Program-made: the position numbers and the translations under genes
Origin: an uncultured Gemmatimonadaceae bacterium
GTDB lineage: Bacteria; Gemmatimonadota; Gemmatimonadetes; Gemmatimonadales; Gemmatimonadaceae
Direction of reading: 5' to 3'
DNA length: 64,000 nucleotides
Assembly (NCBI GenBank): GCA_963751275.1
Contig: CAVVTZ010000009.1
Span: 64,001 to 128,000 of the forward strand
Notes under the pieces: model-generated
The model's database searches: none
What the model saw: the letters and a program-made list of their open reading frames with translations, nothing else
Told to the model about the DNA's origin: nothing
Shown here: positions 1 through 64,000 of the stretch, one piece after another
Position numbering within the stretch: position 1 is the first letter of the stretch
How the letters are laid out: the number at the start of each line of letters is the position of its first letter

Positions 1-518
1 TTCACCCACGCCGAATGGCCGTCGGCGGCGCGCATGAACGCGGGCCGGCCCGGCGCCAGTGAATCCAGCAGCTCGCGCGACGGATTCGCCGCCGGGAAGA
101 CCGGCAACGCCCATCCCCGCCCGCGCAGCCATCCGCCGCCGGGATGTTCCTTCGCGCACTTCCTGATCCTGGCTTCCACCATCGCGCGCGTGCTGTCGTC
201 ATCCAGCACGCAGTCCGAGAGCGCCATGCCGCCGCTGATCGGATGCAGATGGCTGTCCTGGAATCCCGGAAGCAGCATCTTTCCGCCGAGCTCCACGACC
301 CGGGTGCGCGGGCCGATCCACTTCGCCGCTCCCGCGTCATCGCCCACGTACACGATCTTCGCGCCGGTCACTGCCGCCGCCGTGGCGCGCGGATGCGCCG
401 TGTCCGCCGTGTACACCGTGCCGCCGCGGAAGACGAAGTCGGCCGCCGTCTGCGCCGGCGCGCGCGCGGGAAGGAACGCGAGCGCCGCGAGCAGGGCGCC
501 TCGGCGCAGGGCGCTCAC
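1..518 (-). CDS. Amidohydrolase family 3 (YtcJ-like) secreted metallo-amidohydrolase, 5' part; runs off the window
   Basis: Manual minus-strand translation: signal peptide, ADFVFRGGTVYT, VVELGGKMLLPGFQDSHLH (metal HxH), RAADGHSAWV; GTG start overlaps TGA of the upstream gene. Confidence 0.85.
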   Translation of the reverse strand, partial: MSALRRGALLAALAFLPARAPAQTAADFVFRGGTVYTADTAHPRATAAAVTGAKIVYVGDDAGAAKWIGPRTRVVELGGKMLLPGFQDSHLHPISGGMALSDCVLDDDSTRAMVEARIRKCAKEHPGGGWLRGRGWALPVFPAANPSRELLDSLAPGRPAFMRAADGHSAWV

Positions 519-1042
519 GGTTGCCACTCCTTGAGCAACTGGTCCACCTGGCTGTCGTACGAATACGCCGCGGCGGTGGCCAGCGCGCCGGCGATGAGCA
601 TCGCGAGATTCGCCGCCGTGATCGTGCCGTTGCGCGGCGCGTTCGGCGCCACCTTGGCGTTCACCTTCGCCATCGTGATCTGCACCGGCAGCACCGGCAG
701 CAGCAGCGCCGCACCGGTGAACCACGCCGGCATGCCGACGAAGAGCGCGATGTGCGCGATGAGATACGCGGCCGCGATCCCCACCGGGCTCCAGCCGCGC
801 CACACGTTCTGCTCGCGGCCGCTGTCGCGCGCCAGTTCGAACAGCCGGTACGAGGTGAGCGGCGCGAAGAGCACCCGCCACGTGGGGTTCACCGCTTCTC
901 CGCGCTGTTGATGCAGCCGGCGCCAGTTCTCCCACAGCCAGAAATACTGGTACATGCCCAGCGTGCCGAGCGTCATCACCACGAATTTCGCGGTGGTCAC
1001 AGGCCACCAGGGTGGCGGCGCGTCGGGCGCCTCGCCCGTCAC
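515..1042 (-). CDS. Membrane protein (DUF4234-like)
   Basis: 175 aa, about 4 hydrophobic segments, TLGMYQYFWLWENW motif typical of DUF4234-like proteins. Confidence 0.6.
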   Translation of the reverse strand: MTGEAPDAPPPWWPVTTAKFVVMTLGTLGMYQYFWLWENWRRLHQQRGEAVNPTWRVLFAPLTSYRLFELARDSGREQNVWRGWSPVGIAAAYLIAHIALFVGMPAWFTGAALLLPVLPVQITMAKVNAKVAPNAPRNGTITAANLAMLIAGALATAAAYSYDSQVDQLLKEWQP

Positions 1043-1043
1043 G

Positions 1044-3059
1044 CTAGCCGAGTCTCTCGAGTTCGTCGCCGAGCTCGGCGGCGCTCGCCGGGCGGTCGTT
1101 GCGGTCGCGCGAGATGGTGCGCACGATGAGCGCCGAGAGCGCGGCCGGGACCTCCGGGTTCACCTCGACTGGCGGACGCGGCGGCTCGGAGAGCATCTTG
1201 CCGATGAGCACCGTGGCGGAGTCGGCCACCCACGGCCGCGCGCCGGTGAGGCACTCGTACAGCACGATGCCCGCGGAATAGAGGTCCGCGCGCGCGTCGA
1301 TCTCGTCGCCGAGCAATTGCTCGGGCGCCATGTATTCGGGCGTGCCCACGACCATGCCCGTGCGCGTCATCCCCTGCTTCCGCTCGGTGAGGCGCGCGAT
1401 GCCGAAGTCCATCACCTTCAGCACGCCGTCGGGCTGGACCACGAGGTTCTGCGGCTTGATGTCGCGGTGGATCACGCCTTCCTCGTGCGCCACCTGCAAT
1501 GCGCGCGCGAGCTGCTTGCCGATCGTGATCGTCGCGGCGGGCGGGAGCCGTCCCTTCTTCTGCAGCAGGTCGGAGAGCGACGTGCCGGCGATGAATTCCA
1601 TCGTGATGTAGTGGGTGCCGTCCGTCTCGCCGATGTCATGCGTGCGCACGACATTGCGATGCGAGATCTTCCGCGCGAGCCGGATCTCACTGCGGAAGCG
1701 CTCGAGCGCGGTGGGGTCGTTGCTCAGGAAATCGGAACGCAGCGTCTTGATCGCCACGGGCTCGCCGAGCTGCGTGTCGGTGGCCTTGTAGACGACGCCC
1801 ATGCCGCCCTGCCCGAGCGTGCTGAGGATCTGGTAGCGGCCGGCGAAGAGCGAGCCCTGTGTGATCGCCTTGCTCGTGGAGACGGTGGCCGCGTTCGCGA
1901 AGGCCTCGGCCTTCTCGCGTGACACCTGTGCGCGCTCGCCGCTCGTCTTGAGGGTCTCCACGAGCGCCTGCTGATCGCGCAATTCCGAGAGGAGCGCGCT
2001 GAACGCGCCCGCGAGCACGCCGGTCTCATCGCGCGACTTGATCGCGGGCGGGGCGCTGTAGTCGCCGCCGGCCGCGCGTTGCGCCGTGATGACGAGCGCG
2101 CCGAGTGGCCGCGTGATGCCGCGCGCCAGGAGGATCGAGAAGAGCAAGGCGAGGACGATGCCGATCGCCGCCGCCAGGAAGAGCTCATTGCGCAACTCGG
2201 TGAACCCCGCCGCCTGTTTGGCGCGGATGCGCAGCGCGATGAATCCGCCCAGCGGCCGCCCGCTGGCCGACCGGACGGAATCATCGCGCGCCAGGTACTC
2301 CGTGCCGGCGATCGAAATGATGCGCTGGTCGTACGTGGCGCCGGCGGGGAGGTGGGCACTCACGTGCGCCGCCACGGGACCGCTCAGGTCCGCGCCGCGC
2401 TGCAGGGTGCTTGCCGACACGCGGGCCCGCCCCGCCGAATCGTACGCGAAGAAGACCACTTCGCTGCTAGTGACCGCCTTCACCGCGTAGGCGAGCGAAT
2501 CGGAGACGTTCTTGGCGGCCATGAGTACGCCGATGATCTTGCCGGTCGGCAGCGCGATCGGCACGGCGACGGCCTGAAAGAGGACGGTGTCCTGCGAGAT
2601 GCCGTAGGCACTGATGTTCTGGCCTTCGAGGGCCCCGGTGATGAGCGGCGACTGCGCGAGCGACACCGGTGGCGCCGCCGGCATGTCGCTCCGGGCGAGC
2701 CTGACGCCGGCACTGTCGGTGATCTGCACCCAGGACGCGCCGGCGCGATCCGCGGCTTCGCGCGCCTGGTCGATGAGCGTGCCGGGCTTCGCGTGCAGCA
2801 CGAGATCGCGGAAGACCGGGCTTTGGGAGAAGGTGGTCGCCCCGCGCATGAGCGTCTGCTGCTGCCCGCTGAGCAGCGTGCTCGCGGTGCGCGCGGCCTC
2901 CGAAACGGACTGATCCACCGCGTTGCGCGCGGCCTTCTCGGCGGACGCATAGCTCATCCACATCGAGACGCCCATCGCCACGACCACCACGCCGGCCGTA
3001 CCGAGGAAGATCTTCCACGCGATCGGGAAGGAGGCGCGGTCCTGGACCTTGTCAGTCAT
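1044..3059 (-). CDS. Membrane Ser/Thr (Hanks) kinase with periplasmic Cache-like sensor and HAMP domain
   Basis: TM-periplasmic-TM, HAMP (ITRPLGAL...SRDETGVLAGAF), kinase motifs GQGGMG, VAIK, HRDIKPQN, DFG, GTPEYMAPE; true start MTDKVQ at 3059 (ORF track fuses it to the upstream gene via a frameshift). Confidence 0.9.
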   Translation of the reverse strand: MTDKVQDRASFPIAWKIFLGTAGVVVVAMGVSMWMSYASAEKAARNAVDQSVSEAARTASTLLSGQQQTLMRGATTFSQSPVFRDLVLHAKPGTLIDQAREAADRAGASWVQITDSAGVRLARSDMPAAPPVSLAQSPLITGALEGQNISAYGISQDTVLFQAVAVPIALPTGKIIGVLMAAKNVSDSLAYAVKAVTSSEVVFFAYDSAGRARVSASTLQRGADLSGPVAAHVSAHLPAGATYDQRIISIAGTEYLARDDSVRSASGRPLGGFIALRIRAKQAAGFTELRNELFLAAAIGIVLALLFSILLARGITRPLGALVITAQRAAGGDYSAPPAIKSRDETGVLAGAFSALLSELRDQQALVETLKTSGERAQVSREKAEAFANAATVSTSKAITQGSLFAGRYQILSTLGQGGMGVVYKATDTQLGEPVAIKTLRSDFLSNDPTALERFRSEIRLARKISHRNVVRTHDIGETDGTHYITMEFIAGTSLSDLLQKKGRLPPAATITIGKQLARALQVAHEEGVIHRDIKPQNLVVQPDGVLKVMDFGIARLTERKQGMTRTGMVVGTPEYMAPEQLLGDEIDARADLYSAGIVLYECLTGARPWVADSATVLIGKMLSEPPRPPVEVNPEVPAALSALIVRTISRDRNDRPASAAELGDELERLG

Positions 3060-3061
3060 CG

Positions 3062-3746
3062 CTAGTACTTGTCTCCTTGGGCCTCGTAGTCCATACCGTG
3101 CTTGTTCTTGTGCGCTTCCAGCCGGAAGCCGCGCGCGTCGAGCTGGACGTTCTCGCCGGTGAGGCCCGACGCCGGCACGTTCAACTTGCGCAGCAGCTCG
3201 CCGCCGCGCTCGTGCCAGATGTGCAGCGTGTACGCGCCCGCCGGAACCGCCGGGATCGTGAACGTGCCGTCCGAGCCGGCTTGCGTGAACCACGGCGTGG
3301 CGAGCACGACGATGACGGCGGACATTCTGCTCATGGATGTTGCAGAATACCGCGTACACGCCGGGGCTCTTGAGCACCTGCTGCAGGGTCGTTCCGCGGT
3401 CCGAGAGCCCATAGTCGAACGTGCCGCCGGCGGAATTGGAGAACGCGTTGTGCTGGAAGGGATCCTGATTCTGGAACTGGATGGTGCTGCCCTCGGTGAT
3501 GATCGTGATGTGCGGCAAGAATTCGCGCCCGTGCATGGTGATCAGCGCGTGCGATGGCTTGGTCGGGGACCTGGCTCCGGGCGCGGTCTCGAGATACACC
3601 ACGGTGTTCGCGAGATCGGGCGTGGACTTGCCCTTCTTCTCGATGACCGAGACCTGTCCGCTCACCGCGCCTTGCGCCGGGAGAACGACGCAGGCCAGGA
3701 GCAACGCGCACACCACGGACCCTGTTCGAACTGGCAGCATCGCCAT
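3062..3746 (-). CDS. Secreted cupredoxin-fold plus carboxypeptidase-regulatory-like domain protein; one frameshift near 3327
   Basis: Signal peptide, NQDPFQHNAFS, FCNIHEQ|MSAVIVV (C-x2-H-x2-M restored by removing one A), then DGTFTIPAVPAGAYTLHIWH. Confidence 0.8.
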
Positions 3747-3840
3747 GACACTCCGTGCGCGGATGAATGGGACCGCCCTCATCCCGGAGGAAAATGTGCC
3801 CTGCGGCGCACGACGGAGTCAAGCACGGCGAACTACAGGC

Positions 3841-3971
3841 CCTAGTACCGCTTGAGGTGCGCGTCTGGGAGGCAGCGTGTAGTACCGCGCTGCGGGAGTG
3901 GATACGGCGGCTACTCCCGCATTGCCCTACCACACGCTGCCTCCCAGACGCGCACCTCAAGCGGTACTAGG
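3841..3971. mobile_element. Palindromic MITE-like element, 40-bp perfect terminal inverted repeats, CTAG at both ends
   Basis: 3841-3880 CCTAGTACCGCTTGAGGTGCGCGTCTGGGAGGCAGCGTGT is the exact reverse complement of 3932-3971; inner stem TGCGGGAGT/ACTCCCGCA. Confidence 0.65.
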
Positions 3972-4181
3972 CCCCACACGCGCCCCTGATACCCAGTTGA
4001 ACTCAGCGCCCCCGCGATTAGATTCGACAGCAATTGAACCCGCGGCGATTTCTTGCGATTGCGGCCGCGTTACAAATCCTGCTAAACCGCTCGCGTGCAG
4101 AATGCAGTTCAGCCCGGGGGCGGTGGTCGCCTGCCGGGCTTCGTCTTTGCCGGCGGGCACTTCTCTGGAGCCCGTTCCCTC

Positions 4182-5376
4182 ATGACGCATTCCACCGGCG
4201 ATTCGTACGTCTTCTCCAGCGAGTCGGTGTCCGAAGGGCATCCCGACAAACTGGCCGACCGCATCAGCGATCGCGTGCTCGACCACTTCCTCTCGCTCGA
4301 CCCGAAATCGCGCGTCGCATGCGAGACGCTCGTCACGAAGAACTACGTCTGCATTGCCGGTGAGTGGCGGTCCAAGGCCGACGTGTCGGCGGCGGACATC
4401 GAGCGCCTCGCGCGCGAGGTGATCCTCGAAACGGGCTACGATGGCTTCGATGAACGCTTCGGCCACCAGACCGCCGTGGTCGATGTGCGGCTGCAGCCGC
4501 AGGCGTTCGAGATCGCGAACGCGGTGGATCTCTCCAAGGCGAGCGCCGAACTGCAGGGCGCAGGCGACCAGGGACTGATGTTCGGCTTCGCGTGCGACGA
4601 TACGCCGTCGCTCATGCCGGCGCCCATCACCTACGCGCACGCGATCGTCCGCGAACTCGCCCGCGCGCGCAAGGCGAAGGAGATCCCCTGGCTGCGCCCC
4701 GACGCGAAATCGCAGGTCTCGATCCGTTATCACGGCACGCATCCCGCCGAGGTCACGCGCGCGGTGGTCTCCACGCAGCACGAGCCCGCGGCGACGCTCA
4801 AGATGATCGGCGAGTACGTCATCGAGCAGCTGCTGCCCAAGGTGATCCCCGCCGCGCTGCTCACCAAGGGCTGGAAGGACCGCGTGCTCGCCAATCCCTC
4901 CGACGCCTTCACCGAAGGCGGCCCCGCCACCGACACCGGACTCACCGGGCGGAAGATCATCGTGGACAGCTACGGCGGCTTCGCGCGCCACGGCGGCGGC
5001 GCGTTCAGCGGCAAAGACCCCTCCAAGGTGGATCGCTCGGCGGCCTACGCGGCGCGGTGGGTGGCGAAGAACATCGTGGCGGCCGGCCTCGCGACCAAGT
5101 GCGAGGTGCAGCTCGCCTACGCGATCGGCGTGCGCGAACCGGTGTCGATCATGGTCGAGAGCTTCGGCACCTCCACGCTCACGCGCGCCGAGCTCGATGC
5201 ACGCGTGGCGAAGGCGTTCGATCTCACGCCGTTCGGCATCATTCGCGACCTGCAGCTGGAGAAGCCCATCTGATTACTCGACTGCGGCGTACGGGCATTT
5301 CGGCAGGGAGCCGGGCGAGGTGAGAGGCGGATTCAGCTGGGAAAGCCCATCGCGAGTGAAGGCGCTCGTCGGCTGA
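4182..5376 (+). CDS. metK: S-adenosylmethionine synthetase; frameshift near 5271
   Basis: FSSESVSEGHPDK, GAGDQG, GGGAFSGKDPSKVDRS; the C-terminal TAAYGHFGR...FSWE continues in another frame to TGA at 5374-5376. Confidence 0.97.
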
Positions 5377-5389
5377 ATCCGGTCGGTAC

Positions 5390-5477
5390 CAGTCGTTGGT
5401 CGTACGCGTTTAGAACTACACGACAGGACGTTGTTGGCAGACCGTTGGGGTTCTTACGGCCAACGACGAACGACTGT
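5390..5477. repeat. Imperfect intergenic hairpin whose left arm recurs at 35476-35505
   Basis: CAGTCGTTGGTCGTACGCGTTTAGAAC ... GTTCTTACGGCAACGACGAACGACTG; 29/30 identity of 5390-5419 with 35476-35505. Confidence 0.7.
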
Positions 5478-5542
5478 GTCTGTTCCCCTACGGCTTTCTC
5501 CCGTCTTGTCAGGGCCCTTGGCGGGAGGTAAGGTAGGCACCA

Positions 5543-6649
5543 ATGGTCACCATCGGAGTGCCGTCGGAGACGACGGCCGATGAGGCGCGGGTCGCGCTCG
5601 TCCCGGAGAGCGTCGCCAAGCTCGTGAAGGCGGGCGCGGCGGTCGTGGTGCAGCGCGGCGCCGGTCTGCGCGCGGGGTTCCCCGATGATGCCTATGTGAA
5701 GGCCGGCGCGACGCTGGCGCCCGATGCGGCGTCGGCGTGCGCGGAGGCCGCGGTGGTCGTTCACGTGCGCCGCCCCTCAGCATCGGAGGCGGCGCTTCTG
5801 CGTCCGGGCACGGTGCTCATCGCGCTGCTCCAGCCCGCCGCGAGTGCCGATCTCTTCGCCGCGCTCGCGCAGCGCAAGGTGAGCGCGCTCGCCCTCGAAC
5901 GCGTCCCGCGCATCACGCGCGCGCAATCCATGGACGTGCTCTCGTCGCAGAGTACCGCGTCCGGCTACAAGGCCGTGCTGATCGGCGCCTCGGCGCTCGG
6001 CAAGTTCCTGCCGATGCTCACCACCGCCGCCGGCTCGATCCGCCCCGCGCAGGTGTTCGTGATCGGCGCGGGCGTGGCCGGGCTGCAGGCGATCGCCACC
6101 GCGCGCCGCCTCGGCGGCGTCGTTTCCGCCTTCGACGTGCGCGCCGCGGCCGCCGAGCAGGTGAAGAGCCTCGGCGCCACCTTCGTCGCGACCGACCTGG
6201 TTTCCGCGAGCGCGGAGGACAAGGGCGGCTACGCGAAGGCGCAGGCTGAGGATGAACGCGCGCGCACGCTGGACGCGATCGCGAAACATATCGTGTCGCA
6301 AGACCTCGTGATCACCACCGCGCTCATTCCCGGCAAGCCCGCGCCCGTGCTGATCACGGCCGCGATGGTGAAGAGCATGCGGCCCGGTGCGGTGATCGTG
6401 GACCTCGCGGCGGAAGCGGGCGGCAACTGCGAACTCACCAAGCCCGGCGAGACGGTGGTCGTGAACGAGGTGACGATCATCGGCGCCATGAACCTCGCGG
6501 CCACCGTGCCGCTGCACGCGAGCGAGATGCTCAGCCGCAACGTGCTCACGCTGCTGCAGCACCTGATCAAGGACGGCGCGATCACGATCGATCCCGCCGA
6601 GGAGATCACGAAGGCGATGCTCGTCACGCACGACGGAGCGATCCTGTGA
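5543..6649 (+). CDS. pntAA: NAD(P) transhydrogenase subunit alpha part 1
   Basis: RVALVPESV, RITRAQSMDVLSSQ, IGAGVAGLQA, TTALIPGKPAP, GGNCELT. Confidence 0.96.
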   Translation: MVTIGVPSETTADEARVALVPESVAKLVKAGAAVVVQRGAGLRAGFPDDAYVKAGATLAPDAASACAEAAVVVHVRRPSASEAALLRPGTVLIALLQPAASADLFAALAQRKVSALALERVPRITRAQSMDVLSSQSTASGYKAVLIGASALGKFLPMLTTAAGSIRPAQVFVIGAGVAGLQAIATARRLGGVVSAFDVRAAAAEQVKSLGATFVATDLVSASAEDKGGYAKAQAEDERARTLDAIAKHIVSQDLVITTALIPGKPAPVLITAAMVKSMRPGAVIVDLAAEAGGNCELTKPGETVVVNEVTIIGAMNLAATVPLHASEMLSRNVLTLLQHLIKDGAITIDPAEEITKAMLVTHDGAIL

Positions 6650-6984
6650 GCCTCACACTGCTGCAGCTGTACGTGTTCGTCCTCGCCGCGTTCGTCGGCT
6701 TCCTCGTGATCACGCGCGTGCCGCCGCTGCTGCACACGCCGCTGATGAGCGCGACCAACGCGATCAGCGCCATCAGCCTCGTGGGCTCGCTGGTGGCCGC
6801 GGGATCCAACAAGGGCACCGTGTCCACCGTGCTCGGCTTCATCGCGGTCGCGGCCGCGATGACCAACGTCGTCGGCGGATTCATCATCACCGACCGCATG
6901 CTGAAGATGTTCAAGCGGGAGCCGGCAGCCGGAAAGGCGAATACGAGCCCGAGTCCCGAGTCCCGACTCCCGGGCAGTAAGTAG
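6646..6984 (+). CDS. pntAB: NAD(P) transhydrogenase subunit alpha part 2
   Basis: VPPLLHTPLMSATNAIS, NVVGGFIITDRMLKMFK. Confidence 0.95.
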   Translation: MSLTLLQLYVFVLAAFVGFLVITRVPPLLHTPLMSATNAISAISLVGSLVAAGSNKGTVSTVLGFIAVAAAMTNVVGGFIITDRMLKMFKREPAAGKANTSPSPESRLPGSK

Positions 6985-6986
6985 TC

Positions 6987-8363
6987 ATGTCCGAACTCTT
7001 CACCCAGGGCAGCTACCTCGCCGCTTCGGTCCTGTTCATCCTGGGCCTGAAGAGTCTCACGCACCCCGACACCGCGCGCCGCGGCATGCAGTTCGCGGCC
7101 GTGGGCATGCTGCTGGCGATCGTCGGCACGCTCGTCCAGCACGAGATCGTTTCGTACGGCTGGATCCTGGCGGGACTCGCACTCGGCACGGCGATCGGGG
7201 TCCCGCTCGGCGTCTTCGTCCCGATGACCGCGATGCCGCAGCGGATCGCGATCTCGCACATGTTCGGCGCGCTCGCCGCGACGCTCGTCGGTGTCGCCGA
7301 GTTCTGGGTGCACGGTCCCGAGATCGGCCACGCGAAGATGGCGGCGCTCGGGTTCGAGGTGTTGTTCGGCGCGCTCACCGTGACCGGCAGCTTCATGGCC
7401 TTCGGCAAGCTGCAGGAGATCATCACGGGCCGCGCCGTGACCTACCGCGGGCAGAACGCCGTGAACATCGCGCTGTTCGGGACCACGCTCGCGATGTTCG
7501 GCTATCTCATCGCGAACCCGTACAGCCCGACGGTCTTCTTCGTCATGATCGGGCTCAGCCTGCTCATCGGCATCTTCATGGTGCTGCCGATCGGCGGCGC
7601 CGACATGCCGGTCGTCATCTCGCTGCTCAATTCGTACGCCGGCCTCGCGAGCTCGGCCACCGGCTTCGCGATCGGGAACAACGTGCTGATCATCGCCGGC
7701 GCGCTCGACGGCGCGAGCGGGTTCATCCTCTCGATCATCATGAGCAAGGCGATGAACCGCTCGTTCGGGAACATCATCTTCGGCGCATTCGGCGCGGCCG
7801 CGCCCAAGAGCGACAAGACGGCCAGCGGCCTGAGCGTGAGCCCGATCAGCGCCGAGGACGCCGCGATCCAGCTCGCCTACGCCAAGCTCGTGATCGTCGT
7901 GCCGGGCTACGGCCTCGCGGTGGCGCAGGCGCAGCACCAGGTGCGCGAGCTCGCCGAGTTGATCGAGAAGAAGGGCGGGGAAGTGAAGTACGCGATCCAC
8001 CCGGTGGCCGGCCGCATGCCCGGCCACATGAACGTGCTGCTCGCCGAGGCGAACGTGCCATACGATCGCCTGTACGATATGGATGAGATCAACTCGGAGT
8101 TCGAACGCGCCGACGTGTGCCTCGTGATCGGCGCGAACGACGTCGTGAACCCGGCCGCGCGCAACGACAAGAGCAGCCCGATCTACGGCATGCCGATCCT
8201 GAACGCGGACAAGGCGCAGCGCATCATCGTGATGAAGCGCAGCATGAATCCGGGCTTCGCGGGGATCGAGAACGAGCTGTTCTACAATGAGAAGACATCC
8301 ATGCTGTTCGGGGATGCGAAGGCGTCGTTGTCGAAGCTCGTGGCGGAGGTCAAGCAAGCGTAA
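6987..8363 (+). CDS. pntB: NAD(P) transhydrogenase subunit beta
   Basis: IGGADMPVVISLLNSYAG, IHPVAGRMPGHMNVLLAEA, IGANDVVNPAA. Confidence 0.97.
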   Translation: MSELFTQGSYLAASVLFILGLKSLTHPDTARRGMQFAAVGMLLAIVGTLVQHEIVSYGWILAGLALGTAIGVPLGVFVPMTAMPQRIAISHMFGALAATLVGVAEFWVHGPEIGHAKMAALGFEVLFGALTVTGSFMAFGKLQEIITGRAVTYRGQNAVNIALFGTTLAMFGYLIANPYSPTVFFVMIGLSLLIGIFMVLPIGGADMPVVISLLNSYAGLASSATGFAIGNNVLIIAGALDGASGFILSIIMSKAMNRSFGNIIFGAFGAAAPKSDKTASGLSVSPISAEDAAIQLAYAKLVIVVPGYGLAVAQAQHQVRELAELIEKKGGEVKYAIHPVAGRMPGHMNVLLAEANVPYDRLYDMDEINSEFERADVCLVIGANDVVNPAARNDKSSPIYGMPILNADKAQRIIVMKRSMNPGFAGIENELFYNEKTSMLFGDAKASLSKLVAEVKQA

Positions 8364-8443
8364 CGGCGGACATCGACTGTCGACTGTCGACTGTCGCCTG
8401 CGAACGGTGGGGAACCGGACCCCCCACCCAGGGTAGCCAATCC

Positions 8444-9340
8444 ATGCGAAAATGGATCGTTGCCGCCGCGGTCGGCTTTCTTGCACTGCCCGCCGTCGCG
8501 CAGCCTGGGCTGCCGCCGGGCAACCGCCCCAACCGCACCGTCGAGACGCATTCGATCACCGATCCGGAAGGCTCGCTCATTGGGTATTACTCGGCGCTCA
8601 CGATCTTCGCGCCGGATGGGGCGCCGTCGCCGTCCAAGGCGTGGACCGTGGACCTCACCGCGAACCTCGGCTACGTGCCGCCGCTGAACTACGATCAGCG
8701 CACCGCGGGACGCGACAAGCCGGAGGCGACGAACCTCACATCGGTGTTCGGATATCCCAAAGTGACGCTCTGGCTGCCCTATGGCCTCGGCGTCGAGGCG
8801 GCGTACACACCGCCGTTCGACGTGAACGGCGCCATTCCGCACATCTATTCGTTCGCCGCCGACTGGCACGTCACGACGTGGAAATCGATTGCGCTCGTGC
8901 CGCGGCTGACGTATACCGGCGGCTACATCGAGGCGCCCATTACCTGCAACTCGAGCCTCGCCACGAGCGGCAACTTCAGCTGGGAATTCTATTGGGAGAA
9001 GATCTGCAACAGCCTCGAGAGCCATGACCGCTTCGAGCCGGACCAGTGGACGCTCGAACTGAACGGCTCCGGTTCGATCATGGGCGGAAAGGTGCTCCCC
9101 TTCGCCGGACTCGGCGTGGTGCAGTACAACTCGACGTTCGACATCCAGGTGCAGAACGGCAGCGGCGGGATCGACACCGATCATCCGATCCTCAAGATGA
9201 GCGCGACCAAGGGCTACGGCACGCTCGGCGCGACGTGGGTCGTGTCGAGCATGGTGCGGTTCGGCGGATCACTCTTCTATGCGCCGGGTTCGGTGTTCAC
9301 CGGCCGGCTCTCCGCCACGGTGAGGCTCAACGGCGAATGA
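8444..9340 (+). CDS. Secreted, probably outer-membrane beta-barrel protein
   Basis: Signal peptide, alternating amphipathic beta-strands, two Cys; family not recognised. Confidence 0.55.
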   Translation: MRKWIVAAAVGFLALPAVAQPGLPPGNRPNRTVETHSITDPEGSLIGYYSALTIFAPDGAPSPSKAWTVDLTANLGYVPPLNYDQRTAGRDKPEATNLTSVFGYPKVTLWLPYGLGVEAAYTPPFDVNGAIPHIYSFAADWHVTTWKSIALVPRLTYTGGYIEAPITCNSSLATSGNFSWEFYWEKICNSLESHDRFEPDQWTLELNGSGSIMGGKVLPFAGLGVVQYNSTFDIQVQNGSGGIDTDHPILKMSATKGYGTLGATWVVSSMVRFGGSLFYAPGSVFTGRLSATVRLNGE

Positions 9341-9789
9341 GGACCACCCGGTACGTTCTCGCCGCGGCGGCGTTCCTCGCCCTGCCAGCCGTCTATGCCT
9401 GCGTGGATTTCACCTCGTCCGAGGGTCCCGCCGGCGGATTGCCCGACGTCTTGATCGCGAACCCGTCGCTCAATACCGACATCCAACCGATCTTCACCAA
9501 GCGCTGCGCGATCGGCGGCTGCCACACGCCCGCCGAGGACCGCGTGGGCCTCATCCTCACGGCGGGGGTCGCGCGCGACAGTCTGGTGAACGTCACCTCG
9601 TTCCACGGCGCGCCGCTCAAGCGGGTGCTGCCGGGTGACCACTTCGACAGTTATCTCTGGCGCGTGCTGCAGCCCGATTCCACGCTCCACGTGGGCCTCC
9701 CGCGCATGCCCCTCGCCGCGACGCCGCTCACCGCGAACCAGATCCAGAACATCGCGAATTGGATCGACGAGGGAGCGCCTGACAACTAG
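9337..9789 (+). CDS. Lipoprotein with c-type cytochrome-like domain (atypical CX4CH)
   Basis: Lipobox VYAC; IQPIFTKRCAIGGCH...PG..FDSYL...RMP...LTANQIQNIANWIDEGA resembles Planctomycete-type cytochrome c domains; ATG overlaps upstream TGA. Confidence 0.65.
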   Translation: MRTTRYVLAAAAFLALPAVYACVDFTSSEGPAGGLPDVLIANPSLNTDIQPIFTKRCAIGGCHTPAEDRVGLILTAGVARDSLVNVTSFHGAPLKRVLPGDHFDSYLWRVLQPDSTLHVGLPRMPLAATPLTANQIQNIANWIDEGAPDN

Positions 9790-9873
9790 AACACCAACGG
9801 CAGACTGGCGGCTGTCGCCAACAACCGCGGGCGACAGCCGACAGCCTCCAGTCTGCCGGTAGCGACAAAAAGA

Positions 9874-9902
9874 AACGGGCCCGGCTTTCGCCGGGCCCGT
9901 TC
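9874..9902 (-). terminator. Intrinsic terminator of the pilin gene
   Basis: AACGGGCCCGGC-TTTC-GCCGGGCCCGTT hairpin; A-run at 9867-9875 gives a U-tract on the minus strand. Confidence 0.85.
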
Positions 9903-9923
9903 AGTCCTACGCCAGCGTTGGAA

Positions 9924-10301
9924 CTACTGGCACTTGATCACGCCATCGCCGACGCCGGCGATCGAGTCCGCGCCGAAACCGACTTCACACGTGATCGCGG
10001 TCGCCGGGTGCGTCGTGTTCGCGGCCCAGCCCGTGCCCTTCGCATCCGTCACGGTCGCGATCACCGCCTGCGACGCCGTGAAGTTCATGTTCACGAGCGA
10101 CGTGGTGTAGGTCTGGTTGTCCGCGAAGTAGCTCTCCTCCGCGGTCGCCATGTTACGAAGGTCGGACTTCATCGACGCGACGTACGCCTTCTCCTTCGTG
10201 TTCGCGAACTTCGGGATCGCGATCGCGGCCAGAATGCCGATGATGACGACGACGATCAGAAGCTCGATCAGCGTAAAGCCCTTCTTGGCGGTGTTGCGCA
10301 T
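9924..10301 (-). CDS. pilA: Type IV major pilin
   Basis: Class III signal KKG|FTLIELLIVVVIIGILAAIAIP with E5; C-terminal Cys pair. Confidence 0.92.
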   Translation of the reverse strand: MRNTAKKGFTLIELLIVVVIIGILAAIAIPKFANTKEKAYVASMKSDLRNMATAEESYFADNQTYTTSLVNMNFTASQAVIATVTDAKGTGWAANTTHPATAITCEVGFGADSIAGVGDGVIKCQ

Positions 10302-10384
10302 AGCGTGATCCTCCTGGATCATGAGTATGACCGCGGCAGGACACGCGCGCGGGTCCAACGGAACGGTTCTCGTGCCATAATTAA

Positions 10385-10441
10385 AGCACAGGTAATGCCG
10401 GGATCCTCTATCGCCTTAACTTCTTATAAATCAATAATTTA
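10385..10441 (-). promoter_or_regulatory. Sigma-54 promoter plus IHF site upstream of the pilin
   Basis: Minus strand CGGCATTACCTGTGCT (GG-N10-GC) at 10385-10400; AATCAATAATTTA at 10429-10441 matches IHF WATCAANNNNTTR inside an AT-rich patch. Confidence 0.7.
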
Positions 10442-10556
10442 GACCAATATCGAACATTAGAACAGGCGGGTCATTCTGCCGCACTCTGCAAGACCGTTTG
10501 GGTTCTGCGACACCGCCGCTCTCGCCTCGCGGCACCCCCCTGCCACAGATTGTACC

Positions 10557-12179
10557 ATGGCCCGTACGAGCGCCCGCTCAGCTGCTGCCGCCAGATCCAA
10601 GGCTGGCGCCACATCCTCCGTGGCCCTCGCAGCTCTCGATGCACTGGACGACGCATACCTCGTCGTGGATACGAAATGGCGGATCGTCGCCGCCAACCGC
10701 GCGTTCGCGCGCTTCCACGGCGGCGACCAAGCCTCCTACGCCGGCCGCGATCTATGGGACGTGCTCCCGCCGCTCGCGCGCGACTACGAATCGGCGCTGG
10801 TCCGCGCCACCACCGCCGACGGCCTGCGCCGCTCCTTCCGCGCCGCCGGTTTCCCCACCGGCTCGCAGCACGCGTTCGAGATCACGGTCACGTCGATGAC
10901 CGGCGGCGGCACGTGCGTGCGCATCGCAGCGGTGCCGGTCGCGAGCTGGGCCGAGCGCGAGCTCGCCGAGCGGAGTGAGGAGAACGCGTCGCTGAGCGAG
11001 GTCGCGCGGCTGCTCGCGCAGGAGGACGATGTCGGCACGCTGCTCCAGGTGCTCTGCGCGCGCGCGATGCTCATTTGCGACGCCGCCGGCGCGAACGTCG
11101 GCGAGATCCATGGCGACGAGGTGCACATTGTGGCCGGCGCCGGTTTCGGCGACGGTCTGCGCGACGCACGCTTCCCACTCATCGGCTCCCTCACCGGCCG
11201 CGTCGCCGAGGCGCGCGCGCTCGTACGCACGGATGACTATCGCGCCGATTATGGGCGCGTCTTCCCGGGACGGCCCGGCTTCGAGCCCGCGGTGGCGCTC
11301 GGCGCGCCGCTCATCGCCCACGGCGACGTGCTCGGCGTGCTGCTCATCCAGCGGCTCTCGCATGGGGCCACGTTCACGGAACGCGAGGAACGCCGGCTGC
11401 GCGCCATCGCCGACCACGCCGCGATCGCGCTCTGGAAGACCAAACTCCTGGAACAGGTGCGCGAGGCCAACCGGTCGAAGAGCGAATTCATGGCGGTGAT
11501 CTCGCACGAGCTGCGCACGCCGCTCACCGCGCTCACCGGCTACGAGGAGTTGCTCGCCGACGAGGTGTTCGGCCCGCTCACCGAGCAGCAGCAGAGCGCG
11601 ATCGAGCGCATGCGCACCAGCACCGAGCTGCTCACCCTGCTCATCGACGAGGTGCTCACCGTCGCGCGGCTCGAAGCGGGACGCGAAGTGATGCGGCCCA
11701 TCGACACGTCGATCCGCGATGTCGTGAGCGCCGCGGTCGCGGTGCTCGAACCGCTCGCACTCGACAAGGGTCTCGCGCTCCGGCTGTCCGAGCCCGACGC
11801 GCCGATGCCGCTGCACACCGACGGCGAGATGATCCGCCGCATCCTGGTGAACCTCGGCGCCAACGCGATCAAGTTCACCGACGCGGGGCATGTCGAGATC
11901 TCGGCCCTCCCTGAGGGGGAATACGTGAACTTCTCCGTGCGCGACACCGGCATCGGCATCGCCGCCGCCGACGTGCCGCGGCTCTTCCGCCCCTTCACGC
12001 AACTCGATTCCGGCGTCACGCGCCGCTACGGCGGCACCGGGCTCGGACTCTACATCTCCCACCGGCTCGCGATGCTGCTCGGCGGCACGCTCACGGTGGA
12101 ATCCGCGGTGGGCGAGGGAAGCGTGTTCACCCTCCGGATCCCGGCGCGGCCGGCGGCGCCCGAGGCCGTCCCGTCATAG
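10557..12179 (+). CDS. Cytoplasmic PAS-GAF sensor histidine kinase
   Basis: PAS-like N-terminus, GAF, H-box ISHELRTPL, N box NLGANAIKFT, DTGIGI, GGTGLGL. Confidence 0.92.
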   Translation: MARTSARSAAAARSKAGATSSVALAALDALDDAYLVVDTKWRIVAANRAFARFHGGDQASYAGRDLWDVLPPLARDYESALVRATTADGLRRSFRAAGFPTGSQHAFEITVTSMTGGGTCVRIAAVPVASWAERELAERSEENASLSEVARLLAQEDDVGTLLQVLCARAMLICDAAGANVGEIHGDEVHIVAGAGFGDGLRDARFPLIGSLTGRVAEARALVRTDDYRADYGRVFPGRPGFEPAVALGAPLIAHGDVLGVLLIQRLSHGATFTEREERRLRAIADHAAIALWKTKLLEQVREANRSKSEFMAVISHELRTPLTALTGYEELLADEVFGPLTEQQQSAIERMRTSTELLTLLIDEVLTVARLEAGREVMRPIDTSIRDVVSAAVAVLEPLALDKGLALRLSEPDAPMPLHTDGEMIRRILVNLGANAIKFTDAGHVEISALPEGEYVNFSVRDTGIGIAAADVPRLFRPFTQLDSGVTRRYGGTGLGLYISHRLAMLLGGTLTVESAVGEGSVFTLRIPARPAAPEAVPS

Positions 12180-12225
12180 CGGAACGGCCCTCATGCGGGA
12201 TTCCCTCCCGCGTTAGATTACGGGC

Positions 12226-14977
12226 ATGACTCCGAGCCCGATCACGTCCTCGTTCAACGACGGCTACATTGCCGAGCTGTACGAGCGGTTCCGCCGCGAT
12301 CCTGCCTCCGTCGATGATTCCTGGCGCCAGTACTTCGAAATGGCGCAGCAGCTCGGCGGCGGCGCCCCTGCGCCCGGTGCCGCGGCGCCGCTCGATGCCG
12401 CCTACCTGCGCAAGGTGGCGGGCGCGTCGTCGTTCGTGCACGCGATCCGGCAATACGGGCATCTCGCGGTGTCGCTCGATCCGCTGGGCAGCGAAGCGCC
12501 CGGCGCGGCGGAGCTGACGCCGCAGTTCCACGGACTCACCGAGAACGATCTCACCACGATCCCCGGCGCGGCACTCGGGTTCAACGAGCTGAGCACCGCG
12601 GCGGATGTCGTCGCGCACCTGCGCGCGCTGTACGCGTCGCGCATTGGCTTCGAATTCGAGCACATCGAGGAAGAGAACGAGCGCCTCTGGTTCCGCGAGG
12701 AGATCGAGAGCGGCGCGATGCGCCGCACGCTGAGCGACGAGCAGAAGCTCGCGCTGCTGCGCCGGCTCACGCAGGTGGACGGGCTCGAGCGCTTCCTCGG
12801 CCGCGCGTACCAGGGCTACAAGCGCTTCTCGATCGAGGGCAGCGACGCGCTGGTGCCGATGCTGGACGAGGCCATCGAGGGCGCCGCCGCGCGCGGCGCG
12901 CGCGAAGTGGTGATCGGCATGGCGCACCGCGGGCGCATCAACGTGCTCACGCACGTGCTCGAGAAGCCGGTCGGGCAACGTGTTCGCGGAGTTCGACGGG
13001 AAGCACGGCGCGAACGCCGCGAGCGACACCGGCGACGTGAAGTACCACCTCGGGCGCGAGTACGGTGCGTACGCTGGCCGGCGGCGGCAAGGTGGAGGTG
13101 AAGCTCGTGCCCAATCCGAGCCATCTCGAGTTCGTGAATCCCGTGGTGGAAGGCACCGCGCGCGCACTGCAGCGCTCGCCGGCGGGCCGGGATGAGGCGA
13201 GCGTGCTGCCCGTGGTCGTGCACGGCGACGCGGCGTTCGCCGGCGAGGGCGTGGTGGCCGAGACGCTCAACCTGTCCAACCTGCGCGGGTACCGCACGGG
13301 CGGCACGCTGCACATCATCGCGAACAACCAGGTGGGCTTCACCACCGATCCGCGCGACGGGCGCTCGACGTATTACGCGAGCGACCTCGCGAAGGGCTTC
13401 GAGATGCCGATCGTCCACGTGAACGGCGATGACGCCGAGTCGTGCGTGGCGGTGATCGCGCTCGCGCTGGAGTACCGCGCGCGCTTCAAGAAGGATTTCC
13501 TGATCGATGTGGTGGGCTACCGCCGCTGGGGGCACAACGAGGCGGACGAGCCGACGTACACGCAGCCGCTGCAGACGGCGCTGATCAAGGCGCATCCCAC
13601 GCCGCGCCAGGTGTTCGGCGCGAAGCTGGTGGCCGACGGGCTGCTGCAGGACGCGGCGGTGAGCGCGTTGGATCTCGAGGTGCAGCAGAGCTTCGAGAAG
13701 ATCCACGAGCAGAGCCGGAAGACGGGCGAGTTCAAGAGCATCGACGCGGACGAGAAGGCGACGGCGGCCGCGGCGGCGATCGACACGACCGTGAAGGGGG
13801 AGCAGCTCGTGGTGCTGAACGAGCGCATGCTCACCTGGCCCGCGGACTTCAAGCCGCTGCCCGAAGCTCGCGAAGCAGCTCGAGCGCCGGCGCGTGGCGC
13901 TCGCGGAGAACGGCGAGATCGACTGGGGGCACGCCGAGGCGCTGGCGATCGCGTCGCTGTTGATGGACGGCGTGAACGTGCGGCTCACCGGGCAGGACGC
14001 CGAGCGCGGCACGTTCTCGCACCGTCAGGCGGTGCTGCACGATCACGAGAACGGGAACACGTACGCGCCGTTGCAGCACATCACCGGCGCGCCGGGGCAT
14101 TTCGAGATCCACAACTCGCCGCTGAGCGAAGTGGCGGTGCTCGGCTTCGAGTACGGCTACAGCGTGGCGGCGCCCGACACGCTCGTGATGTGGGAGGCGC
14201 AGTTCGGCGATTTCGCGAACGTCGCGCAGCCGGTGATCGACCAGTTCATCGTGAGCGATCACGCGAAGTGGGGACAGGATTCCGGGATCGCGCTGCTGCT
14301 GCCGCACGGGTACGAGGGGCAGGGCCCCGAGCACTCGAGCGCGCGGCTGGAGCGGTTTCTGCAGATGGCGGCGGAGAACAACATGCGCGTGGCGTATCCG
14401 AGTACGCCGGCGCAGTACTTCCACGTGCTGCGGCGCCAGGCGCGGCTCGCGCCGCGGCGGCCGCTCGTGCTGATGCAGCCGAAGAGTCTGCTGCGGCTGC
14501 CGGCGGCGGCGAGCCGGCTGTCCGATCTCACCGGCGGATCGTTCAAGCCGGTGATCGACGCGCCGGCGCCGGCGGGCGGCCGCGCCGACGTGAAGCGGCT
14601 TGTTCTGTGCACCGGCAAGGTGTATTACGATCTCGCGGCCGGCGCGCGCGGCGACGACGTGGCGATCGTGCGCGTTGAAGAATTGTATCCGTGGCCGCAC
14701 GAGGCGATCGCCGCGGTGCTCGACCAGTACCCGAACATTGAGGACGTCGTGTGGGCACAGGAAGAGCCGAAGAACATGGGCGCGTGGACGTTCGTGGCGC
14801 CGCGCCTGCGCGGCCGCGGTGGGGAACGCGACGCCGATCCGCTACGTGGGACGGCCGGAGCGCGCGAGTCCGGCGGAGGGATTCCTCTCGGCGCACACGG
14901 AGCAGCAGGCGGCGATCGTGAGCGAGGCGCTGAAGGTTCCGGCAGGTCAGCGCACCCCGACCGCGGCGAAGCGCTAG
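12226..14977 (+). CDS. sucA: 2-oxoglutarate dehydrogenase E1; about four frameshifts (near 12978, 13080, 13860, 14812)
   Basis: KRFSIEG, GMAHRGRINVL, TGDVKYHLG, NPSHLE, HGDAAFAGEG, GQDAERGTFSHR, WEAQFGDFAN, GPEHSSAR, WAQEEPKNMG spread over successive frames. Confidence 0.95.
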
Positions 14978-17547
14978 TGCGGGGGCGTGGCGGTTGGGTC
15001 GCGCTGCTGGCCGCGCTGTGTCTGGCGCCCGCGGTGCTTTCCGGACAAGAGCGCGGGGCGAACGCGCTGGGCGACGCGATCGCGGGACTCGGGACGACGA
15101 TGCGCGTACTCATAATCGCTGCGCATCCGGATGATGAAGACACCCGCCTCATCACGTGGCTCACGAAGGGGCATCGTGCGGAAGTCGCGTACCTCTCGCT
15201 GACGCGAGGCGACGGCGGGCAGAACCTCATCGGCAACGAGCTTGGCGAGGCGCTCGGTGTCATTCGCACGCAGGAGCTGCTCACCGCGCGCCGCCTCGAT
15301 GGCGCGCATCAGTATTTCACACGCGCGTACGATTTCGGATTCTCCAAGAGCGCGGAAGAGACCTACAAGCACTGGCCGCATGACTCGCTGCTGAAGGATG
15401 TGATCACCGTGGTGCGCGCGTTCAAGCCACAGGTGATCGTCACCGTGTTCACGGGCACGCCGCTGGACGGACACGGACAGCATCAGGTCTCGGCTATCCT
15501 CGGCCGCGAGGCATACGATCTGTCGGGCGACAGCGTGCGTTTCCCGGAGAAGAGCACGCAGGGGTTGGCGCCGTGGACCGTGAGCAAGTTCTACCGGGAC
15601 CGGGCGTATTTCAGGCCGCTGGTATTCTCCTATCAGTACGACGCCGGCGAGTATGACCCGCTGCTCGGGCTGAGCTACGCCGAGCTTGCGGTGATCAGCC
15701 GGTCGCAACACCGCAGTCAGGGCACCGGCGCGCTGCCGCGGAAAGGACCTTCGCTCGGCTACCTCATGCGTGAAGCGACGCGCGTGAACGCGGGGACGGA
15801 TTCGACAAAAGAAAGATCGATCTTCGATGGGATCGATACTACGATGGTGTGGTCCGAGCGCTCCATGGCGAGCAAGGGGTTTCGAGACTCGTTGTCACAG
15901 CGCCTCTCCTCGCTGCGATCCGCCTACGATCCGTGGCATCCCGAAACATCAGTCGGCTCCATGTTGGCGGAGCTGGCGTGCGTCGGGGAGCATTGTGCGT
16001 TTTCGGCGCTGCCGCCCGACAGTCTCCGTGCTCGTGCCCAGCGGGCGCTCTTGCTCGCGCACGGCATCGCGATCGAAGCAACGGTGAATCGAGATATGCT
16101 CGCGGTCGGCGACACGACCATCGTGCAGGTCGCGATCTTTAACCGGGGCCGTTCGCCGGTCGTGGTCTTTCCCCACATGGAATTCGCGTCCGGTCTCTCC
16201 ATAGATCAAGGGATATCGGGAGCGGGCGGAGGAATGAGCGTCGGGACGGGAGTCAGCCTGCTTCCCGACAGCGTCTGGCGGGATTCTACTCGTATCGTGG
16301 GTAGAAGCCCGTCGGCGCCATGGTGGCTCGCCTCGCCCCGGCGTGGCGACATGTTCTCCGTACCCGTCCTCCCGATTGCTTCAGACGAGATCCCGGAGCC
16401 CGCGGAGCTGCGCGTTGGAGTCGCGGTGGCGGACGTTCCGCTCTGGGTGACTGTTCCGGTCGTGCATCGCTTCGCCGACCCGGTGAAGGGCGGAATTACG
16501 CATCCGCTCCTCGTCGCGCCGGCAGTCACCGTCACCCTCGATACCGACGTCGAGTACGTCCCCGCGAACGCCGCGGTCGACCGCACGATCCACGTGCGAC
16601 TCCGTTCGGCGACCACTGGTGCGCGCGCCGTGCGGGTCTCGCTCAAGATGCCGAAGGGCCTCACGGCCGACAGCGCGTCGCGTACGGTGCAGCTCGCTCC
16701 GCTCGGCACCGCGACGGTGGACTTCCAAGTGCGTGGTTCGCTGCGCGTGGGTTCATACACTCTCGCCGCGGTCGCTGAGAGCAGAGGCCAGACGTTCAGC
16801 ACCGGCTACCAATTGATCGACTACGATCATATCCGGCCGCAAACGCTGTACCGTGATGCCACGATCGCGCTCCAGGCGGTGGATATCGCGATTCCTCCGG
16901 GCGCGAACATCGCGTACATCCCTGGTGTCGGCGACAACTCCGCCGCATCGCTGCGGCAGCTTGGCGTCCCGGTCACGATCCTCGATCCCGCCACGCTCGC
17001 GAGCGCGGATCTATCACCGTTCACAGCCGTCGTGATCGGTTCGCGCGCTTATGAGGCGCACCCCGAACTCGTGGCCAACAACGCGCGCCTGCTCGATTGG
17101 GTGAAGGGCGGCGGCACGATGGTTGTGCAGTACGGACAGGACGAGATGACGCAGCCCGGGATCCTCCCGTACCCGATCACGCTCACGCGTCCCGCGGCGC
17201 GCGTCACGGAGGAGGACGCGGCGGTCACGGTGCTCGCGCCGAGGGATCCGCTGCTCAACGCGCCGAATCACATCGGCGCCGCGGACTGGAAGGGCTGGGT
17301 GCAGGATTTCGCGCTCTACATGCCGAGCACGTTCGATTCGGCTTATACGCCGCTCGTGAGCCTGCACGACACCGGTGAGCCGGCGAATTCCGGCGGGCTC
17401 CTCGTGGCGCGTTATGGCCGCGGCACCTACGTGTACACGACGCTCGCCTTCTTCCGGCAGCTTCCGGCGGGCGTACCGGGCGCCGCGCGGATATTCGTGA
17501 ACCTGCTCGGCGCGCGTCAGGCCGACGCGCCGAAGGTCACGCCGTAG
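14977..17547 (+). CDS. Secreted PIG-L/LmbE-family deacetylase with NEW3 and C-terminal GATase-like domains
   Basis: AAHPDDED, LTRGDGGQNLIG, DFGFSKS, GHGQH; GTG overlaps the sucA TAG. Confidence 0.88.
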   Translation: MRGRGGWVALLAALCLAPAVLSGQERGANALGDAIAGLGTTMRVLIIAAHPDDEDTRLITWLTKGHRAEVAYLSLTRGDGGQNLIGNELGEALGVIRTQELLTARRLDGAHQYFTRAYDFGFSKSAEETYKHWPHDSLLKDVITVVRAFKPQVIVTVFTGTPLDGHGQHQVSAILGREAYDLSGDSVRFPEKSTQGLAPWTVSKFYRDRAYFRPLVFSYQYDAGEYDPLLGLSYAELAVISRSQHRSQGTGALPRKGPSLGYLMREATRVNAGTDSTKERSIFDGIDTTMVWSERSMASKGFRDSLSQRLSSLRSAYDPWHPETSVGSMLAELACVGEHCAFSALPPDSLRARAQRALLLAHGIAIEATVNRDMLAVGDTTIVQVAIFNRGRSPVVVFPHMEFASGLSIDQGISGAGGGMSVGTGVSLLPDSVWRDSTRIVGRSPSAPWWLASPRRGDMFSVPVLPIASDEIPEPAELRVGVAVADVPLWVTVPVVHRFADPVKGGITHPLLVAPAVTVTLDTDVEYVPANAAVDRTIHVRLRSATTGARAVRVSLKMPKGLTADSASRTVQLAPLGTATVDFQVRGSLRVGSYTLAAVAESRGQTFSTGYQLIDYDHIRPQTLYRDATIALQAVDIAIPPGANIAYIPGVGDNSAASLRQLGVPVTILDPATLASADLSPFTAVVIGSRAYEAHPELVANNARLLDWVKGGGTMVVQYGQDEMTQPGILPYPITLTRPAARVTEEDAAVTVLAPRDPLLNAPNHIGAADWKGWVQDFALYMPSTFDSAYTPLVSLHDTGEPANSGGLLVARYGRGTYVYTTLAFFRQLPAGVPGAARIFVNLLGARQADAPKVTP

Positions 17548-18569
17548 TGCGCGTCCGGTGCGCGGCGCTCGCCGCCGCGATGCTGCTCGCCGCGTGCGGC
17601 GGCGGCGACAAGCGCACCGTGCTCACCGTGTACTCGCCGCACGCGAAGGATCTGCTCTCGTACTACGAGCAGGAATTCGAGCGCGCGCATCCCGAGATCG
17701 ATGTGCAGTGGGTGGACATGGGCTCGCAGGATGTGCTCGACCGCCTGCGCAGCGAGAAGAGAATCCGCAGGCCGACATCTGGTTCGGCGCGCCGGCCGAC
17801 ATCTTCGCGCGCGCGGCGGCGGAGAGCCTGCTCACGGCGTACAAGCCGACGTGGGCCGCGGCGGTGGACACGAGTGCGCGCGACGCGAACGATCTCTGGT
17901 ACGGCACGTACCGGACGCCCGAGGTGATCGCGTACAATTCCGAGGTCGTGAGCGAGGCGGATGCACCGCACGACTGGGACGACTGTGCTGCTGCCCAAGT
18001 GGAAGGGGAAGGTGCTCATTCGCGACCCGCTGGAGAGCGGCAGCATGCGCGCCATCTTCGCGGCGCAGATCGTGCGCGGATGGAAGGCGTCGAACGGCCC
18101 GGACTCGGGATACGCGTGGCTGCGAAGGCTCGACGCGAGCACCAAGGAGTACGTCGCGAATCCGGCGCTCTTGTACCAGAAGCTCGGGCGGCGCGAGGGA
18201 CTCATCTCCTTGTTCGACATGCCGGACATCGCAGCGCTGAAGTCGAAGGGGATCCCGGTCGCCTACGCGATCCCGAAGTCCGGGACTCCGCTGCTCGTGG
18301 ATGCGATCGCGATCGTGCGCGGCGCGAAGCATCCGGAGGCGGCGCGGCTCTACTATGAGTTCGTCACATCGCCCGCGGCGTTGACGGCGGCGGCGAACAA
18401 GTTCTGGAGGATACCGGCTCGAAATGATCTACCGCTGGATTCGCTGCCGCCTTGGGTGAGGCAGGCGATGACGGAGATCAAGGTGATTCCGCTGGATCGG
18501 GCGATGATGGAGACGCATCTGGATGAGTGGATGAAATACTGGGATGCGAATATACGGCGGAGGAACTGA
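17547..18569 (+). CDS. ABC substrate-binding lipoprotein (Fe3+/thiamine/polyamine type); frameshifts near 17760 and 17980
   Basis: Lipobox LAAC, LTVYSPH, ENPQADIWFG, APHDWDD/LLPKWKG, IPKSGTP, GAKHPEAA. Confidence 0.85.
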
Positions 18570-19131
18570 ACGGCCGGGAACCGATTGCCGGGAACCGGTG
18601 TGGCATGACAACGCATGGTGTTACTGCTTCAGTCGGCGAGACTCGCGATAAGGCGGTCGAGCATTTGTCTCACGCGAATCGCGAAGTCAGAGGCGGCTGA
18701 GAGGTCGGTGGGTGTCAGGAAGCCGAGGCGCCTCGTGCTCTCCAAGTGAGAGACTACCTCGGCCAGTGAGCCGCGTGCGATCGAGAGATAGTGAAGGTAT
18801 TCACGGCGATGTGACCTCGCGTTGCCCTCGGCGATGTTCGCCGGGACCGAGGCTGACGCGCGGCGCAACTGGTCGGCGAGGCCATTCCGTTCATAGTCGG
18901 GCAAGCGCGCCGCCAGCCGGTAGACCTCCACCATTAGGTCCATCGCGCGCTGCCAAACGTCCAGTTCTTCGAACGCTGCCGGCATGTTGCACCTCCGGAG
19001 GCACACACGATGTCCGGATGCGGCGCGCTCAATGCAATCGTTTCACCTCACCACTCACCATTCCGCCGTCTGTAGTAACACCATGCGTTGTTATGCCTCA
19101 CCGGTTCCCGGCAATCGGTTCCCGGCTGTTC
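18568..19131. mobile_element. Inverted-repeat-bounded cassette carrying a four-helix-bundle gene
   Basis: 18568-18627 and 19072-19131 are 56/60 inverted repeats. Confidence 0.65.
18629..18985 (-). CDS. Four-helix-bundle protein (23S rRNA IVS protein / Avd-like family)
   Basis: FEELDVWQRAMDL...LPDYERNGLADQLRRASASVPANIAEG...YLSIARGSLAEV signature; GGAGG SD upstream. Confidence 0.92.
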   Translation of the reverse strand: MPAAFEELDVWQRAMDLMVEVYRLAARLPDYERNGLADQLRRASASVPANIAEGNARSHRREYLHYLSIARGSLAEVVSHLESTRRLGFLTPTDLSAASDFAIRVRQMLDRLIASLAD

Positions 19132-19180
19132 GAAGAATCTCCCGGTCGCGCCGCGGGCTTCAGCGTGTCACCTTTCCTCA

Positions 19181-20221
19181 ATGCCGAGCTCTCTCTCCCT
19201 CGACTCCCTAACCCGCCGATTCGGCGATAAGGCCGTCGTCGATTCGCTCAGCCTGGAGGTCGAAGCCGGCACCCTCCTGGCTCTCGTCGGCGCGAGCGGG
19301 AGCGGAAAGACGACCACGCTGCGAATGGTCGCAGGCTACGATACTCCCGACTCCGGCAGAGTCCTGCTCGACGGCAAGGACATCACGCACCAGCCGGTTG
19401 CCAGTAGAGAGTTCGGCATGGTCTTCCAGCACTACGCCCTCTTCCCGCATCTGCGAGTCGGCGAGAATGTCGCCTTCGGTCTCGAAGCCCGCGGCATCAA
19501 CAAGTCGGAGCGCGAGTCGCGCGCGACGGCGGCGCTCACCACCGTCGGCCTCGGCGGTGCTGGGAACCGGACCGTCCAGTCATTGAGCGGCGGCGAACAG
19601 CAGCGCGTCGCCCTCGCGCGCGCGCTCGTCATCGAGCCGCGCGTTCTGCTCCTGGACGAGCCCCTCTCCAACCTCGATCCCACGCTGCGCCGCTCCATGC
19701 GCGATGAACTGCGCTCAATGCTGCACCGGTTGAGCGTCACCGCCCTCTTCGTCACCCACGACCAGGAAGACGCCTTCGCGGTCGCCGACCGCGTCGCGCT
19801 CCTCGCCCATGGCAAGCTCCTTCAGGCCGGCGCGCCCGAGGAGCTGTACGACGCACCCGCGTCCCGCGCGGTCGCCGAGTTCATCGGTCGCGCCACGCTG
19901 GTGCCCGCCACTTTCGACGGCGCGCGCGCCACGATCGCGATCGCCGGCGTGTCGTACACGTTCGCCGGCCGCGGCGTCGCGCGCGGCAATGCGCTCGCCG
20001 TCCTGCGCCCCGACGCCCTCACGCTCGTGCCCGAAGGCACGGCGCGCGCCTGGTTCGGCACCGTCACCTCTCGCCGCTTCGCCGGCGGACACGTCGCCTA
20101 TCACGTGAAGCTCAGCGACTCCGTGGACGTCGAGGTCATGAGCGCCGAGCGCGACGTGCGCGAAGGGTCCCGCATCGGGGTCACGATCGGTCACAAGCCG
20201 ATCGCGATCGTCGCGCCGTGA
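19181..20221 (+). CDS. ABC transporter ATP-binding protein (PotA/FbpC type)
   Basis: GASGSGKTT, LSGGEQQRVALAR, LLLDEP, TOBE-like C-terminus. Confidence 0.93.
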   Translation: MPSSLSLDSLTRRFGDKAVVDSLSLEVEAGTLLALVGASGSGKTTTLRMVAGYDTPDSGRVLLDGKDITHQPVASREFGMVFQHYALFPHLRVGENVAFGLEARGINKSERESRATAALTTVGLGGAGNRTVQSLSGGEQQRVALARALVIEPRVLLLDEPLSNLDPTLRRSMRDELRSMLHRLSVTALFVTHDQEDAFAVADRVALLAHGKLLQAGAPEELYDAPASRAVAEFIGRATLVPATFDGARATIAIAGVSYTFAGRGVARGNALAVLRPDALTLVPEGTARAWFGTVTSRRFAGGHVAYHVKLSDSVDVEVMSAERDVREGSRIGVTIGHKPIAIVAP

Positions 20222-21894
20222 GCGCCGCCCAGGCGCGCGGCACCTGGCTGCTCGCCGCACCGGCGCTCGCGATCCTCGCGTGGACGGTCGTGTATCCCAA
20301 CGCGAACGTCATCGCCGGCTCCTTCGCGCACGGGCTCGGCTACTGGCGCGAATTCGCAGGCAATCCCGGCGACCTCGAGGCGCTCCGCACCACGCTGCTC
20401 ATCTCCATCGGTTCAGTCATCCTCGCGACCGCGATCGGCGTGCCGCTCGCCTTCCTCCTCACGCGCATCGAATTCCCCGGCCGCCGCGTGCTCGGCGCGG
20501 TCGCGACGATCCCCGCCGCGCTGCCGCCGCTGGTGGGCGTGATCGCGTTCCTGTTCCTCTATGGCGAGAGCGGCGTGGTCACGCGCGTCGTCCAGCGCGT
20601 GCTCGGCCTCGAGAACGCGCCGTGGACCTTCACCGGCATCTGGCCCATTCTCGTGGTGCACGCGTACGCAATGTACGTGTACGTGTATCTCTTCGTCGCG
20701 GCTGGTCTCGAGCGCTACGACACCTCGCTCGACGAAGCCGCCTCCGGACTCGGCGCCAGCCGCGCGCTGCGCCTGCGCCGCATCACGCTGCCGCTGCTGA
20801 CGCCGAGCCTCGCGGGTGCGATGCTGCTGGTGTTCATGAGCGCGCTGGGGAGTTTCTCCGCGCCGTACGTGTTCGGCGGCGGGCTGCGCGTGATGAGCAC
20901 GCAGATCCTCGCGAGCAAGCTCAATGGCGCGATGGGACTCGCCTACGTCGAGACCACCGTGCTGGCGCTCACCGCGGTCGCAGCGCTGGTGCTGCTCCGC
21001 TGGTTCGAGCGCCGGCGCACGTACGCGGTGACGGGGAAGGGCCGCGTCACGCGCACCGCGATCCCGTCGCGCGGCGGACGGACGGTGGCGCTCATTGGCG
21101 CGTCGGTGCTGGTGTTCATCCTCATCCTGCCGCACGCCATGTTGGTCCTCATCGCCTTCGCGAAGGACGGCGCGTGGACCACGCAACTCCTGCCTCCCGT
21201 GTACACGCTGGAGAACTTCACCCGCCTCGCGCGCGACGCCGACCTCTGGACCCCGATCCGGAATTCCGTGCTCATGGCGATCATCGCGGTCGCCGCCAAT
21301 GCGGTCTTCTGCTTCGTGGCGGCCTATCTCATCGTGCTGCGAAAGTTCCGCGGACGGCGGGCGCTGGAGCTGCTGTCGGCGCTCCCCTGGGCGATCCCGG
21401 CGACGGCGATCGCGATCGGGCTCGCGTCCACCTTCAATCGCAACGATCTCCTGAGCGCGCGCGTGCTCCTCGTGGGCACCTTCTGGATCCTTCCGCTCGC
21501 GTACTTCATCCGCGGCATCCCGCTCGTGTCCAACGCGGTGCAGGGCTCGCTCGCGCAGATGGATCCGTCGCTCGAAGACGCCGCGCGCGGATTGGGCGCG
21601 AGCTGGTGGCTCACGATCAAGCGCGTGGTGCTCCCCGCTGCGCGCCCCGGCCTCGTGGCCGGCACGATGCTCGCCGCGGTGATGGCGGTGGGCGAGTTCG
21701 TCGCGAGCGTGGTGCTGTACACGCACTCGAATCGCCCGATCGCGGTGGAGATCCTCGCGCAGATCCGCGATCTCGCCTTCGGCACGGGCGCCGCGTACAG
21801 CGTGCTGCTCATCATCCTCGTGCTGGCGATCACGCTCGGCGCGCGCTGGAGCGAGTCACGCCTGTTGAACGCCGAAACGGCGGTGCTCTCGTGA
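20218..21894 (+). CDS. ABC transporter permease (FbpB type, two TM domains)
   Basis: Two EAA loops (LDEAASGLGAS, LEDAARGLGAS). Confidence 0.92.
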   Translation: MSAAQARGTWLLAAPALAILAWTVVYPNANVIAGSFAHGLGYWREFAGNPGDLEALRTTLLISIGSVILATAIGVPLAFLLTRIEFPGRRVLGAVATIPAALPPLVGVIAFLFLYGESGVVTRVVQRVLGLENAPWTFTGIWPILVVHAYAMYVYVYLFVAAGLERYDTSLDEAASGLGASRALRLRRITLPLLTPSLAGAMLLVFMSALGSFSAPYVFGGGLRVMSTQILASKLNGAMGLAYVETTVLALTAVAALVLLRWFERRRTYAVTGKGRVTRTAIPSRGGRTVALIGASVLVFILILPHAMLVLIAFAKDGAWTTQLLPPVYTLENFTRLARDADLWTPIRNSVLMAIIAVAANAVFCFVAAYLIVLRKFRGRRALELLSALPWAIPATAIAIGLASTFNRNDLLSARVLLVGTFWILPLAYFIRGIPLVSNAVQGSLAQMDPSLEDAARGLGASWWLTIKRVVLPAARPGLVAGTMLAAVMAVGEFVASVVLYTHSNRPIAVEILAQIRDLAFGTGAAYSVLLIILVLAITLGARWSESRLLNAETAVLS

Positions 21895-23180
21895 GCGGCG
21901 CCCGGCTGCCACGCGTGGTGATCGTCGGCGGCGGATTCGCCGGCCTCCACGCCGCGAAGGCGCTCCGGCACGAACAGATCGAACTCACCGTGCTCGACCG
22001 CGAGAACCACAACACCTTCCAGCCGCTGCTCTACCAGGTGGCGATGGCGGTGCTCGCGCCCAGCGAGATCGCGTCGCCCATCCGGTGGCTGCTGAAGAAG
22101 CAGGAGAACACCACCGTGCTGCTTGCGGACGTGGAGCGCATCGACGTCGCGCGGCGAATGGTCATCGCCGACAGCGAGAAAGTGGAAGTGCCGTACGATT
22201 ACCTGATCGTCGCCACCGGCACGCGGCACGCCTACTTCGGGCATCCCGAATGGGAAGCGCTCGCGCCTGGGCTCAAGAGCATTGCTGACGCGCGCGAGAT
22301 CCGCCGGCGGTTCCTGCTCGCGTACGAATCCGCCGAGAAGGCCGCCACGCAGCGGGAGCGCGACGAGCTGATGACCTTCGTGATCGTGGGCGGCGGGCCC
22401 ACCGGCGTGGAACTCGCGGGGATCCTGCCGGAGGTCGGCAAGCGCGGGATCGCCGGCGAATTCCGCCGCGCCGACACCCGGCGCACGCGCACGATCCTGC
22501 TCGAGGGCGGCCCGCGCATCCTCCCCGCGTTCAACGAGGAGATCTCCGCCGAGGCGCGGCGCGAACTCACCGAACTCGGCGTGGAGGTGCGCACGGGGGC
22601 GCTGGTCACGCGCATCACGCCCGACGCGGTGTACATCGGCGACGAGAAGATCCCGTGTCGCACGGTGTTCTGGGCGGCGGGCAATCAGGCATCGCCGCTC
22701 GGCAAGTCGCTTGGTGCGCCGCTCGACCGCGTCGGGCGCGTGCTCGTGTCACCCGATCTGAGCGTGCCGGGCCATCCCGAGATCTTCGTCACCGGCGATC
22801 TCGCGGCGCTCGAGCAGAATGGCGCGCTGGTGCCCGGCGTCGCGCCGGCCGCGATCCAGGAGGGCACGTGCGCCGCGAAGAACATCCAGCGGCTCGTGCG
22901 CGGCAAGCCGACGGCGCCTTTCCGCTACTGGGACAAGGGGAATCTCGCGACCATCGGCCGGCACCGCGCGGTGGCGCAGTTCGGCGATTTCGGCGTGACC
23001 GGATTCGCGGCGTGGTTCCTGTGGTTGTTCATCCACATCCTCTATCTCGCCGGGTTCCGGAATCGACTCATCGTGGCGATCGAGTGGGGCTATTCTTACT
23101 TCACATACCAACGAGGCGCGCGGGTACTTTCGGAGGAATCCGCGGGACTCGGGAATCGGGACTCGCCGCGGGACGCGTGA
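21891..23180 (+). CDS. ndh: Type II NADH dehydrogenase
   Basis: VIVGGGFAG, FQPLLYQVA, IVGGGPTGVELAG, PGVAPAAIQEG, DKGNLATIGR. Confidence 0.9.
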   Translation: MSGARLPRVVIVGGGFAGLHAAKALRHEQIELTVLDRENHNTFQPLLYQVAMAVLAPSEIASPIRWLLKKQENTTVLLADVERIDVARRMVIADSEKVEVPYDYLIVATGTRHAYFGHPEWEALAPGLKSIADAREIRRRFLLAYESAEKAATQRERDELMTFVIVGGGPTGVELAGILPEVGKRGIAGEFRRADTRRTRTILLEGGPRILPAFNEEISAEARRELTELGVEVRTGALVTRITPDAVYIGDEKIPCRTVFWAAGNQASPLGKSLGAPLDRVGRVLVSPDLSVPGHPEIFVTGDLAALEQNGALVPGVAPAAIQEGTCAAKNIQRLVRGKPTAPFRYWDKGNLATIGRHRAVAQFGDFGVTGFAAWFLWLFIHILYLAGFRNRLIVAIEWGYSYFTYQRGARVLSEESAGLGNRDSPRDA

Positions 23181-23245
23181 ACCGCGCGATAGCTCATCGC
23201 GCCGTTCTCGCATCCCGCGGCGAGTCCCGATTCCCGAATCCCGAG
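23141..23245. repeat. GGGACTC-heptamer hairpin repeat (family F2), copy 1
   Basis: CGGGACTCGGGAATCGGGACTCGCCGCGGGA ... TCCCGCGGCGAGTCCCGATTCCCGAATCCCG; near-identical copy at 24501-24612. Confidence 0.85.
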
Positions 23246-23251
23246 CAGTGG

Positions 23252-24343
23252 TTATTGCACCACGAACGACGTCATCATCCCGCGCCTGACGTCCGCCTTG
23301 CGGTCCGGCCCGTTGATGTTGAAGCTCGCGAGCACGTAGGTGCCCGGGCTCAGCGTCACCGGGAACTGCACCGTCGATCCCGTCTCCGTGCCGGCGACGC
23401 CACCGACGACCATGCCGGGGATCGATCCCTCATAGGCTTCGGCCCAGGTCTTGAAGTCCTTGAACGTCTTGTTGTTGCTCAGCTTGAAGAGCACGGCCTC
23501 ATGCGGGAAATTCCCAACCGTCTTCACCTCGATGATGCGCGGACCCGCCGACACCGGGCCTGAGAGCGTGATCGTGTACTCGTTCAGCGTGGCCGTCACA
23601 TCGGGCGCCGGCATGGTGGCCTGTGGCGCGCTGTTCGCCGTCACTTTGAGCGGGAGCAACGTTCCCTTCTCGATGTATGGAGCGTGCTCCGGGAACGCCT
23701 TGAGACCCATGATCACGTAGTCGCCCGCCGCGAGATCGATCGTCGCCGCCGACGTGGCGCCGGCCATCGACGCGTTCGGTCCGCTCGCGAGCAGCACCCA
23801 CTGCGGGAGCTTCGAATTCTCCTTCATCGCTTGCTCGAGCTCGGCCTCGGTCTTCCCATCCTGCAGCTTGACGATCTGGATGTGCTCCATCTTCGGCCCG
23901 TTGTTGACCAACGAGACGGTCGTGAGGCCGGCGGGCACCGTCGCGGGCGCGCTGAGCACGCCGGCGTTCGAGTGAATGGCGAGTGCGTTGGGCCGCGGAC
24001 CGTGGTTGGCTGGCGCCGGGGCCGCGGCCGGCGCCGCGGCGGGCGCTGCGGCGGGCGCCATCGCCGGCGCCATCGCCGGAGAGGCTGAAGGTGCAGCAGG
24101 GACGGCCTTGGTCACGGCGGTGGCGGTTGCAGCCTTGGCGGCCGATTTACCGCCCGAAGTGGCGGCCGGTGCGGCCGCGGGCGTCGAGTCCGCGGCGGGC
24201 GCTGGAGTCTCGGCGGCTGCCGCAGCGGGCGCGGTCTTCGGGATGGTGTCCAGCGAGGGCTTCGCCTCGCCCTTGCACGCCGCGAGCGACGCGAAGGCGA
24301 GTATCGCGGCGGAGCAAATGCGGGCGTGGATGGTGTTTGACAT
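23252..24343 (-). CDS. Lipoprotein with Ala/Pro linker and two cupredoxin-like domains
   Basis: Lipobox LAAC, long Ala/Pro-rich linker, repeated N.G..(E/P)H...KL and L..G.Y motifs. Confidence 0.6.
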   Translation of the reverse strand: MSNTIHARICSAAILAFASLAACKGEAKPSLDTIPKTAPAAAAAETPAPAADSTPAAAPAATSGGKSAAKAATATAVTKAVPAAPSASPAMAPAMAPAAAPAAAPAAAPAPANHGPRPNALAIHSNAGVLSAPATVPAGLTTVSLVNNGPKMEHIQIVKLQDGKTEAELEQAMKENSKLPQWVLLASGPNASMAGATSAATIDLAAGDYVIMGLKAFPEHAPYIEKGTLLPLKVTANSAPQATMPAPDVTATLNEYTITLSGPVSAGPRIIEVKTVGNFPHEAVLFKLSNNKTFKDFKTWAEAYEGSIPGMVVGGVAGTETGSTVQFPVTLSPGTYVLASFNINGPDRKADVRRGMMTSFVVQ

Positions 24344-24500
24344 GCGTCCCCTGGGTGTGAGTGGTCTCACCATGAAGGTCACGCGGTCAGCCAGCGCGCC
24401 GAGGGAGGGTGGAACTGGCCCAGATCGTTCGGTGGTCGGTGGCCGCTAGAGACCGTAGACGCTACGGCGCGCGGTGTCGGGTTGCAAGGAGGGGGGACGA

Positions 24501-24612
24501 CGCGGGACGCGGGACTCGGGACTCGGGACTCGCCGCGGGACGCGTGAACTACGCGGGGCGTCGTCGCGACCTTCTCGAATCCCGCGGCGAGTCCCGAATC
24601 CCGGATCCCGCG
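24501..24612. repeat. GGGACTC-heptamer hairpin repeat (family F2), copy 2
   Basis: GGGACTCGGGACTCGGGACTCGCCGCGGGACGCGTGAAC ... TCCCGCGGCGAGTCCCGAATCCCGGATCCCG. Confidence 0.85.
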
Positions 24613-24616
24613 CAGT

Positions 24617-25922
24617 TCAGCGCCGCTCCTCCGCGAGCACCGCCGGTTCCTCCGCCGTGTCCTGCCGCGCGATCTCCTCGGTCTGTCCGGAATATCGGTT
24701 CAGCCCGAATCCCAGCCAGATCGTGCCTGCCACCAGCACGGCCGACGTTCCGAACGGGACGATCGGCTTGAAATTGTCCCACGCGAATCCGGCGTACAGC
24801 GGGTACAGGAATCGCGCGATGCCGGCGTACGTCTGCTGCACGCCCATGTAGAGGCCGCGTTCGTGCTCGCCCACGACGCGCGACAGCAGCCCCGTGGTCG
24901 CCGGGAAGTTGAACGCGGTGCCGAGCGGGATCAGCGCGGTCGCGAGCGCGAGCGGAACGTACGCCGCGAGTCCGGGCAGGATCGATTTGTGCACGAGCGA
25001 TACGCTCAGGATGCCGAGCGCGAGCAGTGCGGTGCCGAAGCGCGCAGTGCGCACTTCGCCGAACTTGTCCACCACCGGGCCCACGAGGAAGATCCGCACG
25101 AGCACGCTGATCGCGCCGATGTACGCGAAGAAATATCCGATGGTGAGCGCGGTGACGCCCCAATAGTCCTTGAGATAGAGCGACAGCACGGGGTTGATCC
25201 CGTAGAACGCGCCCATGCAGATCGCGTACATCCAGATCAACCGCGACGCCGGCTCGCCGGGATGCTCGAACACGCGCAGCACCACGGTCCATGGCGACCG
25301 CGCGGTCTTGCTCTTCTCGCGCGCCTTGGCGCTCTGCCGCTCGGTGAGGAATCTCGTGGCGAACCGAGATGTTGATCATGCACAGCAGCGCGGCGACGAG
25401 CCCCGGTCCGTGCTCGCCGATATGGAACACGGCCTGCGCGCCGAGCACGGGGCCGAGCACCACACCCAGATTGGTCGCGCTCGAGAGCCAGCCCAGGCCG
25501 CGCGCGCGGTTCTTCGGCTCCACCGCGTCGGCCACGTACGCCTGGATGACGCCGGTGGTCCCGCCCCCCGCGCCCTGAATGAGGCGGCAGGCGAAGAGCA
25601 TCCAGTAGGAGTTGGCGTATGCGAACACCACATACGAGATCGCGGAGCCGGTGAGCCCCGCGATGAGCGCCGGCTTCCGCCCGTAGCGGTCGGAGACGCG
25701 CCCCCAGAACGGCGCGCTCAGCAGCTGCATCGCCGCGAACGCGGAGATCAGCATGCTCACCTGGAACCCGTTCGCGCCGAACTTCGAGGCGTAAAATGGA
25801 AAGAGCGGGAAGACCATCAGCCCGCCCACCATGTCGATGAACGCCGTCGTCATGAGGATGCCGAGCTTCCCGGCATCGCCCGCCCGCAAGTTCTCGAATC
25901 GTGATGCGATGAATTTATTCAC
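24617..25922 (-). CDS. MFS transporter (DHA1/TetA-like); frameshift near 25365
   Basis: Motif A WGRVSDRYGRKP, RLIQGAGGG, AYVAD...RARGLG; second half continues in the 24617-25285 frame. Confidence 0.88.
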
Positions 25923-25931
25923 GCGCGCAAT

Positions 25932-26774
25932 CTACTCCGCTTTGCCGAGTGACGCGGGGGGCACGGCCTTCTTCACCACTCCCGCGAGCGCGACGATGGT
26001 CAGGACGTACGGGATCATCTGGATGAACTGCGACGGGATGAATTGCGTTCCCTGCAGCTGGATCTGCAGCGTCTCCGCCGCCGCGAAGAAGAGACACGCC
26101 ACCGCCGCGCGCATCGGATCCCAGCGTCCGAAGATCACCGCCGCCAATGCGATGAACCCGCGTCCCGCGGTCATCTCGCTCGTGAACTCGTGCTGGTCGA
26201 GCGCGAGGTACACGCCGCCCAGCGATGCCAGCGCGCCCGACAGCGCCACCGCGATCAAGCGGACGCGTGGCACGCGCACGCCGAGCGTCTCCGCCGCCAG
26301 CGGATTCTCGCCCACGGCGCGCACGCGCAGCCCGAACGGCGTGCGGTACACCACCCACGCGAGCGCCATGGGTACGATCAACCCCGCCGCGATCAGCGGG
26401 TTCCGTTCGAAGCCCGGCACGCGCGGCGAGTTCGACGAGCTGTCGAACATCAACTTCAACAGGAAGCGCGTGAGACCGATCACAAGGAGGTTGATCGCGA
26501 TGCCGCTCACGACCTGGTCCGCGCGGAAGCGCAGCGACACGAGCGCGTGCACGAGCGCGAAGAGCACGCCGCCGCCGATGCCGCACAGCACGCCCACCCA
26601 CGGACTGCCGCTGTAGTAGCTGCCGGTCGCTCCGGCGAACGCGCCCGCCAGCATGTAGCCCTCGAGGCCCAGGCTGATCACCCCGCTCCGCTCCGCGATC
26701 ACGCCTCCCGCCGCCGCGAAGAGGTACGGGATCGCGATGCGGATGGTCTGCGCGAGGAAGGCGAGCACGCTCAC
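25932..26774 (-). CDS. Nucleoside/sugar ABC permease (YufQ/NupC type)
   Basis: ERSGVISLGLEG, GLRVRAVGENP, AGRGFIALAAVIFGRW. Confidence 0.9.
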   Translation of the reverse strand: MSVLAFLAQTIRIAIPYLFAAAGGVIAERSGVISLGLEGYMLAGAFAGATGSYYSGSPWVGVLCGIGGGVLFALVHALVSLRFRADQVVSGIAINLLVIGLTRFLLKLMFDSSSNSPRVPGFERNPLIAAGLIVPMALAWVVYRTPFGLRVRAVGENPLAAETLGVRVPRVRLIAVALSGALASLGGVYLALDQHEFTSEMTAGRGFIALAAVIFGRWDPMRAAVACLFFAAAETLQIQLQGTQFIPSQFIQMIPYVLTIVALAGVVKKAVPPASLGKAE

Positions 26775-27838
26775 GGTTCGGTGCTCCGTCGCGCCGACAT
26801 GATCGCGCGCCGCACTTCGGGCACCGACGCGGCGACCGCGAGGATGATGATCCCCTGCAGCACTTCCACCAGCTGCTTCGGCACCAGCGCGTTCACCGCG
26901 AGCGCGCCCTGCGAGAGCGTCGCGAAGAAGAGCGCGGCCAGCACGACGCCGAATGGATGGTTGCGACCGACCAGCGCGACGGCGATGCCGAGGTATCCCG
27001 CACCGCCGGCGAACCCTTCTTCGTAGTAGTGCTTGTAGCCGAGGACGAAGTTGATGCCGCCGAGTCCCGCGAGCATGCCGGAGATCGTCATCGCGCGCAT
27101 CCAGGTGGCGGCCGCGCGCACGCCGCCGTACTCCGCGGCCTCTGGCTGCAGCCCCACCGCCCGCAGGTCGTAGCCGCTGCGCGTGCGGAAGAGGAACCAC
27201 CACGCCGCCACCGCGTTCGCGAGCACGATGAGGATCCCCACGTTCGCCGCGGAGCCGTGGAACACGTCCCAGATCTCGGAGAAGCGCGTGAGCGCGCCGG
27301 CGTGGATCTCGGGCGTGTGCAGCGTTTCGGGCACGCGCAGGTGCGCGACGATGATCCAGTTGAGCAGCGCGAGCACGATGAAGTTGAGCATGATCGTCGT
27401 GATCACTTCGTGCGCGCCGAACTTCGCACGGAGCGCGCCGGGCACCCAGCCGACGGCGGCGCCGCCGGCCATGGCCGCCATCACGCAGAGCGGCCACGCG
27501 GCGAGCGCAGGCGTGCCGGCGGGGAGGACGATCCCCATGAGCGCCGCGGCGAATCCGCCCGCGGCCAGCTGTCCCTCCGCGCCAATGTTGAACAGGCCCG
27601 CGCGCAGTCCCATCGACACGGCGAGGCCGGTGGCGATGAGGGTTGTGGTCTTGTACAGCACCTGGCCGAAGCCGTACCAATTGCCCCACGTGCCTTCGAT
27701 GAGCAGGCGGTACACCGCGGCGGGCGACTGGCCCACCGCGATGATGAGCAGGTCGCCCGCCACGAGCGCGACGAGCAGCGCCACCAGCGGCGGCAGCAGC
27801 GCCGCCTCGGCGCGCTCGCGCAATTCGGCGCGCGTCAC
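26771..27838 (-). CDS. Nucleoside/sugar ABC permease (YufP/NupB type)
   Basis: GLFNIGAEGQ, HEVITTIMLN, GYLGIAVALVGRNHP. Confidence 0.9.
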   Translation of the reverse strand: MTRAELRERAEAALLPPLVALLVALVAGDLLIIAVGQSPAAVYRLLIEGTWGNWYGFGQVLYKTTTLIATGLAVSMGLRAGLFNIGAEGQLAAGGFAAALMGIVLPAGTPALAAWPLCVMAAMAGGAAVGWVPGALRAKFGAHEVITTIMLNFIVLALLNWIIVAHLRVPETLHTPEIHAGALTRFSEIWDVFHGSAANVGILIVLANAVAAWWFLFRTRSGYDLRAVGLQPEAAEYGGVRAAATWMRAMTISGMLAGLGGINFVLGYKHYYEEGFAGGAGYLGIAVALVGRNHPFGVVLAALFFATLSQGALAVNALVPKQLVEVLQGIIILAVAASVPEVRRAIMSARRSTEP

Positions 27839-29378
27839 GCGGCGCTCGCTCCCGCGCCCGTCATCAGCGGGCCGAGCGACTGCCTCGCTCGCCTGCGCGC
27901 GGGGCATGACGCCCACGATGCGCCCGCCGTACATCACGGCGACGCGATCGGCGAGCGCGAGGATCTCCTGCAGCTCCGCGCTCACGAGCAGCACCGCTTT
28001 CCCATCGGCGCGCGCGCGGCGCAGCTGCGCGTGGATGAACTCGATCGCGCCCACGTCCACGCCGCGCGTCGGCTGCGCGGCGAGCAGCACGCGATACTCG
28101 CCGCCCATCTCGCGCGCGATCACGATCTTCTGCTGGTTGCCGCCCGAGAGCGCGCGCGCGGGCAGGGAAGGATCCGGCGGGCGGATGTCGAAGCGCTCGA
28201 CGGCCGCGCGCGCGTTCCGGTCGATGTGCTCGCGGTCGAGTCCGGCGAAGCGTCGCGAAGCGGTCCTGACGGCCGAGGATGAGATTGTCAGCCACGGAAT
28301 AGTCGAGAATGAGCCCGCGGCGGTGACGGTCCTCGGGGATGTGTGCGAGGCCGAGCAGTCCGCGCTCGCGCACGGAGAGCGCGGTGACGTCGGCGTCGCC
28401 GAGCAGCACCGCGCCGGAGCGCGACGGCGCGGAGACCGGCGATCGCCTCGAGCAGCGCGCTCTGGCCGTTCCCCTCGACGCCCGCGATGCCGAGGATCTC
28501 GCCCGGCGCCACAGTGAAGGAGATGCCGTCCACTTCGCGGGGCCGGCGCGTGCCGCGCGACGACGAGATCGCGCACCGTCAGCGCCGCATCGGCGCCCGC
28601 CGGCATCGCGCCCGCGACGAACGATCCCGCGCCGGCGAGCGCCACCTCGCGCCCCACCATCGCGACCGCGATCGCCGCCGGCGTCGTCTCCGCGGTCACC
28701 ATGCGCGCCACGGTCTCGCCGCGGCGCATCACGGTGATGCGGTCGGACACCTGCATCACCTCGTCCAGCTTGTGCGTGATGAGCACGATCGTGCCGCCGC
28801 CCGCCTTCGAGCGCGCGCAGCACCTTCCACAGCTCCTGCACTTCCGGCGGCGACAGCACGGCGGTGGGCTCGTCGAGGATCAGCAACCGCGCGCCGCGGA
28901 AGAGCGTCTTCAGGATCTCCACGCGCTGCGCCTCGCCGACGCTGAGGATCGCCCACGAGGCGCGACGCCTCCACGCGCAGTCCGTACTTCGCCGCCACCG
29001 CGTTCACCTCGGCGGTGGCGCGCGCGAGATCGAGCTGCGGGCCGCGGTGCGGCTCGCGGCCGAGCACCACGTTCTCCGCCACGGTGAGCGTGGGCACGAG
29101 CATGAAATGCTGGTGCACCATCCCCACGCCGGCGGCGATCGCGTCGGAGGTGCGCCATCCGGTCACGTCGCGGCCGTCCACCATCGCTCGTGCCGCCGTC
29201 GGGCGGGATCAATGCCGCGCGAGGATGCGCATGAGCGTCGATTTCCCCGCGCCGTTCTCACCGACGAGCGCGTGGATCTCGCCCGGCGCGCACCTCCAGC
29301 GACGCGCCGGCGTTCGCGCGCACCGCGCCGAAACGCTTCTCGATGCCGGTGAGCTCGATCGCCGGGCGTATCGCTCAT
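27835..29378 (-). CDS. Nucleoside/sugar ABC ATP-binding protein (two NBDs); several frameshifts
   Basis: [65 protein letters not shown] in successive frames. Confidence 0.88.
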
Positions 29379-30416
29379 CGCGTGCTCGGCACGGTGATCG
29401 TGCCGGCGATGATCTGCGGCCTTGAGCGCATCGAGCTTCGCCTTCACGCTGTCGGGAATGAGCGCGGCGTTGTGCGCATCGTAGACGCAGCCGACGCCGT
29501 TCTCCGCGAGCCCGTACTCGAAGATGCCGCCATGGAAGGTGCCGTTGCGCACGCGGCCGATCTGGTCGTACACCACCTCGTCCACGCGCTTCACCATCGA
29601 CGTCAGGATGAAGCCCGGCGCCTCGTCGTACTGGTCGGCGTCCACGCCGATGGCGAGCTTCTTCATCTGCCGTGCCGCCTCGAACACGCCGAGCCCCGTG
29701 GAGCCGCTCGCGTGGAAGATGACGTTCACCCCCTGCTCGTACTGGCTGAGCGCGAGTTCCTTTCCCTTGCTCGGATTCCGGAACGCCTCGGGGGTGACGC
29801 CGGCGTACTGCACGAGCACCGTGCAGGTTGGGCAGACGTATTTCACGCCGGCGCGGTAGCCGGCCTCGAACTTGTGGATCAGCGGGATGTCCATGCCGCC
29901 CACGAAGCCCACTTTCTTCGAGCCGCCCACCATGCGCCGCGAGCGCGCCCACGAGGAACGAGCCCTGCTCCTCGCGGAACTTCAGCGCCGCGAGGTTCGG
30001 CGGCGGCAGGATCGACCTTGCCCGCGGAGTCCGACCGAGAGCGCGTAGTCCACGCCGGCGAAACGCACGTCGGGATATTCCTTCGCGAGCGAGGTCAGGT
30101 CATCGGTGAAGATGAAGCCGACGCCGATCACCAATCCCATCTTCTCGGCGGCGAGCAGGCGCAGCCCCGCCTCGCGGTCGGCGCCATCGCCCGGCTCGAT
30201 GAAGTGCACGCGCGCGCCATAGTCGCGCATCGCTTTCTCGGCGCCCCGGTACGCGCCGTCGTTGAACGACTTGTCGCCGCGGCCGCCGACGTCGAACACC
30301 ACGCCGATGTCGAGCGCGCTGCGCACCGGCGGCGGCACCGCACCCGCGGGGTGGATCTGCAGCAGCGCGATGTGCGCGACCAGCAGCCCGCCGATCACGA
30401 GGAAGATCGTGCGCAT
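29375..30416 (-). CDS. BMP-family ABC substrate-binding protein; frameshifts near 30030, 29935 and 29420
   Basis: DVGGRGDKSFND, KVGFVGGMDIPLIHKFEAGY, AIGVDADQ, ILTSMVKRVD. Confidence 0.88.
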
Positions 30417-30423
30417 GGCGGGG

Positions 30424-33315
30424 CTACTGCGCGCCGAGCTTGATGCGCGGCGCGTTGTCGCCGCCGAGGCGCTTCAACGCATCGCGCGACGCCTTCACGT
30501 ACGGCTGGAATGCGGAGTCGGCGAACTCCCAGTCGTCGGCGACATGCGAATAGCCATCCACCGCGATCGCCTTCTCGCCGAGCCGTTCGGCGACGCGAGC
30601 GCGTTCGAAGGTCATGAGCACGATGAAGGTGTTGTTGTCCACGCCGATCGTGTTGAGCACGTCCATCGCTTCGCGATCCCGGCCCTTCGCCTCGAGCAAC
30701 TGAACAACCGTGAGATCGGAGAAGCCGCACGCGTGGCATGTCGAGTCGGGGAGCGTCTGCAGGAGCCGCAGCGCCCCGGCGCTATCGTGCCGCGCGAGTT
30801 GCATGTAGCCCTGGATCTCCTGACGACCGTACGGCGCGAAGGTCTTGAAGAAAGGCTCCTTCGAGAAGCGCGCCAACGAATCGAGATCGCGAAGCATGCC
30901 GCTCATCGCCGCGGTGTCGCCGTGCTCAGCGAAATAGGGAAGGAAGCACGGCGCGCAGCCCTCGCCGGCGATCGAGTGTTCGAAGCGCGCGCGCGCGCTG
31001 TCGGGCGGGTACCCGCCGATCAGGGCGACCAGCGGTTCCTGCCACGACTCGGAGCGGCCGAGAGCGAGTCCCTCGCGCGCGCGCCCTCGGTTCAAGAGCT
31101 GGGCGCTCAGGCGCCGGCGCTCGAAGTTGGTGTCCGCCAAGGGCGTCCATTGGGTGCGGCGCGATGGCGACAACAGTTTGACGAGGTGCACGGCGGTCTG
31201 TGCGGAATCAGGATATGCGTACAGCGCGGCGGAGCCGTAGCCAAGGACATCGTTGCTCGCCGTGTCGAGCAGGTGCGCCGTCTCCGGCGAGTTGGCGCTC
31301 TGGGGATCGGTCACGCGCTGCGCGAGGCGCATCGCGTCGGCTTCGGCATCCGTGGGGTTCTGCGCCAGATAGGCACGGAGGTACCGCTGCCCCGCCGCAT
31401 TCCCGCCGAGCCGGAAGGCGAGCGCGATCGCGTGCAGGTACGTCGGCGAGACGGAGGAGTCGGCCGCGATCGCGCGGTCGAACAATGCCATCACCTTCTC
31501 GGGCGGTAGGCCGACGATCGGCCCCCATGCCCAGTGGAATTGCGCGTCGGCGAGCGCGTACAACACCACCGGATCGCTGGGATACCGCTGCACCGCCACG
31601 TCGAGCGTCTTGAACATCCGGGTGAGCATGCGGACGTCCGGCCGATTGCCGTTCTTCCAGACCGCCGATTCGATCGAGTCTGCCGCGATGAGCAGGCTGT
31701 CGCGCGGCGAGAGGTGGCGGTTGTATCGGCCGGCGCGCAGCGAATAGAAGACCGTCACGCTGTCCTCGCCGCCGTGCGCCCAGCCGTTGGCCTGCGCGAG
31801 GCCGCGGCTCGCGAGCGCGAACGTGCTGTCGATCGCGAGCGCGCGGGCGTACGCCGCGCGCGCCGAATCCCACGCCGATTGCCGGTAGAACTGCTCTCCC
31901 TGCAGGAAGGCCTTGAGCGCGGGAAGCGAGTTCGTGCCGATCGAGGACAGCCGCTCGGCCCCCTGCTGCGGCGAGCGCGTGAGGGTGCGCACGAGTGCGA
32001 AGGTGATCGAGTCGGCCAACCGGTCGATCTGGGTCGGCAGCGAGCGCACATCGATGTCGCTGCCGACGGGGCGTCCGGTGCCCACGTCGAGCACGGACAC
32101 GGTCGCATGCACGGTGTCGGTACCGCGGAGCAGGCCGTACACGACGTAGTGCGCACCGGTGGCGCGTCCCAGCTCGGTGGCCGTGGCGAGATCCGAATGG
32201 CCGGACCATCGCTTGATCACGATGCTCGGCGGCACGGTGCGCATGTCGCCGGCGCCGTCGAGATTGCGCGAGAGGACATCGACCATCCCATCCTGCCAGA
32301 GCGCCAGGTCCGCACCAACGACATCGAACGGCGCGATGGCGACGAGATTGCCCTCGAGCGGGCGCCGCGAGTGCCAGGTGGCGTACAGCGCGCCGGCGGC
32401 GAGCACGATGGCCGCGGCGGCCGCGATCCAGAGCTTCTTGCGCCCGCCGCCCGCCGCGGAAGCCGCGGAAGCGCCGAGCGCGTCGCGGAATTCCTCGGCG
32501 GTGCGGTAGCGCTCGTCGGGCGACTTGGCGAGCGCCTTCGCGATGGCCGCGCTCACGTTCGCGGGCACGTCAGGGCGCGCCTTGTTCACGGGCGCCGGCG
32601 GCGTGGTGAGATGCGCCGCGAGCATCGCCTGCGCGCTCGGTGCGCTGAAGGGGAGCTGGCCGGCGAGCATCTCGTAGCCCACGATCGCGAGTGCATAGAG
32701 ATCGGCGCGCGCGTCGATGTGCCGCTCGCCGCTCGCCTGCTCGGGCGCCATGTAGGTGGGCGTCCCCACCGACATCCCGGTGCCCGTCATGCGCGGAAGG
32801 TCCGCGCCGCTGCGCGCCTCGTCGATCGCGCGCGCGACGCCGAAGTCGGCGAGCACCGCGTGCCCGTCCTCGAGCAGGATGTTCTCGGGCTTGATGTCGC
32901 GGTGGACGATGCCTTTCCGGTGCGCGTAGCCGAGCGCGTCGGCGACCTCGCGCAGGATCCGCGTCGCCTCTTCCACGGGCATCTTCGGGTTCTGCTCGAG
33001 ATGCTGCCGCAGCGATTCGCCGGCGACGAAGGGCATCACGTAGTAGAGCAGATCGTCCTTCGCGCCGGCGGCGAGGATGGGCAGGATGTGCGGATGCTGC
33101 AGATGCGCCGCGAGCTCGATCTCCTTCTTGAAGCGGGCGGCGCTCACATCGCTCGCGAGCTCCGGCGGCAGCACCTTGATCACGACGCGCCGGTTCAGCG
33201 ATGCTTCGAGCGCCACGAACAGGCGGCTCATCCCGCCGCCCGGAAGCTCGCGCTCCAGGCGGTAGGCGTCACCCATCGCGGTCTGAAGGCGGGTCGCTAG
33301 GAAAACGTCGGACAA
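30424..33315 (-). CDS. Ser/Thr kinase with TM, TolB_N-like and TPR-like C-terminal region
   Basis: ELPGGGMSRLF, HRDIKPEN, DFG, GTPTYMAPEQ; TM segment; VAIAPF domain; helical repeats. Confidence 0.9.
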   Translation of the reverse strand: MSDVFLATRLQTAMGDAYRLERELPGGGMSRLFVALEASLNRRVVIKVLPPELASDVSAARFKKEIELAAHLQHPHILPILAAGAKDDLLYYVMPFVAGESLRQHLEQNPKMPVEEATRILREVADALGYAHRKGIVHRDIKPENILLEDGHAVLADFGVARAIDEARSGADLPRMTGTGMSVGTPTYMAPEQASGERHIDARADLYALAIVGYEMLAGQLPFSAPSAQAMLAAHLTTPPAPVNKARPDVPANVSAAIAKALAKSPDERYRTAEEFRDALGASAASAAGGGRKKLWIAAAAAIVLAAGALYATWHSRRPLEGNLVAIAPFDVVGADLALWQDGMVDVLSRNLDGAGDMRTVPPSIVIKRWSGHSDLATATELGRATGAHYVVYGLLRGTDTVHATVSVLDVGTGRPVGSDIDVRSLPTQIDRLADSITFALVRTLTRSPQQGAERLSSIGTNSLPALKAFLQGEQFYRQSAWDSARAAYARALAIDSTFALASRGLAQANGWAHGGEDSVTVFYSLRAGRYNRHLSPRDSLLIAADSIESAVWKNGNRPDVRMLTRMFKTLDVAVQRYPSDPVVLYALADAQFHWAWGPIVGLPPEKVMALFDRAIAADSSVSPTYLHAIALAFRLGGNAAGQRYLRAYLAQNPTDAEADAMRLAQRVTDPQSANSPETAHLLDTASNDVLGYGSAALYAYPDSAQTAVHLVKLLSPSRRTQWTPLADTNFERRRLSAQLLNRGRAREGLALGRSESWQEPLVALIGGYPPDSARARFEHSIAGEGCAPCFLPYFAEHGDTAAMSGMLRDLDSLARFSKEPFFKTFAPYGRQEIQGYMQLARHDSAGALRLLQTLPDSTCHACGFSDLTVVQLLEAKGRDREAMDVLNTIGVDNNTFIVLMTFERARVAERLGEKAIAVDGYSHVADDWEFADSAFQPYVKASRDALKRLGGDNAPRIKLGAQ

Positions 33316-33386
33316 CGGATCGGCGCCTCGTGAAGGACGTTCCAAGTTACGGTTTGAACGCCTCGCGGGGGAGGGTTATCAGCGAG

Positions 33387-33720
33387 GTGAGTGGTGACCC
33401 GAACTCCGTACGTCGTACCCCAAACGCCGTGAGGCGTGAGGCGTGCGTCGAACAGATTGAACGGCGTGATGCGAGACCCGAACGCCGTGAGTCGCGACCC
33501 GAACCACGTGATTCGTACCCCGAACTCCGCGAGTGCACTCACGACTGACGGACCACGGGGCGCGACGCACGGAGTTCGGGGGTCGTCTCACGGCGTTCGG
33601 GTCTCGCCTCACGCCTCACAGTCCGTTCGACGCACGCCTCACGTCTCACGGCGTTCGGGTCTCGCCTCACGCCTCACGGCGTTCGGGGTACGACGCACGG
33701 AGTTCGGGTCGCCACTCTCG
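33387..33720. repeat. About 335-bp palindromic element (family F3)
   Basis: Repeats of CCCGAAC(T/G)CCGTG, GTGAGGCGTGAGGCGTGCGTCGAAC and their reverse complements; GAGTGCACTC near the centre. Confidence 0.85.
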
Positions 33721-33741
33721 CGGTTCGTCTCGGCCTGAAGA

Positions 33742-33770
33742 TTGACGAGAGCGCCTCTTGGGAATACGCT
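33742..33770 (+). promoter_or_regulatory. Sigma-70 promoter, probably giving a leaderless mRNA
   Basis: TTGACG-N17-TACGCT, then 6 nt to ATG at 33777; no SD. Confidence 0.7.
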
Positions 33771-33776
33771 CCCCCG

Positions 33777-34475
33777 ATGCGCTACCGCGAACTGAGCAGC
33801 GCCGAGATCCTGAGCACCATCGAGACCCTGGAGCGCCGCGTCGGCGAGCGGTTCCCCGATTCGGGGCTCCGTCGCCTCTGCCGCGAGTTGCAGGCGGTCG
33901 CGGTGGATGCCCAACGCCGCGTCGAGTCGATCTCGCGGCCCAACCGCTCGCTGCGCGTCGGCGTGGGCGTATTGATCGCCGCGATCCTCGCGATCGTCTT
34001 CTCCGCGCTCTTCTCGCTGCACCTGCCGGCGACGGTGAACGACTTCGGCAGCTTCGCCCAGGCGCTCGACGCCGGCATCAACGACGTGATCTTCCTCGGC
34101 ATCGCGATCTTCTTCCTCGTCAGCCTCGAGCGCCGGATCAAGCGCCGCCGCGCGCTCCGCGCCCTGCACGAACTGCGCAGCCTCGCGCACATCGTGGACA
34201 TGCACCAGCTCACGAAGGGCCCCGAGCGCGCGAGCATCACCGCCTCCGAGGGCGACACGCCCAGCTCGCCCAAGCGCGACCTCACGCCATTCGAGCTGAG
34301 CCGGTATCTCGATTATTGCAGCGAGCTGCTCTCCCTCGTGAGCAAGATCGCCGCGCTGTACGTGCAGCGATTCGACGACGAAGTCACGCTCGGCGCCGTC
34401 AACGACCTCGAATCGTTGACGAGTGGATTGTCCAGGAAGATTTGGCAAAAGATCATGATCCTCGACGTTACCTAG
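33777..34475 (+). CDS. Conserved hypothetical membrane protein
   Basis: 232 aa, two TM segments, LHELRSLAHIVDMHQLTK and YLDYCSELL motifs, genome-typical codon usage. Confidence 0.7.
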   Translation: MRYRELSSAEILSTIETLERRVGERFPDSGLRRLCRELQAVAVDAQRRVESISRPNRSLRVGVGVLIAAILAIVFSALFSLHLPATVNDFGSFAQALDAGINDVIFLGIAIFFLVSLERRIKRRRALRALHELRSLAHIVDMHQLTKGPERASITASEGDTPSSPKRDLTPFELSRYLDYCSELLSLVSKIAALYVQRFDDEVTLGAVNDLESLTSGLSRKIWQKIMILDVT

Positions 34476-34658
34476 CACGGCGTCCTTGGCACCCCGAAAT
34501 CCGTACTTGGTCCCCCGAACGCCGCGTGTAGCGTTGGCGTCTGGTCACGGCTGGGGCGTCCTTGGCATCGCCCGCACCCAGAACCGCCCGAGCCGTGACC
34601 ACACGCCAATGCTACACGCGGCGTTCGGGGGCCAAGTACGTGGTTCCGGGGTTCGCCA
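34476..34658. repeat. Palindromic element (family F3, short form)
   Basis: 34503-34552 and 34591-34639 near-perfect inverted repeats containing CCCCCGAACGCCGC. Confidence 0.8.
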
Positions 34659-34688
34659 CCAGACGTGGATCGACCGTAGATTCCAATC

Positions 34689-35354
34689 ATGTCCCTCGCG
34701 CATTTCATTGCCGCCGCGTTGATCCTTGGCGCCATGCATAGCTTCGGCCCCGATCATCTCGCGGCGGTGTCGGTGTTCGTCAGCCGGCGGCCCGACTGGC
34801 GGCATGCGGCGGGGCTGGGTGCGCGCTGGGGGATGGGGCACTCGGCGTCGATCCTGCTGCTGGGCGGCGCGGTGGTGCTTTCAGGGATCCGGCTTCCCGA
34901 GCGGTTCGGGCCGGCCGCCGAGCGGATCATCGGCGTGGTGCTGATCGCGCTGGGGATCTCCGCGCTCTGGCGCGCGCGGAAGCTGCATGCGCATAGGCAC
35001 GCACACGACGGAGGCGAGCACTGGCACGTGCACTCGCACGCGAAAACGCCGGCGCACGATCACAGCCACGGCGCGCTGTTCGGGATCGGCATGCTGCATG
35101 GACTCGCCGGCACCGGCGTGCTCGTGGCGGCGCTTCCCTTGGCGATCGAGGGCTCGAAGACGAGCGGCCTGATCTACCTCGCGGCATTCGGCGTGGGCAC
35201 GATCTGCTCGATGGCGCTCTTCGCGGGAGTCGCCGGACATCTACTCACCGTGACCACGGCGGGGCGCAGTGGCTTCCAGCGCACCGCGCTGGGCGCCGCG
35301 GGCGCGCTGAGCGTGGGCGTCGGGATCTGGTGGCTCGCCTCCGGTGGCAACTAG
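34689..35354 (+). CDS. His-rich nickel/cobalt transporter-like protein (UreH/HupN/DsbD_2 type)
   Basis: GAMHSFGPDHLAAV, WGMGH, HAHRHAHDGGEHWHVHSH, IGMLHGLAG. Confidence 0.8.
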   Translation: MSLAHFIAAALILGAMHSFGPDHLAAVSVFVSRRPDWRHAAGLGARWGMGHSASILLLGGAVVLSGIRLPERFGPAAERIIGVVLIALGISALWRARKLHAHRHAHDGGEHWHVHSHAKTPAHDHSHGALFGIGMLHGLAGTGVLVAALPLAIEGSKTSGLIYLAAFGVGTICSMALFAGVAGHLLTVTTAGRSGFQRTALGAAGALSVGVGIWWLASGGN

Positions 35355-35472
35355 ACGCGAGCCGCCCGCCACGCCGCCCTGCGACCTCTGCGGCGGGCCG
35401 ACGTGGTGGCGCAACTGCAAGCTGCTGTGCAAGGTCTGCGGCGCCATCCTGATGACGTGCGGGGATCTCTGA
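35344..35472 (+). CDS. 42-aa Cys-rich zinc-finger microprotein (HVO_2523-like)
   Basis: Manual translation: ...CDLCGGPTWWRNCKLLCKVCGAILMTCGDL*; start overlaps the upstream gene end; below the ORF-track cutoff. Confidence 0.7.
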   Translation: MATRREPPATPPCDLCGGPTWWRNCKLLCKVCGAILMTCGDL

Positions 35473-35558
35473 CTGCAGTGGTTGGTCGTACGCGTTTAGA
35501 ACTACTCCCGCCTCGGCGTACCAGACGCTCAGTTGCCAGACGCGCTTCTCAAGCGGTA

Positions 35559-37569
35559 CTAGTTGCCAGAAGCGCTCCTGAGCCGTTCGCCAAGCGCCGC
35601 ACCGTCGATGACCGGCGCGTCACACGCGTAATTCCGGCACACGTAGGCGGTCGCGCGGCCGCCGGCCATCGGGCGGTCCTTCAAGAGCGCGGCCACCGGC
35701 GGTTCGCTCGGCGCCGCCGCGGCGAGCACGAGTGATGGCAGGTAATGCTTCGCGACCTCGGCGAGCAGCGCGCGCGTGTCCTCGCGCGACGGGTCGCCGG
35801 CGATCGCGATCTCGATCGCGCCATCGAGCGACAGCTCCGCCGCGCCCAGCAGGTGCCCGAACGCCGGCCCGTAACGCGCGATCGGCTCCGCGAGCGTGTC
35901 GAGCACCCACGCGGCGCGCCGGCGGTACTCGCGGCGGTCGTCCACCTCGGCGATCCGCAGCACCAGCTCCACCGCGAGCAATGTGCCCGAGGGAACAGCG
36001 TTGTCGGTCACCTCGCGCGGGCGCGTGATCAGCCGTTCGGCGTCGCGCGCGGTGTCGAAGAACGCGCCCGCCGGCTCGTCCCAGAACCACTCGTTCATCG
36101 ACTCCGCGAGTTCGCGCGCGCGGGCGAGCCACGCCGGATCGAGGGTGAGTTCGTACACCGCCAGCGCGGCGAGGCCCAGCGCTGCATGGTCCTCGAGGAA
36201 GCCTCCGATCGCGGTGACGGCGGCGGTGCGCGTGCGCATCGCGCGGCCGTCGCGCACCGAATGCTCGAAGAGGAACTCCCCGTTGCGCACGGCGAGTTCG
36301 CGGTAATCGGCGCGGCCGAAGATGCGCGCGCAGTCTGCGACCGCGCGCAGCATGAGCCCGTTCCACGCGGCGAGCACCTTCTCGTCGCGGCCCGGGCGCA
36401 CGCGCTTCGCGCGCGCGGCGAGCAGCGCGGCGCGTGCGCGCGCCACGATCTCCGGCGGCGCCGGCGGGCCGGCGACGAAGAGGATGTTCGCGCCTTCGAA
36501 GTTCCCGCCGGCGGTCACTCCCCAGTGCGCCTTCATGACGGCGGCGTCGGCGCCGAGGATGGCGTCGATCTCGCCTTCGCTCCAGACGTAGAACTTCCCT
36601 TCGTGTCCTTCGCTGTCGGCGTCGAGGCTCGAATAGAAGCCGCCCTCGGCGGAGAGCATCTCGCGCGCCGCCCAGTCGACGGTGCCTTCGGCGGCGCGGC
36701 GGAATGCATCGTCGCCGGTGGCTTGCCAGAGGTGGGCGCCGAGGCGGGCGAAGAGGGCGTTGTCGTAGAGCATCTTCTCGAAGTGCGGCACGAGCCAGAT
36801 GGCGTCCACCGTGTAGCGGTGGATGCCGCCGCCGAGTTGGTCCGTGATGCCGCCGCGGGCCATCGCGAGGAAGGAGGTCGCGGGCAATGTCGAGGGCGTG
36901 CACGTCGCCGGTGCGGCGCCAGCGGCGGAGCGCGGCGTCGAGCGACATCGTCTGCGGGAATTTCGGCGCGCCTTCGAAGCCGCCGTGCTTGGGGTCGTAG
37001 CGTTCGGCGATCGAGGTCCACGCGCGGTCGAGCGTGGCGGCGCTGAGCGGGCCGGTGGAGCGGGCGGGGTCGGCGGCGTGGGTGTAGAGATCGCGCACGC
37101 GCTGGGTGGTGGCATCCACATCGCCGCGGCGTTCGCGGTAGGCGTCGGACACCGAGCGGAGCACGCGCGTGAAGCTCGGCATGCCGTGGCGGTCCTCGGG
37201 CGGGTAGTAGGTGCCGCCGAAGAAGGGAACGCCATCGGGCGTGAGGAAGACCGTCATCGGCCAGCCGCCCTGCCCGGTCATCGCCTGCACGGCGGTCATG
37301 TAGATCGCGTCGAGGTCGGGGCGCTCCTCGCGGTCGACCTTGATGTTGATGAAGCGTTCGTTCATGAGCGCGGCGGTCGCTTCGTTCTCGAAGGACTCGT
37401 GCGCCATGACGTGGCACCAGTGGCAGCTGCTGTAGCCAATGCTCAGCAATATCGGTCGGTCGGTCTCCCTGGCGCGCGCGAGCGTCTCCGCGGACCATTC
37501 GTTCCAGTCAACGGGGTTCTCCGCGTGTTGGCGCAAATAAGGGCTGCTGCTACTCCCAAGCTTGTTCAT
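35559..37569 (-). CDS. yyaL: Thioredoxin-domain protein YyaL/SSP411; frameshift near 36880
   Basis: SSPYLRQHAENPVDW, CHWCHVMAHESFE, KVDREERPD, PHFEKMLYDNA, DADSEGHEGKFY. Confidence 0.9.
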
Positions 37570-37637
37570 GTTCGGGACTCGGGATTCGGGATTCGCTGGG
37601 GAGTAGTGACTGCGCCTGTCATTCGGTAAGTTCGTTC

Positions 37638-38015
37638 ATGCTCTTCGGGATCGCATTGGGCGGGGCGGCGGGGACGCTGGCGCGCTGGTGGCTGGGCGGG
37701 CTGGCGCAGCGGTACAGCGTCGCGTTCCCGTATGGGACGCTCACCATCAATGTAACCGGGTCGTTGCTGCTGGGATTCCTGGTGCGCTATCTGCTCGCGA
37801 GTCCGGCGAGTCCGGAGTTGCGCGCCGCGCTGACCATCGGATTCTGCGGCGGGTTCACGACCTTCTCGACATTCAGCTACGAGGCCGCGGCGCTGCTCGA
37901 GAGCGGGAGCTATGCGCGCGCCTTCACCTACATGGCGGCGAGCGTGCTGCTCTCGCTGGCCGCGGTGTTCGCCGGCTTCGCGATCGCGCGCGCGGTGCTC
38001 GCGCCGCGCGGCTGA
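37638..38015 (+). CDS. fluC: Fluoride channel
   Basis: GGAAGTLAR, FPYGTLTIN, GFCGGFTTFSTF. Confidence 0.95.
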   Translation: MLFGIALGGAAGTLARWWLGGLAQRYSVAFPYGTLTINVTGSLLLGFLVRYLLASPASPELRAALTIGFCGGFTTFSTFSYEAAALLESGSYARAFTYMAASVLLSLAAVFAGFAIARAVLAPRG

Positions 38016-38031
38016 GCCAAGGAGACGAGCC

Positions 38032-38376
38032 ATGCATGGACTGCCGGGGGAGCGCGTGCTGATGCGGATCCACATCGGGGAATCGGACCGATGGCACGGG
38101 AAGCCGCTGGAGGAGGCGATCGTGAGCGTGCTGCGCGAGCGCGGGCTGGCGGGGGCGACCGTGTTCCGCGGGATCATGGGCTTCGGCGCCACGGCGCGCG
38201 TGCACACCGACAAGATCCTGCGCTTGTCGATGGACCTGCCGGTGGTGGTGGAGTGCGTGGACACGAAGGAGCAGATCGACGCGATCCTGCCGGTGCTGGA
38301 TGAGATGATCGGCGGCGGGTTGATCACCCTCGAGAAGGTGCAGGTGATCGCGTACCGGCCGGGCGAGAAGAAGTGA
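38032..38376 (+). CDS. DUF190 (PII-like) protein
   Basis: IGESDRWHGKPL, GATVFRGIMGFG, LSMDLPVVVE; usual partner of fluC. Confidence 0.9.
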   Translation: MHGLPGERVLMRIHIGESDRWHGKPLEEAIVSVLRERGLAGATVFRGIMGFGATARVHTDKILRLSMDLPVVVECVDTKEQIDAILPVLDEMIGGGLITLEKVQVIAYRPGEKK

Positions 38377-38545
38377 CGGAGGGGGCAGCGGCAGCGAGCG
38401 TCGAGATGGTGGGATCGTCTTCGCGGGCTGTCGTCGGATAACGCCGTCTGGACCCTGTACACGCGCCGCCTACGACCGGATTGAGCAATGCCCGTGCGGG
38501 CGCGGATGTTATCGGGGTGCAACTCGTGCGCCCGGCGCTCTATGT

Positions 38546-39640
38546 GTGATCGCCCCGCTCAGCAATGTGCTCGATGCGTTCTCGCTGCTGTCGGTGCCGC
38601 AGCTGATCGCACTCACGGTCACGCTGATCGCGTACTACTCGCTCTGGCGATGGAGACGCGCGCGGAGCCGCGGCACGACGCGCTGGAGCGAATTCTGCGC
38701 GGCCAGCCGAGTGTTCGTCGTGTACCTCCTGCTCGTCGCGATGTCGGCGGTGCTGCCGCGTCCCATGGCCGCGCTGCGCGTGACGGATCCGGACGCGGTC
38801 ATCTTCGACGTGCACAGTCACACGAACTACTCGCACGATGCGAGCCATACCTTCACGGTGCAGGCGAACCGCGACTGGCATCGCGATGCGGGATTCGACG
38901 TGGCGTACATCACCGACCACCGCTGCTTCGACGGCGCAGCCGAGGGACTGCGCGGGAATCCGAAGCGCGCGGGCGATGGCACGGTGCTGCTGAGCGGCGT
39001 CGAGCTGCAAGGCGATGAGCAGCATCAGGTGGTCTTGGAGCCGCCCGATGCCATGGTGCCGAAGGGTTTCCTGGAAACGTGGTGCGTGCGCGCCGGAGCG
39101 GGCCGCGTTCCCGCGCGGCCGCCCGTTCGGGTGCAGACGATACCGGAAGATCTCTCGAAGATGCGCGTCGCCTCGCCGGCGATGCCGAACGGCGTGACCG
39201 CGATCGAGATCTCCGACGGCGCGCCGCGCGGTCTCGCGCAGGGGGATCGCGACGACAAGAAGCTCTGGGATCTCGCCTCGGTCAACCATCTCACGCGTGG
39301 TCGCCGGTTCGAACAATCACGGTTGGGGACGCACCGCGGTCGCCTGGAATGTCGTGCGCATCCCGGGATGGCGGTCGATGAGTCCCGATTCGCTCGGTCG
39401 AGCGATCGAGGATCGGCTCCGGTCCCGGCAGGTGAATGCCGTGCAGGTGGTCGAGCGGCGCCGATTCGCTTCACCGGAGCAATTCGATACCTCGCCATCG
39501 CGGCGTACGCGTTCATGCCGTTGATCTTCACGGCCATGGTGCTGCCTTCACGTCCCTGGCCGAGTGGCTCTCATGGTTCGCGTGGCTCGCGGCGGTCGTG
39601 CTCATCGCGAAGTTCGCGCGCCGCCGCCGGCCACGCGTGA
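38546..39640 (+). CDS. Membrane-anchored PHP-like metal-dependent hydrolase; frameshifted, start uncertain
   Basis: FDVHSHTNYSHD, YITDH, SGVE, and in a shifted frame VAGSNNHGWG. Confidence 0.6.
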   Translation: MIAPLSNVLDAFSLLSVPQLIALTVTLIAYYSLWRWRRARSRGTTRWSEFCAASRVFVVYLLLVAMSAVLPRPMAALRVTDPDAVIFDVHSHTNYSHDASHTFTVQANRDWHRDAGFDVAYITDHRCFDGAAEGLRGNPKRAGDGTVLLSGVELQGDEQHQVVLEPPDAMVPKGFLETWCVRAGAGRVPARPPVRVQTIPEDLSKMRVASPAMPNGVTAIEISDGAPRGLAQGDRDDKKLWDLASVNHLTRGRRFEQSRLGTHRGRLECRAHPGMAVDESRFARSSDRGSAPVPAGECRAGGRAAPIRFTGAIRYLAIAAYAFMPLIFTAMVLPSRPWPSGSHGSRGSRRSCSSRSSRAAAGHA

Positions 39641-41151
39641 CCGGCCACAACGCCCCGCGTCCCGTACTCACCCGCGCCATCGCGATCGCGCTGGGCGCCG
39701 CGGGGCTCCGCCTCGCAATGGCGGCGGTGATCACGCCGTTCCCCGACGAGACGTACTACTGGGAATGGTCGCGCCGGCTCGCCGGCGGATTCTTCGACCA
39801 TCCGCCGGGGATCGCCATCGCGATCCGCGCGGGCACGGCGCTCTTCGGCGACACGCCGTTCGGCATCCGCGTCGTACCCGTGCTGCTCGGACTCATCGCG
39901 GTGCTCTGCACGATCGAACTGGCGCGCCGCCTCGCCGGCGACGACGGCGCGCTCCGCGTCTCGATCGTGCTCGCCTGCCTCCCCCTCGCGAGCGCCGGAT
40001 TGGTGCTCGCGACGCCCGACGCACCGCTGCTCGCCTTCAGCGCGCTCGCGCTCCTGTGCATCGAGCGAGCGGTGGACGCCGCCGCCACGCCGCGCGCCGC
40101 GCTCGCGTGGTGGGCGCTCGCGGGACTCGCCTGCGGCGCGGCGATGGCATCGAAGTACACGGGCGTGCTGCTCCCCGCGTTCACGCTGGTCGCCATCGTC
40201 GCGATCCCGTCGCTCCGCCGCCAGCTCGCCATGCCCGGCCCGTACATCGCCGTCGCGCTCGCGTCGCTGGTGATGATCCCAGTGCTCTCGTGGAACACGC
40301 ACCACGACTGGATCTCCTTCCGCTTCCAGCTCGCCCACGGACTTGGGCAGGTCCGCGGCACCGGCATCAAACGCGAAGGCGATCTCCTGGGCGGCCAGCT
40401 CGGCCTCGTCACGCCGATCTTCTTCGTCATGATGGTGATCGCGGTGACCCGTTCGCTCCGAACGAGGAACGAGGCACGCGGAACGCTCTTCGCGGTCATC
40501 GCGACCCTCACATTTGCATTCTTCGTCTACAGCGCCTGGCGCCGCCCCGCCGAAGCGAACTGGCCCGCGCCGGCGTACATCCCGGCGCTGGCGCTGCTCG
40601 CAGCGTTCCCGGTCTCGCGCGCATGGAAGAACTGGCTCACTGCCGGCTGCGTACTCGGCGCGATCCTCGTGACCGCGACATACGTGCAGGCCGTCGCGCC
40701 GGTATTCCCGATCGCCGCACGCAAGGATCCCATGGCGCGCGGCGCCGGATTCCGCGAACTCGCCGCGCGCGTCACCACGCTTCGCGATTCCGTTTCACAC
40801 GATGGCAAAGCGGTGCTCGTCGCCGCGCAGAAGTATCAGGACGCCTCGGAACTCGCCTGGTGGATGCCCGGACACCCGGATATCCTCTCGATCAACACCG
40901 GCTACCGCGCGAATCAATACGATCTCTGGCCGCAGCTGCGCGACCGCGCGCAGCCCGGGAGCGCGCTCATCGTCGTCGGCCCGGCGGATGGCGCCGATTC
41001 CGCGATCGCAATGAACCCCGGGCTCACCGCTCTCGCGCCGGTGTATACGCGCGTGACGCTGCTCGGTATCTTCGAACTCGGCCGCGGCGGCTCGGTGCGG
41101 GAACGCAAACGCATCTGGCTCCTCGATCCTCTCACCGGTCCACTGCCATGA
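39637..41151 (+). CDS. GT-C glycosyltransferase (ArnT/PMT family)
   Basis: PDETYYWEWSR, FDHPP, TPDAPL, SKYTG, WISFRFQ; multi-TM. Confidence 0.88.
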   Translation: MTGHNAPRPVLTRAIAIALGAAGLRLAMAAVITPFPDETYYWEWSRRLAGGFFDHPPGIAIAIRAGTALFGDTPFGIRVVPVLLGLIAVLCTIELARRLAGDDGALRVSIVLACLPLASAGLVLATPDAPLLAFSALALLCIERAVDAAATPRAALAWWALAGLACGAAMASKYTGVLLPAFTLVAIVAIPSLRRQLAMPGPYIAVALASLVMIPVLSWNTHHDWISFRFQLAHGLGQVRGTGIKREGDLLGGQLGLVTPIFFVMMVIAVTRSLRTRNEARGTLFAVIATLTFAFFVYSAWRRPAEANWPAPAYIPALALLAAFPVSRAWKNWLTAGCVLGAILVTATYVQAVAPVFPIAARKDPMARGAGFRELAARVTTLRDSVSHDGKAVLVAAQKYQDASELAWWMPGHPDILSINTGYRANQYDLWPQLRDRAQPGSALIVVGPADGADSAIAMNPGLTALAPVYTRVTLLGIFELGRGGSVRERKRIWLLDPLTGPLP

Positions 41152-42527
41152 CGTCACCACTCGCCCCCGACCTCGAGCAGTTCCTCGCCAAGAACGACAA
41201 GAAAGCGCACGAGGAACTGTTCGACTTCCTGCGCATGCCGAGTGTGAGCGCGCGTTCGGAACACACCCCCGACATCCGGAAGTGCGCCGCCTGGGTGCAG
41301 GCGGCGCTCAAGACCGCCGGGATGAAGGCGGAGATCATGGAGACCGGCGGGCATCCCGTGGTGCTGGGCGAGTGGCGCGGGGCGGGGGAGAAGGCGCCCA
41401 CCGTGCTGGTGTACGGGCACTACGACGTGCAGCCGGCCGAGCCGCTGGACCTGTGGACGACGCCGCCCTTCGAACCGGTGATCCGCGATGGCCGCATCTA
41501 CGCGCGCGGCTCGGTGGACGACAAGGGGCAGCTGTTCCTGCACATCAAGGCGATCCAGGCGCACCTGAGCGCGCGCGGCAAGCTGCCGGTGAACATGATC
41601 GTGCTCGCGGAGGGCGAAGAGGAGGTGGGGAGCGAGAATCTCGAGAAATTCATCGAGAAGCATTCCGAGCGGCTCGCGTGCGACTACGTGGTGATCTCGG
41701 ATTCGTCAATGTTCGCGCCGGGATTGCCGAGCATCCTGAGTTCGCTGCGCGGCCTCGCGTATTTCCAGATCGATGTGCAGGCGGCGGCGGGCGATCTGCA
41801 TTCGGGCAGCTATGGCGGCGCCGTGGCGAATCCGGCCACGGTGCTGGCGCGGATCATCGCCAGCTTCCATGACGCGAACGGCCACGTCGCGATCCCGGGT
41901 TTCTACGACAAAGTGCGCGAATGGGATGCCGCATCGCGCGAGGCGCTGCGCAAGCTGCCCTTCAGCGACAAGACTTTCCTGGAAGAAGCCACCGCGCCGG
42001 CCGCCGTTGGTGAGAAGGGCTATTCGACGCTCGAGCGCGTATGGGCACGGCCGACGTGCGAGGTGAACGGCCTGCTGAGCGGGTACACGGGCGAGGGCGC
42101 GAAGACGGTGCTGCCCGCGAAGGCGATGGCGAAGGTGAGCTGCCGCCTCGTGCCCGATCAGTCACCGACCGAGATCGAGCAATTGATGAAGGCGCATATC
42201 AAGGCCGTGACCCCGCCGGGTGTGACGGTGACGGTGGAGCATTTGCATGGCGGCCGTCCCTGGCGCGCGGAGCTCTCGGGGCCATTGTTCGACGCCGCGC
42301 GGCGCGCCTTGAAGACGGCGTTCGCGAAGGACCCGGTGATCGTGGGGGAGGGAGGGTCGATTCCCGTTGTCGGCGATTTCCAACGCGTGCTGGGGGCGCC
42401 TGTTCTGCTAGTGGGATTTGGATTGCCGGGGGAGAATGCGCATGCGCCGAATGAGTGGATGAGTGATGTGAATTTTGTGAAGGGGATGCGTGCGATGGCG
42501 GCGTTGTGGGATGAATTGAAAGGCTGA
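41148..42527 (+). CDS. M20-family dipeptidase
   Basis: YGHYDVQP, YARGSVDDKGQ, EGEEEVGS, GDLHSG, GGSIP, HAPNE. Confidence 0.93.
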   Translation: MTSPLAPDLEQFLAKNDKKAHEELFDFLRMPSVSARSEHTPDIRKCAAWVQAALKTAGMKAEIMETGGHPVVLGEWRGAGEKAPTVLVYGHYDVQPAEPLDLWTTPPFEPVIRDGRIYARGSVDDKGQLFLHIKAIQAHLSARGKLPVNMIVLAEGEEEVGSENLEKFIEKHSERLACDYVVISDSSMFAPGLPSILSSLRGLAYFQIDVQAAAGDLHSGSYGGAVANPATVLARIIASFHDANGHVAIPGFYDKVREWDAASREALRKLPFSDKTFLEEATAPAAVGEKGYSTLERVWARPTCEVNGLLSGYTGEGAKTVLPAKAMAKVSCRLVPDQSPTEIEQLMKAHIKAVTPPGVTVTVEHLHGGRPWRAELSGPLFDAARRALKTAFAKDPVIVGEGGSIPVVGDFQRVLGAPVLLVGFGLPGENAHAPNEWMSDVNFVKGMRAMAALWDELKG

Positions 42528-42803
42528 ACTACAGTCCATCACCTGCACGCTTCACGTTGCAGTAAACAGCAAACAGTCCCCAGAATGGCACGGCAGTCGA
42601 CAGTCAACAGTCAACAGCTCACAGCAATCCGATCACGAACGACGCGGGCCTCTCGATCCTGAATCGGAATCGAGAGGCCCGCTCGCCCGCTGTAATGTTT
42701 TCTGTGAACTGTTGACTGTTGACTGTCGACTGGCAGTCACTTGTGACTGTTTGCTGTTTACTGCAAAGTCAGGCGTGCAAGTGACAGTAGTAAACAGTTC
42801 AGC
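42527..42803. repeat. About 275-bp palindrome with CAGTCAA heptamers and a central terminator-like hairpin (family F5)
   Basis: TTGCAGTAAACAGCAAACAGTC/GACTGTTTGCTGTTTACTGCAA and CAGTCGACAGTCAACAGTCAACAG/CTGTTGACTGTTGACTGTCGACTG arms; core GCGGGCCTCTCGAT...ATCGAGAGGCCCGC between convergent genes. Confidence 0.85.
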
Positions 42804-42805
42804 GG

Positions 42806-44359
42806 CTAGAGCCCAGAGAGCAGCGCGTCGTTATTCGTCGTCGCCCCGATCCGCTTGATCAACCACTCCATCGCCGCCTGCGGCGGCATCTGCCCCAGCC
42901 CGCGGCGCAATGTATACACCGCCTCGATCTGGTCCGCCTTGAACAATTTCTCTTCCTTCCGCGTGCCCGACGTCGCGATATCGATCGCCGGATAGATCCG
43001 CTTCTCCGCAAGCGAGCGGTCGAGCTTGATCTCGCAATTGCCCGTTCCCTTGAACTCCTCGAAGATCACGTCGTCCATCCGCGAGCCCGTCTCCACGAGC
43101 GCGGTGGCGATGATCGTCAATGATCCGCCGCCGTTCTCGGGGGCGACGCAGCGCGCCGAACCGAAGAACGCCTTGGGTTTCGCCATCGCGGTCGCATCCA
43201 ATCCGCCGCTCAGCGTGCGTCCCGTGCCGCGCTCCACGGAATTGTACGCGCGCGCCATGCGGGTGAGCGAATCGAGCACGATCACGACATCCCGCCCGCT
43301 CTCCACCAGGCGCCGCGCGCGCTCGAGCACCATCTCGGTGACCTCGGTGTGCCGCTCCGCGGGCTGGTCGAAGCTCGACGCGATCACTTCGCCGCGTCCC
43401 CACGAGATCATTTCGCTCACTTCTTCGGGCCGCTCATCGACGAGCAGCACGAGCAGCGCCGCCTCGGGGTGATTGAGCGCCACGCCCTCCGTGATCGCCT
43501 GCAGCAGCATCGTCTTGCCGGCGCGCGCGGGCGCCACGATCAGCGCGCGCTGGCCGTAGCCAATGGGCGCGATGAGATCGATCGCGCGGCGCGTGAGCTC
43601 CGGTCCCCCCTTCGCGGGGCGGCCCGTCTCGAGGGTCAGTTTGCGGTCGGGATACGAGGCGATGAGCGCGGTGAAATCGGTGCGCTTGAGCGCGAGCGCC
43701 GGATCGGCCTCGTTGATCGTGAGGATCTCAGCGACGACGGTACGGCCCCGATGATCGTGCCCCGTGCTCGCTTCCACCAGATCGCCGCGGCGCAGCGCGA
43801 ACTGCCGCACCAAGTGCAGCGGGACGAACGCGTCGGCCGGCGTCGGGAGGTAACTCTCGGCGGCGCGGCGAATGTACCCGCCGTCGCGGCCCGCATCGAA
43901 CCATCCGAGCGTGGCGCCATCCGGGACGATCGGCACCGGCGGGCCGGAAGGCACGTGCTGCTGTTGCTGATTCTGATTCTGCTGATGATCCGGGCGGGGT
44001 CCGCCGCGTCCGCGGCCGCGCCGCCCGCGGCGGCCATTGTTCCGCTGTTCATTGTGCTGCTGCGGCCGGTGCTGGTGCCGCGGATTCTGATTCCCGCCGC
44101 TGTTCATCTCGCCGGCGCCGCTCCCGCCTCCGCCGCTTCCGCTGTCCGAAGGCATCGCCCCCTCGCCGCCGCCCGTCGCATCGGAAGCGCCTTGCTCCGT
44201 CCCGACGCTGAATGAGCCGCCGCCGCTCTCGCCGGAGGACGTAGGCTGGTCGTCGCGATAGGGACTCGATTCCATGTTCGGATCACGGTTGGGGTCACGG
44301 TTCGGGCGGTGCGGTCTATTCCCGCGACCGCGCCGGGGCGGACGTCTGCGTTCGTTCAT
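42806..44359 (-). CDS. rho: Transcription termination factor Rho with disordered N-terminal region
   Basis: IDLIAPIGYGQR, APARAGKT, LVDERPEEV, LDSLTRMARAYN, GRTLSGG, IFEEFKGTGN, PAIDIATSGTRKEE. Confidence 0.95.
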   Translation of the reverse strand: MNERRRPPRRGRGNRPHRPNRDPNRDPNMESSPYRDDQPTSSGESGGGSFSVGTEQGASDATGGGEGAMPSDSGSGGGGSGAGEMNSGGNQNPRHQHRPQQHNEQRNNGRRGRRGRGRGGPRPDHQQNQNQQQQHVPSGPPVPIVPDGATLGWFDAGRDGGYIRRAAESYLPTPADAFVPLHLVRQFALRRGDLVEASTGHDHRGRTVVAEILTINEADPALALKRTDFTALIASYPDRKLTLETGRPAKGGPELTRRAIDLIAPIGYGQRALIVAPARAGKTMLLQAITEGVALNHPEAALLVLLVDERPEEVSEMISWGRGEVIASSFDQPAERHTEVTEMVLERARRLVESGRDVVIVLDSLTRMARAYNSVERGTGRTLSGGLDATAMAKPKAFFGSARCVAPENGGGSLTIIATALVETGSRMDDVIFEEFKGTGNCEIKLDRSLAEKRIYPAIDIATSGTRKEEKLFKADQIEAVYTLRRGLGQMPPQAAMEWLIKRIGATTNNDALLSGL

Positions 44360-44728
44360 GCGGTGTGGCGTGATGGAAGGTGTGCGTCGCGCAGCGCCGC
44401 GCCGTCCCGATTGGACGGATGCCGGCCGCGCCTCGTGCTTCAATGTGTTGCTGCGATATGGTGCACTCTCTAGGAACAACGGGCCCGCGGGGCGCGGACA
44501 CTGCACGCGCGATCCGGGTTGCGACCAGCCATGATGCGTTGCGCGGCGCGAACGACGCGACCGCCAAACGGCACCGCCTGGGCCCTGCGATCTGACTTGG
44601 GATGGCCGACGGTCACCCGCTCCGCGGCCCCCTCAATTCTCGCCAATCCACCGCGATTCCGCAACACCCACCCTGACTACAGACCTGCCCGAACAAGCGC
44701 CGCGGTCGATCCTACAGACCGGCAGTAG

Positions 44729-44918
44729 CACCCCGAACTCCGTCCTTCGTCCCCCGAACTCCGCCATTGGCGATTGACGTGTGGTACCAGCTACGGCGTT
44801 GCTGGCATGGTGTAAACGCCATGCCAAGTACGTTTGAGCCGTTGCCACACCTTAGTGGCCAATAGCGGAGTTCGGGGGCCAACAACGTTGTTCGGGGTTC
44901 GACTAACGTTGTTCGGAC
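44729..44918. repeat. Palindromic element (family F3, short form)
   Basis: CCCCCGAACTCCGCCATTGGC ... GCCAATAGCGGAGTTCGGGGG; 21-nt period like 34491-34526. Confidence 0.8.
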
Positions 44919-44926
44919 CGCGCCCG

Positions 44927-45187
44927 CTACCTCTTATTCTTCTCCGCCACGGAGCGCTCAAGATCTCGCACCAGCGCAATGATCCGGCGCACGATGTCGA
45001 TCATGCGGTCCACCGCCGCGCCCTGCTCGGGGCCCAGCCCCGGCTCGGTGCGCAACAGCTGCGCCTCGGCGAGGAGCGCGGCCAACGGATTGTTGAGTTG
45101 ATGCTGCACGAGCGCCGTCAGCCGTTGCAATTCCGGCGACGAGAGCGGCTCCTGCTCTTTGGACGATGACTCTTTCGGCGGCGTCAC
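44927..45187 (-). CDS. Stand-alone HisKA/DHp domain protein (86 aa)
   Basis: H-box VQHQLNNPLAALLAEAQLL and a second helix, no ATPase domain; GGAGG SD before GTG. Confidence 0.7.
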   Translation of the reverse strand: MTPPKESSSKEQEPLSSPELQRLTALVQHQLNNPLAALLAEAQLLRTEPGLGPEQGAAVDRMIDIVRRIIALVRDLERSVAEKNKR

Positions 45188-45232
45188 GCGCGGTGCCTCC
45201 CCTCGGGTCTCTACTATATCTTCAGGACACTC

Positions 45233-45832
45233 ATGGGTTCCCCTAAGATACCGGGTGGCACCGCCGCCGAGCTCGCGAGCGCCGTGGAGAGCTATCGCGA
45301 GACGAACGATTTCTCCGTGCTCCTCGACCGGCTGCTCGCCATCTCGGTGGCCGCCGATCTCGAAGAACTGATCGCCGCCGTCGAGCCATACCGGACGATC
45401 CCGGAGATCGCCGGCCCGGTGTACGAGCGCGTGGTGGCGGAGCGTCCGCACGATGCCCGCGCGCTCGTGACGCTCGCCAACTCGTACTGGCTGAGCGGCC
45501 GCGGCGCCGAGGCCACCGGCGAACTCGCGCAGCGCGCGATGGCCGCCGACCCGGAGAATCGTGCGGCGTGGCATCTCTGGGCGCTCACCGAACCCGAGCC
45601 GCGCGCGCGCATGACGCGATGGAAGCAGGTGAGCGAGCGCTTTCCGGCCGACGACCTCGCGCGCGCGACGCTCGCCGACGCCGCCGCGAGCGTGGCCGGC
45701 GCCGAGCGGGACCGCGAGGCGCTGCAGCTGGCGATCCGGAGCTACGACGCACTGCTCAAGACGGCGGCTCTCCCGGAGCAGAAGGCCGCCCTTGAGAGTG
45801 CGCTAACTACGTTGCGCGCCTGGAATCTCTGA
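45233..45832 (+). CDS. Hypothetical all-helical (TPR-like) protein
   Basis: YERVVAERPHDARALVTLANSYWLSGR and AQRAMAADPENRAAW TPR-like pattern. Confidence 0.6.
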   Translation: MGSPKIPGGTAAELASAVESYRETNDFSVLLDRLLAISVAADLEELIAAVEPYRTIPEIAGPVYERVVAERPHDARALVTLANSYWLSGRGAEATGELAQRAMAADPENRAAWHLWALTEPEPRARMTRWKQVSERFPADDLARATLADAAASVAGAERDREALQLAIRSYDALLKTAALPEQKAALESALTTLRAWNL

Positions 45833-45884
45833 ACCGCAGTCCTAGACGCTAGACGCTACACGCTGTGACGCGGGATTCCGACCT

Positions 45885-46709
45885 TCAATGGAAATGAAAC
45901 ATGAACGGCATCTCCACCCATTGTGCCACCGGGCAACCGTTGGACATTGCCGGCGTCCACCGGTACTGCGCGACCGCGGCGATCACGGCGTCAACGTATT
46001 CCTTGTGCTTCCCTTCCACGGCGCGCACGCTGTCCATCACGGGGCGGCCATCGCGGCCCACCAGCACCTGCACGATCACGTCGTCCTCGACGCGCGCGTC
46101 CTCCAGCTTCTTCGGCCACTTCGGGTAGATGTTCGTGGGGATGAGGTGCGCGGAGCGGTCGATCGTGTTGAGCGGCCGCAGCGCCATCAGTTTCTGCGGA
46201 TAGAATCCGAGCGACGGATCGAGCGACAGCTGGATGCGCATCTGCAGGGTGTCGCGGCCGTCGGTGGAGAAGAAGCTCACCTTGTCGACGCCCATTTGTT
46301 CCGCGGCGTTGATCAGCGCCGAATCCATGCGCGCGTCGGCGGTGGTGAGTTTGAGATGGATCTTGTCCACGCGGCCGTCCGCGCTCTGCGTGAAGCGCAC
46401 TTGGCCCAGCATCGGCATGAACGTGTTCGCGCCGCTCGCGCGCAGCTTCACCATCGTCGCCGCGGCCGCCTGCATGGAACTGAGATCCATCGGCTGGATG
46501 AACCGCGCGACGTACTCCTGCAGCAGCGACCCTCGCAGCCGCCGCAGCTCCGCGCTCTCGGAACTATCCTGCGGTATCGAAGCGAACACGGTGAGGATCG
46601 GGCTGATCCCGTGTGAAGCGGGATCCGTGGCGCACTGCGCGCCCGGCGACTGCGCGGGAACGGAGACCAGAAGGCAGCTGAGAATCTGGACTCGCGCCGC
46701 CATTCTCAT
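45885..46709 (-). CDS. Secreted TonB C-terminal domain protein
   Basis: YPKWPKKLEDARVEDDVIVQVLVGRDG...YRWTPAMSNGCPVAQWVEMPFMF. Confidence 0.75.
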   Translation of the reverse strand: MRMAARVQILSCLLVSVPAQSPGAQCATDPASHGISPILTVFASIPQDSSESAELRRLRGSLLQEYVARFIQPMDLSSMQAAAATMVKLRASGANTFMPMLGQVRFTQSADGRVDKIHLKLTTADARMDSALINAAEQMGVDKVSFFSTDGRDTLQMRIQLSLDPSLGFYPQKLMALRPLNTIDRSAHLIPTNIYPKWPKKLEDARVEDDVIVQVLVGRDGRPVMDSVRAVEGKHKEYVDAVIAAVAQYRWTPAMSNGCPVAQWVEMPFMFHFH

Positions 46710-46765
46710 TCGCACCCTCCGAACCGTTGGCGACAGCCGTCAGCCGTCAGTCTGCCGTTAGGCTC

Positions 46766-47167
46766 TTAGGCTCTCGCTCCCTTCTTCTTCCCCGCGAGCC
46801 CCGTCAGCACTCCCAACAGCTCCGTCAGATCGAACGGCTTCGCGATCACCGGGCATCCGCACGCGTCGATCAGGTCCATCGCGTGATCGCTCGAGTCGCC
46901 GGTGGTGAACACGGTGCACGCGCGCAGCTGCGGCTGCAGGCTCGCCGCCAGCTCGAAGAGCACGTCGCCGCGCATGTCCGGCACCCGCAGGTCCACCACC
47001 ATGAAGTCGAAGTGTTCGGTGCGCAACAGGGCGAGCGCCACCTCGCCGCTTTCGACGGCCCGCACGTCGTATCCGTTCCGCGTGAACGCGATGGTCAATG
47101 CGCGGCAGATGGACGGTTCATCGTCCACCACGAGGATCCGCGCATGCTCATTGAACAGCCTCATCAT
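46766..47167 (-). CDS. Single-domain response regulator (CheY/Spo0F-like)
   Basis: ILVVDDE, VVDLRVPDMRG, VFTTG, IAKPF. Confidence 0.9.
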   Translation of the reverse strand: MMRLFNEHARILVVDDEPSICRALTIAFTRNGYDVRAVESGEVALALLRTEHFDFMVVDLRVPDMRGDVLFELAASLQPQLRACTVFTTGDSSDHAMDLIDACGCPVIAKPFDLTELLGVLTGLAGKKKGARA

Positions 47168-47948
47168 CCCTCTCTCCCTGACGGCGCATCATCGCCGTTA
47201 ACACTTCCATGAACCGCTCGGGCGGCAACCGCTCCCGAAGGGTCGACGGGGAAAGTCCCGTCGTCGCCCGCACCTGCCGCGAGAAGACCCGCGGCGAGGC
47301 GTACCCCAGCTTCTTCGTGATGTCCTCCAGCAGGTACCCTTTCTCTCCCAGATAGTGGTACGCCTGCGCGAGCCGCGCGGTGAAGATCAGCACTCTCGCC
47401 GAGGCGAGTCCCCGCTTCACCAGCCACCGGTCCAAGTTGCGGCGCGTCATGCCCGCGGCGTGCGCGAGCGATTCGACGCCCTGGATCAGGTGCGGCGCTT
47501 CGTACATCCGCGCGAGCGCCCGTTGCAGCAGCGGCATCGCGCCTTCCAACCGGTCGTTGATCGACGCCAGCGCCGCTCCGCCAAGCCGGTGCGCCGGCAG
47601 CCGCTCGAGCATCTCCTTCAAGCGGCGCGGTTCATCGTCGAAGCCGCGCAACACCACGTGCCGCACGCCGCGCTGCGCGAGCGATACGGTGGTCCTCAAC
47701 GTCTCCGCCGCGAGCGAGGTGTAGACCACCACCGGCAGCGTCGGATACCGCTCCATCAATTCGAACACCGGCTCGATCTCGGTGCTGCCATCGACCCGCG
47801 GGTCGATCACGAGCACATCGACGGGTTGCTTCCGCACGACGGAGATGAGTTCGGTCCAGCCGGTGACACCGGTCAGACCGTGCTCATCGCCCAGCACGCG
47901 GCGCAAATAGGCGAGGACGGGAGGAGGGAGGCGGGCGGCGACTTCCAA
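47148..47948 (-). CDS. AraC-family regulator with degenerate receiver-like N-terminus
   Basis: LAHAAGMTRRNLDR and LEDITKKLGYASPRVFSRQVRATTGLSP HTH pair; N-terminal VDVLVIDP...PVVVYT. Confidence 0.82.
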   Translation of the reverse strand: MEVAARLPPPVLAYLRRVLGDEHGLTGVTGWTELISVVRKQPVDVLVIDPRVDGSTEIEPVFELMERYPTLPVVVYTSLAAETLRTTVSLAQRGVRHVVLRGFDDEPRRLKEMLERLPAHRLGGAALASINDRLEGAMPLLQRALARMYEAPHLIQGVESLAHAAGMTRRNLDRWLVKRGLASARVLIFTARLAQAYHYLGEKGYLLEDITKKLGYASPRVFSRQVRATTGLSPSTLRERLPPERFMEVLTAMMRRQGERDDEAVQ

Positions 47949-48074
47949 GGGGGGACACTAAGGTTGTCCTAAAAACGCACCTTACTGTCCGAAAATGCTC
48001 GTCTGCCCCGAAGAACGCTACGGTAGCTTTGCCTGCGAGTGGAACCGCCGTCCCAACTCCCACGCGAGGCTACC

Positions 48075-48206
48075 ATGATCCGTCGCCTGTTCGCCCTACT
48101 CGTTCTCGTCGCCGCCGCCTCTGCCGCCACGGCGTGCACTTCGCCCACCGCCCCGAAGGCCGACTGCGCCGTCACCGGCGGCAGCGGGAACTGCGCCAGC
48201 CGCTAG
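48075..48206 (+). CDS. 43-aa secreted/lipo-peptide
   Basis: MIRRLFALLVLVAAASAATACTSPTAPKADCAVTGGSGNCASR*; GAGG SD; n/h-region and lipobox-like ATAC; followed by a strong hairpin. Confidence 0.75.
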   Translation: MIRRLFALLVLVAAASAATACTSPTAPKADCAVTGGSGNCASR

Positions 48207-48226
48207 TTCGCGGCTGACTTTCACGC

Positions 48227-48260
48227 CGAAGGGCCGCGGGCGCCAACCCGCGGCCCTTCG
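48227..48260. terminator. GC-rich hairpin between convergent peptide and TPR genes
   Basis: CGAAGGGCCGCGGG-CGCCAA-CCCGCGGCCCTTCG, 14-bp perfect stem; no strong U-tract. Confidence 0.7.
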
Positions 48261-48267
48261 TGCATCG

Positions 48268-49509
48268 CTACACCTTGATGCCGGCGAGCTCGCGGATCTT
48301 CCGCACGCCCGCCGCCGCTTCTTCCACCATCGGCGTCGTCGCGGCCGGAACGGCCCCCTCGATGGCGATGCCGTCCTTCAAGTCTCCCAGCGCCTGCTCC
48401 GCGTGGAAGACCACCTGGCTCGATTGATGCTGGTGCGCGATCTCGAGCGCGCGCTCCAGTGCCACGCGCGCCTGCTCCGGCCGGTCGAACATCCGGAAGC
48501 CCTGCCCTGAATAGAAGAAGTACCAGGCCGAGAGCACCGGAGGCAGCGCGGCCGTGGAGAGCTCGCGGCGATACTGCTCGAACACCGGCTCGAAGTGATC
48601 CGCGCCGGCGAGCTCCATGAGGTTGATCGTCGCCTGCCAGCGCGTGAACTGCTCCTGCGCCGTGGCCGCGAGCACGAGGTTCGCGTCGCGCGCCGCGGTG
48701 TGCAGCCCGATCTCGAAGAAGCTGGCGGCGAGGTCGGCGAGCACTCGGTCGCGCGAATTGTCGGTGCGCACATCCTGCAGCGCGAGATACTGCATGGCGA
48801 TCGCCGCATCGTAGTCGCCGCGGCGGTGCGCGGTGTGCGCGCGGTCCTGCAGCGCCATCGCGCGGAGCTCCGTCATCCCGAGCTGCTCGGCGTCCAGGAT
48901 CGTCTGGTCGAGGATCGATTCCGCCTCAGGCAGATTGCCACGATCGGTGAGCACGTTCGCCTCGCCGATGCGCGCCTTGAGCATGCTCATGATGTCGCCC
49001 GTGAGCGCGGCGACTTCGCCGGCGCTGCCATACGCGTCCCACGCGTCGTCCCAGCGCGCGAGCGTGCGCGAGCAGGCGGCGATCATGAGGTTCGCGTTGA
49101 TCACGGTGTCCGCGTCGTTGAGCGGGTGGGCGTGCGCGAGCACCGTGCGGTACACATCGGTCGCGAGCGCCCATTCGCCATCCAGCTGCAGCGCGCGCGC
49201 GTACGCCATGAGGCGCGGCGTGACGAAGCGGACACTCGCGAAGGCGCCGGAGGGATCCATCGCCTCGAGGACCTTCAAGAGGAGCGCGCGGCTCGTGCTC
49301 CCATGGTCCATCGCTTCGACCGCTTCGCGCACCGCGCGCATCCCCCACGCATCGGGCGCCGCGACGTGCGGCCCTTCCATGACCCAGGCATCGACGAGTC
49401 GCAGCGTGACGAGTCCCGCGCTCATCGCGCGGAAGGTGGGGCTGCCCGCTTCGAGGTGGGAGATGCGCTCGAAGTACGGGAGATGAGAGAGCGAGGGGCC
49501 GGTGGTCAT
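48268..49509 (-). CDS. Cytoplasmic all-helical TPR protein (413 aa)
   Basis: About 40-residue helical repeats (YARALQLDGEWALATDVY, IAACSRTLARWDDAWDAY, EANVLTDRGNLPEAESIL, RAHTAHRRGDYDAAIAMQ); no signal peptide or HTH seen. Confidence 0.8.
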   Translation of the reverse strand: MTTGPSLSHLPYFERISHLEAGSPTFRAMSAGLVTLRLVDAWVMEGPHVAAPDAWGMRAVREAVEAMDHGSTSRALLLKVLEAMDPSGAFASVRFVTPRLMAYARALQLDGEWALATDVYRTVLAHAHPLNDADTVINANLMIAACSRTLARWDDAWDAYGSAGEVAALTGDIMSMLKARIGEANVLTDRGNLPEAESILDQTILDAEQLGMTELRAMALQDRAHTAHRRGDYDAAIAMQYLALQDVRTDNSRDRVLADLAASFFEIGLHTAARDANLVLAATAQEQFTRWQATINLMELAGADHFEPVFEQYRRELSTAALPPVLSAWYFFYSGQGFRMFDRPEQARVALERALEIAHQHQSSQVVFHAEQALGDLKDGIAIEGAVPAATTPMVEEAAAGVRKIRELAGIKV

Positions 49510-49602
49510 GGCGCGCAAGTTCAGTCCGCGCGAAATGGGCTTCAAGCGTGAATCAGGACAATCAGCGGACGAATTAGGACATTCTTAACTGCCGAACTGC
49601 GA

Positions 49603-49905
49603 CAGTGGCCACCCGAACGCCGTCATTGGTCACCCGAACGCCATGAGGCGTGAGGCGTGCGTCGAACTGACTGTGAGGCGTGACACGAAGCCCGAAGGCC
49701 GTGAGGCGAACCCCGAATCACGTACGTGGCGCCCCAAACTCCGTACGTCGTGAGTGTACTCACGGACTTCGGGGTGCGAGTCACGGCCTTCGGGTCGCGA
49801 CTCGCGGAGTTAGGGATTCGAGTCACGCCCCACAATCAGTTCGGCGCACGCCTCACGCCTCACGGCGTTCGGGGTACCAATGACGGAGTTTGGGTCGCTA
49901 CTCTC
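49603..49905. repeat. About 300-bp palindromic element (family F3)
   Basis: Shares TGAGGCGTGAGGCGTGCGTCGAAC with 33387-33720; centre GTGAGTGTACTCAC. Confidence 0.85.
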
Positions 49906-49913
49906 GCCCCTTC

Positions 49914-50842
49914 CTAGCGAGCGTGCGTCGGACCCGCGGACACATACCGATCCCCTTTCTTATCCAGCTTGTCGATCTCCTTCTCCAGTTCGTTCGCCCA
50001 CACTTCGACCCGCGGGATGGAATGCGGATCGAACTTGGGATCGAACGGGCTGCGCGCCGGGCCGCCGGCTACTTCGAGTACGGCAGCGTAGTCGTACGCG
50101 AGCACCTTGCCGGTCTTCGGATTCTTCCACTCGCCCTTCCACGCGAGCGAGCGCTCCTTGGGCCACGCCCCGAGTGGGAGGCAGAAGGTGAGCACCTTGT
50201 TGCCGGGAACGGCGGAATCGATCGCGAGCTGGCCGCGCGCGATCTGCTCCTGTACGACGGCGTCGGAGTACTTGCTGAGCTGCGCGTGCCAGAGCGTGTG
50301 ATTGCAGAGCTCGAAGCCGTGTTCATAGAGCCAGCGCACTTTCTTGAAGCGCCACGCGGTCTTCTGGCCGTCGACCCCGGTGTAGCCGAAGAAATTGTGG
50401 CCGGCGTTCGCGCCGCTCAGGAGGCAGAAGGTGGCCTTGTTCCCCCAGTCGGGGTGCGTCTTCTGGAAGTCGATCCAAATGCCGATCGCGCTCGTGGAGT
50501 CGATGATGAGCTCGCCGTTGCGTTCGATGTAGCGGAATTGCGAGGGCGAGGCATCGTCGAAGGTGAAGACGACGGGCGACAATCCCGCCGGCAGGTCGAT
50601 CTTCTTCGCGAGCAGATCGGAGACGTTCACCGGCCGGTAGCCGCGCTCGTACATGAATTCGAGATCGCGCCGGAAATGCTCGCGCGACACGGTGAAGCGG
50701 GCTTCGTAGGAACCGATCACGTGGTACTCTAATATCGGAATCCTTCCCATCTCGTTCGGGGGAGATGCTGAACGGCAGGCTGGTGGCTGTCGGCTGTCGC
50801 GAACACGACAAGCATCAACGCGGCGATGGACTTCCAGATCAC
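49914..50842 (-). CDS. Secreted polysaccharide deacetylase (CE4); frameshift near 50760
   Basis: PNEMGRIPILEYH, VVFTFDDAS, LCNHTLWH; signal peptide lies upstream of a C-run frameshift. Confidence 0.82.
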
Positions 50843-50943
50843 GGTCGGCTCCGAAATGAAATGAGGGCAGGGAACCATCCCCACCCCCAAATCTAAGTCG
50901 TTCGCCGGCGACGGCCGCCAGCCGCCAGCCTGCAGTTGGGAGC

Positions 50944-52173
50944 TTACACGATCCCCACCGATACGGGCGCGTAGCCCGGAAACACAGCAGGGAGCGGCGT
51001 CGCGCCGAGGTGGCCGGTGAGTAGTTCGTAGAACACCGAGCGAAAATCCGTCGTGAGCGCGAGATCGCGCCCCTCGTACAGCTGCTCCTTCGCGAGGCCC
51101 GGCCACTTGCCGTGCACCTTATGTCCCTTCACGGCGCCGCCCACCACGAACAGCGCGCCGGCGTGGCCGTGGTCGGTGCCGCCGTTGCCGTTCTGGCGCG
51201 CCATGCGGCCGAACTCGGACATCGACACGATCACCACGTCGTCCATCTTGTCGCCCAGGTCGGCCACCAGCGCCGCGATCGCTTGCGCGAAATCCGCGAG
51301 CCGCGCCGCGAGCTGGCCGGTGGCCGCGCCCTGGTTCACGTGCGTATCCCAGCCGCCCACATCCGCGAACGCGATCTCGAGCCCGACATTGCTCTTGATG
51401 AGCTGCGCGATCTGCCGGAGGTTCTGGCCGAAGGGCGAATTCGGATACTGCGCGCCGTGCTCCGGCGCGTAGCGCTGCGGGTCCGCCGCGCGCAGCATCT
51501 TCACGGCGTCGAAGGTCTCGGTGCCGGTGCCATGGATGAGATCCGCCGAGCCCGTGCGGTAGAGCGCCTCGAGCCGCTGCGCATCATCGCCCGTGGCGCG
51601 CACGGTGAAATCGTTCACGCTCGACATCGCGATCACCGGACTCGGCCCTTCGAGGATGCGCGGCGTTTGGGGCGAGAACGCCACCGCGCGGAAGGGCGAC
51701 TTGTTCACCTCGCATTCCGCGCACGTCCCCTTCGCCGCGAGATACCGGTTGAGCCAGCCGTCGGGCGTGGACTTCACGTCTGGCGTGCCCGTTTCCATGT
51801 AGTCCTGCGCGTCGAAGTGCGAGCGGGTGTTGCTCGGACTGCCCACCGCCGTTACCGGCGCGAGCATCCCGTTCGCCCAGAGCGGCTGCAGCGGCGCGAG
51901 CGACGGATGCAGCCCGAAGAACCCGTCGAGATCGATCGTCGCGTTCGCGGGGATGCCGATGGTCGGGCGCAGCGCGTAATACTCGCGCTCGCCGTGCGGC
52001 ACCAGGATGTTCAGTCCGTCGGCGGCGCCGCGCTGGAAGAGACAGATCAGCACTTTGCCCTTCTTCGCACCGCTGATCCCCTGCGCGTACACCGCCCGGC
52101 GGAGGAAGGTCGGCGACAAGCCCATCGTCACGAGCGCCAACGCGCCCGACTTCAGGAACACCCGTCGCCGCAT
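50944..52173 (-). CDS. DUF1501 family Tat-exported protein
   Basis: MRRRVFLK, FQRGAADGLN, TRSHFDAQD, GGWDTH, SEFGR, GGTDHG. Confidence 0.9.
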   Translation of the reverse strand: MRRRVFLKSGALALVTMGLSPTFLRRAVYAQGISGAKKGKVLICLFQRGAADGLNILVPHGEREYYALRPTIGIPANATIDLDGFFGLHPSLAPLQPLWANGMLAPVTAVGSPSNTRSHFDAQDYMETGTPDVKSTPDGWLNRYLAAKGTCAECEVNKSPFRAVAFSPQTPRILEGPSPVIAMSSVNDFTVRATGDDAQRLEALYRTGSADLIHGTGTETFDAVKMLRAADPQRYAPEHGAQYPNSPFGQNLRQIAQLIKSNVGLEIAFADVGGWDTHVNQGAATGQLAARLADFAQAIAALVADLGDKMDDVVIVSMSEFGRMARQNGNGGTDHGHAGALFVVGGAVKGHKVHGKWPGLAKEQLYEGRDLALTTDFRSVFYELLTGHLGATPLPAVFPGYAPVSVGIV

Positions 52174-52183
52174 GTCGCCCTCC

Positions 52184-54211
52184 TTAGAATCGCTGGAATT
52201 CCGGCGCGCCCAGCGCGAGCCCCACGATCTGCGCGAAACCGGTGAGATCCACCGGCATCGCGAGCACATCGCGTCCGCGGCCGATGCCTGTCTTCATCAT
52301 CCCGCCGCCCGCCTTCTTCGCGGGCGGCGCGCCCATCTCCCCGCCGCTTTCCGGCGCCGCCGCACCGTCCTCGGGCGCACCCTGTCCTCTCATCGACGCA
52401 TCGACATCGTCCAGCGCCGCCAGCGAGTCCGCCAGCGCCTCCGACATGGTGTCGTGCTTCGGCGCGTTCGCGAGCATCGGGTTCACTCCATTCTCCAGAA
52501 TGCCGCGCGTCTCGGGACCCGCCTCGCCCTGCAGGATCAGCGCGATCACGCCATCCACCTGAAGATCGTGCGACTCGCGCATCAACGCCGCACCCTGCGG
52601 CCACGCGGCGAGCGTCGCGCCCGGCACATGGCCCGCCGCCACCGCGAGGCCGAAGTTGATCCGGTTCAGGATCGCGCCCGTGTTGATCCAGCTGTCGCCG
52701 GTGAGCGGATATCCATCCGGCGCCTGATGCAGATACAGCGGCTCGCCCAGCCGCGCGACGATCTGCGCGGTGCGCGGCGTCGGGTCCGGCGCCGCGTCCA
52801 CCGCGCGCAGCGCGCTTGCCACCAGCCGCAGCGGCGACTTCACCTTCGTATGGTACGCCGCACGCGAGAAGAACTCGGGGCTCGTCACGATCACGCGCAG
52901 CGTCTCGCGGATGTCGCCGCCCGTCGCGGTGAACTTCGCCGCGGCCGCCTCCACCAGCGACGGCGGCGGCGTGTCGCTCACGAACCGGATCACCATTTGC
53001 CGCGCGATGTGCTCCGCCGTGTGCGGATCGTTCGCGAGAATGTCCAGCACGTGCTCGCCATCTTCCAGCCCCTTGCCCGCCGGCAGATAATGCCCGAGCA
53101 CCACCTTCGAGCCCGCGTCGTGCCACTCCGGATGGAAGACGAACACGCCCACCTGCCGCGGCTTCTCGATCGACCAGCCGGTGAACGCGCGCGCGACCTC
53201 GATCACATCCTCCTGCGTGTACCCGCCGTCCACGCCCAGCGTGTGCAGCTCGAGCAGTTCACGCGCGTAATTCTCGTTGAGTCCCTTCGCCGGACCGCGC
53301 CGGATGGAATCGGCGCCGCGCGGCGCCGGGGGAGGACGCATGCCCGGCGGCGCTCCGCCGCGCGAGCCGCCGCCCATGCCGCCGCCACCGGGCGGTCGCC
53401 CGTAGCCACCGCCGCCCGGCGGACGGCCGCCGCCATATCCGCCGCCGCCCTGACCCGGCGCGCGTGCCACCGCGAGCGTCGGTTCGTTCGGGTTCGCGCG
53501 GCTCTCCCAGTTGTCGAGATAGAACAGCATCGCCGGGCTCTCCGCGACGGCGCCGAGCAGGCTGCGGAATTTGCCGAGCGCATAAGGACGGATCGCGCTG
53601 CGCTCGTACTGCGCGAGGTAGTAGCGCTCGGGTCCCTTGCCGGCGAAGACGTTGAAATGATTGAACCAGAAGTCGACCATGACCTCATTGAGCTGCCGCT
53701 CGCTCACCAGCGCGCGCCCCACTTTCGCCGCCTGCAGATCGGTGAGCAGCTTTCGCGAACGCTGCGCTTCCTTCTTGAGGGCCGCCGAGTCCGCCGCGGT
53801 CGGCGCGAGGCCCACCGCCTTTTTCTGTTCGGCGCCGGTCGGGATCTCGGCAAGGAGCGAGGGGATGCTGGCGCTCAGCAGCGGGAACTGCGCGACGAAC
53901 TGGTCGGCGGCGGGGTCGGGGATGCGCGCGGGCTCGAGCTGGCGCGCGATCCACACGTCCACGCCCATGGCGCGTACGCTGTCGTAGAGTCCGGGGCGCG
54001 GGCCCCACGTGAGGCGTTCGATCGCCTGCTTGATCTGCTCGTCGGCGTTCAGCTCGCGCGCCGCGACCTGCTCGGCTGATGGCAGCGGGACCGGCGCCTC
54101 GGGAGCGATCTCCGGCGGCGGGATGGGCGGGGCCGACGCCGTCTCGGGCGCCGGGGCGCTCGAGCAGGCGCACAGGATCAGAACAGCCAGGATTCCTTGG
54201 CGGGTCATCAT
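52184..54211 (-). CDS. DUF1800 family lipoprotein
   Basis: FWFNHFNV, PAMLFYLDN, NENYARELLELHTLG, ARAFTGW; usual DUF1800-DUF1501 pair. Confidence 0.9.
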   Translation of the reverse strand: MMTRQGILAVLILCACSSAPAPETASAPPIPPPEIAPEAPVPLPSAEQVAARELNADEQIKQAIERLTWGPRPGLYDSVRAMGVDVWIARQLEPARIPDPAADQFVAQFPLLSASIPSLLAEIPTGAEQKKAVGLAPTAADSAALKKEAQRSRKLLTDLQAAKVGRALVSERQLNEVMVDFWFNHFNVFAGKGPERYYLAQYERSAIRPYALGKFRSLLGAVAESPAMLFYLDNWESRANPNEPTLAVARAPGQGGGGYGGGRPPGGGGYGRPPGGGGMGGGSRGGAPPGMRPPPAPRGADSIRRGPAKGLNENYARELLELHTLGVDGGYTQEDVIEVARAFTGWSIEKPRQVGVFVFHPEWHDAGSKVVLGHYLPAGKGLEDGEHVLDILANDPHTAEHIARQMVIRFVSDTPPPSLVEAAAAKFTATGGDIRETLRVIVTSPEFFSRAAYHTKVKSPLRLVASALRAVDAAPDPTPRTAQIVARLGEPLYLHQAPDGYPLTGDSWINTGAILNRINFGLAVAAGHVPGATLAAWPQGAALMRESHDLQVDGVIALILQGEAGPETRGILENGVNPMLANAPKHDTMSEALADSLAALDDVDASMRGQGAPEDGAAAPESGGEMGAPPAKKAGGGMMKTGIGRGRDVLAMPVDLTGFAQIVGLALGAPEFQRF

Positions 54212-54364
54212 CAGGTAGGACGAGTCGGGAAGGTGTTCGTTAAGGAGGTTCCATGTGCCGGGTGCCGCGTGCCTCGAAAACACAGAGGCCGGTTGCCGGG
54301 GAACTCCTACCCCACAACCGGCCGCCTGAGCCGTTTCGCGGCACGAGGAACGCGGAACGAGGAA

Positions 54365-55060
54365 CTACTCGTCCACCGTATACCCGACCCCTCTCACCGT
54401 CTTAATGAGCGGTAGTCCCTTGGATTCCCCGAGTTTCTTGCGCAGGTAGTTGATGTAGACGTCCACCACGTTCGTGAGCGGGTCGAGGCGGTGCTTCCAC
54501 ACGTGCTCGCCGATCATGTCACGGGAGACCGTGCGGCCGGCGTTGCGCACGAGGTACTCGAGCAGCAGATACTCCTTCTGCGTGAGCGGGATCTCCTTGC
54601 CGCCGCGCTCCACGCGCCGTGTGATCGGATCCACCGTGAGGTCACGCACGGTGAGGCGCGCGCTCGCGGTGACGAGCTGCGAGCGGCGCAGCAGCGCCTT
54701 GACGCGCGCGATCAGCTCCGCGTGCTCGAACGGCTTGGGCAGATAGTCATCGGCTCCCGCGTCCAGCCCGCTCACGCGGTCGGTGACGGTGCCGCGCGCC
54801 GTGAGCATGAGCATGGGGGCGGTGAATCCGCGCGCGCGCAGGTCGCGCGCCACCGCGTGGCCGTCCTTGCCCGGCAGGCCCACGTCGAGGATCACCAGCT
54901 GCGGCGCGAAGTCGAGCGCCGTCGCCACGCCCTGCTCGCCGTCCTCGGCGCGCAGCACGCGGTAGCCCTCGGCTTCCAGGATGCGCCGAAGGACCGACTG
55001 GAGATCGGTGTCGTCTTCGACTACGAGAATGGCGGCGGCGCGAACCGTTGCTTGCGGCAT
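54365..55060 (-). CDS. OmpR-family response regulator
   Basis: LVVEDD, ILDVGLPG, GADDYLPKPF, NVVDVYINYLRKK, IKTVRGVGY. Confidence 0.93.
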   Translation of the reverse strand: MPQATVRAAAILVVEDDTDLQSVLRRILEAEGYRVLRAEDGEQGVATALDFAPQLVILDVGLPGKDGHAVARDLRARGFTAPMLMLTARGTVTDRVSGLDAGADDYLPKPFEHAELIARVKALLRRSQLVTASARLTVRDLTVDPITRRVERGGKEIPLTQKEYLLLEYLVRNAGRTVSRDMIGEHVWKHRLDPLTNVVDVYINYLRKKLGESKGLPLIKTVRGVGYTVDE

Positions 55061-55139
55061 CGCGCATAACGATACGCCCCGCGAGCGGCACTGCAAGTCG
55101 GGCCGTTGCGCAGCTTGAGGCCCCGGCTAGACTACGGTC

Positions 55140-55586
55140 GTGATCCGCCAGCAGATACGGGACGGCGCGAGGGCCGGTGCGGTGGCCGCGGCGGCGACGG
55201 CCGGCGCGCTCATCGCGCTCGGCTACGCGCACGGCGCCGCGCTGCGGCCGCTGAACTCGGTGGCGCACATCGTGACCGGCAGCCGCGCCTACTATATGGA
55301 ACGGTTCGGCGGGATCACCGTGGTCGCGCTCCTCGTGCACGTCGTATCGGTGATCGTGTGGGGGATCGTGTTCGCCGCGCTCACGCGGAAGATCCGCGGT
55401 GCCGTGCTCTACGCGCTTGCGATCGCGTTCGCCGCCGCCACATGGGTCGTCGACTACCGGATCGTGCCCGACCGGCTGAAGCCCGGATTCGAGTCGGGGC
55501 TCTCCGGCGCGGAGATCGGCCTCGTCTATCTCGTGCTGGGCCTGAGCCTGGCGTGGGCGCTCGACCGGGAGCGGAACGAAATGTGA
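55140..55586 (+). CDS. Hypothetical 4-TM membrane protein
   Basis: Four hydrophobic segments, genome-typical codon usage. Confidence 0.6.
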   Translation: MIRQQIRDGARAGAVAAAATAGALIALGYAHGAALRPLNSVAHIVTGSRAYYMERFGGITVVALLVHVVSVIVWGIVFAALTRKIRGAVLYALAIAFAAATWVVDYRIVPDRLKPGFESGLSGAEIGLVYLVLGLSLAWALDRERNEM

Positions 55587-55697
55587 TGGTGACGGCGGCG
55601 CATCGCGCACTATACTGCGCGCGTCGCACTTTGCGATTGGAACTTGGGAACTAAGTTCCACGTCATGCGTTGGAGTGGTAGACGCGCGCGATCCGTC

Positions 55698-55713
55698 TGG
55701 CACCGGACTTGCT
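55698..55713 (+). promoter_or_regulatory. Sigma-54 promoter
   Basis: TGGCACCGGACTTGCT matches consensus TGGCAC-N5-TTGCW; upstream palindromes TGGAACTT-N7-AAGTTCCA and TCGCA-N3-TGCGA. Confidence 0.75.
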
Positions 55714-55780
55714 CTTGAATGAGGGCAACCGCGGTCGAGCCTCACTGAACGAATGCGCCGCGTCTGCAAGGAGGGGTGGA

Positions 55781-56296
55781 ATGGACTTTCTTGTCATGCT
55801 GGAGGACCCCGCGGAGAGCGCGCCGCTCGCGCGGGTGGATTCGGTTCCCGAGGGTGAAGCTTCGTCGTCGCCGGTACGTGACGTGGTAACACTCTACGGG
55901 ACGCCAAGAGTGGAATCGCTGGCGCTCGCGCTGGCGGCGGCGGTGGAGAGTCACCGCCGTGTGCCGGTGGGCAGTTCCGCGATGCATTTGGGTCTTTGGC
56001 CGGAGCGGGGCGCGGTGGGCGACACGGCGTTCCGCGACAGCACCACCGGCGAGCTCATCACGCGGGATCTCCTGATCCCGCTGGAGGTGCTCACGGCGAC
56101 GGCGGATGGCTTGCTCATGGAGTTCGGGACGTTGCTGCGAAAGCTCGTCGCCGGGCTCGCGATGCCGGACTGGCCCGAGGGAGCGTGGCGCGCGATCTCC
56201 CTCACCCTCCCGCGACCGGTGTTGGCCGGCGCCGAGGGAGCGCTCGATGACATGCGGCAGGCAGACCAGTTCACCTTCGAGTACGAGGACGACTAG
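55781..56296 (+). CDS. Hypothetical protein
   Basis: AAGGAGG SD, 171 aa, followed by hairpin 56324-56352. Confidence 0.55.
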   Translation: MDFLVMLEDPAESAPLARVDSVPEGEASSSPVRDVVTLYGTPRVESLALALAAAVESHRRVPVGSSAMHLGLWPERGAVGDTAFRDSTTGELITRDLLIPLEVLTATADGLLMEFGTLLRKLVAGLAMPDWPEGAWRAISLTLPRPVLAGAEGALDDMRQADQFTFEYEDD

Positions 56297-56436
56297 CGAG
56301 TCATTCCGCGTCAGAGCGTGTCCGCGGGGGGCGTCGATGTGACGCCCCCCGCGTTGCATCGGTTCATCGCGCGGGTCCGGCGGGCGGCTTGCTCCATCCT
56401 GGCGGCGGAGAGCTCGAACCGCTTCGAGCCTCGGGG

Positions 56437-56870
56437 GTTCATCGCGCGGGTCCGGCGGGCGGCGCACTCCCTCGCAGCGGCCGACGCTCAAACCGCTTCG
56501 AGCCTCGCGCACACTACGCGCGAGTCTCTCGCTTTTCGCTGAGGCCGCGCTCGGGAGCGCGCCGCCCGCCTGGGGATCGAGAACGGCGATCCGCTGGCGG
56601 GACGATCTCACCGCGCGCTCACATTGTCGCCAGGCGCGCAAGCCCGTGTTCCTCTGCTGCACCGAGCGCGCGGGGGGCGCGCTCGACTTGAAAGCGCGCG
56701 CGCTTTGGCTCCTTGGGTGGGTCGTGATCGACGCAGGGAGCGGGGCCGCTGCCAGCGCGGCCGCCTCAGCGAAAAGCGAGAGACTCGCGCGCAGTTCGCG
56801 CGAGGCTCGAAGCGGTTTGAGCGTCGGCGGCCAAGCGGCGGCGGTCCCGCGACCGGCGCCACGATGGCAA
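56437..56870. repeat. About 430-bp structured palindromic element (family F4), copy A; truncated extra copy at 56362-56432
   Basis: Arms 56480-56546 and 56763-56828 are inverted repeats; colinear with 58356-58765. Confidence 0.85.
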
Positions 56871-56942
56871 CCACTCACGCGCGCCGCGTGACTAAGTTTC
56901 GCGAGCATCACCCGCATCATCCTCCCGAACTCCGAGATCCCC

Positions 56943-58350
56943 ATGCGCCTGTACGTTTCTCTTGCCGGCGTAGTCGGCATCGCGCTCATCGGTTCCGCGC
57001 TCGGCGCACAATCCGTCGTCGTGAACGGCGCCCAGGCCGTCGCGGCCGATTCGGCGCTGCGATCGCTGGAGAAGGAGGGATTCTCCGGCGTCGTCCTCGT
57101 GGTCAACAAGGGTACGGTGGTACTGCGGAAGGGATACGGCCTCGCGGTGCGCGAGCGGAGAGTGCCGTTCAGGCCGGGCACCGTCGTGCAGATCGGCTCC
57201 AACACCAAGGATTTCACCGCCGTCGCGATCCTGCAGCTGCAGGAGCAGGGGAAGCTGCGGGTGACCGATTCACTGGGCCACTTCTTTCCGCAGGCGCCGG
57301 CGGACAAGCGCGGGATCACGCTCATGCAGCTCATGAAGCATTCGTCGGGCTTCGAGCCGAATCTCGCCGGCGGCGATTTCCGGGCGCTCGAGCGCGACCA
57401 GTTCCTGGCGCTCGCCTTCGCGTCCAAACTCCTCTATACGCCGGGGCAGGGCGAGCGGTACTCGAATCTGGGGTACTCCATGCTGGCGGCGGTGATCGAA
57501 GTGGTCACCGGCGATTCGTACGGCACGTTCCTCCAGAGGAACATTCTGGCAGCCGCTGCACATGGAGCGGACGGGGCTGCTCTTCCCGAAGTACGACACT
57601 GCGGCGATGGCGCACGGATACAACGGGTCGCAGGACGAAGGGACGATGCTCGACAAGCCCCACGCGAAGGACGGTCCGTACTGGAACCTGCGCGGCAACG
57701 GCGGCTACCTGTCGACCGTGGACGAGATGTACCACTTCTACGATGTGCTCTTCCACACCGACTCGCTGCTGCGTCCGGGGGAGCGCGACCTCAAGTTCCC
57801 GCCGAACCAGCCGATGATCCTGGCCGGGTCGGACATGATCAATTTCTTCCTGTACAATCTCGAGCCGATGCAGGGGATCACGATGATCCTCGCGTCGAAC
57901 GCGAGCGATTTCCCGGCGCCGCGTGCGCGCGACGCGATCGCGCCGATCTTCGGCCTGCCGGTGCCGAACGGGCGGCGCATTGGGAAGGGCGGCGGCGCAC
58001 CCGTGGCGGGCGCCGCAGCGATCGCGCTGCCCGACACGCCAGCGGGACGGCGGGCCCAGGAGTACGTCGCGATGTTCAATCGCGGCGACTCGGCGGCGGC
58101 CGTGGCGTTCATCGGGTCAGCGATGGCGCCGAATCCCGAAGACAAACGGACCCCGGAGCAGCGCGCCGGCGCCATGCGCACCATGCGCGGCCGCCTCGGC
58201 GCGATGACGCCGACCGCGGTCGTGTCGCAGAGTCCCACGGAGATCGTGTTCACCGTGCGCGCGGAGAACGAGCCGTCGGCGACGATCACGATGAACATCG
58301 AGGCGAGCGCGCCATATCGGATCACCGGGCTGCGGCTCATGGTGGAGTAG
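56943..58350 (+). CDS. Secreted serine hydrolase (beta-lactamase/AmpC-like); frameshift near 57555
   Basis: IGSNTK (SxxK), YSNLGY (YxN), GNGGYLST; extra C-terminal domain. Confidence 0.85.
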
Positions 58351-58355
58351 GCCGA

Positions 58356-58765
58356 GTTCATCGCGCGGGTCCGGCGGGCGGCGGGCTCCCTCGCAGCGGC
58401 CGACGCTCGAACCGCTTCGAGCCTCGCGGCTGAACGGCGCCGCGAGTCTCTCGCTTCTCGCTGAGGCCGCGCTCTGGAGCCCGCCGCCCGCCTGGGGATC
58501 GTGAACTGCGTTCCGCCGGCGGGCCGATCTTCCTTCGCGCTCACATTTTGGGCGGGCGCGCAAGCCCGTCTCTCTCTGCTGGAAGCAGCGATCACGCGCG
58601 CGAGCTCCCCGAGCAAGTCTTGATCAATGCAGGGAGCGGGGCCGCCGCCAGCGCGGCCGCCTCAGCGAAAAGCGAGAGACTCGCGCGTCGTTCGCGCGAG
58701 GCTCGAAGCGGTTTGAGCGTCGGCGGCCAAGCGGCGGCGGTCCCGCGACCGGCGACGCGATGGCA
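58356..58765. repeat. Family F4 element, copy B
   Basis: Colinear direct copy of 56437-56870 with a variable central part. Confidence 0.85.
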
Positions 58766-58846
58766 CGAATGTGCAAGCGGAACCAAGATGATCGTCTTAC
58801 GGGAACGCCTGATCGTGCGCATTCTCGTAGGCAACCGGAGGTCGTC

Positions 58847-59557
58847 ATGAAACGCTATCTGCTCGCACTGCTCTCCCTTCCAGCCGCGATCTCGGCGCAG
58901 ACCGCCGCGACGCCGACGCCGACCTCGATCAGTGTCGGCAGCCGCGCCGAGGTTCGCATACCGGCGGACCACGCGACGCTCGTCATTGCCGTGGAGACGC
59001 GGGCGCCCACTGCCGCCGCGGCGGCGTCCGACAACGCGCGCATCAACAACGCGGTGCTGGCGGCGCTCAAGGGCGCCGGAGTCGAACAATCGCAGATCGG
59101 GAGCGCGGGCTACATCGTGCGCCAGAACTGGCGATACGACAATCCGACCCGCCAGCAAAAGCTCGACGGCTACATCGCCGAGAATTCCATTCGCCTCGAG
59201 ATCTCGAAGCTGGACCGGATCGGCGCGTACATCGATACCGCGCTCGCCGCCGGCGCCACGCGCGCGAGCGACCTTTCGTTCAGCGCCACCGCCAGCGAGC
59301 AGGCGCGCCACACCGCGCTCGCCAACGCAATGAGCATTGCGCGCGGCGATGCCGCCGTGATAGCGAAGTCCGCCGGCGGATCGCTCGGCCGCCTGCTGGA
59401 CGCCAACTCGATGACGATGACCCCCATGCCCCAGATGCGCATGGAGGCCGCCGTGAGCATTAGGTCCGAAGCCGCCAGTGAGCCGACCACGATCCTCCCG
59501 CGCGAGATCATCGTGGCCGCCACCGTCAACACGCGCTGGCAAGTCGACTTCCCATGA
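58847..59557 (+). CDS. SIMPL (DUF541) domain protein
   Basis: Signal peptide, ISVGSRAEVRIPADHATL, IDTALAAGA, AKSAGGSLG; GGAGG SD. Confidence 0.88.
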   Translation: MKRYLLALLSLPAAISAQTAATPTPTSISVGSRAEVRIPADHATLVIAVETRAPTAAAAASDNARINNAVLAALKGAGVEQSQIGSAGYIVRQNWRYDNPTRQQKLDGYIAENSIRLEISKLDRIGAYIDTALAAGATRASDLSFSATASEQARHTALANAMSIARGDAAVIAKSAGGSLGRLLDANSMTMTPMPQMRMEAAVSIRSEAASEPTTILPREIIVAATVNTRWQVDFP

Positions 59558-59639
59558 CCGCCGTTCAGCCCGTGCGGAGGCATTGGAGTAGCGTGTAGGG
59601 GCTCCTCGTGGAATCGGCGTCGCGCCCGCCACCCCCGGC

Positions 59640-59753
59640 ACGCCGCCTCAGCGAGAAGCGAGAGATTCGCGGCGCCGTTCAGCCGCGAAGCTCGAAGCGG
59701 TTCGAGCGTCGGCGGCTGTGCCGGGGGTGGCGGGCGCGACGGACCATCCGATG
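59640..59753. repeat. Family F4 half element (right arm)
   Basis: GCCTCAGCGAGAAGCGAGAGATTCGCGGCGCCGTTCAGCCGCGAAGCTCGAAGCGGTTCGAGCG is the reverse complement of the copy B left arm with 2 mismatches. Confidence 0.8.
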
Positions 59754-59765
59754 AGCCCCTACTTC

Positions 59766-61322
59766 CTACTCCCGCCAGCGCGCGCCCATGCGAGAAATGA
59801 ACTCGTCCGCGATCTTCGGCCCCCACGTGCCCGCCGCGTAGTTCGGGAAGTGGTCCGGTTTCTTGTTCGCCCAATACGCGATGATCGGGTCCACCGCGCT
59901 CCACGCCGCCTCCACCTCATCGCTGCGCGTGAAGCGCGTCGCGTCGCCGAGCATCGCGTCGAGCAGCAGCGTTTCGTAGGCATCGTGGCTCACGGACGAG
60001 AACGCCTCGTCATACCCGAAGTCCATGAGCACGCTCGCCGGATTCATCCCCGGCCCCGGCGTCTTCACCTCGAAACGGATCGCGATCTTCTCCTCGGGCT
60101 GGATCCCGATCACCAGCACGTTCGGCGCGATCTCCTCGCCGGCCGCCAGCGGGAACATCAGGTGCGGCGGCTGACGGAACTGGATGGCGATCTCGGTCGT
60201 GCGGCGGTTGAGCCGTTTGCCCGACCGCAGGTAGAACGGCACGCCCTGCCAGCGCCAATTGTCCACCATGAAGCGCACCGCGGCGTACGTCGCAATGCCC
60301 GATGCGGGACTCACGCCCTGCTCCTCACGGTAGCCCGGCACGGCCTTCCCGTCGATGATCCCCGCCGCGTACTGCCCGCGCACCACATACTCGTGCATCT
60401 CCTCGGGGCTCGGGCTCCGCAACGCGCGCAGCACCTTCACCTTCTCGTCGCGCACGGCGTCGGCGCTGAACGTCACCGGCGGCTCCATCGCCGCGAGCGT
60501 GAGCAACTGCAGCAGGTGGTTCTGGAACATGTCGCGCACTACGCCGGCCTGTTCGTAGTAGCCGCCGCGATGCTCCACCCCCACGCTCTCCGCCGCCGTG
60601 ATCTGCACGTGATGCACGTGCTGCCGGTTCCACACGGGCTCGAAGATCGAATTGGCGAAGCGGAACATCAGCAGGTTCTGGACGGTCTCCTTGCCCAGAT
60701 AATGATCGAGCCGGTAGATCTGCCGCTCGGAGAACGCCGCCTGCACCTCGCGGTTCAGCGTGCGCGCACTCTCGAGACTCGTGCCGAACGGCTTCTCGAT
60801 GAGCACGCGGCGGTACGGCTTGTGTGCCGGCCCCGTGGTGCGCGGCGCCACGCCGCTCGCCGAGAGCTGGGCGATGGTGGAGGGATACAGCTGCGGCGGG
60901 ATCGCGAGATAGAACAGGTGTCCGCTCCCCTCGGGCAGCGCGCATCCATCGAGCATGCTCGCGAGCCGCGCGTACGTGCCTGGATCGTTGAGCTCGCCCT
61001 GCACGTAGAAGAGCTGTTGCTCCAGCGAGAGCCAGGTCTTCGTGTCCAGCGTGCCGGGTCCGAACTCGGTGCAGCCTTTGAGCATCGCCGCGCGGAAGCT
61101 CCCCGTGTCGAGCGGCTCGCGCGCCACGCCGATCACCGCCATCTGCTCCGGCAGCACGCCGTCGGCGCGCATGTGGTAGAGCGCGGGCATCAGCTTGCGC
61201 CGCGTGAGGTCGCCGCCCGCGCCGAAGATCACGAGCGCGCACGGCTCGGCTTCGCGCGTCACGCCCGTGAGCGCCGGCATCGCGGTGGTGACGCGCACCT
61301 GCACCGAGGGGCGCGCGGTCAT
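59766..61322 (-). CDS. zwf: Glucose-6-phosphate 1-dehydrogenase
   Basis: IFGAGGDLTRRKL, IEKPFG, RLDHYLGKETVQN, RDMFQNHLLQ, RWQGVPFYLRSGK. Confidence 0.96.
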   Translation of the reverse strand: MTARPSVQVRVTTAMPALTGVTREAEPCALVIFGAGGDLTRRKLMPALYHMRADGVLPEQMAVIGVAREPLDTGSFRAAMLKGCTEFGPGTLDTKTWLSLEQQLFYVQGELNDPGTYARLASMLDGCALPEGSGHLFYLAIPPQLYPSTIAQLSASGVAPRTTGPAHKPYRRVLIEKPFGTSLESARTLNREVQAAFSERQIYRLDHYLGKETVQNLLMFRFANSIFEPVWNRQHVHHVQITAAESVGVEHRGGYYEQAGVVRDMFQNHLLQLLTLAAMEPPVTFSADAVRDEKVKVLRALRSPSPEEMHEYVVRGQYAAGIIDGKAVPGYREEQGVSPASGIATYAAVRFMVDNWRWQGVPFYLRSGKRLNRRTTEIAIQFRQPPHLMFPLAAGEEIAPNVLVIGIQPEEKIAIRFEVKTPGPGMNPASVLMDFGYDEAFSSVSHDAYETLLLDAMLGDATRFTRSDEVEAAWSAVDPIIAYWANKKPDHFPNYAAGTWGPKIADEFISRMGARWRE

Positions 61323-63292
61323 GCGGTCACCTTGGCGGCCGCGGTCCGGCGCACGGCGGTGAGCCGTCGCCAGGCGCGCAGCGTCTCGGCGACGCTCCAC
61401 GCCTGCGCGGGACAGCCGCGCGCCGCGTGCGGCGCGTCGCCATCGAAGATCTCGGAGATCTGCTCCATGCATGCCTCATCGAGATGATGTTGCAACCCGG
61501 TGAACGATCCCTGCAGCCGCGCGCGCGCGGCGTTGGTATCGCCGTCCCCATATAATGATGCATCCACGAACGCGCCAAGCAGCCAGGGCCAAACGGTACC
61601 TTGGTGGTACGCGCCGTCGCGCGACTCGGGGTCGCCCTCGCATTGGCCGCGGTACTGCGGATCCGAGGGCGCGAGTGTGCGGAGCCCCACCGGCGTCAGC
61701 AGATGCTGCGTGACGAACTTGATCATGCGCGACGCCTGCGCGCGCGCGAGCAGCGGGTACGGGAGCGACGCGGCGAAGATCTGATTGGGGCGCACGCTCA
61801 GGTCGCGTCCGCCATCGGGCGCGATCACATCATAGAGCGAGCCCGTGCCCTCATCCCAGAAGGTGGCCAGGAACGCCTCGCGCGTCCGCTCGGCGAGGCG
61901 GCGCGTCTTCGCGGCGTCCTTCTTCGTGCCGCGACGCGACTGGATCTCGCTCAGCACGCGGCGCGCGTTGTACCAGAGCGCGTTGATCTCCACCGCCTTC
62001 CCGCGGCGCGGGGTGATCACGCGGCCGTTCACGCGCGCGTCCATCCACGTGAGCGCCACGCCGTCCGCACCCTGGGTCACGAGACCGTCGGCATCCTCGC
62101 GGATCCCGAAATCGGTGCCGGCCGAGTACGCGAGCACGATGGACTCGAGCGCATCGCCGAGGGCGCCATCGGCGAGCGCGGTGTCGCCGCCCGCCAGGCG
62201 GAAATGGTGCAACGCCACGGCGAACCAGAGGCTCGCGTCCACGGTGTTGTATTCCGCTTCGGCGCCGGTGTCGGAGAAGCGGTTGGGGAGGAGCCCGCGG
62301 CGCGTGTTCGCGGCGAAGGTGGTGAGGATGCGCGCCGCATCGTCGAGACGGCCGGTGGCGCGCGTGAGCCCGGGCAGGGCGATCATCGCATCGCGCCCCC
62401 AGTCGCCGAACCACGGATAGCCCGCGATCACGGACATTCCGCGCGGCGGGCGCGCGACGGTGAACGCGGTCGCGGCCACCGCGAGGCGGCGCGTGAATGC
62501 GTCATCGGGCGTCACCTGCGCAGCCACGGTGGCGCGGCGTTTGGTCTCCGCGGCTTCGAGCGCGTCCGCGGACGCGGAGGCGCGGCCCGAGGCGTTGTAG
62601 ATGAGATCGGCCGATTTCCCCGTGGCGAGCGCGAGTTCGATCACGAACGGCGCGAAGGCATCCTCGTGGAACGCGAGCCCGCGCTCCATTTCGCGAAGGT
62701 ATTCGAAGCGCCGGAACCACTGCGGATCGCTGCGCAGATTCGCGTCGCCATAGTGCAGCGCCAGCGCGACGCCGCCCAGCGATGAGGCGCACTTCGCGAT
62801 GCCGTTCGCCGCGGCGACGTCCACCGTCCAACCATTGGCCTCGCTCCGCCGCGCGTGATGATCGCGGCACACGAAGAACGGCCGCACCGCCAGCGTGCAC
62901 GGGGCGCCTTCGAGGAGTTTGTACCGAACCACCGTGCTGTTCGCGCCGCGCACCATGAAGAGACGCCGCTCGATGCGCGCGTCGCCCACGCGATACACCC
63001 ACGTCGGGAATGGCGCGGCGCTGAACGATTCGATGTGCGTCCAGCCGTCCGGTGACACGGCGCCGGGGTACTGATGCGCCGAAAGGTAGACCGGCGGATC
63101 GCGCACGATCCACTCATCCCACGTCGTGATGATCAGCTCGCGTTCCGCGGGCGACCGGTTGTTCGCGACGAGCAATCCGTGATAGCCGCGCGTGCCCGCG
63201 CCGGACACGGTGCCCATTGCGTAGCCGCCCAGTCCGTTCGTCTCGAGCCACTCGAGCGCGGCGAGCGACGCGAAGTCGGAGGGGAGCGTCAC
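61319..63292 (-). CDS. Amylo-alpha-1,6-glucosidase (glycogen debranching enzyme)
   Basis: EWLETNGLGGYA, IAGYPWFGDWGRD, LTWMDA, YHQGTVWPWL, QAWSVAE. Confidence 0.92.
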   Translation of the reverse strand: MTLPSDFASLAALEWLETNGLGGYAMGTVSGAGTRGYHGLLVANNRSPAERELIITTWDEWIVRDPPVYLSAHQYPGAVSPDGWTHIESFSAAPFPTWVYRVGDARIERRLFMVRGANSTVVRYKLLEGAPCTLAVRPFFVCRDHHARRSEANGWTVDVAAANGIAKCASSLGGVALALHYGDANLRSDPQWFRRFEYLREMERGLAFHEDAFAPFVIELALATGKSADLIYNASGRASASADALEAAETKRRATVAAQVTPDDAFTRRLAVAATAFTVARPPRGMSVIAGYPWFGDWGRDAMIALPGLTRATGRLDDAARILTTFAANTRRGLLPNRFSDTGAEAEYNTVDASLWFAVALHHFRLAGGDTALADGALGDALESIVLAYSAGTDFGIREDADGLVTQGADGVALTWMDARVNGRVITPRRGKAVEINALWYNARRVLSEIQSRRGTKKDAAKTRRLAERTREAFLATFWDEGTGSLYDVIAPDGGRDLSVRPNQIFAASLPYPLLARAQASRMIKFVTQHLLTPVGLRTLAPSDPQYRGQCEGDPESRDGAYHQGTVWPWLLGAFVDASLYGDGDTNAARARLQGSFTGLQHHLDEACMEQISEIFDGDAPHAARGCPAQAWSVAETLRAWRRLTAVRRTAAAKVTA

Positions 63293-64000
63293 GAAGCGGA
63301 GGCGGCGGAGCGGCGCGCGGCGCGCGGCTGCCGGCCAGCGACGCGCTCGAGACCGCAGCGCACGCGCAGGTCCTGGATCACGTGCATGTAGTAGATGTAC
63401 GCGTCGTACGGCGAGCCGTAGGGGCTGAAATACTTGTGGACGTCGCCGTCCGCGAACCACTTGAGGCACATGTAATAGAAGTGGTCGCTCGTGAGCAGCC
63501 GGCGCCAATCCTGCAGCAGCGCGGCGTCACCCAGCGCGAGCACCGGCTCGCGCAGCGCATAGATCGCCTTCGCCGCTTCGGTCTGCAGGCTGTTGCCCAT
63601 CCACGCCGTGAGGTCGCGGTCCACATCCGCCCACGAGATCCATTCGGGGCAGTGGAGCACGTCGCGCGCGGGCAGATCGTGCACGAGCTCGGACGGCGTC
63701 GCGAAGCGCAGCTGCGGGTAGCGCAGGATCTCGCCCGGCAGGGCGCGCAGGAAATCGAAGATCCCCGTGGCTTGCCACTGGTGCTCGCCGAACGTCTCGT
63801 AATCGAGGAAGAGGTTCACCGTCTCCATCGATCCGTCGAGCGCGCGCACCCACGCCGCGAACTTCGGCGCGGTGAGCGGCCAGTCGCGCCAGCTGCGCTC
63901 GGAGAAGCGGAACGCGATGTCGTCGGAGAGCTGCGCGTACTTGGTGAGCACCACGAGCTGCTCGGCGCCGGCGGCCTTGAACGCCTGGCCCGGCGAGCGG
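63289..64000 (-). CDS. GH57 alpha-amylase/glycoside hydrolase, 3' part; start lies outside the window
   Basis: LSDDIAFRFS, DYETFGEHQW, LLTSDHFYYM, YFSPYGSPYDAY. Confidence 0.9.
   Translation of the reverse strand, partial: RSPGQAFKAAGAEQLVVLTKYAQLSDDIAFRFSERSWRDWPLTAPKFAAWVRALDGSMETVNLFLDYETFGEHQWQATGIFDFLRALPGEILRYPQLRFATPSELVHDLPARDVLHCPEWISWADVDRDLTAWMGNSLQTEAAKAIYALREPVLALGDAALLQDWRRLLTSDHFYYMCLKWFADGDVHKYFSPYGSPYDAYIYYMHVIQDLRVRCGLERVAGRQPRAARRSAASAS

What the first reader, a model, noticed from the sequence alone, without database searches (positions are those of the whole stretch)
44927..49509. Candidate Rap-Phr/RRNPP-like peptide-signalling module in a probable diderm: secreted peptide + TPR protein + AraC + lone receiver + lone HisKA
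Seen in sequence: a 43-aa exported peptide gene (48075-48206) converges on a 413-aa cytoplasmic protein made of an N-terminal helical region and about 40-aa TPR-like repeats with no HTH (48268-49509), and the two share one hairpin. The peptide gene is divergent from an operon of a pseudo-receiver-AraC regulator overlapping a single-domain response regulator. A TonB-C protein, a small TPR protein and a stand-alone HisKA follow. F3 palindromes (44729, 49603) bound the whole block. Established: Bacillus Rap proteins (helical bundle + TPR, about 380 aa) bind peptides from adjacent phr genes and act on response regulators such as Spo0F/ComA; RRNPP systems are known mainly from Firmicutes. Inference: this may be an analogous peptide-TPR-regulator circuit that I do not know to be described.
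Basis: partly seen in the sequence, partly recalled or inferred. Interest (0 to 1): 0.85.

Follow-up and report, generated by a model that had tools for sequence, protein, structure and literature searches.

The report
Lipopeptide-controlled gene switch in Gemmatimonadota
Soil bacteria with two membranes carry a conserved three-gene unit (a tiny exported lipoprotein, a repeat-helix protein and the DNA-binding regulator that it is predicted to grip) that looks like a version of the peptide signalling so far described in Gram-positive bacteria.

Summary
The genes are real, but the module is smaller than proposed. The core is TPR protein >< 43-aa peptide | pseudo-receiver AraC. The peptide is a lipoprotein precursor (lipobox Cys21, two-Cys loop), not a Phr-type one. 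It lies in the cassette at 130 of 136 assessable TPR loci; AraC at 121 of 130, the receiver at 90 of 116. TonB-C, small TPR, HisKA and the palindromes are local neighbours only. A 21-bp-period direct repeat abuts the -35 of the peptide and TPR promoters. Its variable bases track AraC recognition-helix residues (not significant once kinship is allowed for). A complex model docks the TPR N-terminal helices on the AraC pseudo-receiver (ipSAE 0.71, best control 0.00; mark reached by 116/157 solved and 2/215 mismatched pairs), away from the TPR repeats. Distant peptides end in 2-5 tandem 7-mers. Best reading (0.55): AraC induces the peptide, and the processed, imported tail relieves TPR inhibition of AraC. 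Peptide-TPR binding and import are untested. It works like anti-activator Rap-Phr, without detectable RRNPP homology. Seven literature searches found no description. This scan noted the cassette earlier in at least 8 other genomes.

The parts
48268..49509 (-). CORE: 413-aa TPR protein with no signal peptide; N-terminal helices (res. 10-83) predicted to bind AraC; about seven 40-aa TPR-like repeats (res. 97-378) forming the presumed peptide groove
48075..48206 (+). CORE: 43-aa lipoprotein precursor; lipobox Cys21, TSPTAP linker, C-terminal Cys31-Cys40 loop (presumed disulfide, presumed mature signal)
47148..47948 (-). CORE: 266-aa pseudo-receiver/AraC-family regulator (Asp48 kept, beta1 acidic pair and Lys absent); HTH1 recognition helix 168-177
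47965..47995 (+). CORE: operator, direct repeat TGTCCTAAAA-N11-TGTCCGAAAA, followed by -35-like 48002-48007 and -10-like TAGCTT 48024-48029 of the peptide promoter; also lies 17-47 nt upstream of the araC start
49551..49581 (-). CORE: second operator TGTCCTAATT-N11-TGTCCTGATT, followed by -35-like TTGAAG (49545-49540) of the TPR promoter
48224..48262 (.). GC-rich hairpin between the convergent peptide and TPR genes; probable shared terminator, no U-tract
46766..47167 (-). ACCESSORY: canonical single-domain receiver overlapping the end of araC; present at 90 of 116 loci
45885..46715 (-). NOT CORE: TonB-C domain protein, found only in the three closest of 80 loci
45233..45832 (+). NOT CORE: 199-aa small TPR-like protein; syntenic at the main locus of this family only
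44927..45187 (-). NOT CORE: DHp-only (HisKA) protein, His kept, no ATPase domain; start inferred at GTG 45187 (86 aa)
44724..44921 (.). NOT PART: genome-wide 21-nt-unit palindromic repeat (left copy)
49591..49910 (.). NOT PART: same repeat (right copy)

Best explanation
A three-gene peptide-controlled switch. (1) The AraC-type regulator binds tandem 21-bp-period sites abutting the -35 and activates the peptide gene, in this family also the TPR gene, and in some genomes a few unlinked genes, several for exported proteins. Sites shown; binding inferred. (2) The TPR protein binds the alpha4-beta5-alpha5 face of the AraC pseudo-receiver with its N-terminal helices (predicted). It most likely holds AraC inactive; I put inhibitor against co-activator at about 65:35 (inferred). 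(3) The 43-aa precursor is exported and lipidated at Cys21 (lipobox shown; processing inferred). Its variable tail, here a disulfide loop, is clipped off, taken back into the cytoplasm by a peptide ABC importer and bound in the TPR groove, which frees AraC (all inferred). This gives positive feedback through the peptide and negative feedback through TPR: a density- or neighbour-sensing switch. The receiver gene is an optional add-on.
For: Linkage: peptide at 130 of 136 loci, AraC at 121 of 130, against a background of 0.004 per window. The triad is kept in second copies and in a rearranged locus, L149. 94 of 97 genomes of the two main families with a cassette-type AraC (E<=1e-58) have a TPR match (hand count). 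Real exported product: tails hold two further Cys in 92 of 130 and none in 38, never one or three; L154, L156, L157, L158 and L029 end in 2-5 tandem 7-mers, as some Phr/AimP/NprX precursors do (PMC9765709 section 7). Operator: a matrix trained on peptide promoters scores >=14 bits in 35 of 69 TPR promoters at gap 11 and 23 of 69 at gap 12, and in 0 of 69 opposite strands, 0 of 345 shuffles and 0 of 258 other upstream regions. It scores >=17 bits in 19 of 19 second-family peptide promoters not used in training. The top two sites in G000 are these two promoters. The exact pattern gives 45 sites in 25 of 61 genomes, reversed control 0. Operator base 5 co-varies best with AraC residue 172, base 3 with 167/169, among all variable TPR and AraC columns; these lie in or just before the recognition helix. 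Complex: ipSAE 0.71, best of 3 controls 0.00; mark reached by 116 of 157 solved and 2 of 215 mismatched pairs; runs agree in >=85% of contacts, partner pLDDT >=79; interface TPR 5-63 with AraC 78-111. G000 encodes Lgt, LspA-like pieces and one SBP_bac_5 peptide-binding protein.
Against: The processed tail must cross the inner membrane, and between cells also an outer membrane; no protease or transporter gene was seen linked in the core. Tail similarity follows TPR better than AraC (partial r 0.29 vs 0.02), but so does the signal-peptide control (0.39 vs 0.10), and no groove helix stands out. The operator/helix co-variation rests on only 1-3 independent tree pairs: never opposite, but p 0.25-1. 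TPR promoters lack the site in 19 of 19 second-family loci. Six of 136 TPR loci have no peptide (L028, L141, L163, L169-L171), and some genomes have a strong TPR match without a cassette-type AraC (e.g. G055, G168, G270). In G000 (83% complete) no target outside the cassette was found. Asp48 is kept in 104 of 105 AraC rows, so a phosphoryl or ligand input is not excluded. The complex score was calibrated on other alignments, and receiver complexes can pass by likeness to solved structures.
Confidence: 0.55

Rival explanations
1. Same three parts, but self-sensing rather than cell-to-cell. The lipoprotein is a probe of the cell's own export, lipidation, disulfide formation or periplasmic proteolysis; unexported precursor, the signal-peptide fragment or the locally clipped tail reaches TPR in the same cell.
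For: A lipid anchor retains the peptide in the producer's envelope. The lipobox is kept everywhere. In G000 the regulon seems limited to the cassette. It needs no passage across the outer membrane.
Against: The tails are lineage-specific (127 distinct precursors of 130) and sometimes tandemly amplified, which fits a specific message better than a general stress probe. Unlinked operator sites precede varied genes (amine oxidase, RHS, protease-like, peroxidase) rather than a constant set of envelope-repair genes.
Confidence: 0.2
2. The lipopeptide is an output, not the signal: a small surface lipoprotein (adhesion, kin marker or membrane-active peptide) switched on by AraC, while TPR senses some other ligand and controls AraC.
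For: Its promoter has the strongest operator (36 bits). No tail-groove co-variation was detected. TPR folds match LGN and MalT domain III as well as Rap (Z 23.3, 20.6, 21.4), so the ligand need not be this peptide.
Against: The peptide also stays convergent with TPR where AraC is not beside it (L153, L162, L164) or lies on the other side (L152). Identical 7-mer repeats suit processing into several copies of one signal.
Confidence: 0.15
3. A Spo0F/Spo0B/Rap/Phr-like phosphorelay: TPR dephosphorylates the lone receiver, and HisKA relays phosphate to AraC Asp48.
For: The receiver is canonical (84 of 95 loci keep acidic pair, Asp and KPF), HisKA keeps its His and lacks an ATPase domain, and Asp48 is kept in 104 of 105.
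Against: The receiver is missing at 26 of 116 loci. This HisKA is in 43 of 56 covered first-family loci but 0 of 19 second-family loci, like the unrelated neighbour Rho. AraC lacks the acidic pair and Lys. The model puts TPR on the alpha4-beta5-alpha5 face of AraC, not at Asp48. TPR-receiver binding was not tested.
Confidence: 0.06
4. Inherited synteny of unrelated genes.
For: In the first family the whole region from the deacetylase to Rho is syntenic.
Against: The triad alone persists in the second family, in second copies and after rearrangement. It shares an operator and passes the complex test.
Confidence: 0.04

Closest known systems
Rap-Phr, anti-activator branch (RapF/RapC on ComA; RappLS20 on Rco), RRNPP/RRNPPA family
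   Same: HTH-less TPR protein of 250-500 aa next to a small Sec-exported precursor, the five-point signature of PMC10075063 at its 'relaxed' level. N-terminal helices engage a regulator. Fold matches Rap phi105 Z 21.4 (rmsd 5.3, 299 aligned), RappLS20 Z 20.8, RapH Z 19.8. Tandem mature units in some precursors (PMC9765709 section 7). That ComA induces rap-phr pairs is recalled.
   Different: Diderm phylum. Convergent, separately promoted genes; PMC9765709 places Bacillales pheromone genes immediately downstream of the receptor gene. Lipobox is the rule here against 211 of 2,734 predicted SPII precursors in RRNPPA (section 9). Disulfide loop in 92 of 130. No RRNPP-specific Pfam match. The target is a pseudo-receiver AraC encoded in the cassette, bound on alpha4-beta5-alpha5; RapF binds the ComA DNA-binding domain (title of 3ulq).
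NprR-NprX, PlcR-PapR, Rgg-SHP, AimR-AimP
   Same: Cytoplasmic TPR receptor plus adjacent peptide; autoinduction of the peptide gene (recalled). NprR Z 19.9, AimR Z 17.1.
   Different: These carry their own HTH; here the DNA-binding function is a separate AraC protein.
Enterococcal sex pheromones cut from lipoprotein signal peptides (cCF10/PrgX; recalled)
   Same: Lipoprotein precursor as source of a peptide signal.
   Different: Here the gene is a dedicated 38-88-aa ORF and the variable, repeated part is the C-terminal tail, not the signal sequence.
AraC/XylS activators with tandem direct-repeat sites (XylS, AraC I1-I2, MarA contacts; recalled)
   Same: HTH_18 domain; 21-bp period; downstream half-site abutting -35; specificity residues in helix 168-177.
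   Different: The N-terminal domain is a degenerate receiver, apparently controlled by a partner protein rather than a small molecule.
LGN/GPSM2 and MalT domain III TPR arrays
   Same: Best sequence-profile and fold matches; TPR_MalT in 17 of 44 homologues. LGN is solved with several bound partners (titles).
   Different: Only the repeat scaffold is shared; there is no evidence of shared function.

Membership tests
RRNPP (PMC10075063 signature) | Propeptide of 10-100 aa | tested here: met
   43 aa here; 40-88 aa in 130 homologues, 38 aa in L210
RRNPP (PMC10075063 signature) | Sec export with SPI cleavage ('strict' level) | tested here: not met
   Lipobox Cys in 28 of the 28 peptides found by a filter that did not require Cys; my heuristic, SignalP not available
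RRNPP (PMC10075063 signature) | Any Sec tag including LIPO/SPII ('relaxed' level) | tested here: met
   Basic N-region, hydrophobic stretch, lipobox; Lgt and LspA-like matches in G000
RRNPP (PMC10075063 signature) | Receptor of 250-500 aa with TPR profile match | tested here: met
   413 aa; TPR_12 39.3 bits, cut-off 30.1; 41 of 44 homologues
RRNPP (PMC10075063 signature) | Receptor and propeptide genes are direct neighbours | tested here: met
   129 of 136 convergent neighbours, 1 more in a rearranged cassette
RRNPPA (by descent) | Sequence homology to Rap/NprR/PlcR/Rgg/PrgX/AimR receptors | tested here: not met
   None of the 20 Pfam families matched by 44 homologues at E<=0.01 is RRNPP-specific; none among the best 60 of 86 PDB profile hits (26 rows not shown)
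RRNPPA (by descent) | Fold closer to RRNPPA than to other TPR arrays | tested here: inconclusive
   LGN Z 23.3, Pins 22.2, APPBP2 22.0, Rap phi105 21.4, RappLS20 20.8, MalT 20.6, NprR 19.9
RRNPPA (by descent) | Host in Firmicutes or their mobile elements | tested here: not met
   Named relatives are Gemmatimonadaceae/Gemmatimonadales; of 80 record titles one says Actinomycetota and two name only 'bacterium'
RRNPP / Rap-Phr | Mature peptide is imported and binds the TPR groove | not testable with these tools
   The single complex job went to TPR-AraC; the tail/groove co-variation test was uninformative
Rap | No HTH; N-terminal helical bundle used for protein-protein contact with a regulator | tested here: met
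   No HTH family; helices 24-45, 55-65, 72-83; predicted interface at residues 5-63. Prediction only
Rap | Phosphatase activity on a Spo0F-like receiver | not tested
   TPR-receiver complex not modelled; receiver absent at 26 of 116 loci
AraC/XylS | Double-HTH C-terminal domain | tested here: met
   HTH_18 48.4 bits, cut-off 33.6; helices in the model
Canonical response regulator (the AraC N-terminal domain) | Acidic pair after beta1, phospho-Asp, Thr/Ser, Lys after beta5 | tested here: not met
   Asp48 104 of 105 and Thr76 88 of 105 kept; Pro at 7 in 78 of 105; no Lys among the common residues at 100-102
Spo0F/Spo0B phosphorelay | Receiver and phosphotransferase co-occur with the receptor | tested here: not met
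   HisKA 43 of 56 in the first family, 0 of 19 in the second

The most novel reading that the evidence does not exclude
Gemmatimonadota evolved, independently of Firmicutes, an intracellular peptide quorum-sensing system. A membrane-tethered lipopeptide releases a disulfide-closed or tandem-repeated tail that crosses a diderm envelope and switches a TPR anti-activator off a pseudo-receiver AraC. Lineage-specific tails act as 'dialects', an operator code is set by one recognition-helix residue, and the regulon holds variable exported and competition genes.
Probability: 0.5. Interest if true: 0.92.

Novelty: new variant of a known kind. Interest (0 to 1): 0.8.

Why it matters
The RRNPP papers consulted (passages and sections listed in the full report) describe cytoplasmic TPR peptide receptors in Firmicutes and their mobile elements. 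A working equivalent in a widespread, hardly studied diderm soil phylum (profile match in 135 of 251 sampled genomes) would show that this signalling design arose or spread beyond monoderms. It would also show how a lipoprotein can serve as a pheromone precursor across two membranes. The system is small enough to rebuild in a laboratory strain: two proteins, a 31-bp operator and a 10-20-residue peptide, with over a hundred natural variants. The predicted interface and the residue-172/base-5 code give direct mutational tests.

Tried and rejected
Genome scan with the diverse alignment A2 could not be seeded; it was repeated with A1, which biases the 80 loci to the first family. No RNA holder was listed for the region; this is no evidence on expression. 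The consensus promoter/terminator scan found nothing at the cassette. NCBIfam gave no family over its cut-off for the TPR protein or the peptide. Atlas search: seven shown clusters at 0.97-0.99 were mostly Gemmatimonadota, one at 0.94 mostly Bacteroidota (not followed up); no structure search was possible. The representative search (826 proteins at E<=1e-30) carries no names or context, so the range outside the phylum is untested. The peptide-tail vs TPR-groove co-variation test was uninformative. The tree-aware test of operator vs AraC helix had too few independent pairs. Inter-protein mutual information: 1 of the top 30 pairs lies in the predicted interface; the 25 contact pairs average Z 0.57 (p 0.002 against random pairs), but this uses the alignment given to the model and ignores kinship, so I do not count it as independent. 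The TPR-peptide and TPR-receiver complexes were not modelled (one job only). Rejected: palindromes as boundaries; TonB-C, small TPR and HisKA as core parts; the 215-aa ATG reading of HisKA, which overlaps the small TPR gene antisense; a third operator in G000 (background level). Literature searches without a relevant hit.


Full report
1. Source and observation. The window is G000:C9:64001-128000, a 3.1-Mb, 83% complete, 68% GC assembly. Named homologues of the TPR protein are Gemmatimonadaceae/Gemmatimonadales. Pfam gives TPR_12 for the 413-aa protein and no family for the peptide. It gives HTH_18 plus a weak receiver for the 266-aa regulator, a receiver for the 133-aa protein, TonB_C, TPR_19 (just under cut-off) for the 199-aa protein, and HisKA. 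The peptide and TPR genes converge on a 16-bp GC hairpin without a U-tract. Each gene of the core is single-copy in G000, apart from a second pseudo-receiver AraC on contig C7 with no TPR or peptide beside it.

2. The peptide is a lipoprotein precursor. In the first 30 loci a filter asking only for a basic N-region and a hydrophobic stretch returned a convergent 40-66-aa ORF at 28 loci, all with a lipobox Cys (misses L028 and the weak hit L030). I then examined 143 loci: L001, L028, L029, L031-L110 and L112-L171. L002-L027 were left out as largely re-fetched, and L030 as a weak hit. Of the 136 with at least 450 nt beyond the TPR stop, 128 had the peptide by script. L150 was a script miss and L149 has it in a rearranged order peptide-AraC-TPR, which gives 130 of 136; L028, L141, L163 and L169-L171 have none. 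Background is 14 such ORFs in 1.04 Mb. Among the 130 peptides listed (127 distinct), the residue before Cys is Ala in 127. A T/S-A/G-P-type linker follows in 116, and the tail holds exactly two further Cys in 92 and none in 38. The even count argues for a real, exported, disulfide-closed product (inference). Five distant precursors end in tandem 7-mers (HTIGSGN x3 in L154, DFVNPNV x2 in L156, DFVNPHV x3 in L157, DYVNPLG x5 in L158, DFINPH[IV] x3 in L029). This points to the tail as the processed unit (inference); PMC9765709 section 7 reports up to six copies of a mature peptide in RRNPPA precursors.

3. What belongs to the module. AraC lies divergent from the peptide at 121 of 130 loci with enough flank; the receiver follows at 90 of 116. 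In the first family the order deacetylase-TPR><peptide|AraC-REC><small TPR|HisKA-Rho is syntenic. In 19 of 19 loci of a second family (7-kb flanks) TPR, peptide and AraC remain, REC in 17, and small TPR, this HisKA, Rho and the deacetylase in none. TonB-C occurs in 3 of 80 loci. HisKA is a true DHp-only protein with its His, in 43 of 56 covered first-family loci. The palindromes belong to a repeat with 91 loci in G000 and no hit in L031-L110. A TPR profile matches 135 of 251 phylum genomes at E<=1e-8 (43 of 52 and 72 of 113 in the two main families, 0 of 15 and 3 of 37 in two others; weak hits may be unrelated TPRs). By hand count, 94 of 97 genomes of the two main families with a cassette-type AraC (E<=1e-58) have a TPR match; two of the three misses have AraC at a contig edge. 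The reverse is looser: G055, G168 and G270 have strong TPR matches without such an AraC. These tallies include the unpublished genome G012, whose TPR is also one of 44 rows of alignment A2; no conclusion depends on it.

4. A shared operator. A half-site matrix trained only on 73 peptide promoters (TGTCHYAAAA twice, 11-nt gap) scores >=14 bits in 35 of 69 TPR promoters at gap 11 and 23 of 69 at gap 12 (overlap not computed). It scores so in 0-5 of 69 at other gaps, 0 of 69 on the opposite strand, 0 of 345 shuffles, and 0 of 258 upstream regions of five neighbouring genes. It transfers to 19 of 19 second-family peptide promoters (>=17 bits) but to none of their TPR promoters. The downstream half-site is followed after 5-7 nt by a TTTACN/TTG-type -35; in peptide promoters a TA(C/G)CTT -10 follows 16 nt later. 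This is the geometry of AraC-family activators that overlap -35 (recalled). In G000 the two best sites are 47965-47995 and 49581-49551, and nothing else is above background. The exact pattern gives 45 sites in 25 of 61 family genomes and 0 for the reversed control; 29 are at the cassette and 16 elsewhere (and positions). I inspected 13 of the 16. They mostly use the genome's own variant and have TT at +6 to +8, by eye. The genes downstream include a copper amine oxidase, an RHS-repeat protein, a DyP peroxidase, an amidohydrolase, a Nal1_C-like protein, an OmpR-type regulator and several proteins with no Pfam match, some with signal-like N-termini (20 ORFs scanned).

5. Evidence that this AraC reads the operator. 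Across 95 of 105 paired loci, base 5 of both half-sites co-varies best with AraC residue 172, and base 3 with residues 167/169, ranked against all variable TPR and AraC columns. At the proximal half-site (92 loci) Asp goes with C/T in 26 of 26, Glu with G in 17 of 17, and Tyr with A in 31 of 40. Residues 169 and 172 lie in helix 168-177 of the model, and 167 just before it. That this is the base-reading helix of MarA-type proteins is recalled. On a TPR tree only 1-3 independent pairs exist; they never go the opposite way, but p is 0.25-1. So this is suggestive, not proven. The N-terminal domain has a receiver fold with Asp48 and Thr76 but without the acidic pair or the Lys.

6. TPR binds AraC in a model. 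The TPR model (pLDDT 93, pTM 0.86) has N-terminal helices followed by about seven repeats. Fold matches do not single out Rap (LGN Z 23.3, Rap phi105 21.4, RappLS20 20.8, MalT 20.6, NprR 19.9). No RRNPP-specific Pfam family matches 44 homologues, and the best 60 of 86 PDB profile hits include none. Cofolding TPR with AraC 1-256 (paired 105-row alignments) scored ipSAE 0.71 (runs 0.71, 0.73, 0.71) against 0.00 for the best of three controls. The mark was reached by 116 of 157 solved complexes and 2 of 215 mismatched pairs (counts hold only roughly with my own alignments). Runs agree in at least 85% of contacts, and partner pLDDT is at least 79. The interface joins TPR residues 5-63 to AraC residues 78-111, the alpha4-beta5-alpha5 face; the repeat region 97-378 is not among the confident contacts. 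The model supports binding but does not show it, and receiver complexes may pass by likeness to solved structures. That face is a usual dimer and output surface of receivers (recalled), and tandem operators suggest cooperative binding, so I favour inhibition (about 65:35).

7. Mechanism and odds. Shown in sequence: linkage, lipobox, Cys parity, repeats, operator and its position. Predicted: TPR-AraC contact. Inferred: AraC activation, lipidation, clipping, import (G000 has one SBP_bac_5 gene, Lgt and partial LspA matches), tail binding, and the direction of control. My odds for the steps: one functional module 0.93; AraC activates the peptide promoter 0.85; TPR binds AraC 0.8; the tail is the TPR ligand 0.6-0.7. 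Overall 0.55 for a peptide-relieved switch used between cells, 0.2 for self-sensing, 0.15 for the lipopeptide as output, 0.06 for a phosphorelay, 0.04 for chance. Results against the favoured reading: no tail/groove co-variation, six peptide-less TPR loci, no operator at second-family TPR promoters, no outside target in G000, and the unsolved route across the envelope.

8. Comparison and novelty. It meets the RRNPP_detector signature at the 'relaxed' level but not the strict SPI criterion (PMC10075063: 12 passages seen). PMC9765709 (passages and sections 7 and 9) reports 211 of 2,734 precursors as SPII, so a lipobox alone does not exclude kinship. The host phylum, gene orientation, lack of sequence homology and separate AraC do argue against filing it as a member. 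For PMC12700828 I saw the start of the abstract and two uninformative passages; the term 'Gemmatimonad' does not occur in it. No supplements were read; candidate tables there might list such pairs, although the passages seen describe Firmicutes and virus datasets. Searches (listings only) found no description of this cassette; the library lacks most subscription papers. Within this scan the cassette was noted before on other DNA (nine findings in at least 8 genomes; unchecked AI notes seen as short summaries, not counted as support). I saw them after the core analysis and before the complex result. Verdict: it works like an anti-activator Rap-Phr cassette, is not shown to be a member of RRNPPA, and is a new variant of a known kind; interest 0.8.

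Noticed in passing
window 44724-44921 and 49591-49910; two more copies near 33389-33720 and 34489-34655: Palindromic repeat built of 21-nt units; 91 loci in G000, none in the 80 related loci. It looks like a lineage-specific REP/MITE-type element (label recalled).
   Followed up: partly
window 44927-45187 (-): Conserved DHp-only protein (H-x-x-N-N-P-L) with no ATPase domain, divergent from the small TPR gene and upstream of rho; 43 of 56 first-family loci. Possible phosphotransferase or kinase inhibitor of its own.
   Followed up: partly
G000:C7:595095-595844 (L111): Second pseudo-receiver AraC of the same broad family with no TPR or peptide beside it; this wider family is in all 52 and all 113 sampled genomes of the two main families. 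What controls these orphans is unexplained.
   Followed up: partly
L154, L156, L157, L158, L029: Precursors with 2-5 tandem 7-residue C-terminal units; the best candidates for defining the mature signal.
   Followed up: partly
L203-L209, L211, L213-L217: Operator copies outside the cassette ahead of a copper amine oxidase operon, an RHS-repeat operon, a DyP peroxidase, an amidohydrolase, an OmpR-type regulator and unknown proteins: candidate lineage-specific regulon.
   Followed up: partly
L132, L133, L151: One genus uses a different operator variant (TGATAGGAAA at the peptide, TGA[CT]ACGAAA at the TPR) together with a different AraC helix (AIVSVYRN).
   Followed up: partly
L149, L152, L146, L140: Rearranged or doubled cassettes: peptide-AraC-TPR-AraC on one strand (L149), AraC upstream of TPR (L152), an extra AraC-TPR pair in tandem (L146), two AraC genes (L140).
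   Followed up: partly
L028 (G055); G168, G270: Full-length TPR homologues without a cassette-type AraC in the genome, and in L028 without a peptide; possibly repurposed.
   Followed up: no
window 42806-44506 (-): Rho with a long Gly/Gln/Arg-rich low-complexity N-terminal extension.
   Followed up: no
window 49510-49545: The TPR ATG lies 7 nt after a -10-like hexamer with no ribosome-binding motif between them, so the message may be leaderless in this genome (read).
   Followed up: no
G000:C7:910611-910790 and C5:76923-77299: LspA family matches are partial or in pieces; assembly errors or a broken copy were not distinguished.
   Followed up: no
L005/L033: TPR and AraC are frameshifted in this relative; assembly error or decay not distinguished.
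   Followed up: no
L083: A record titled Actinomycetota carries a typical Gemmatimonadaceae locus with the full gene order; probably a binning error.
   Followed up: no
rank 18: Atlas clusters of about 353 aa without a Pfam family, mostly Bacteroidota, score 0.94 to the TPR protein; whether they have adjacent lipopeptides was not checked.
   Followed up: no
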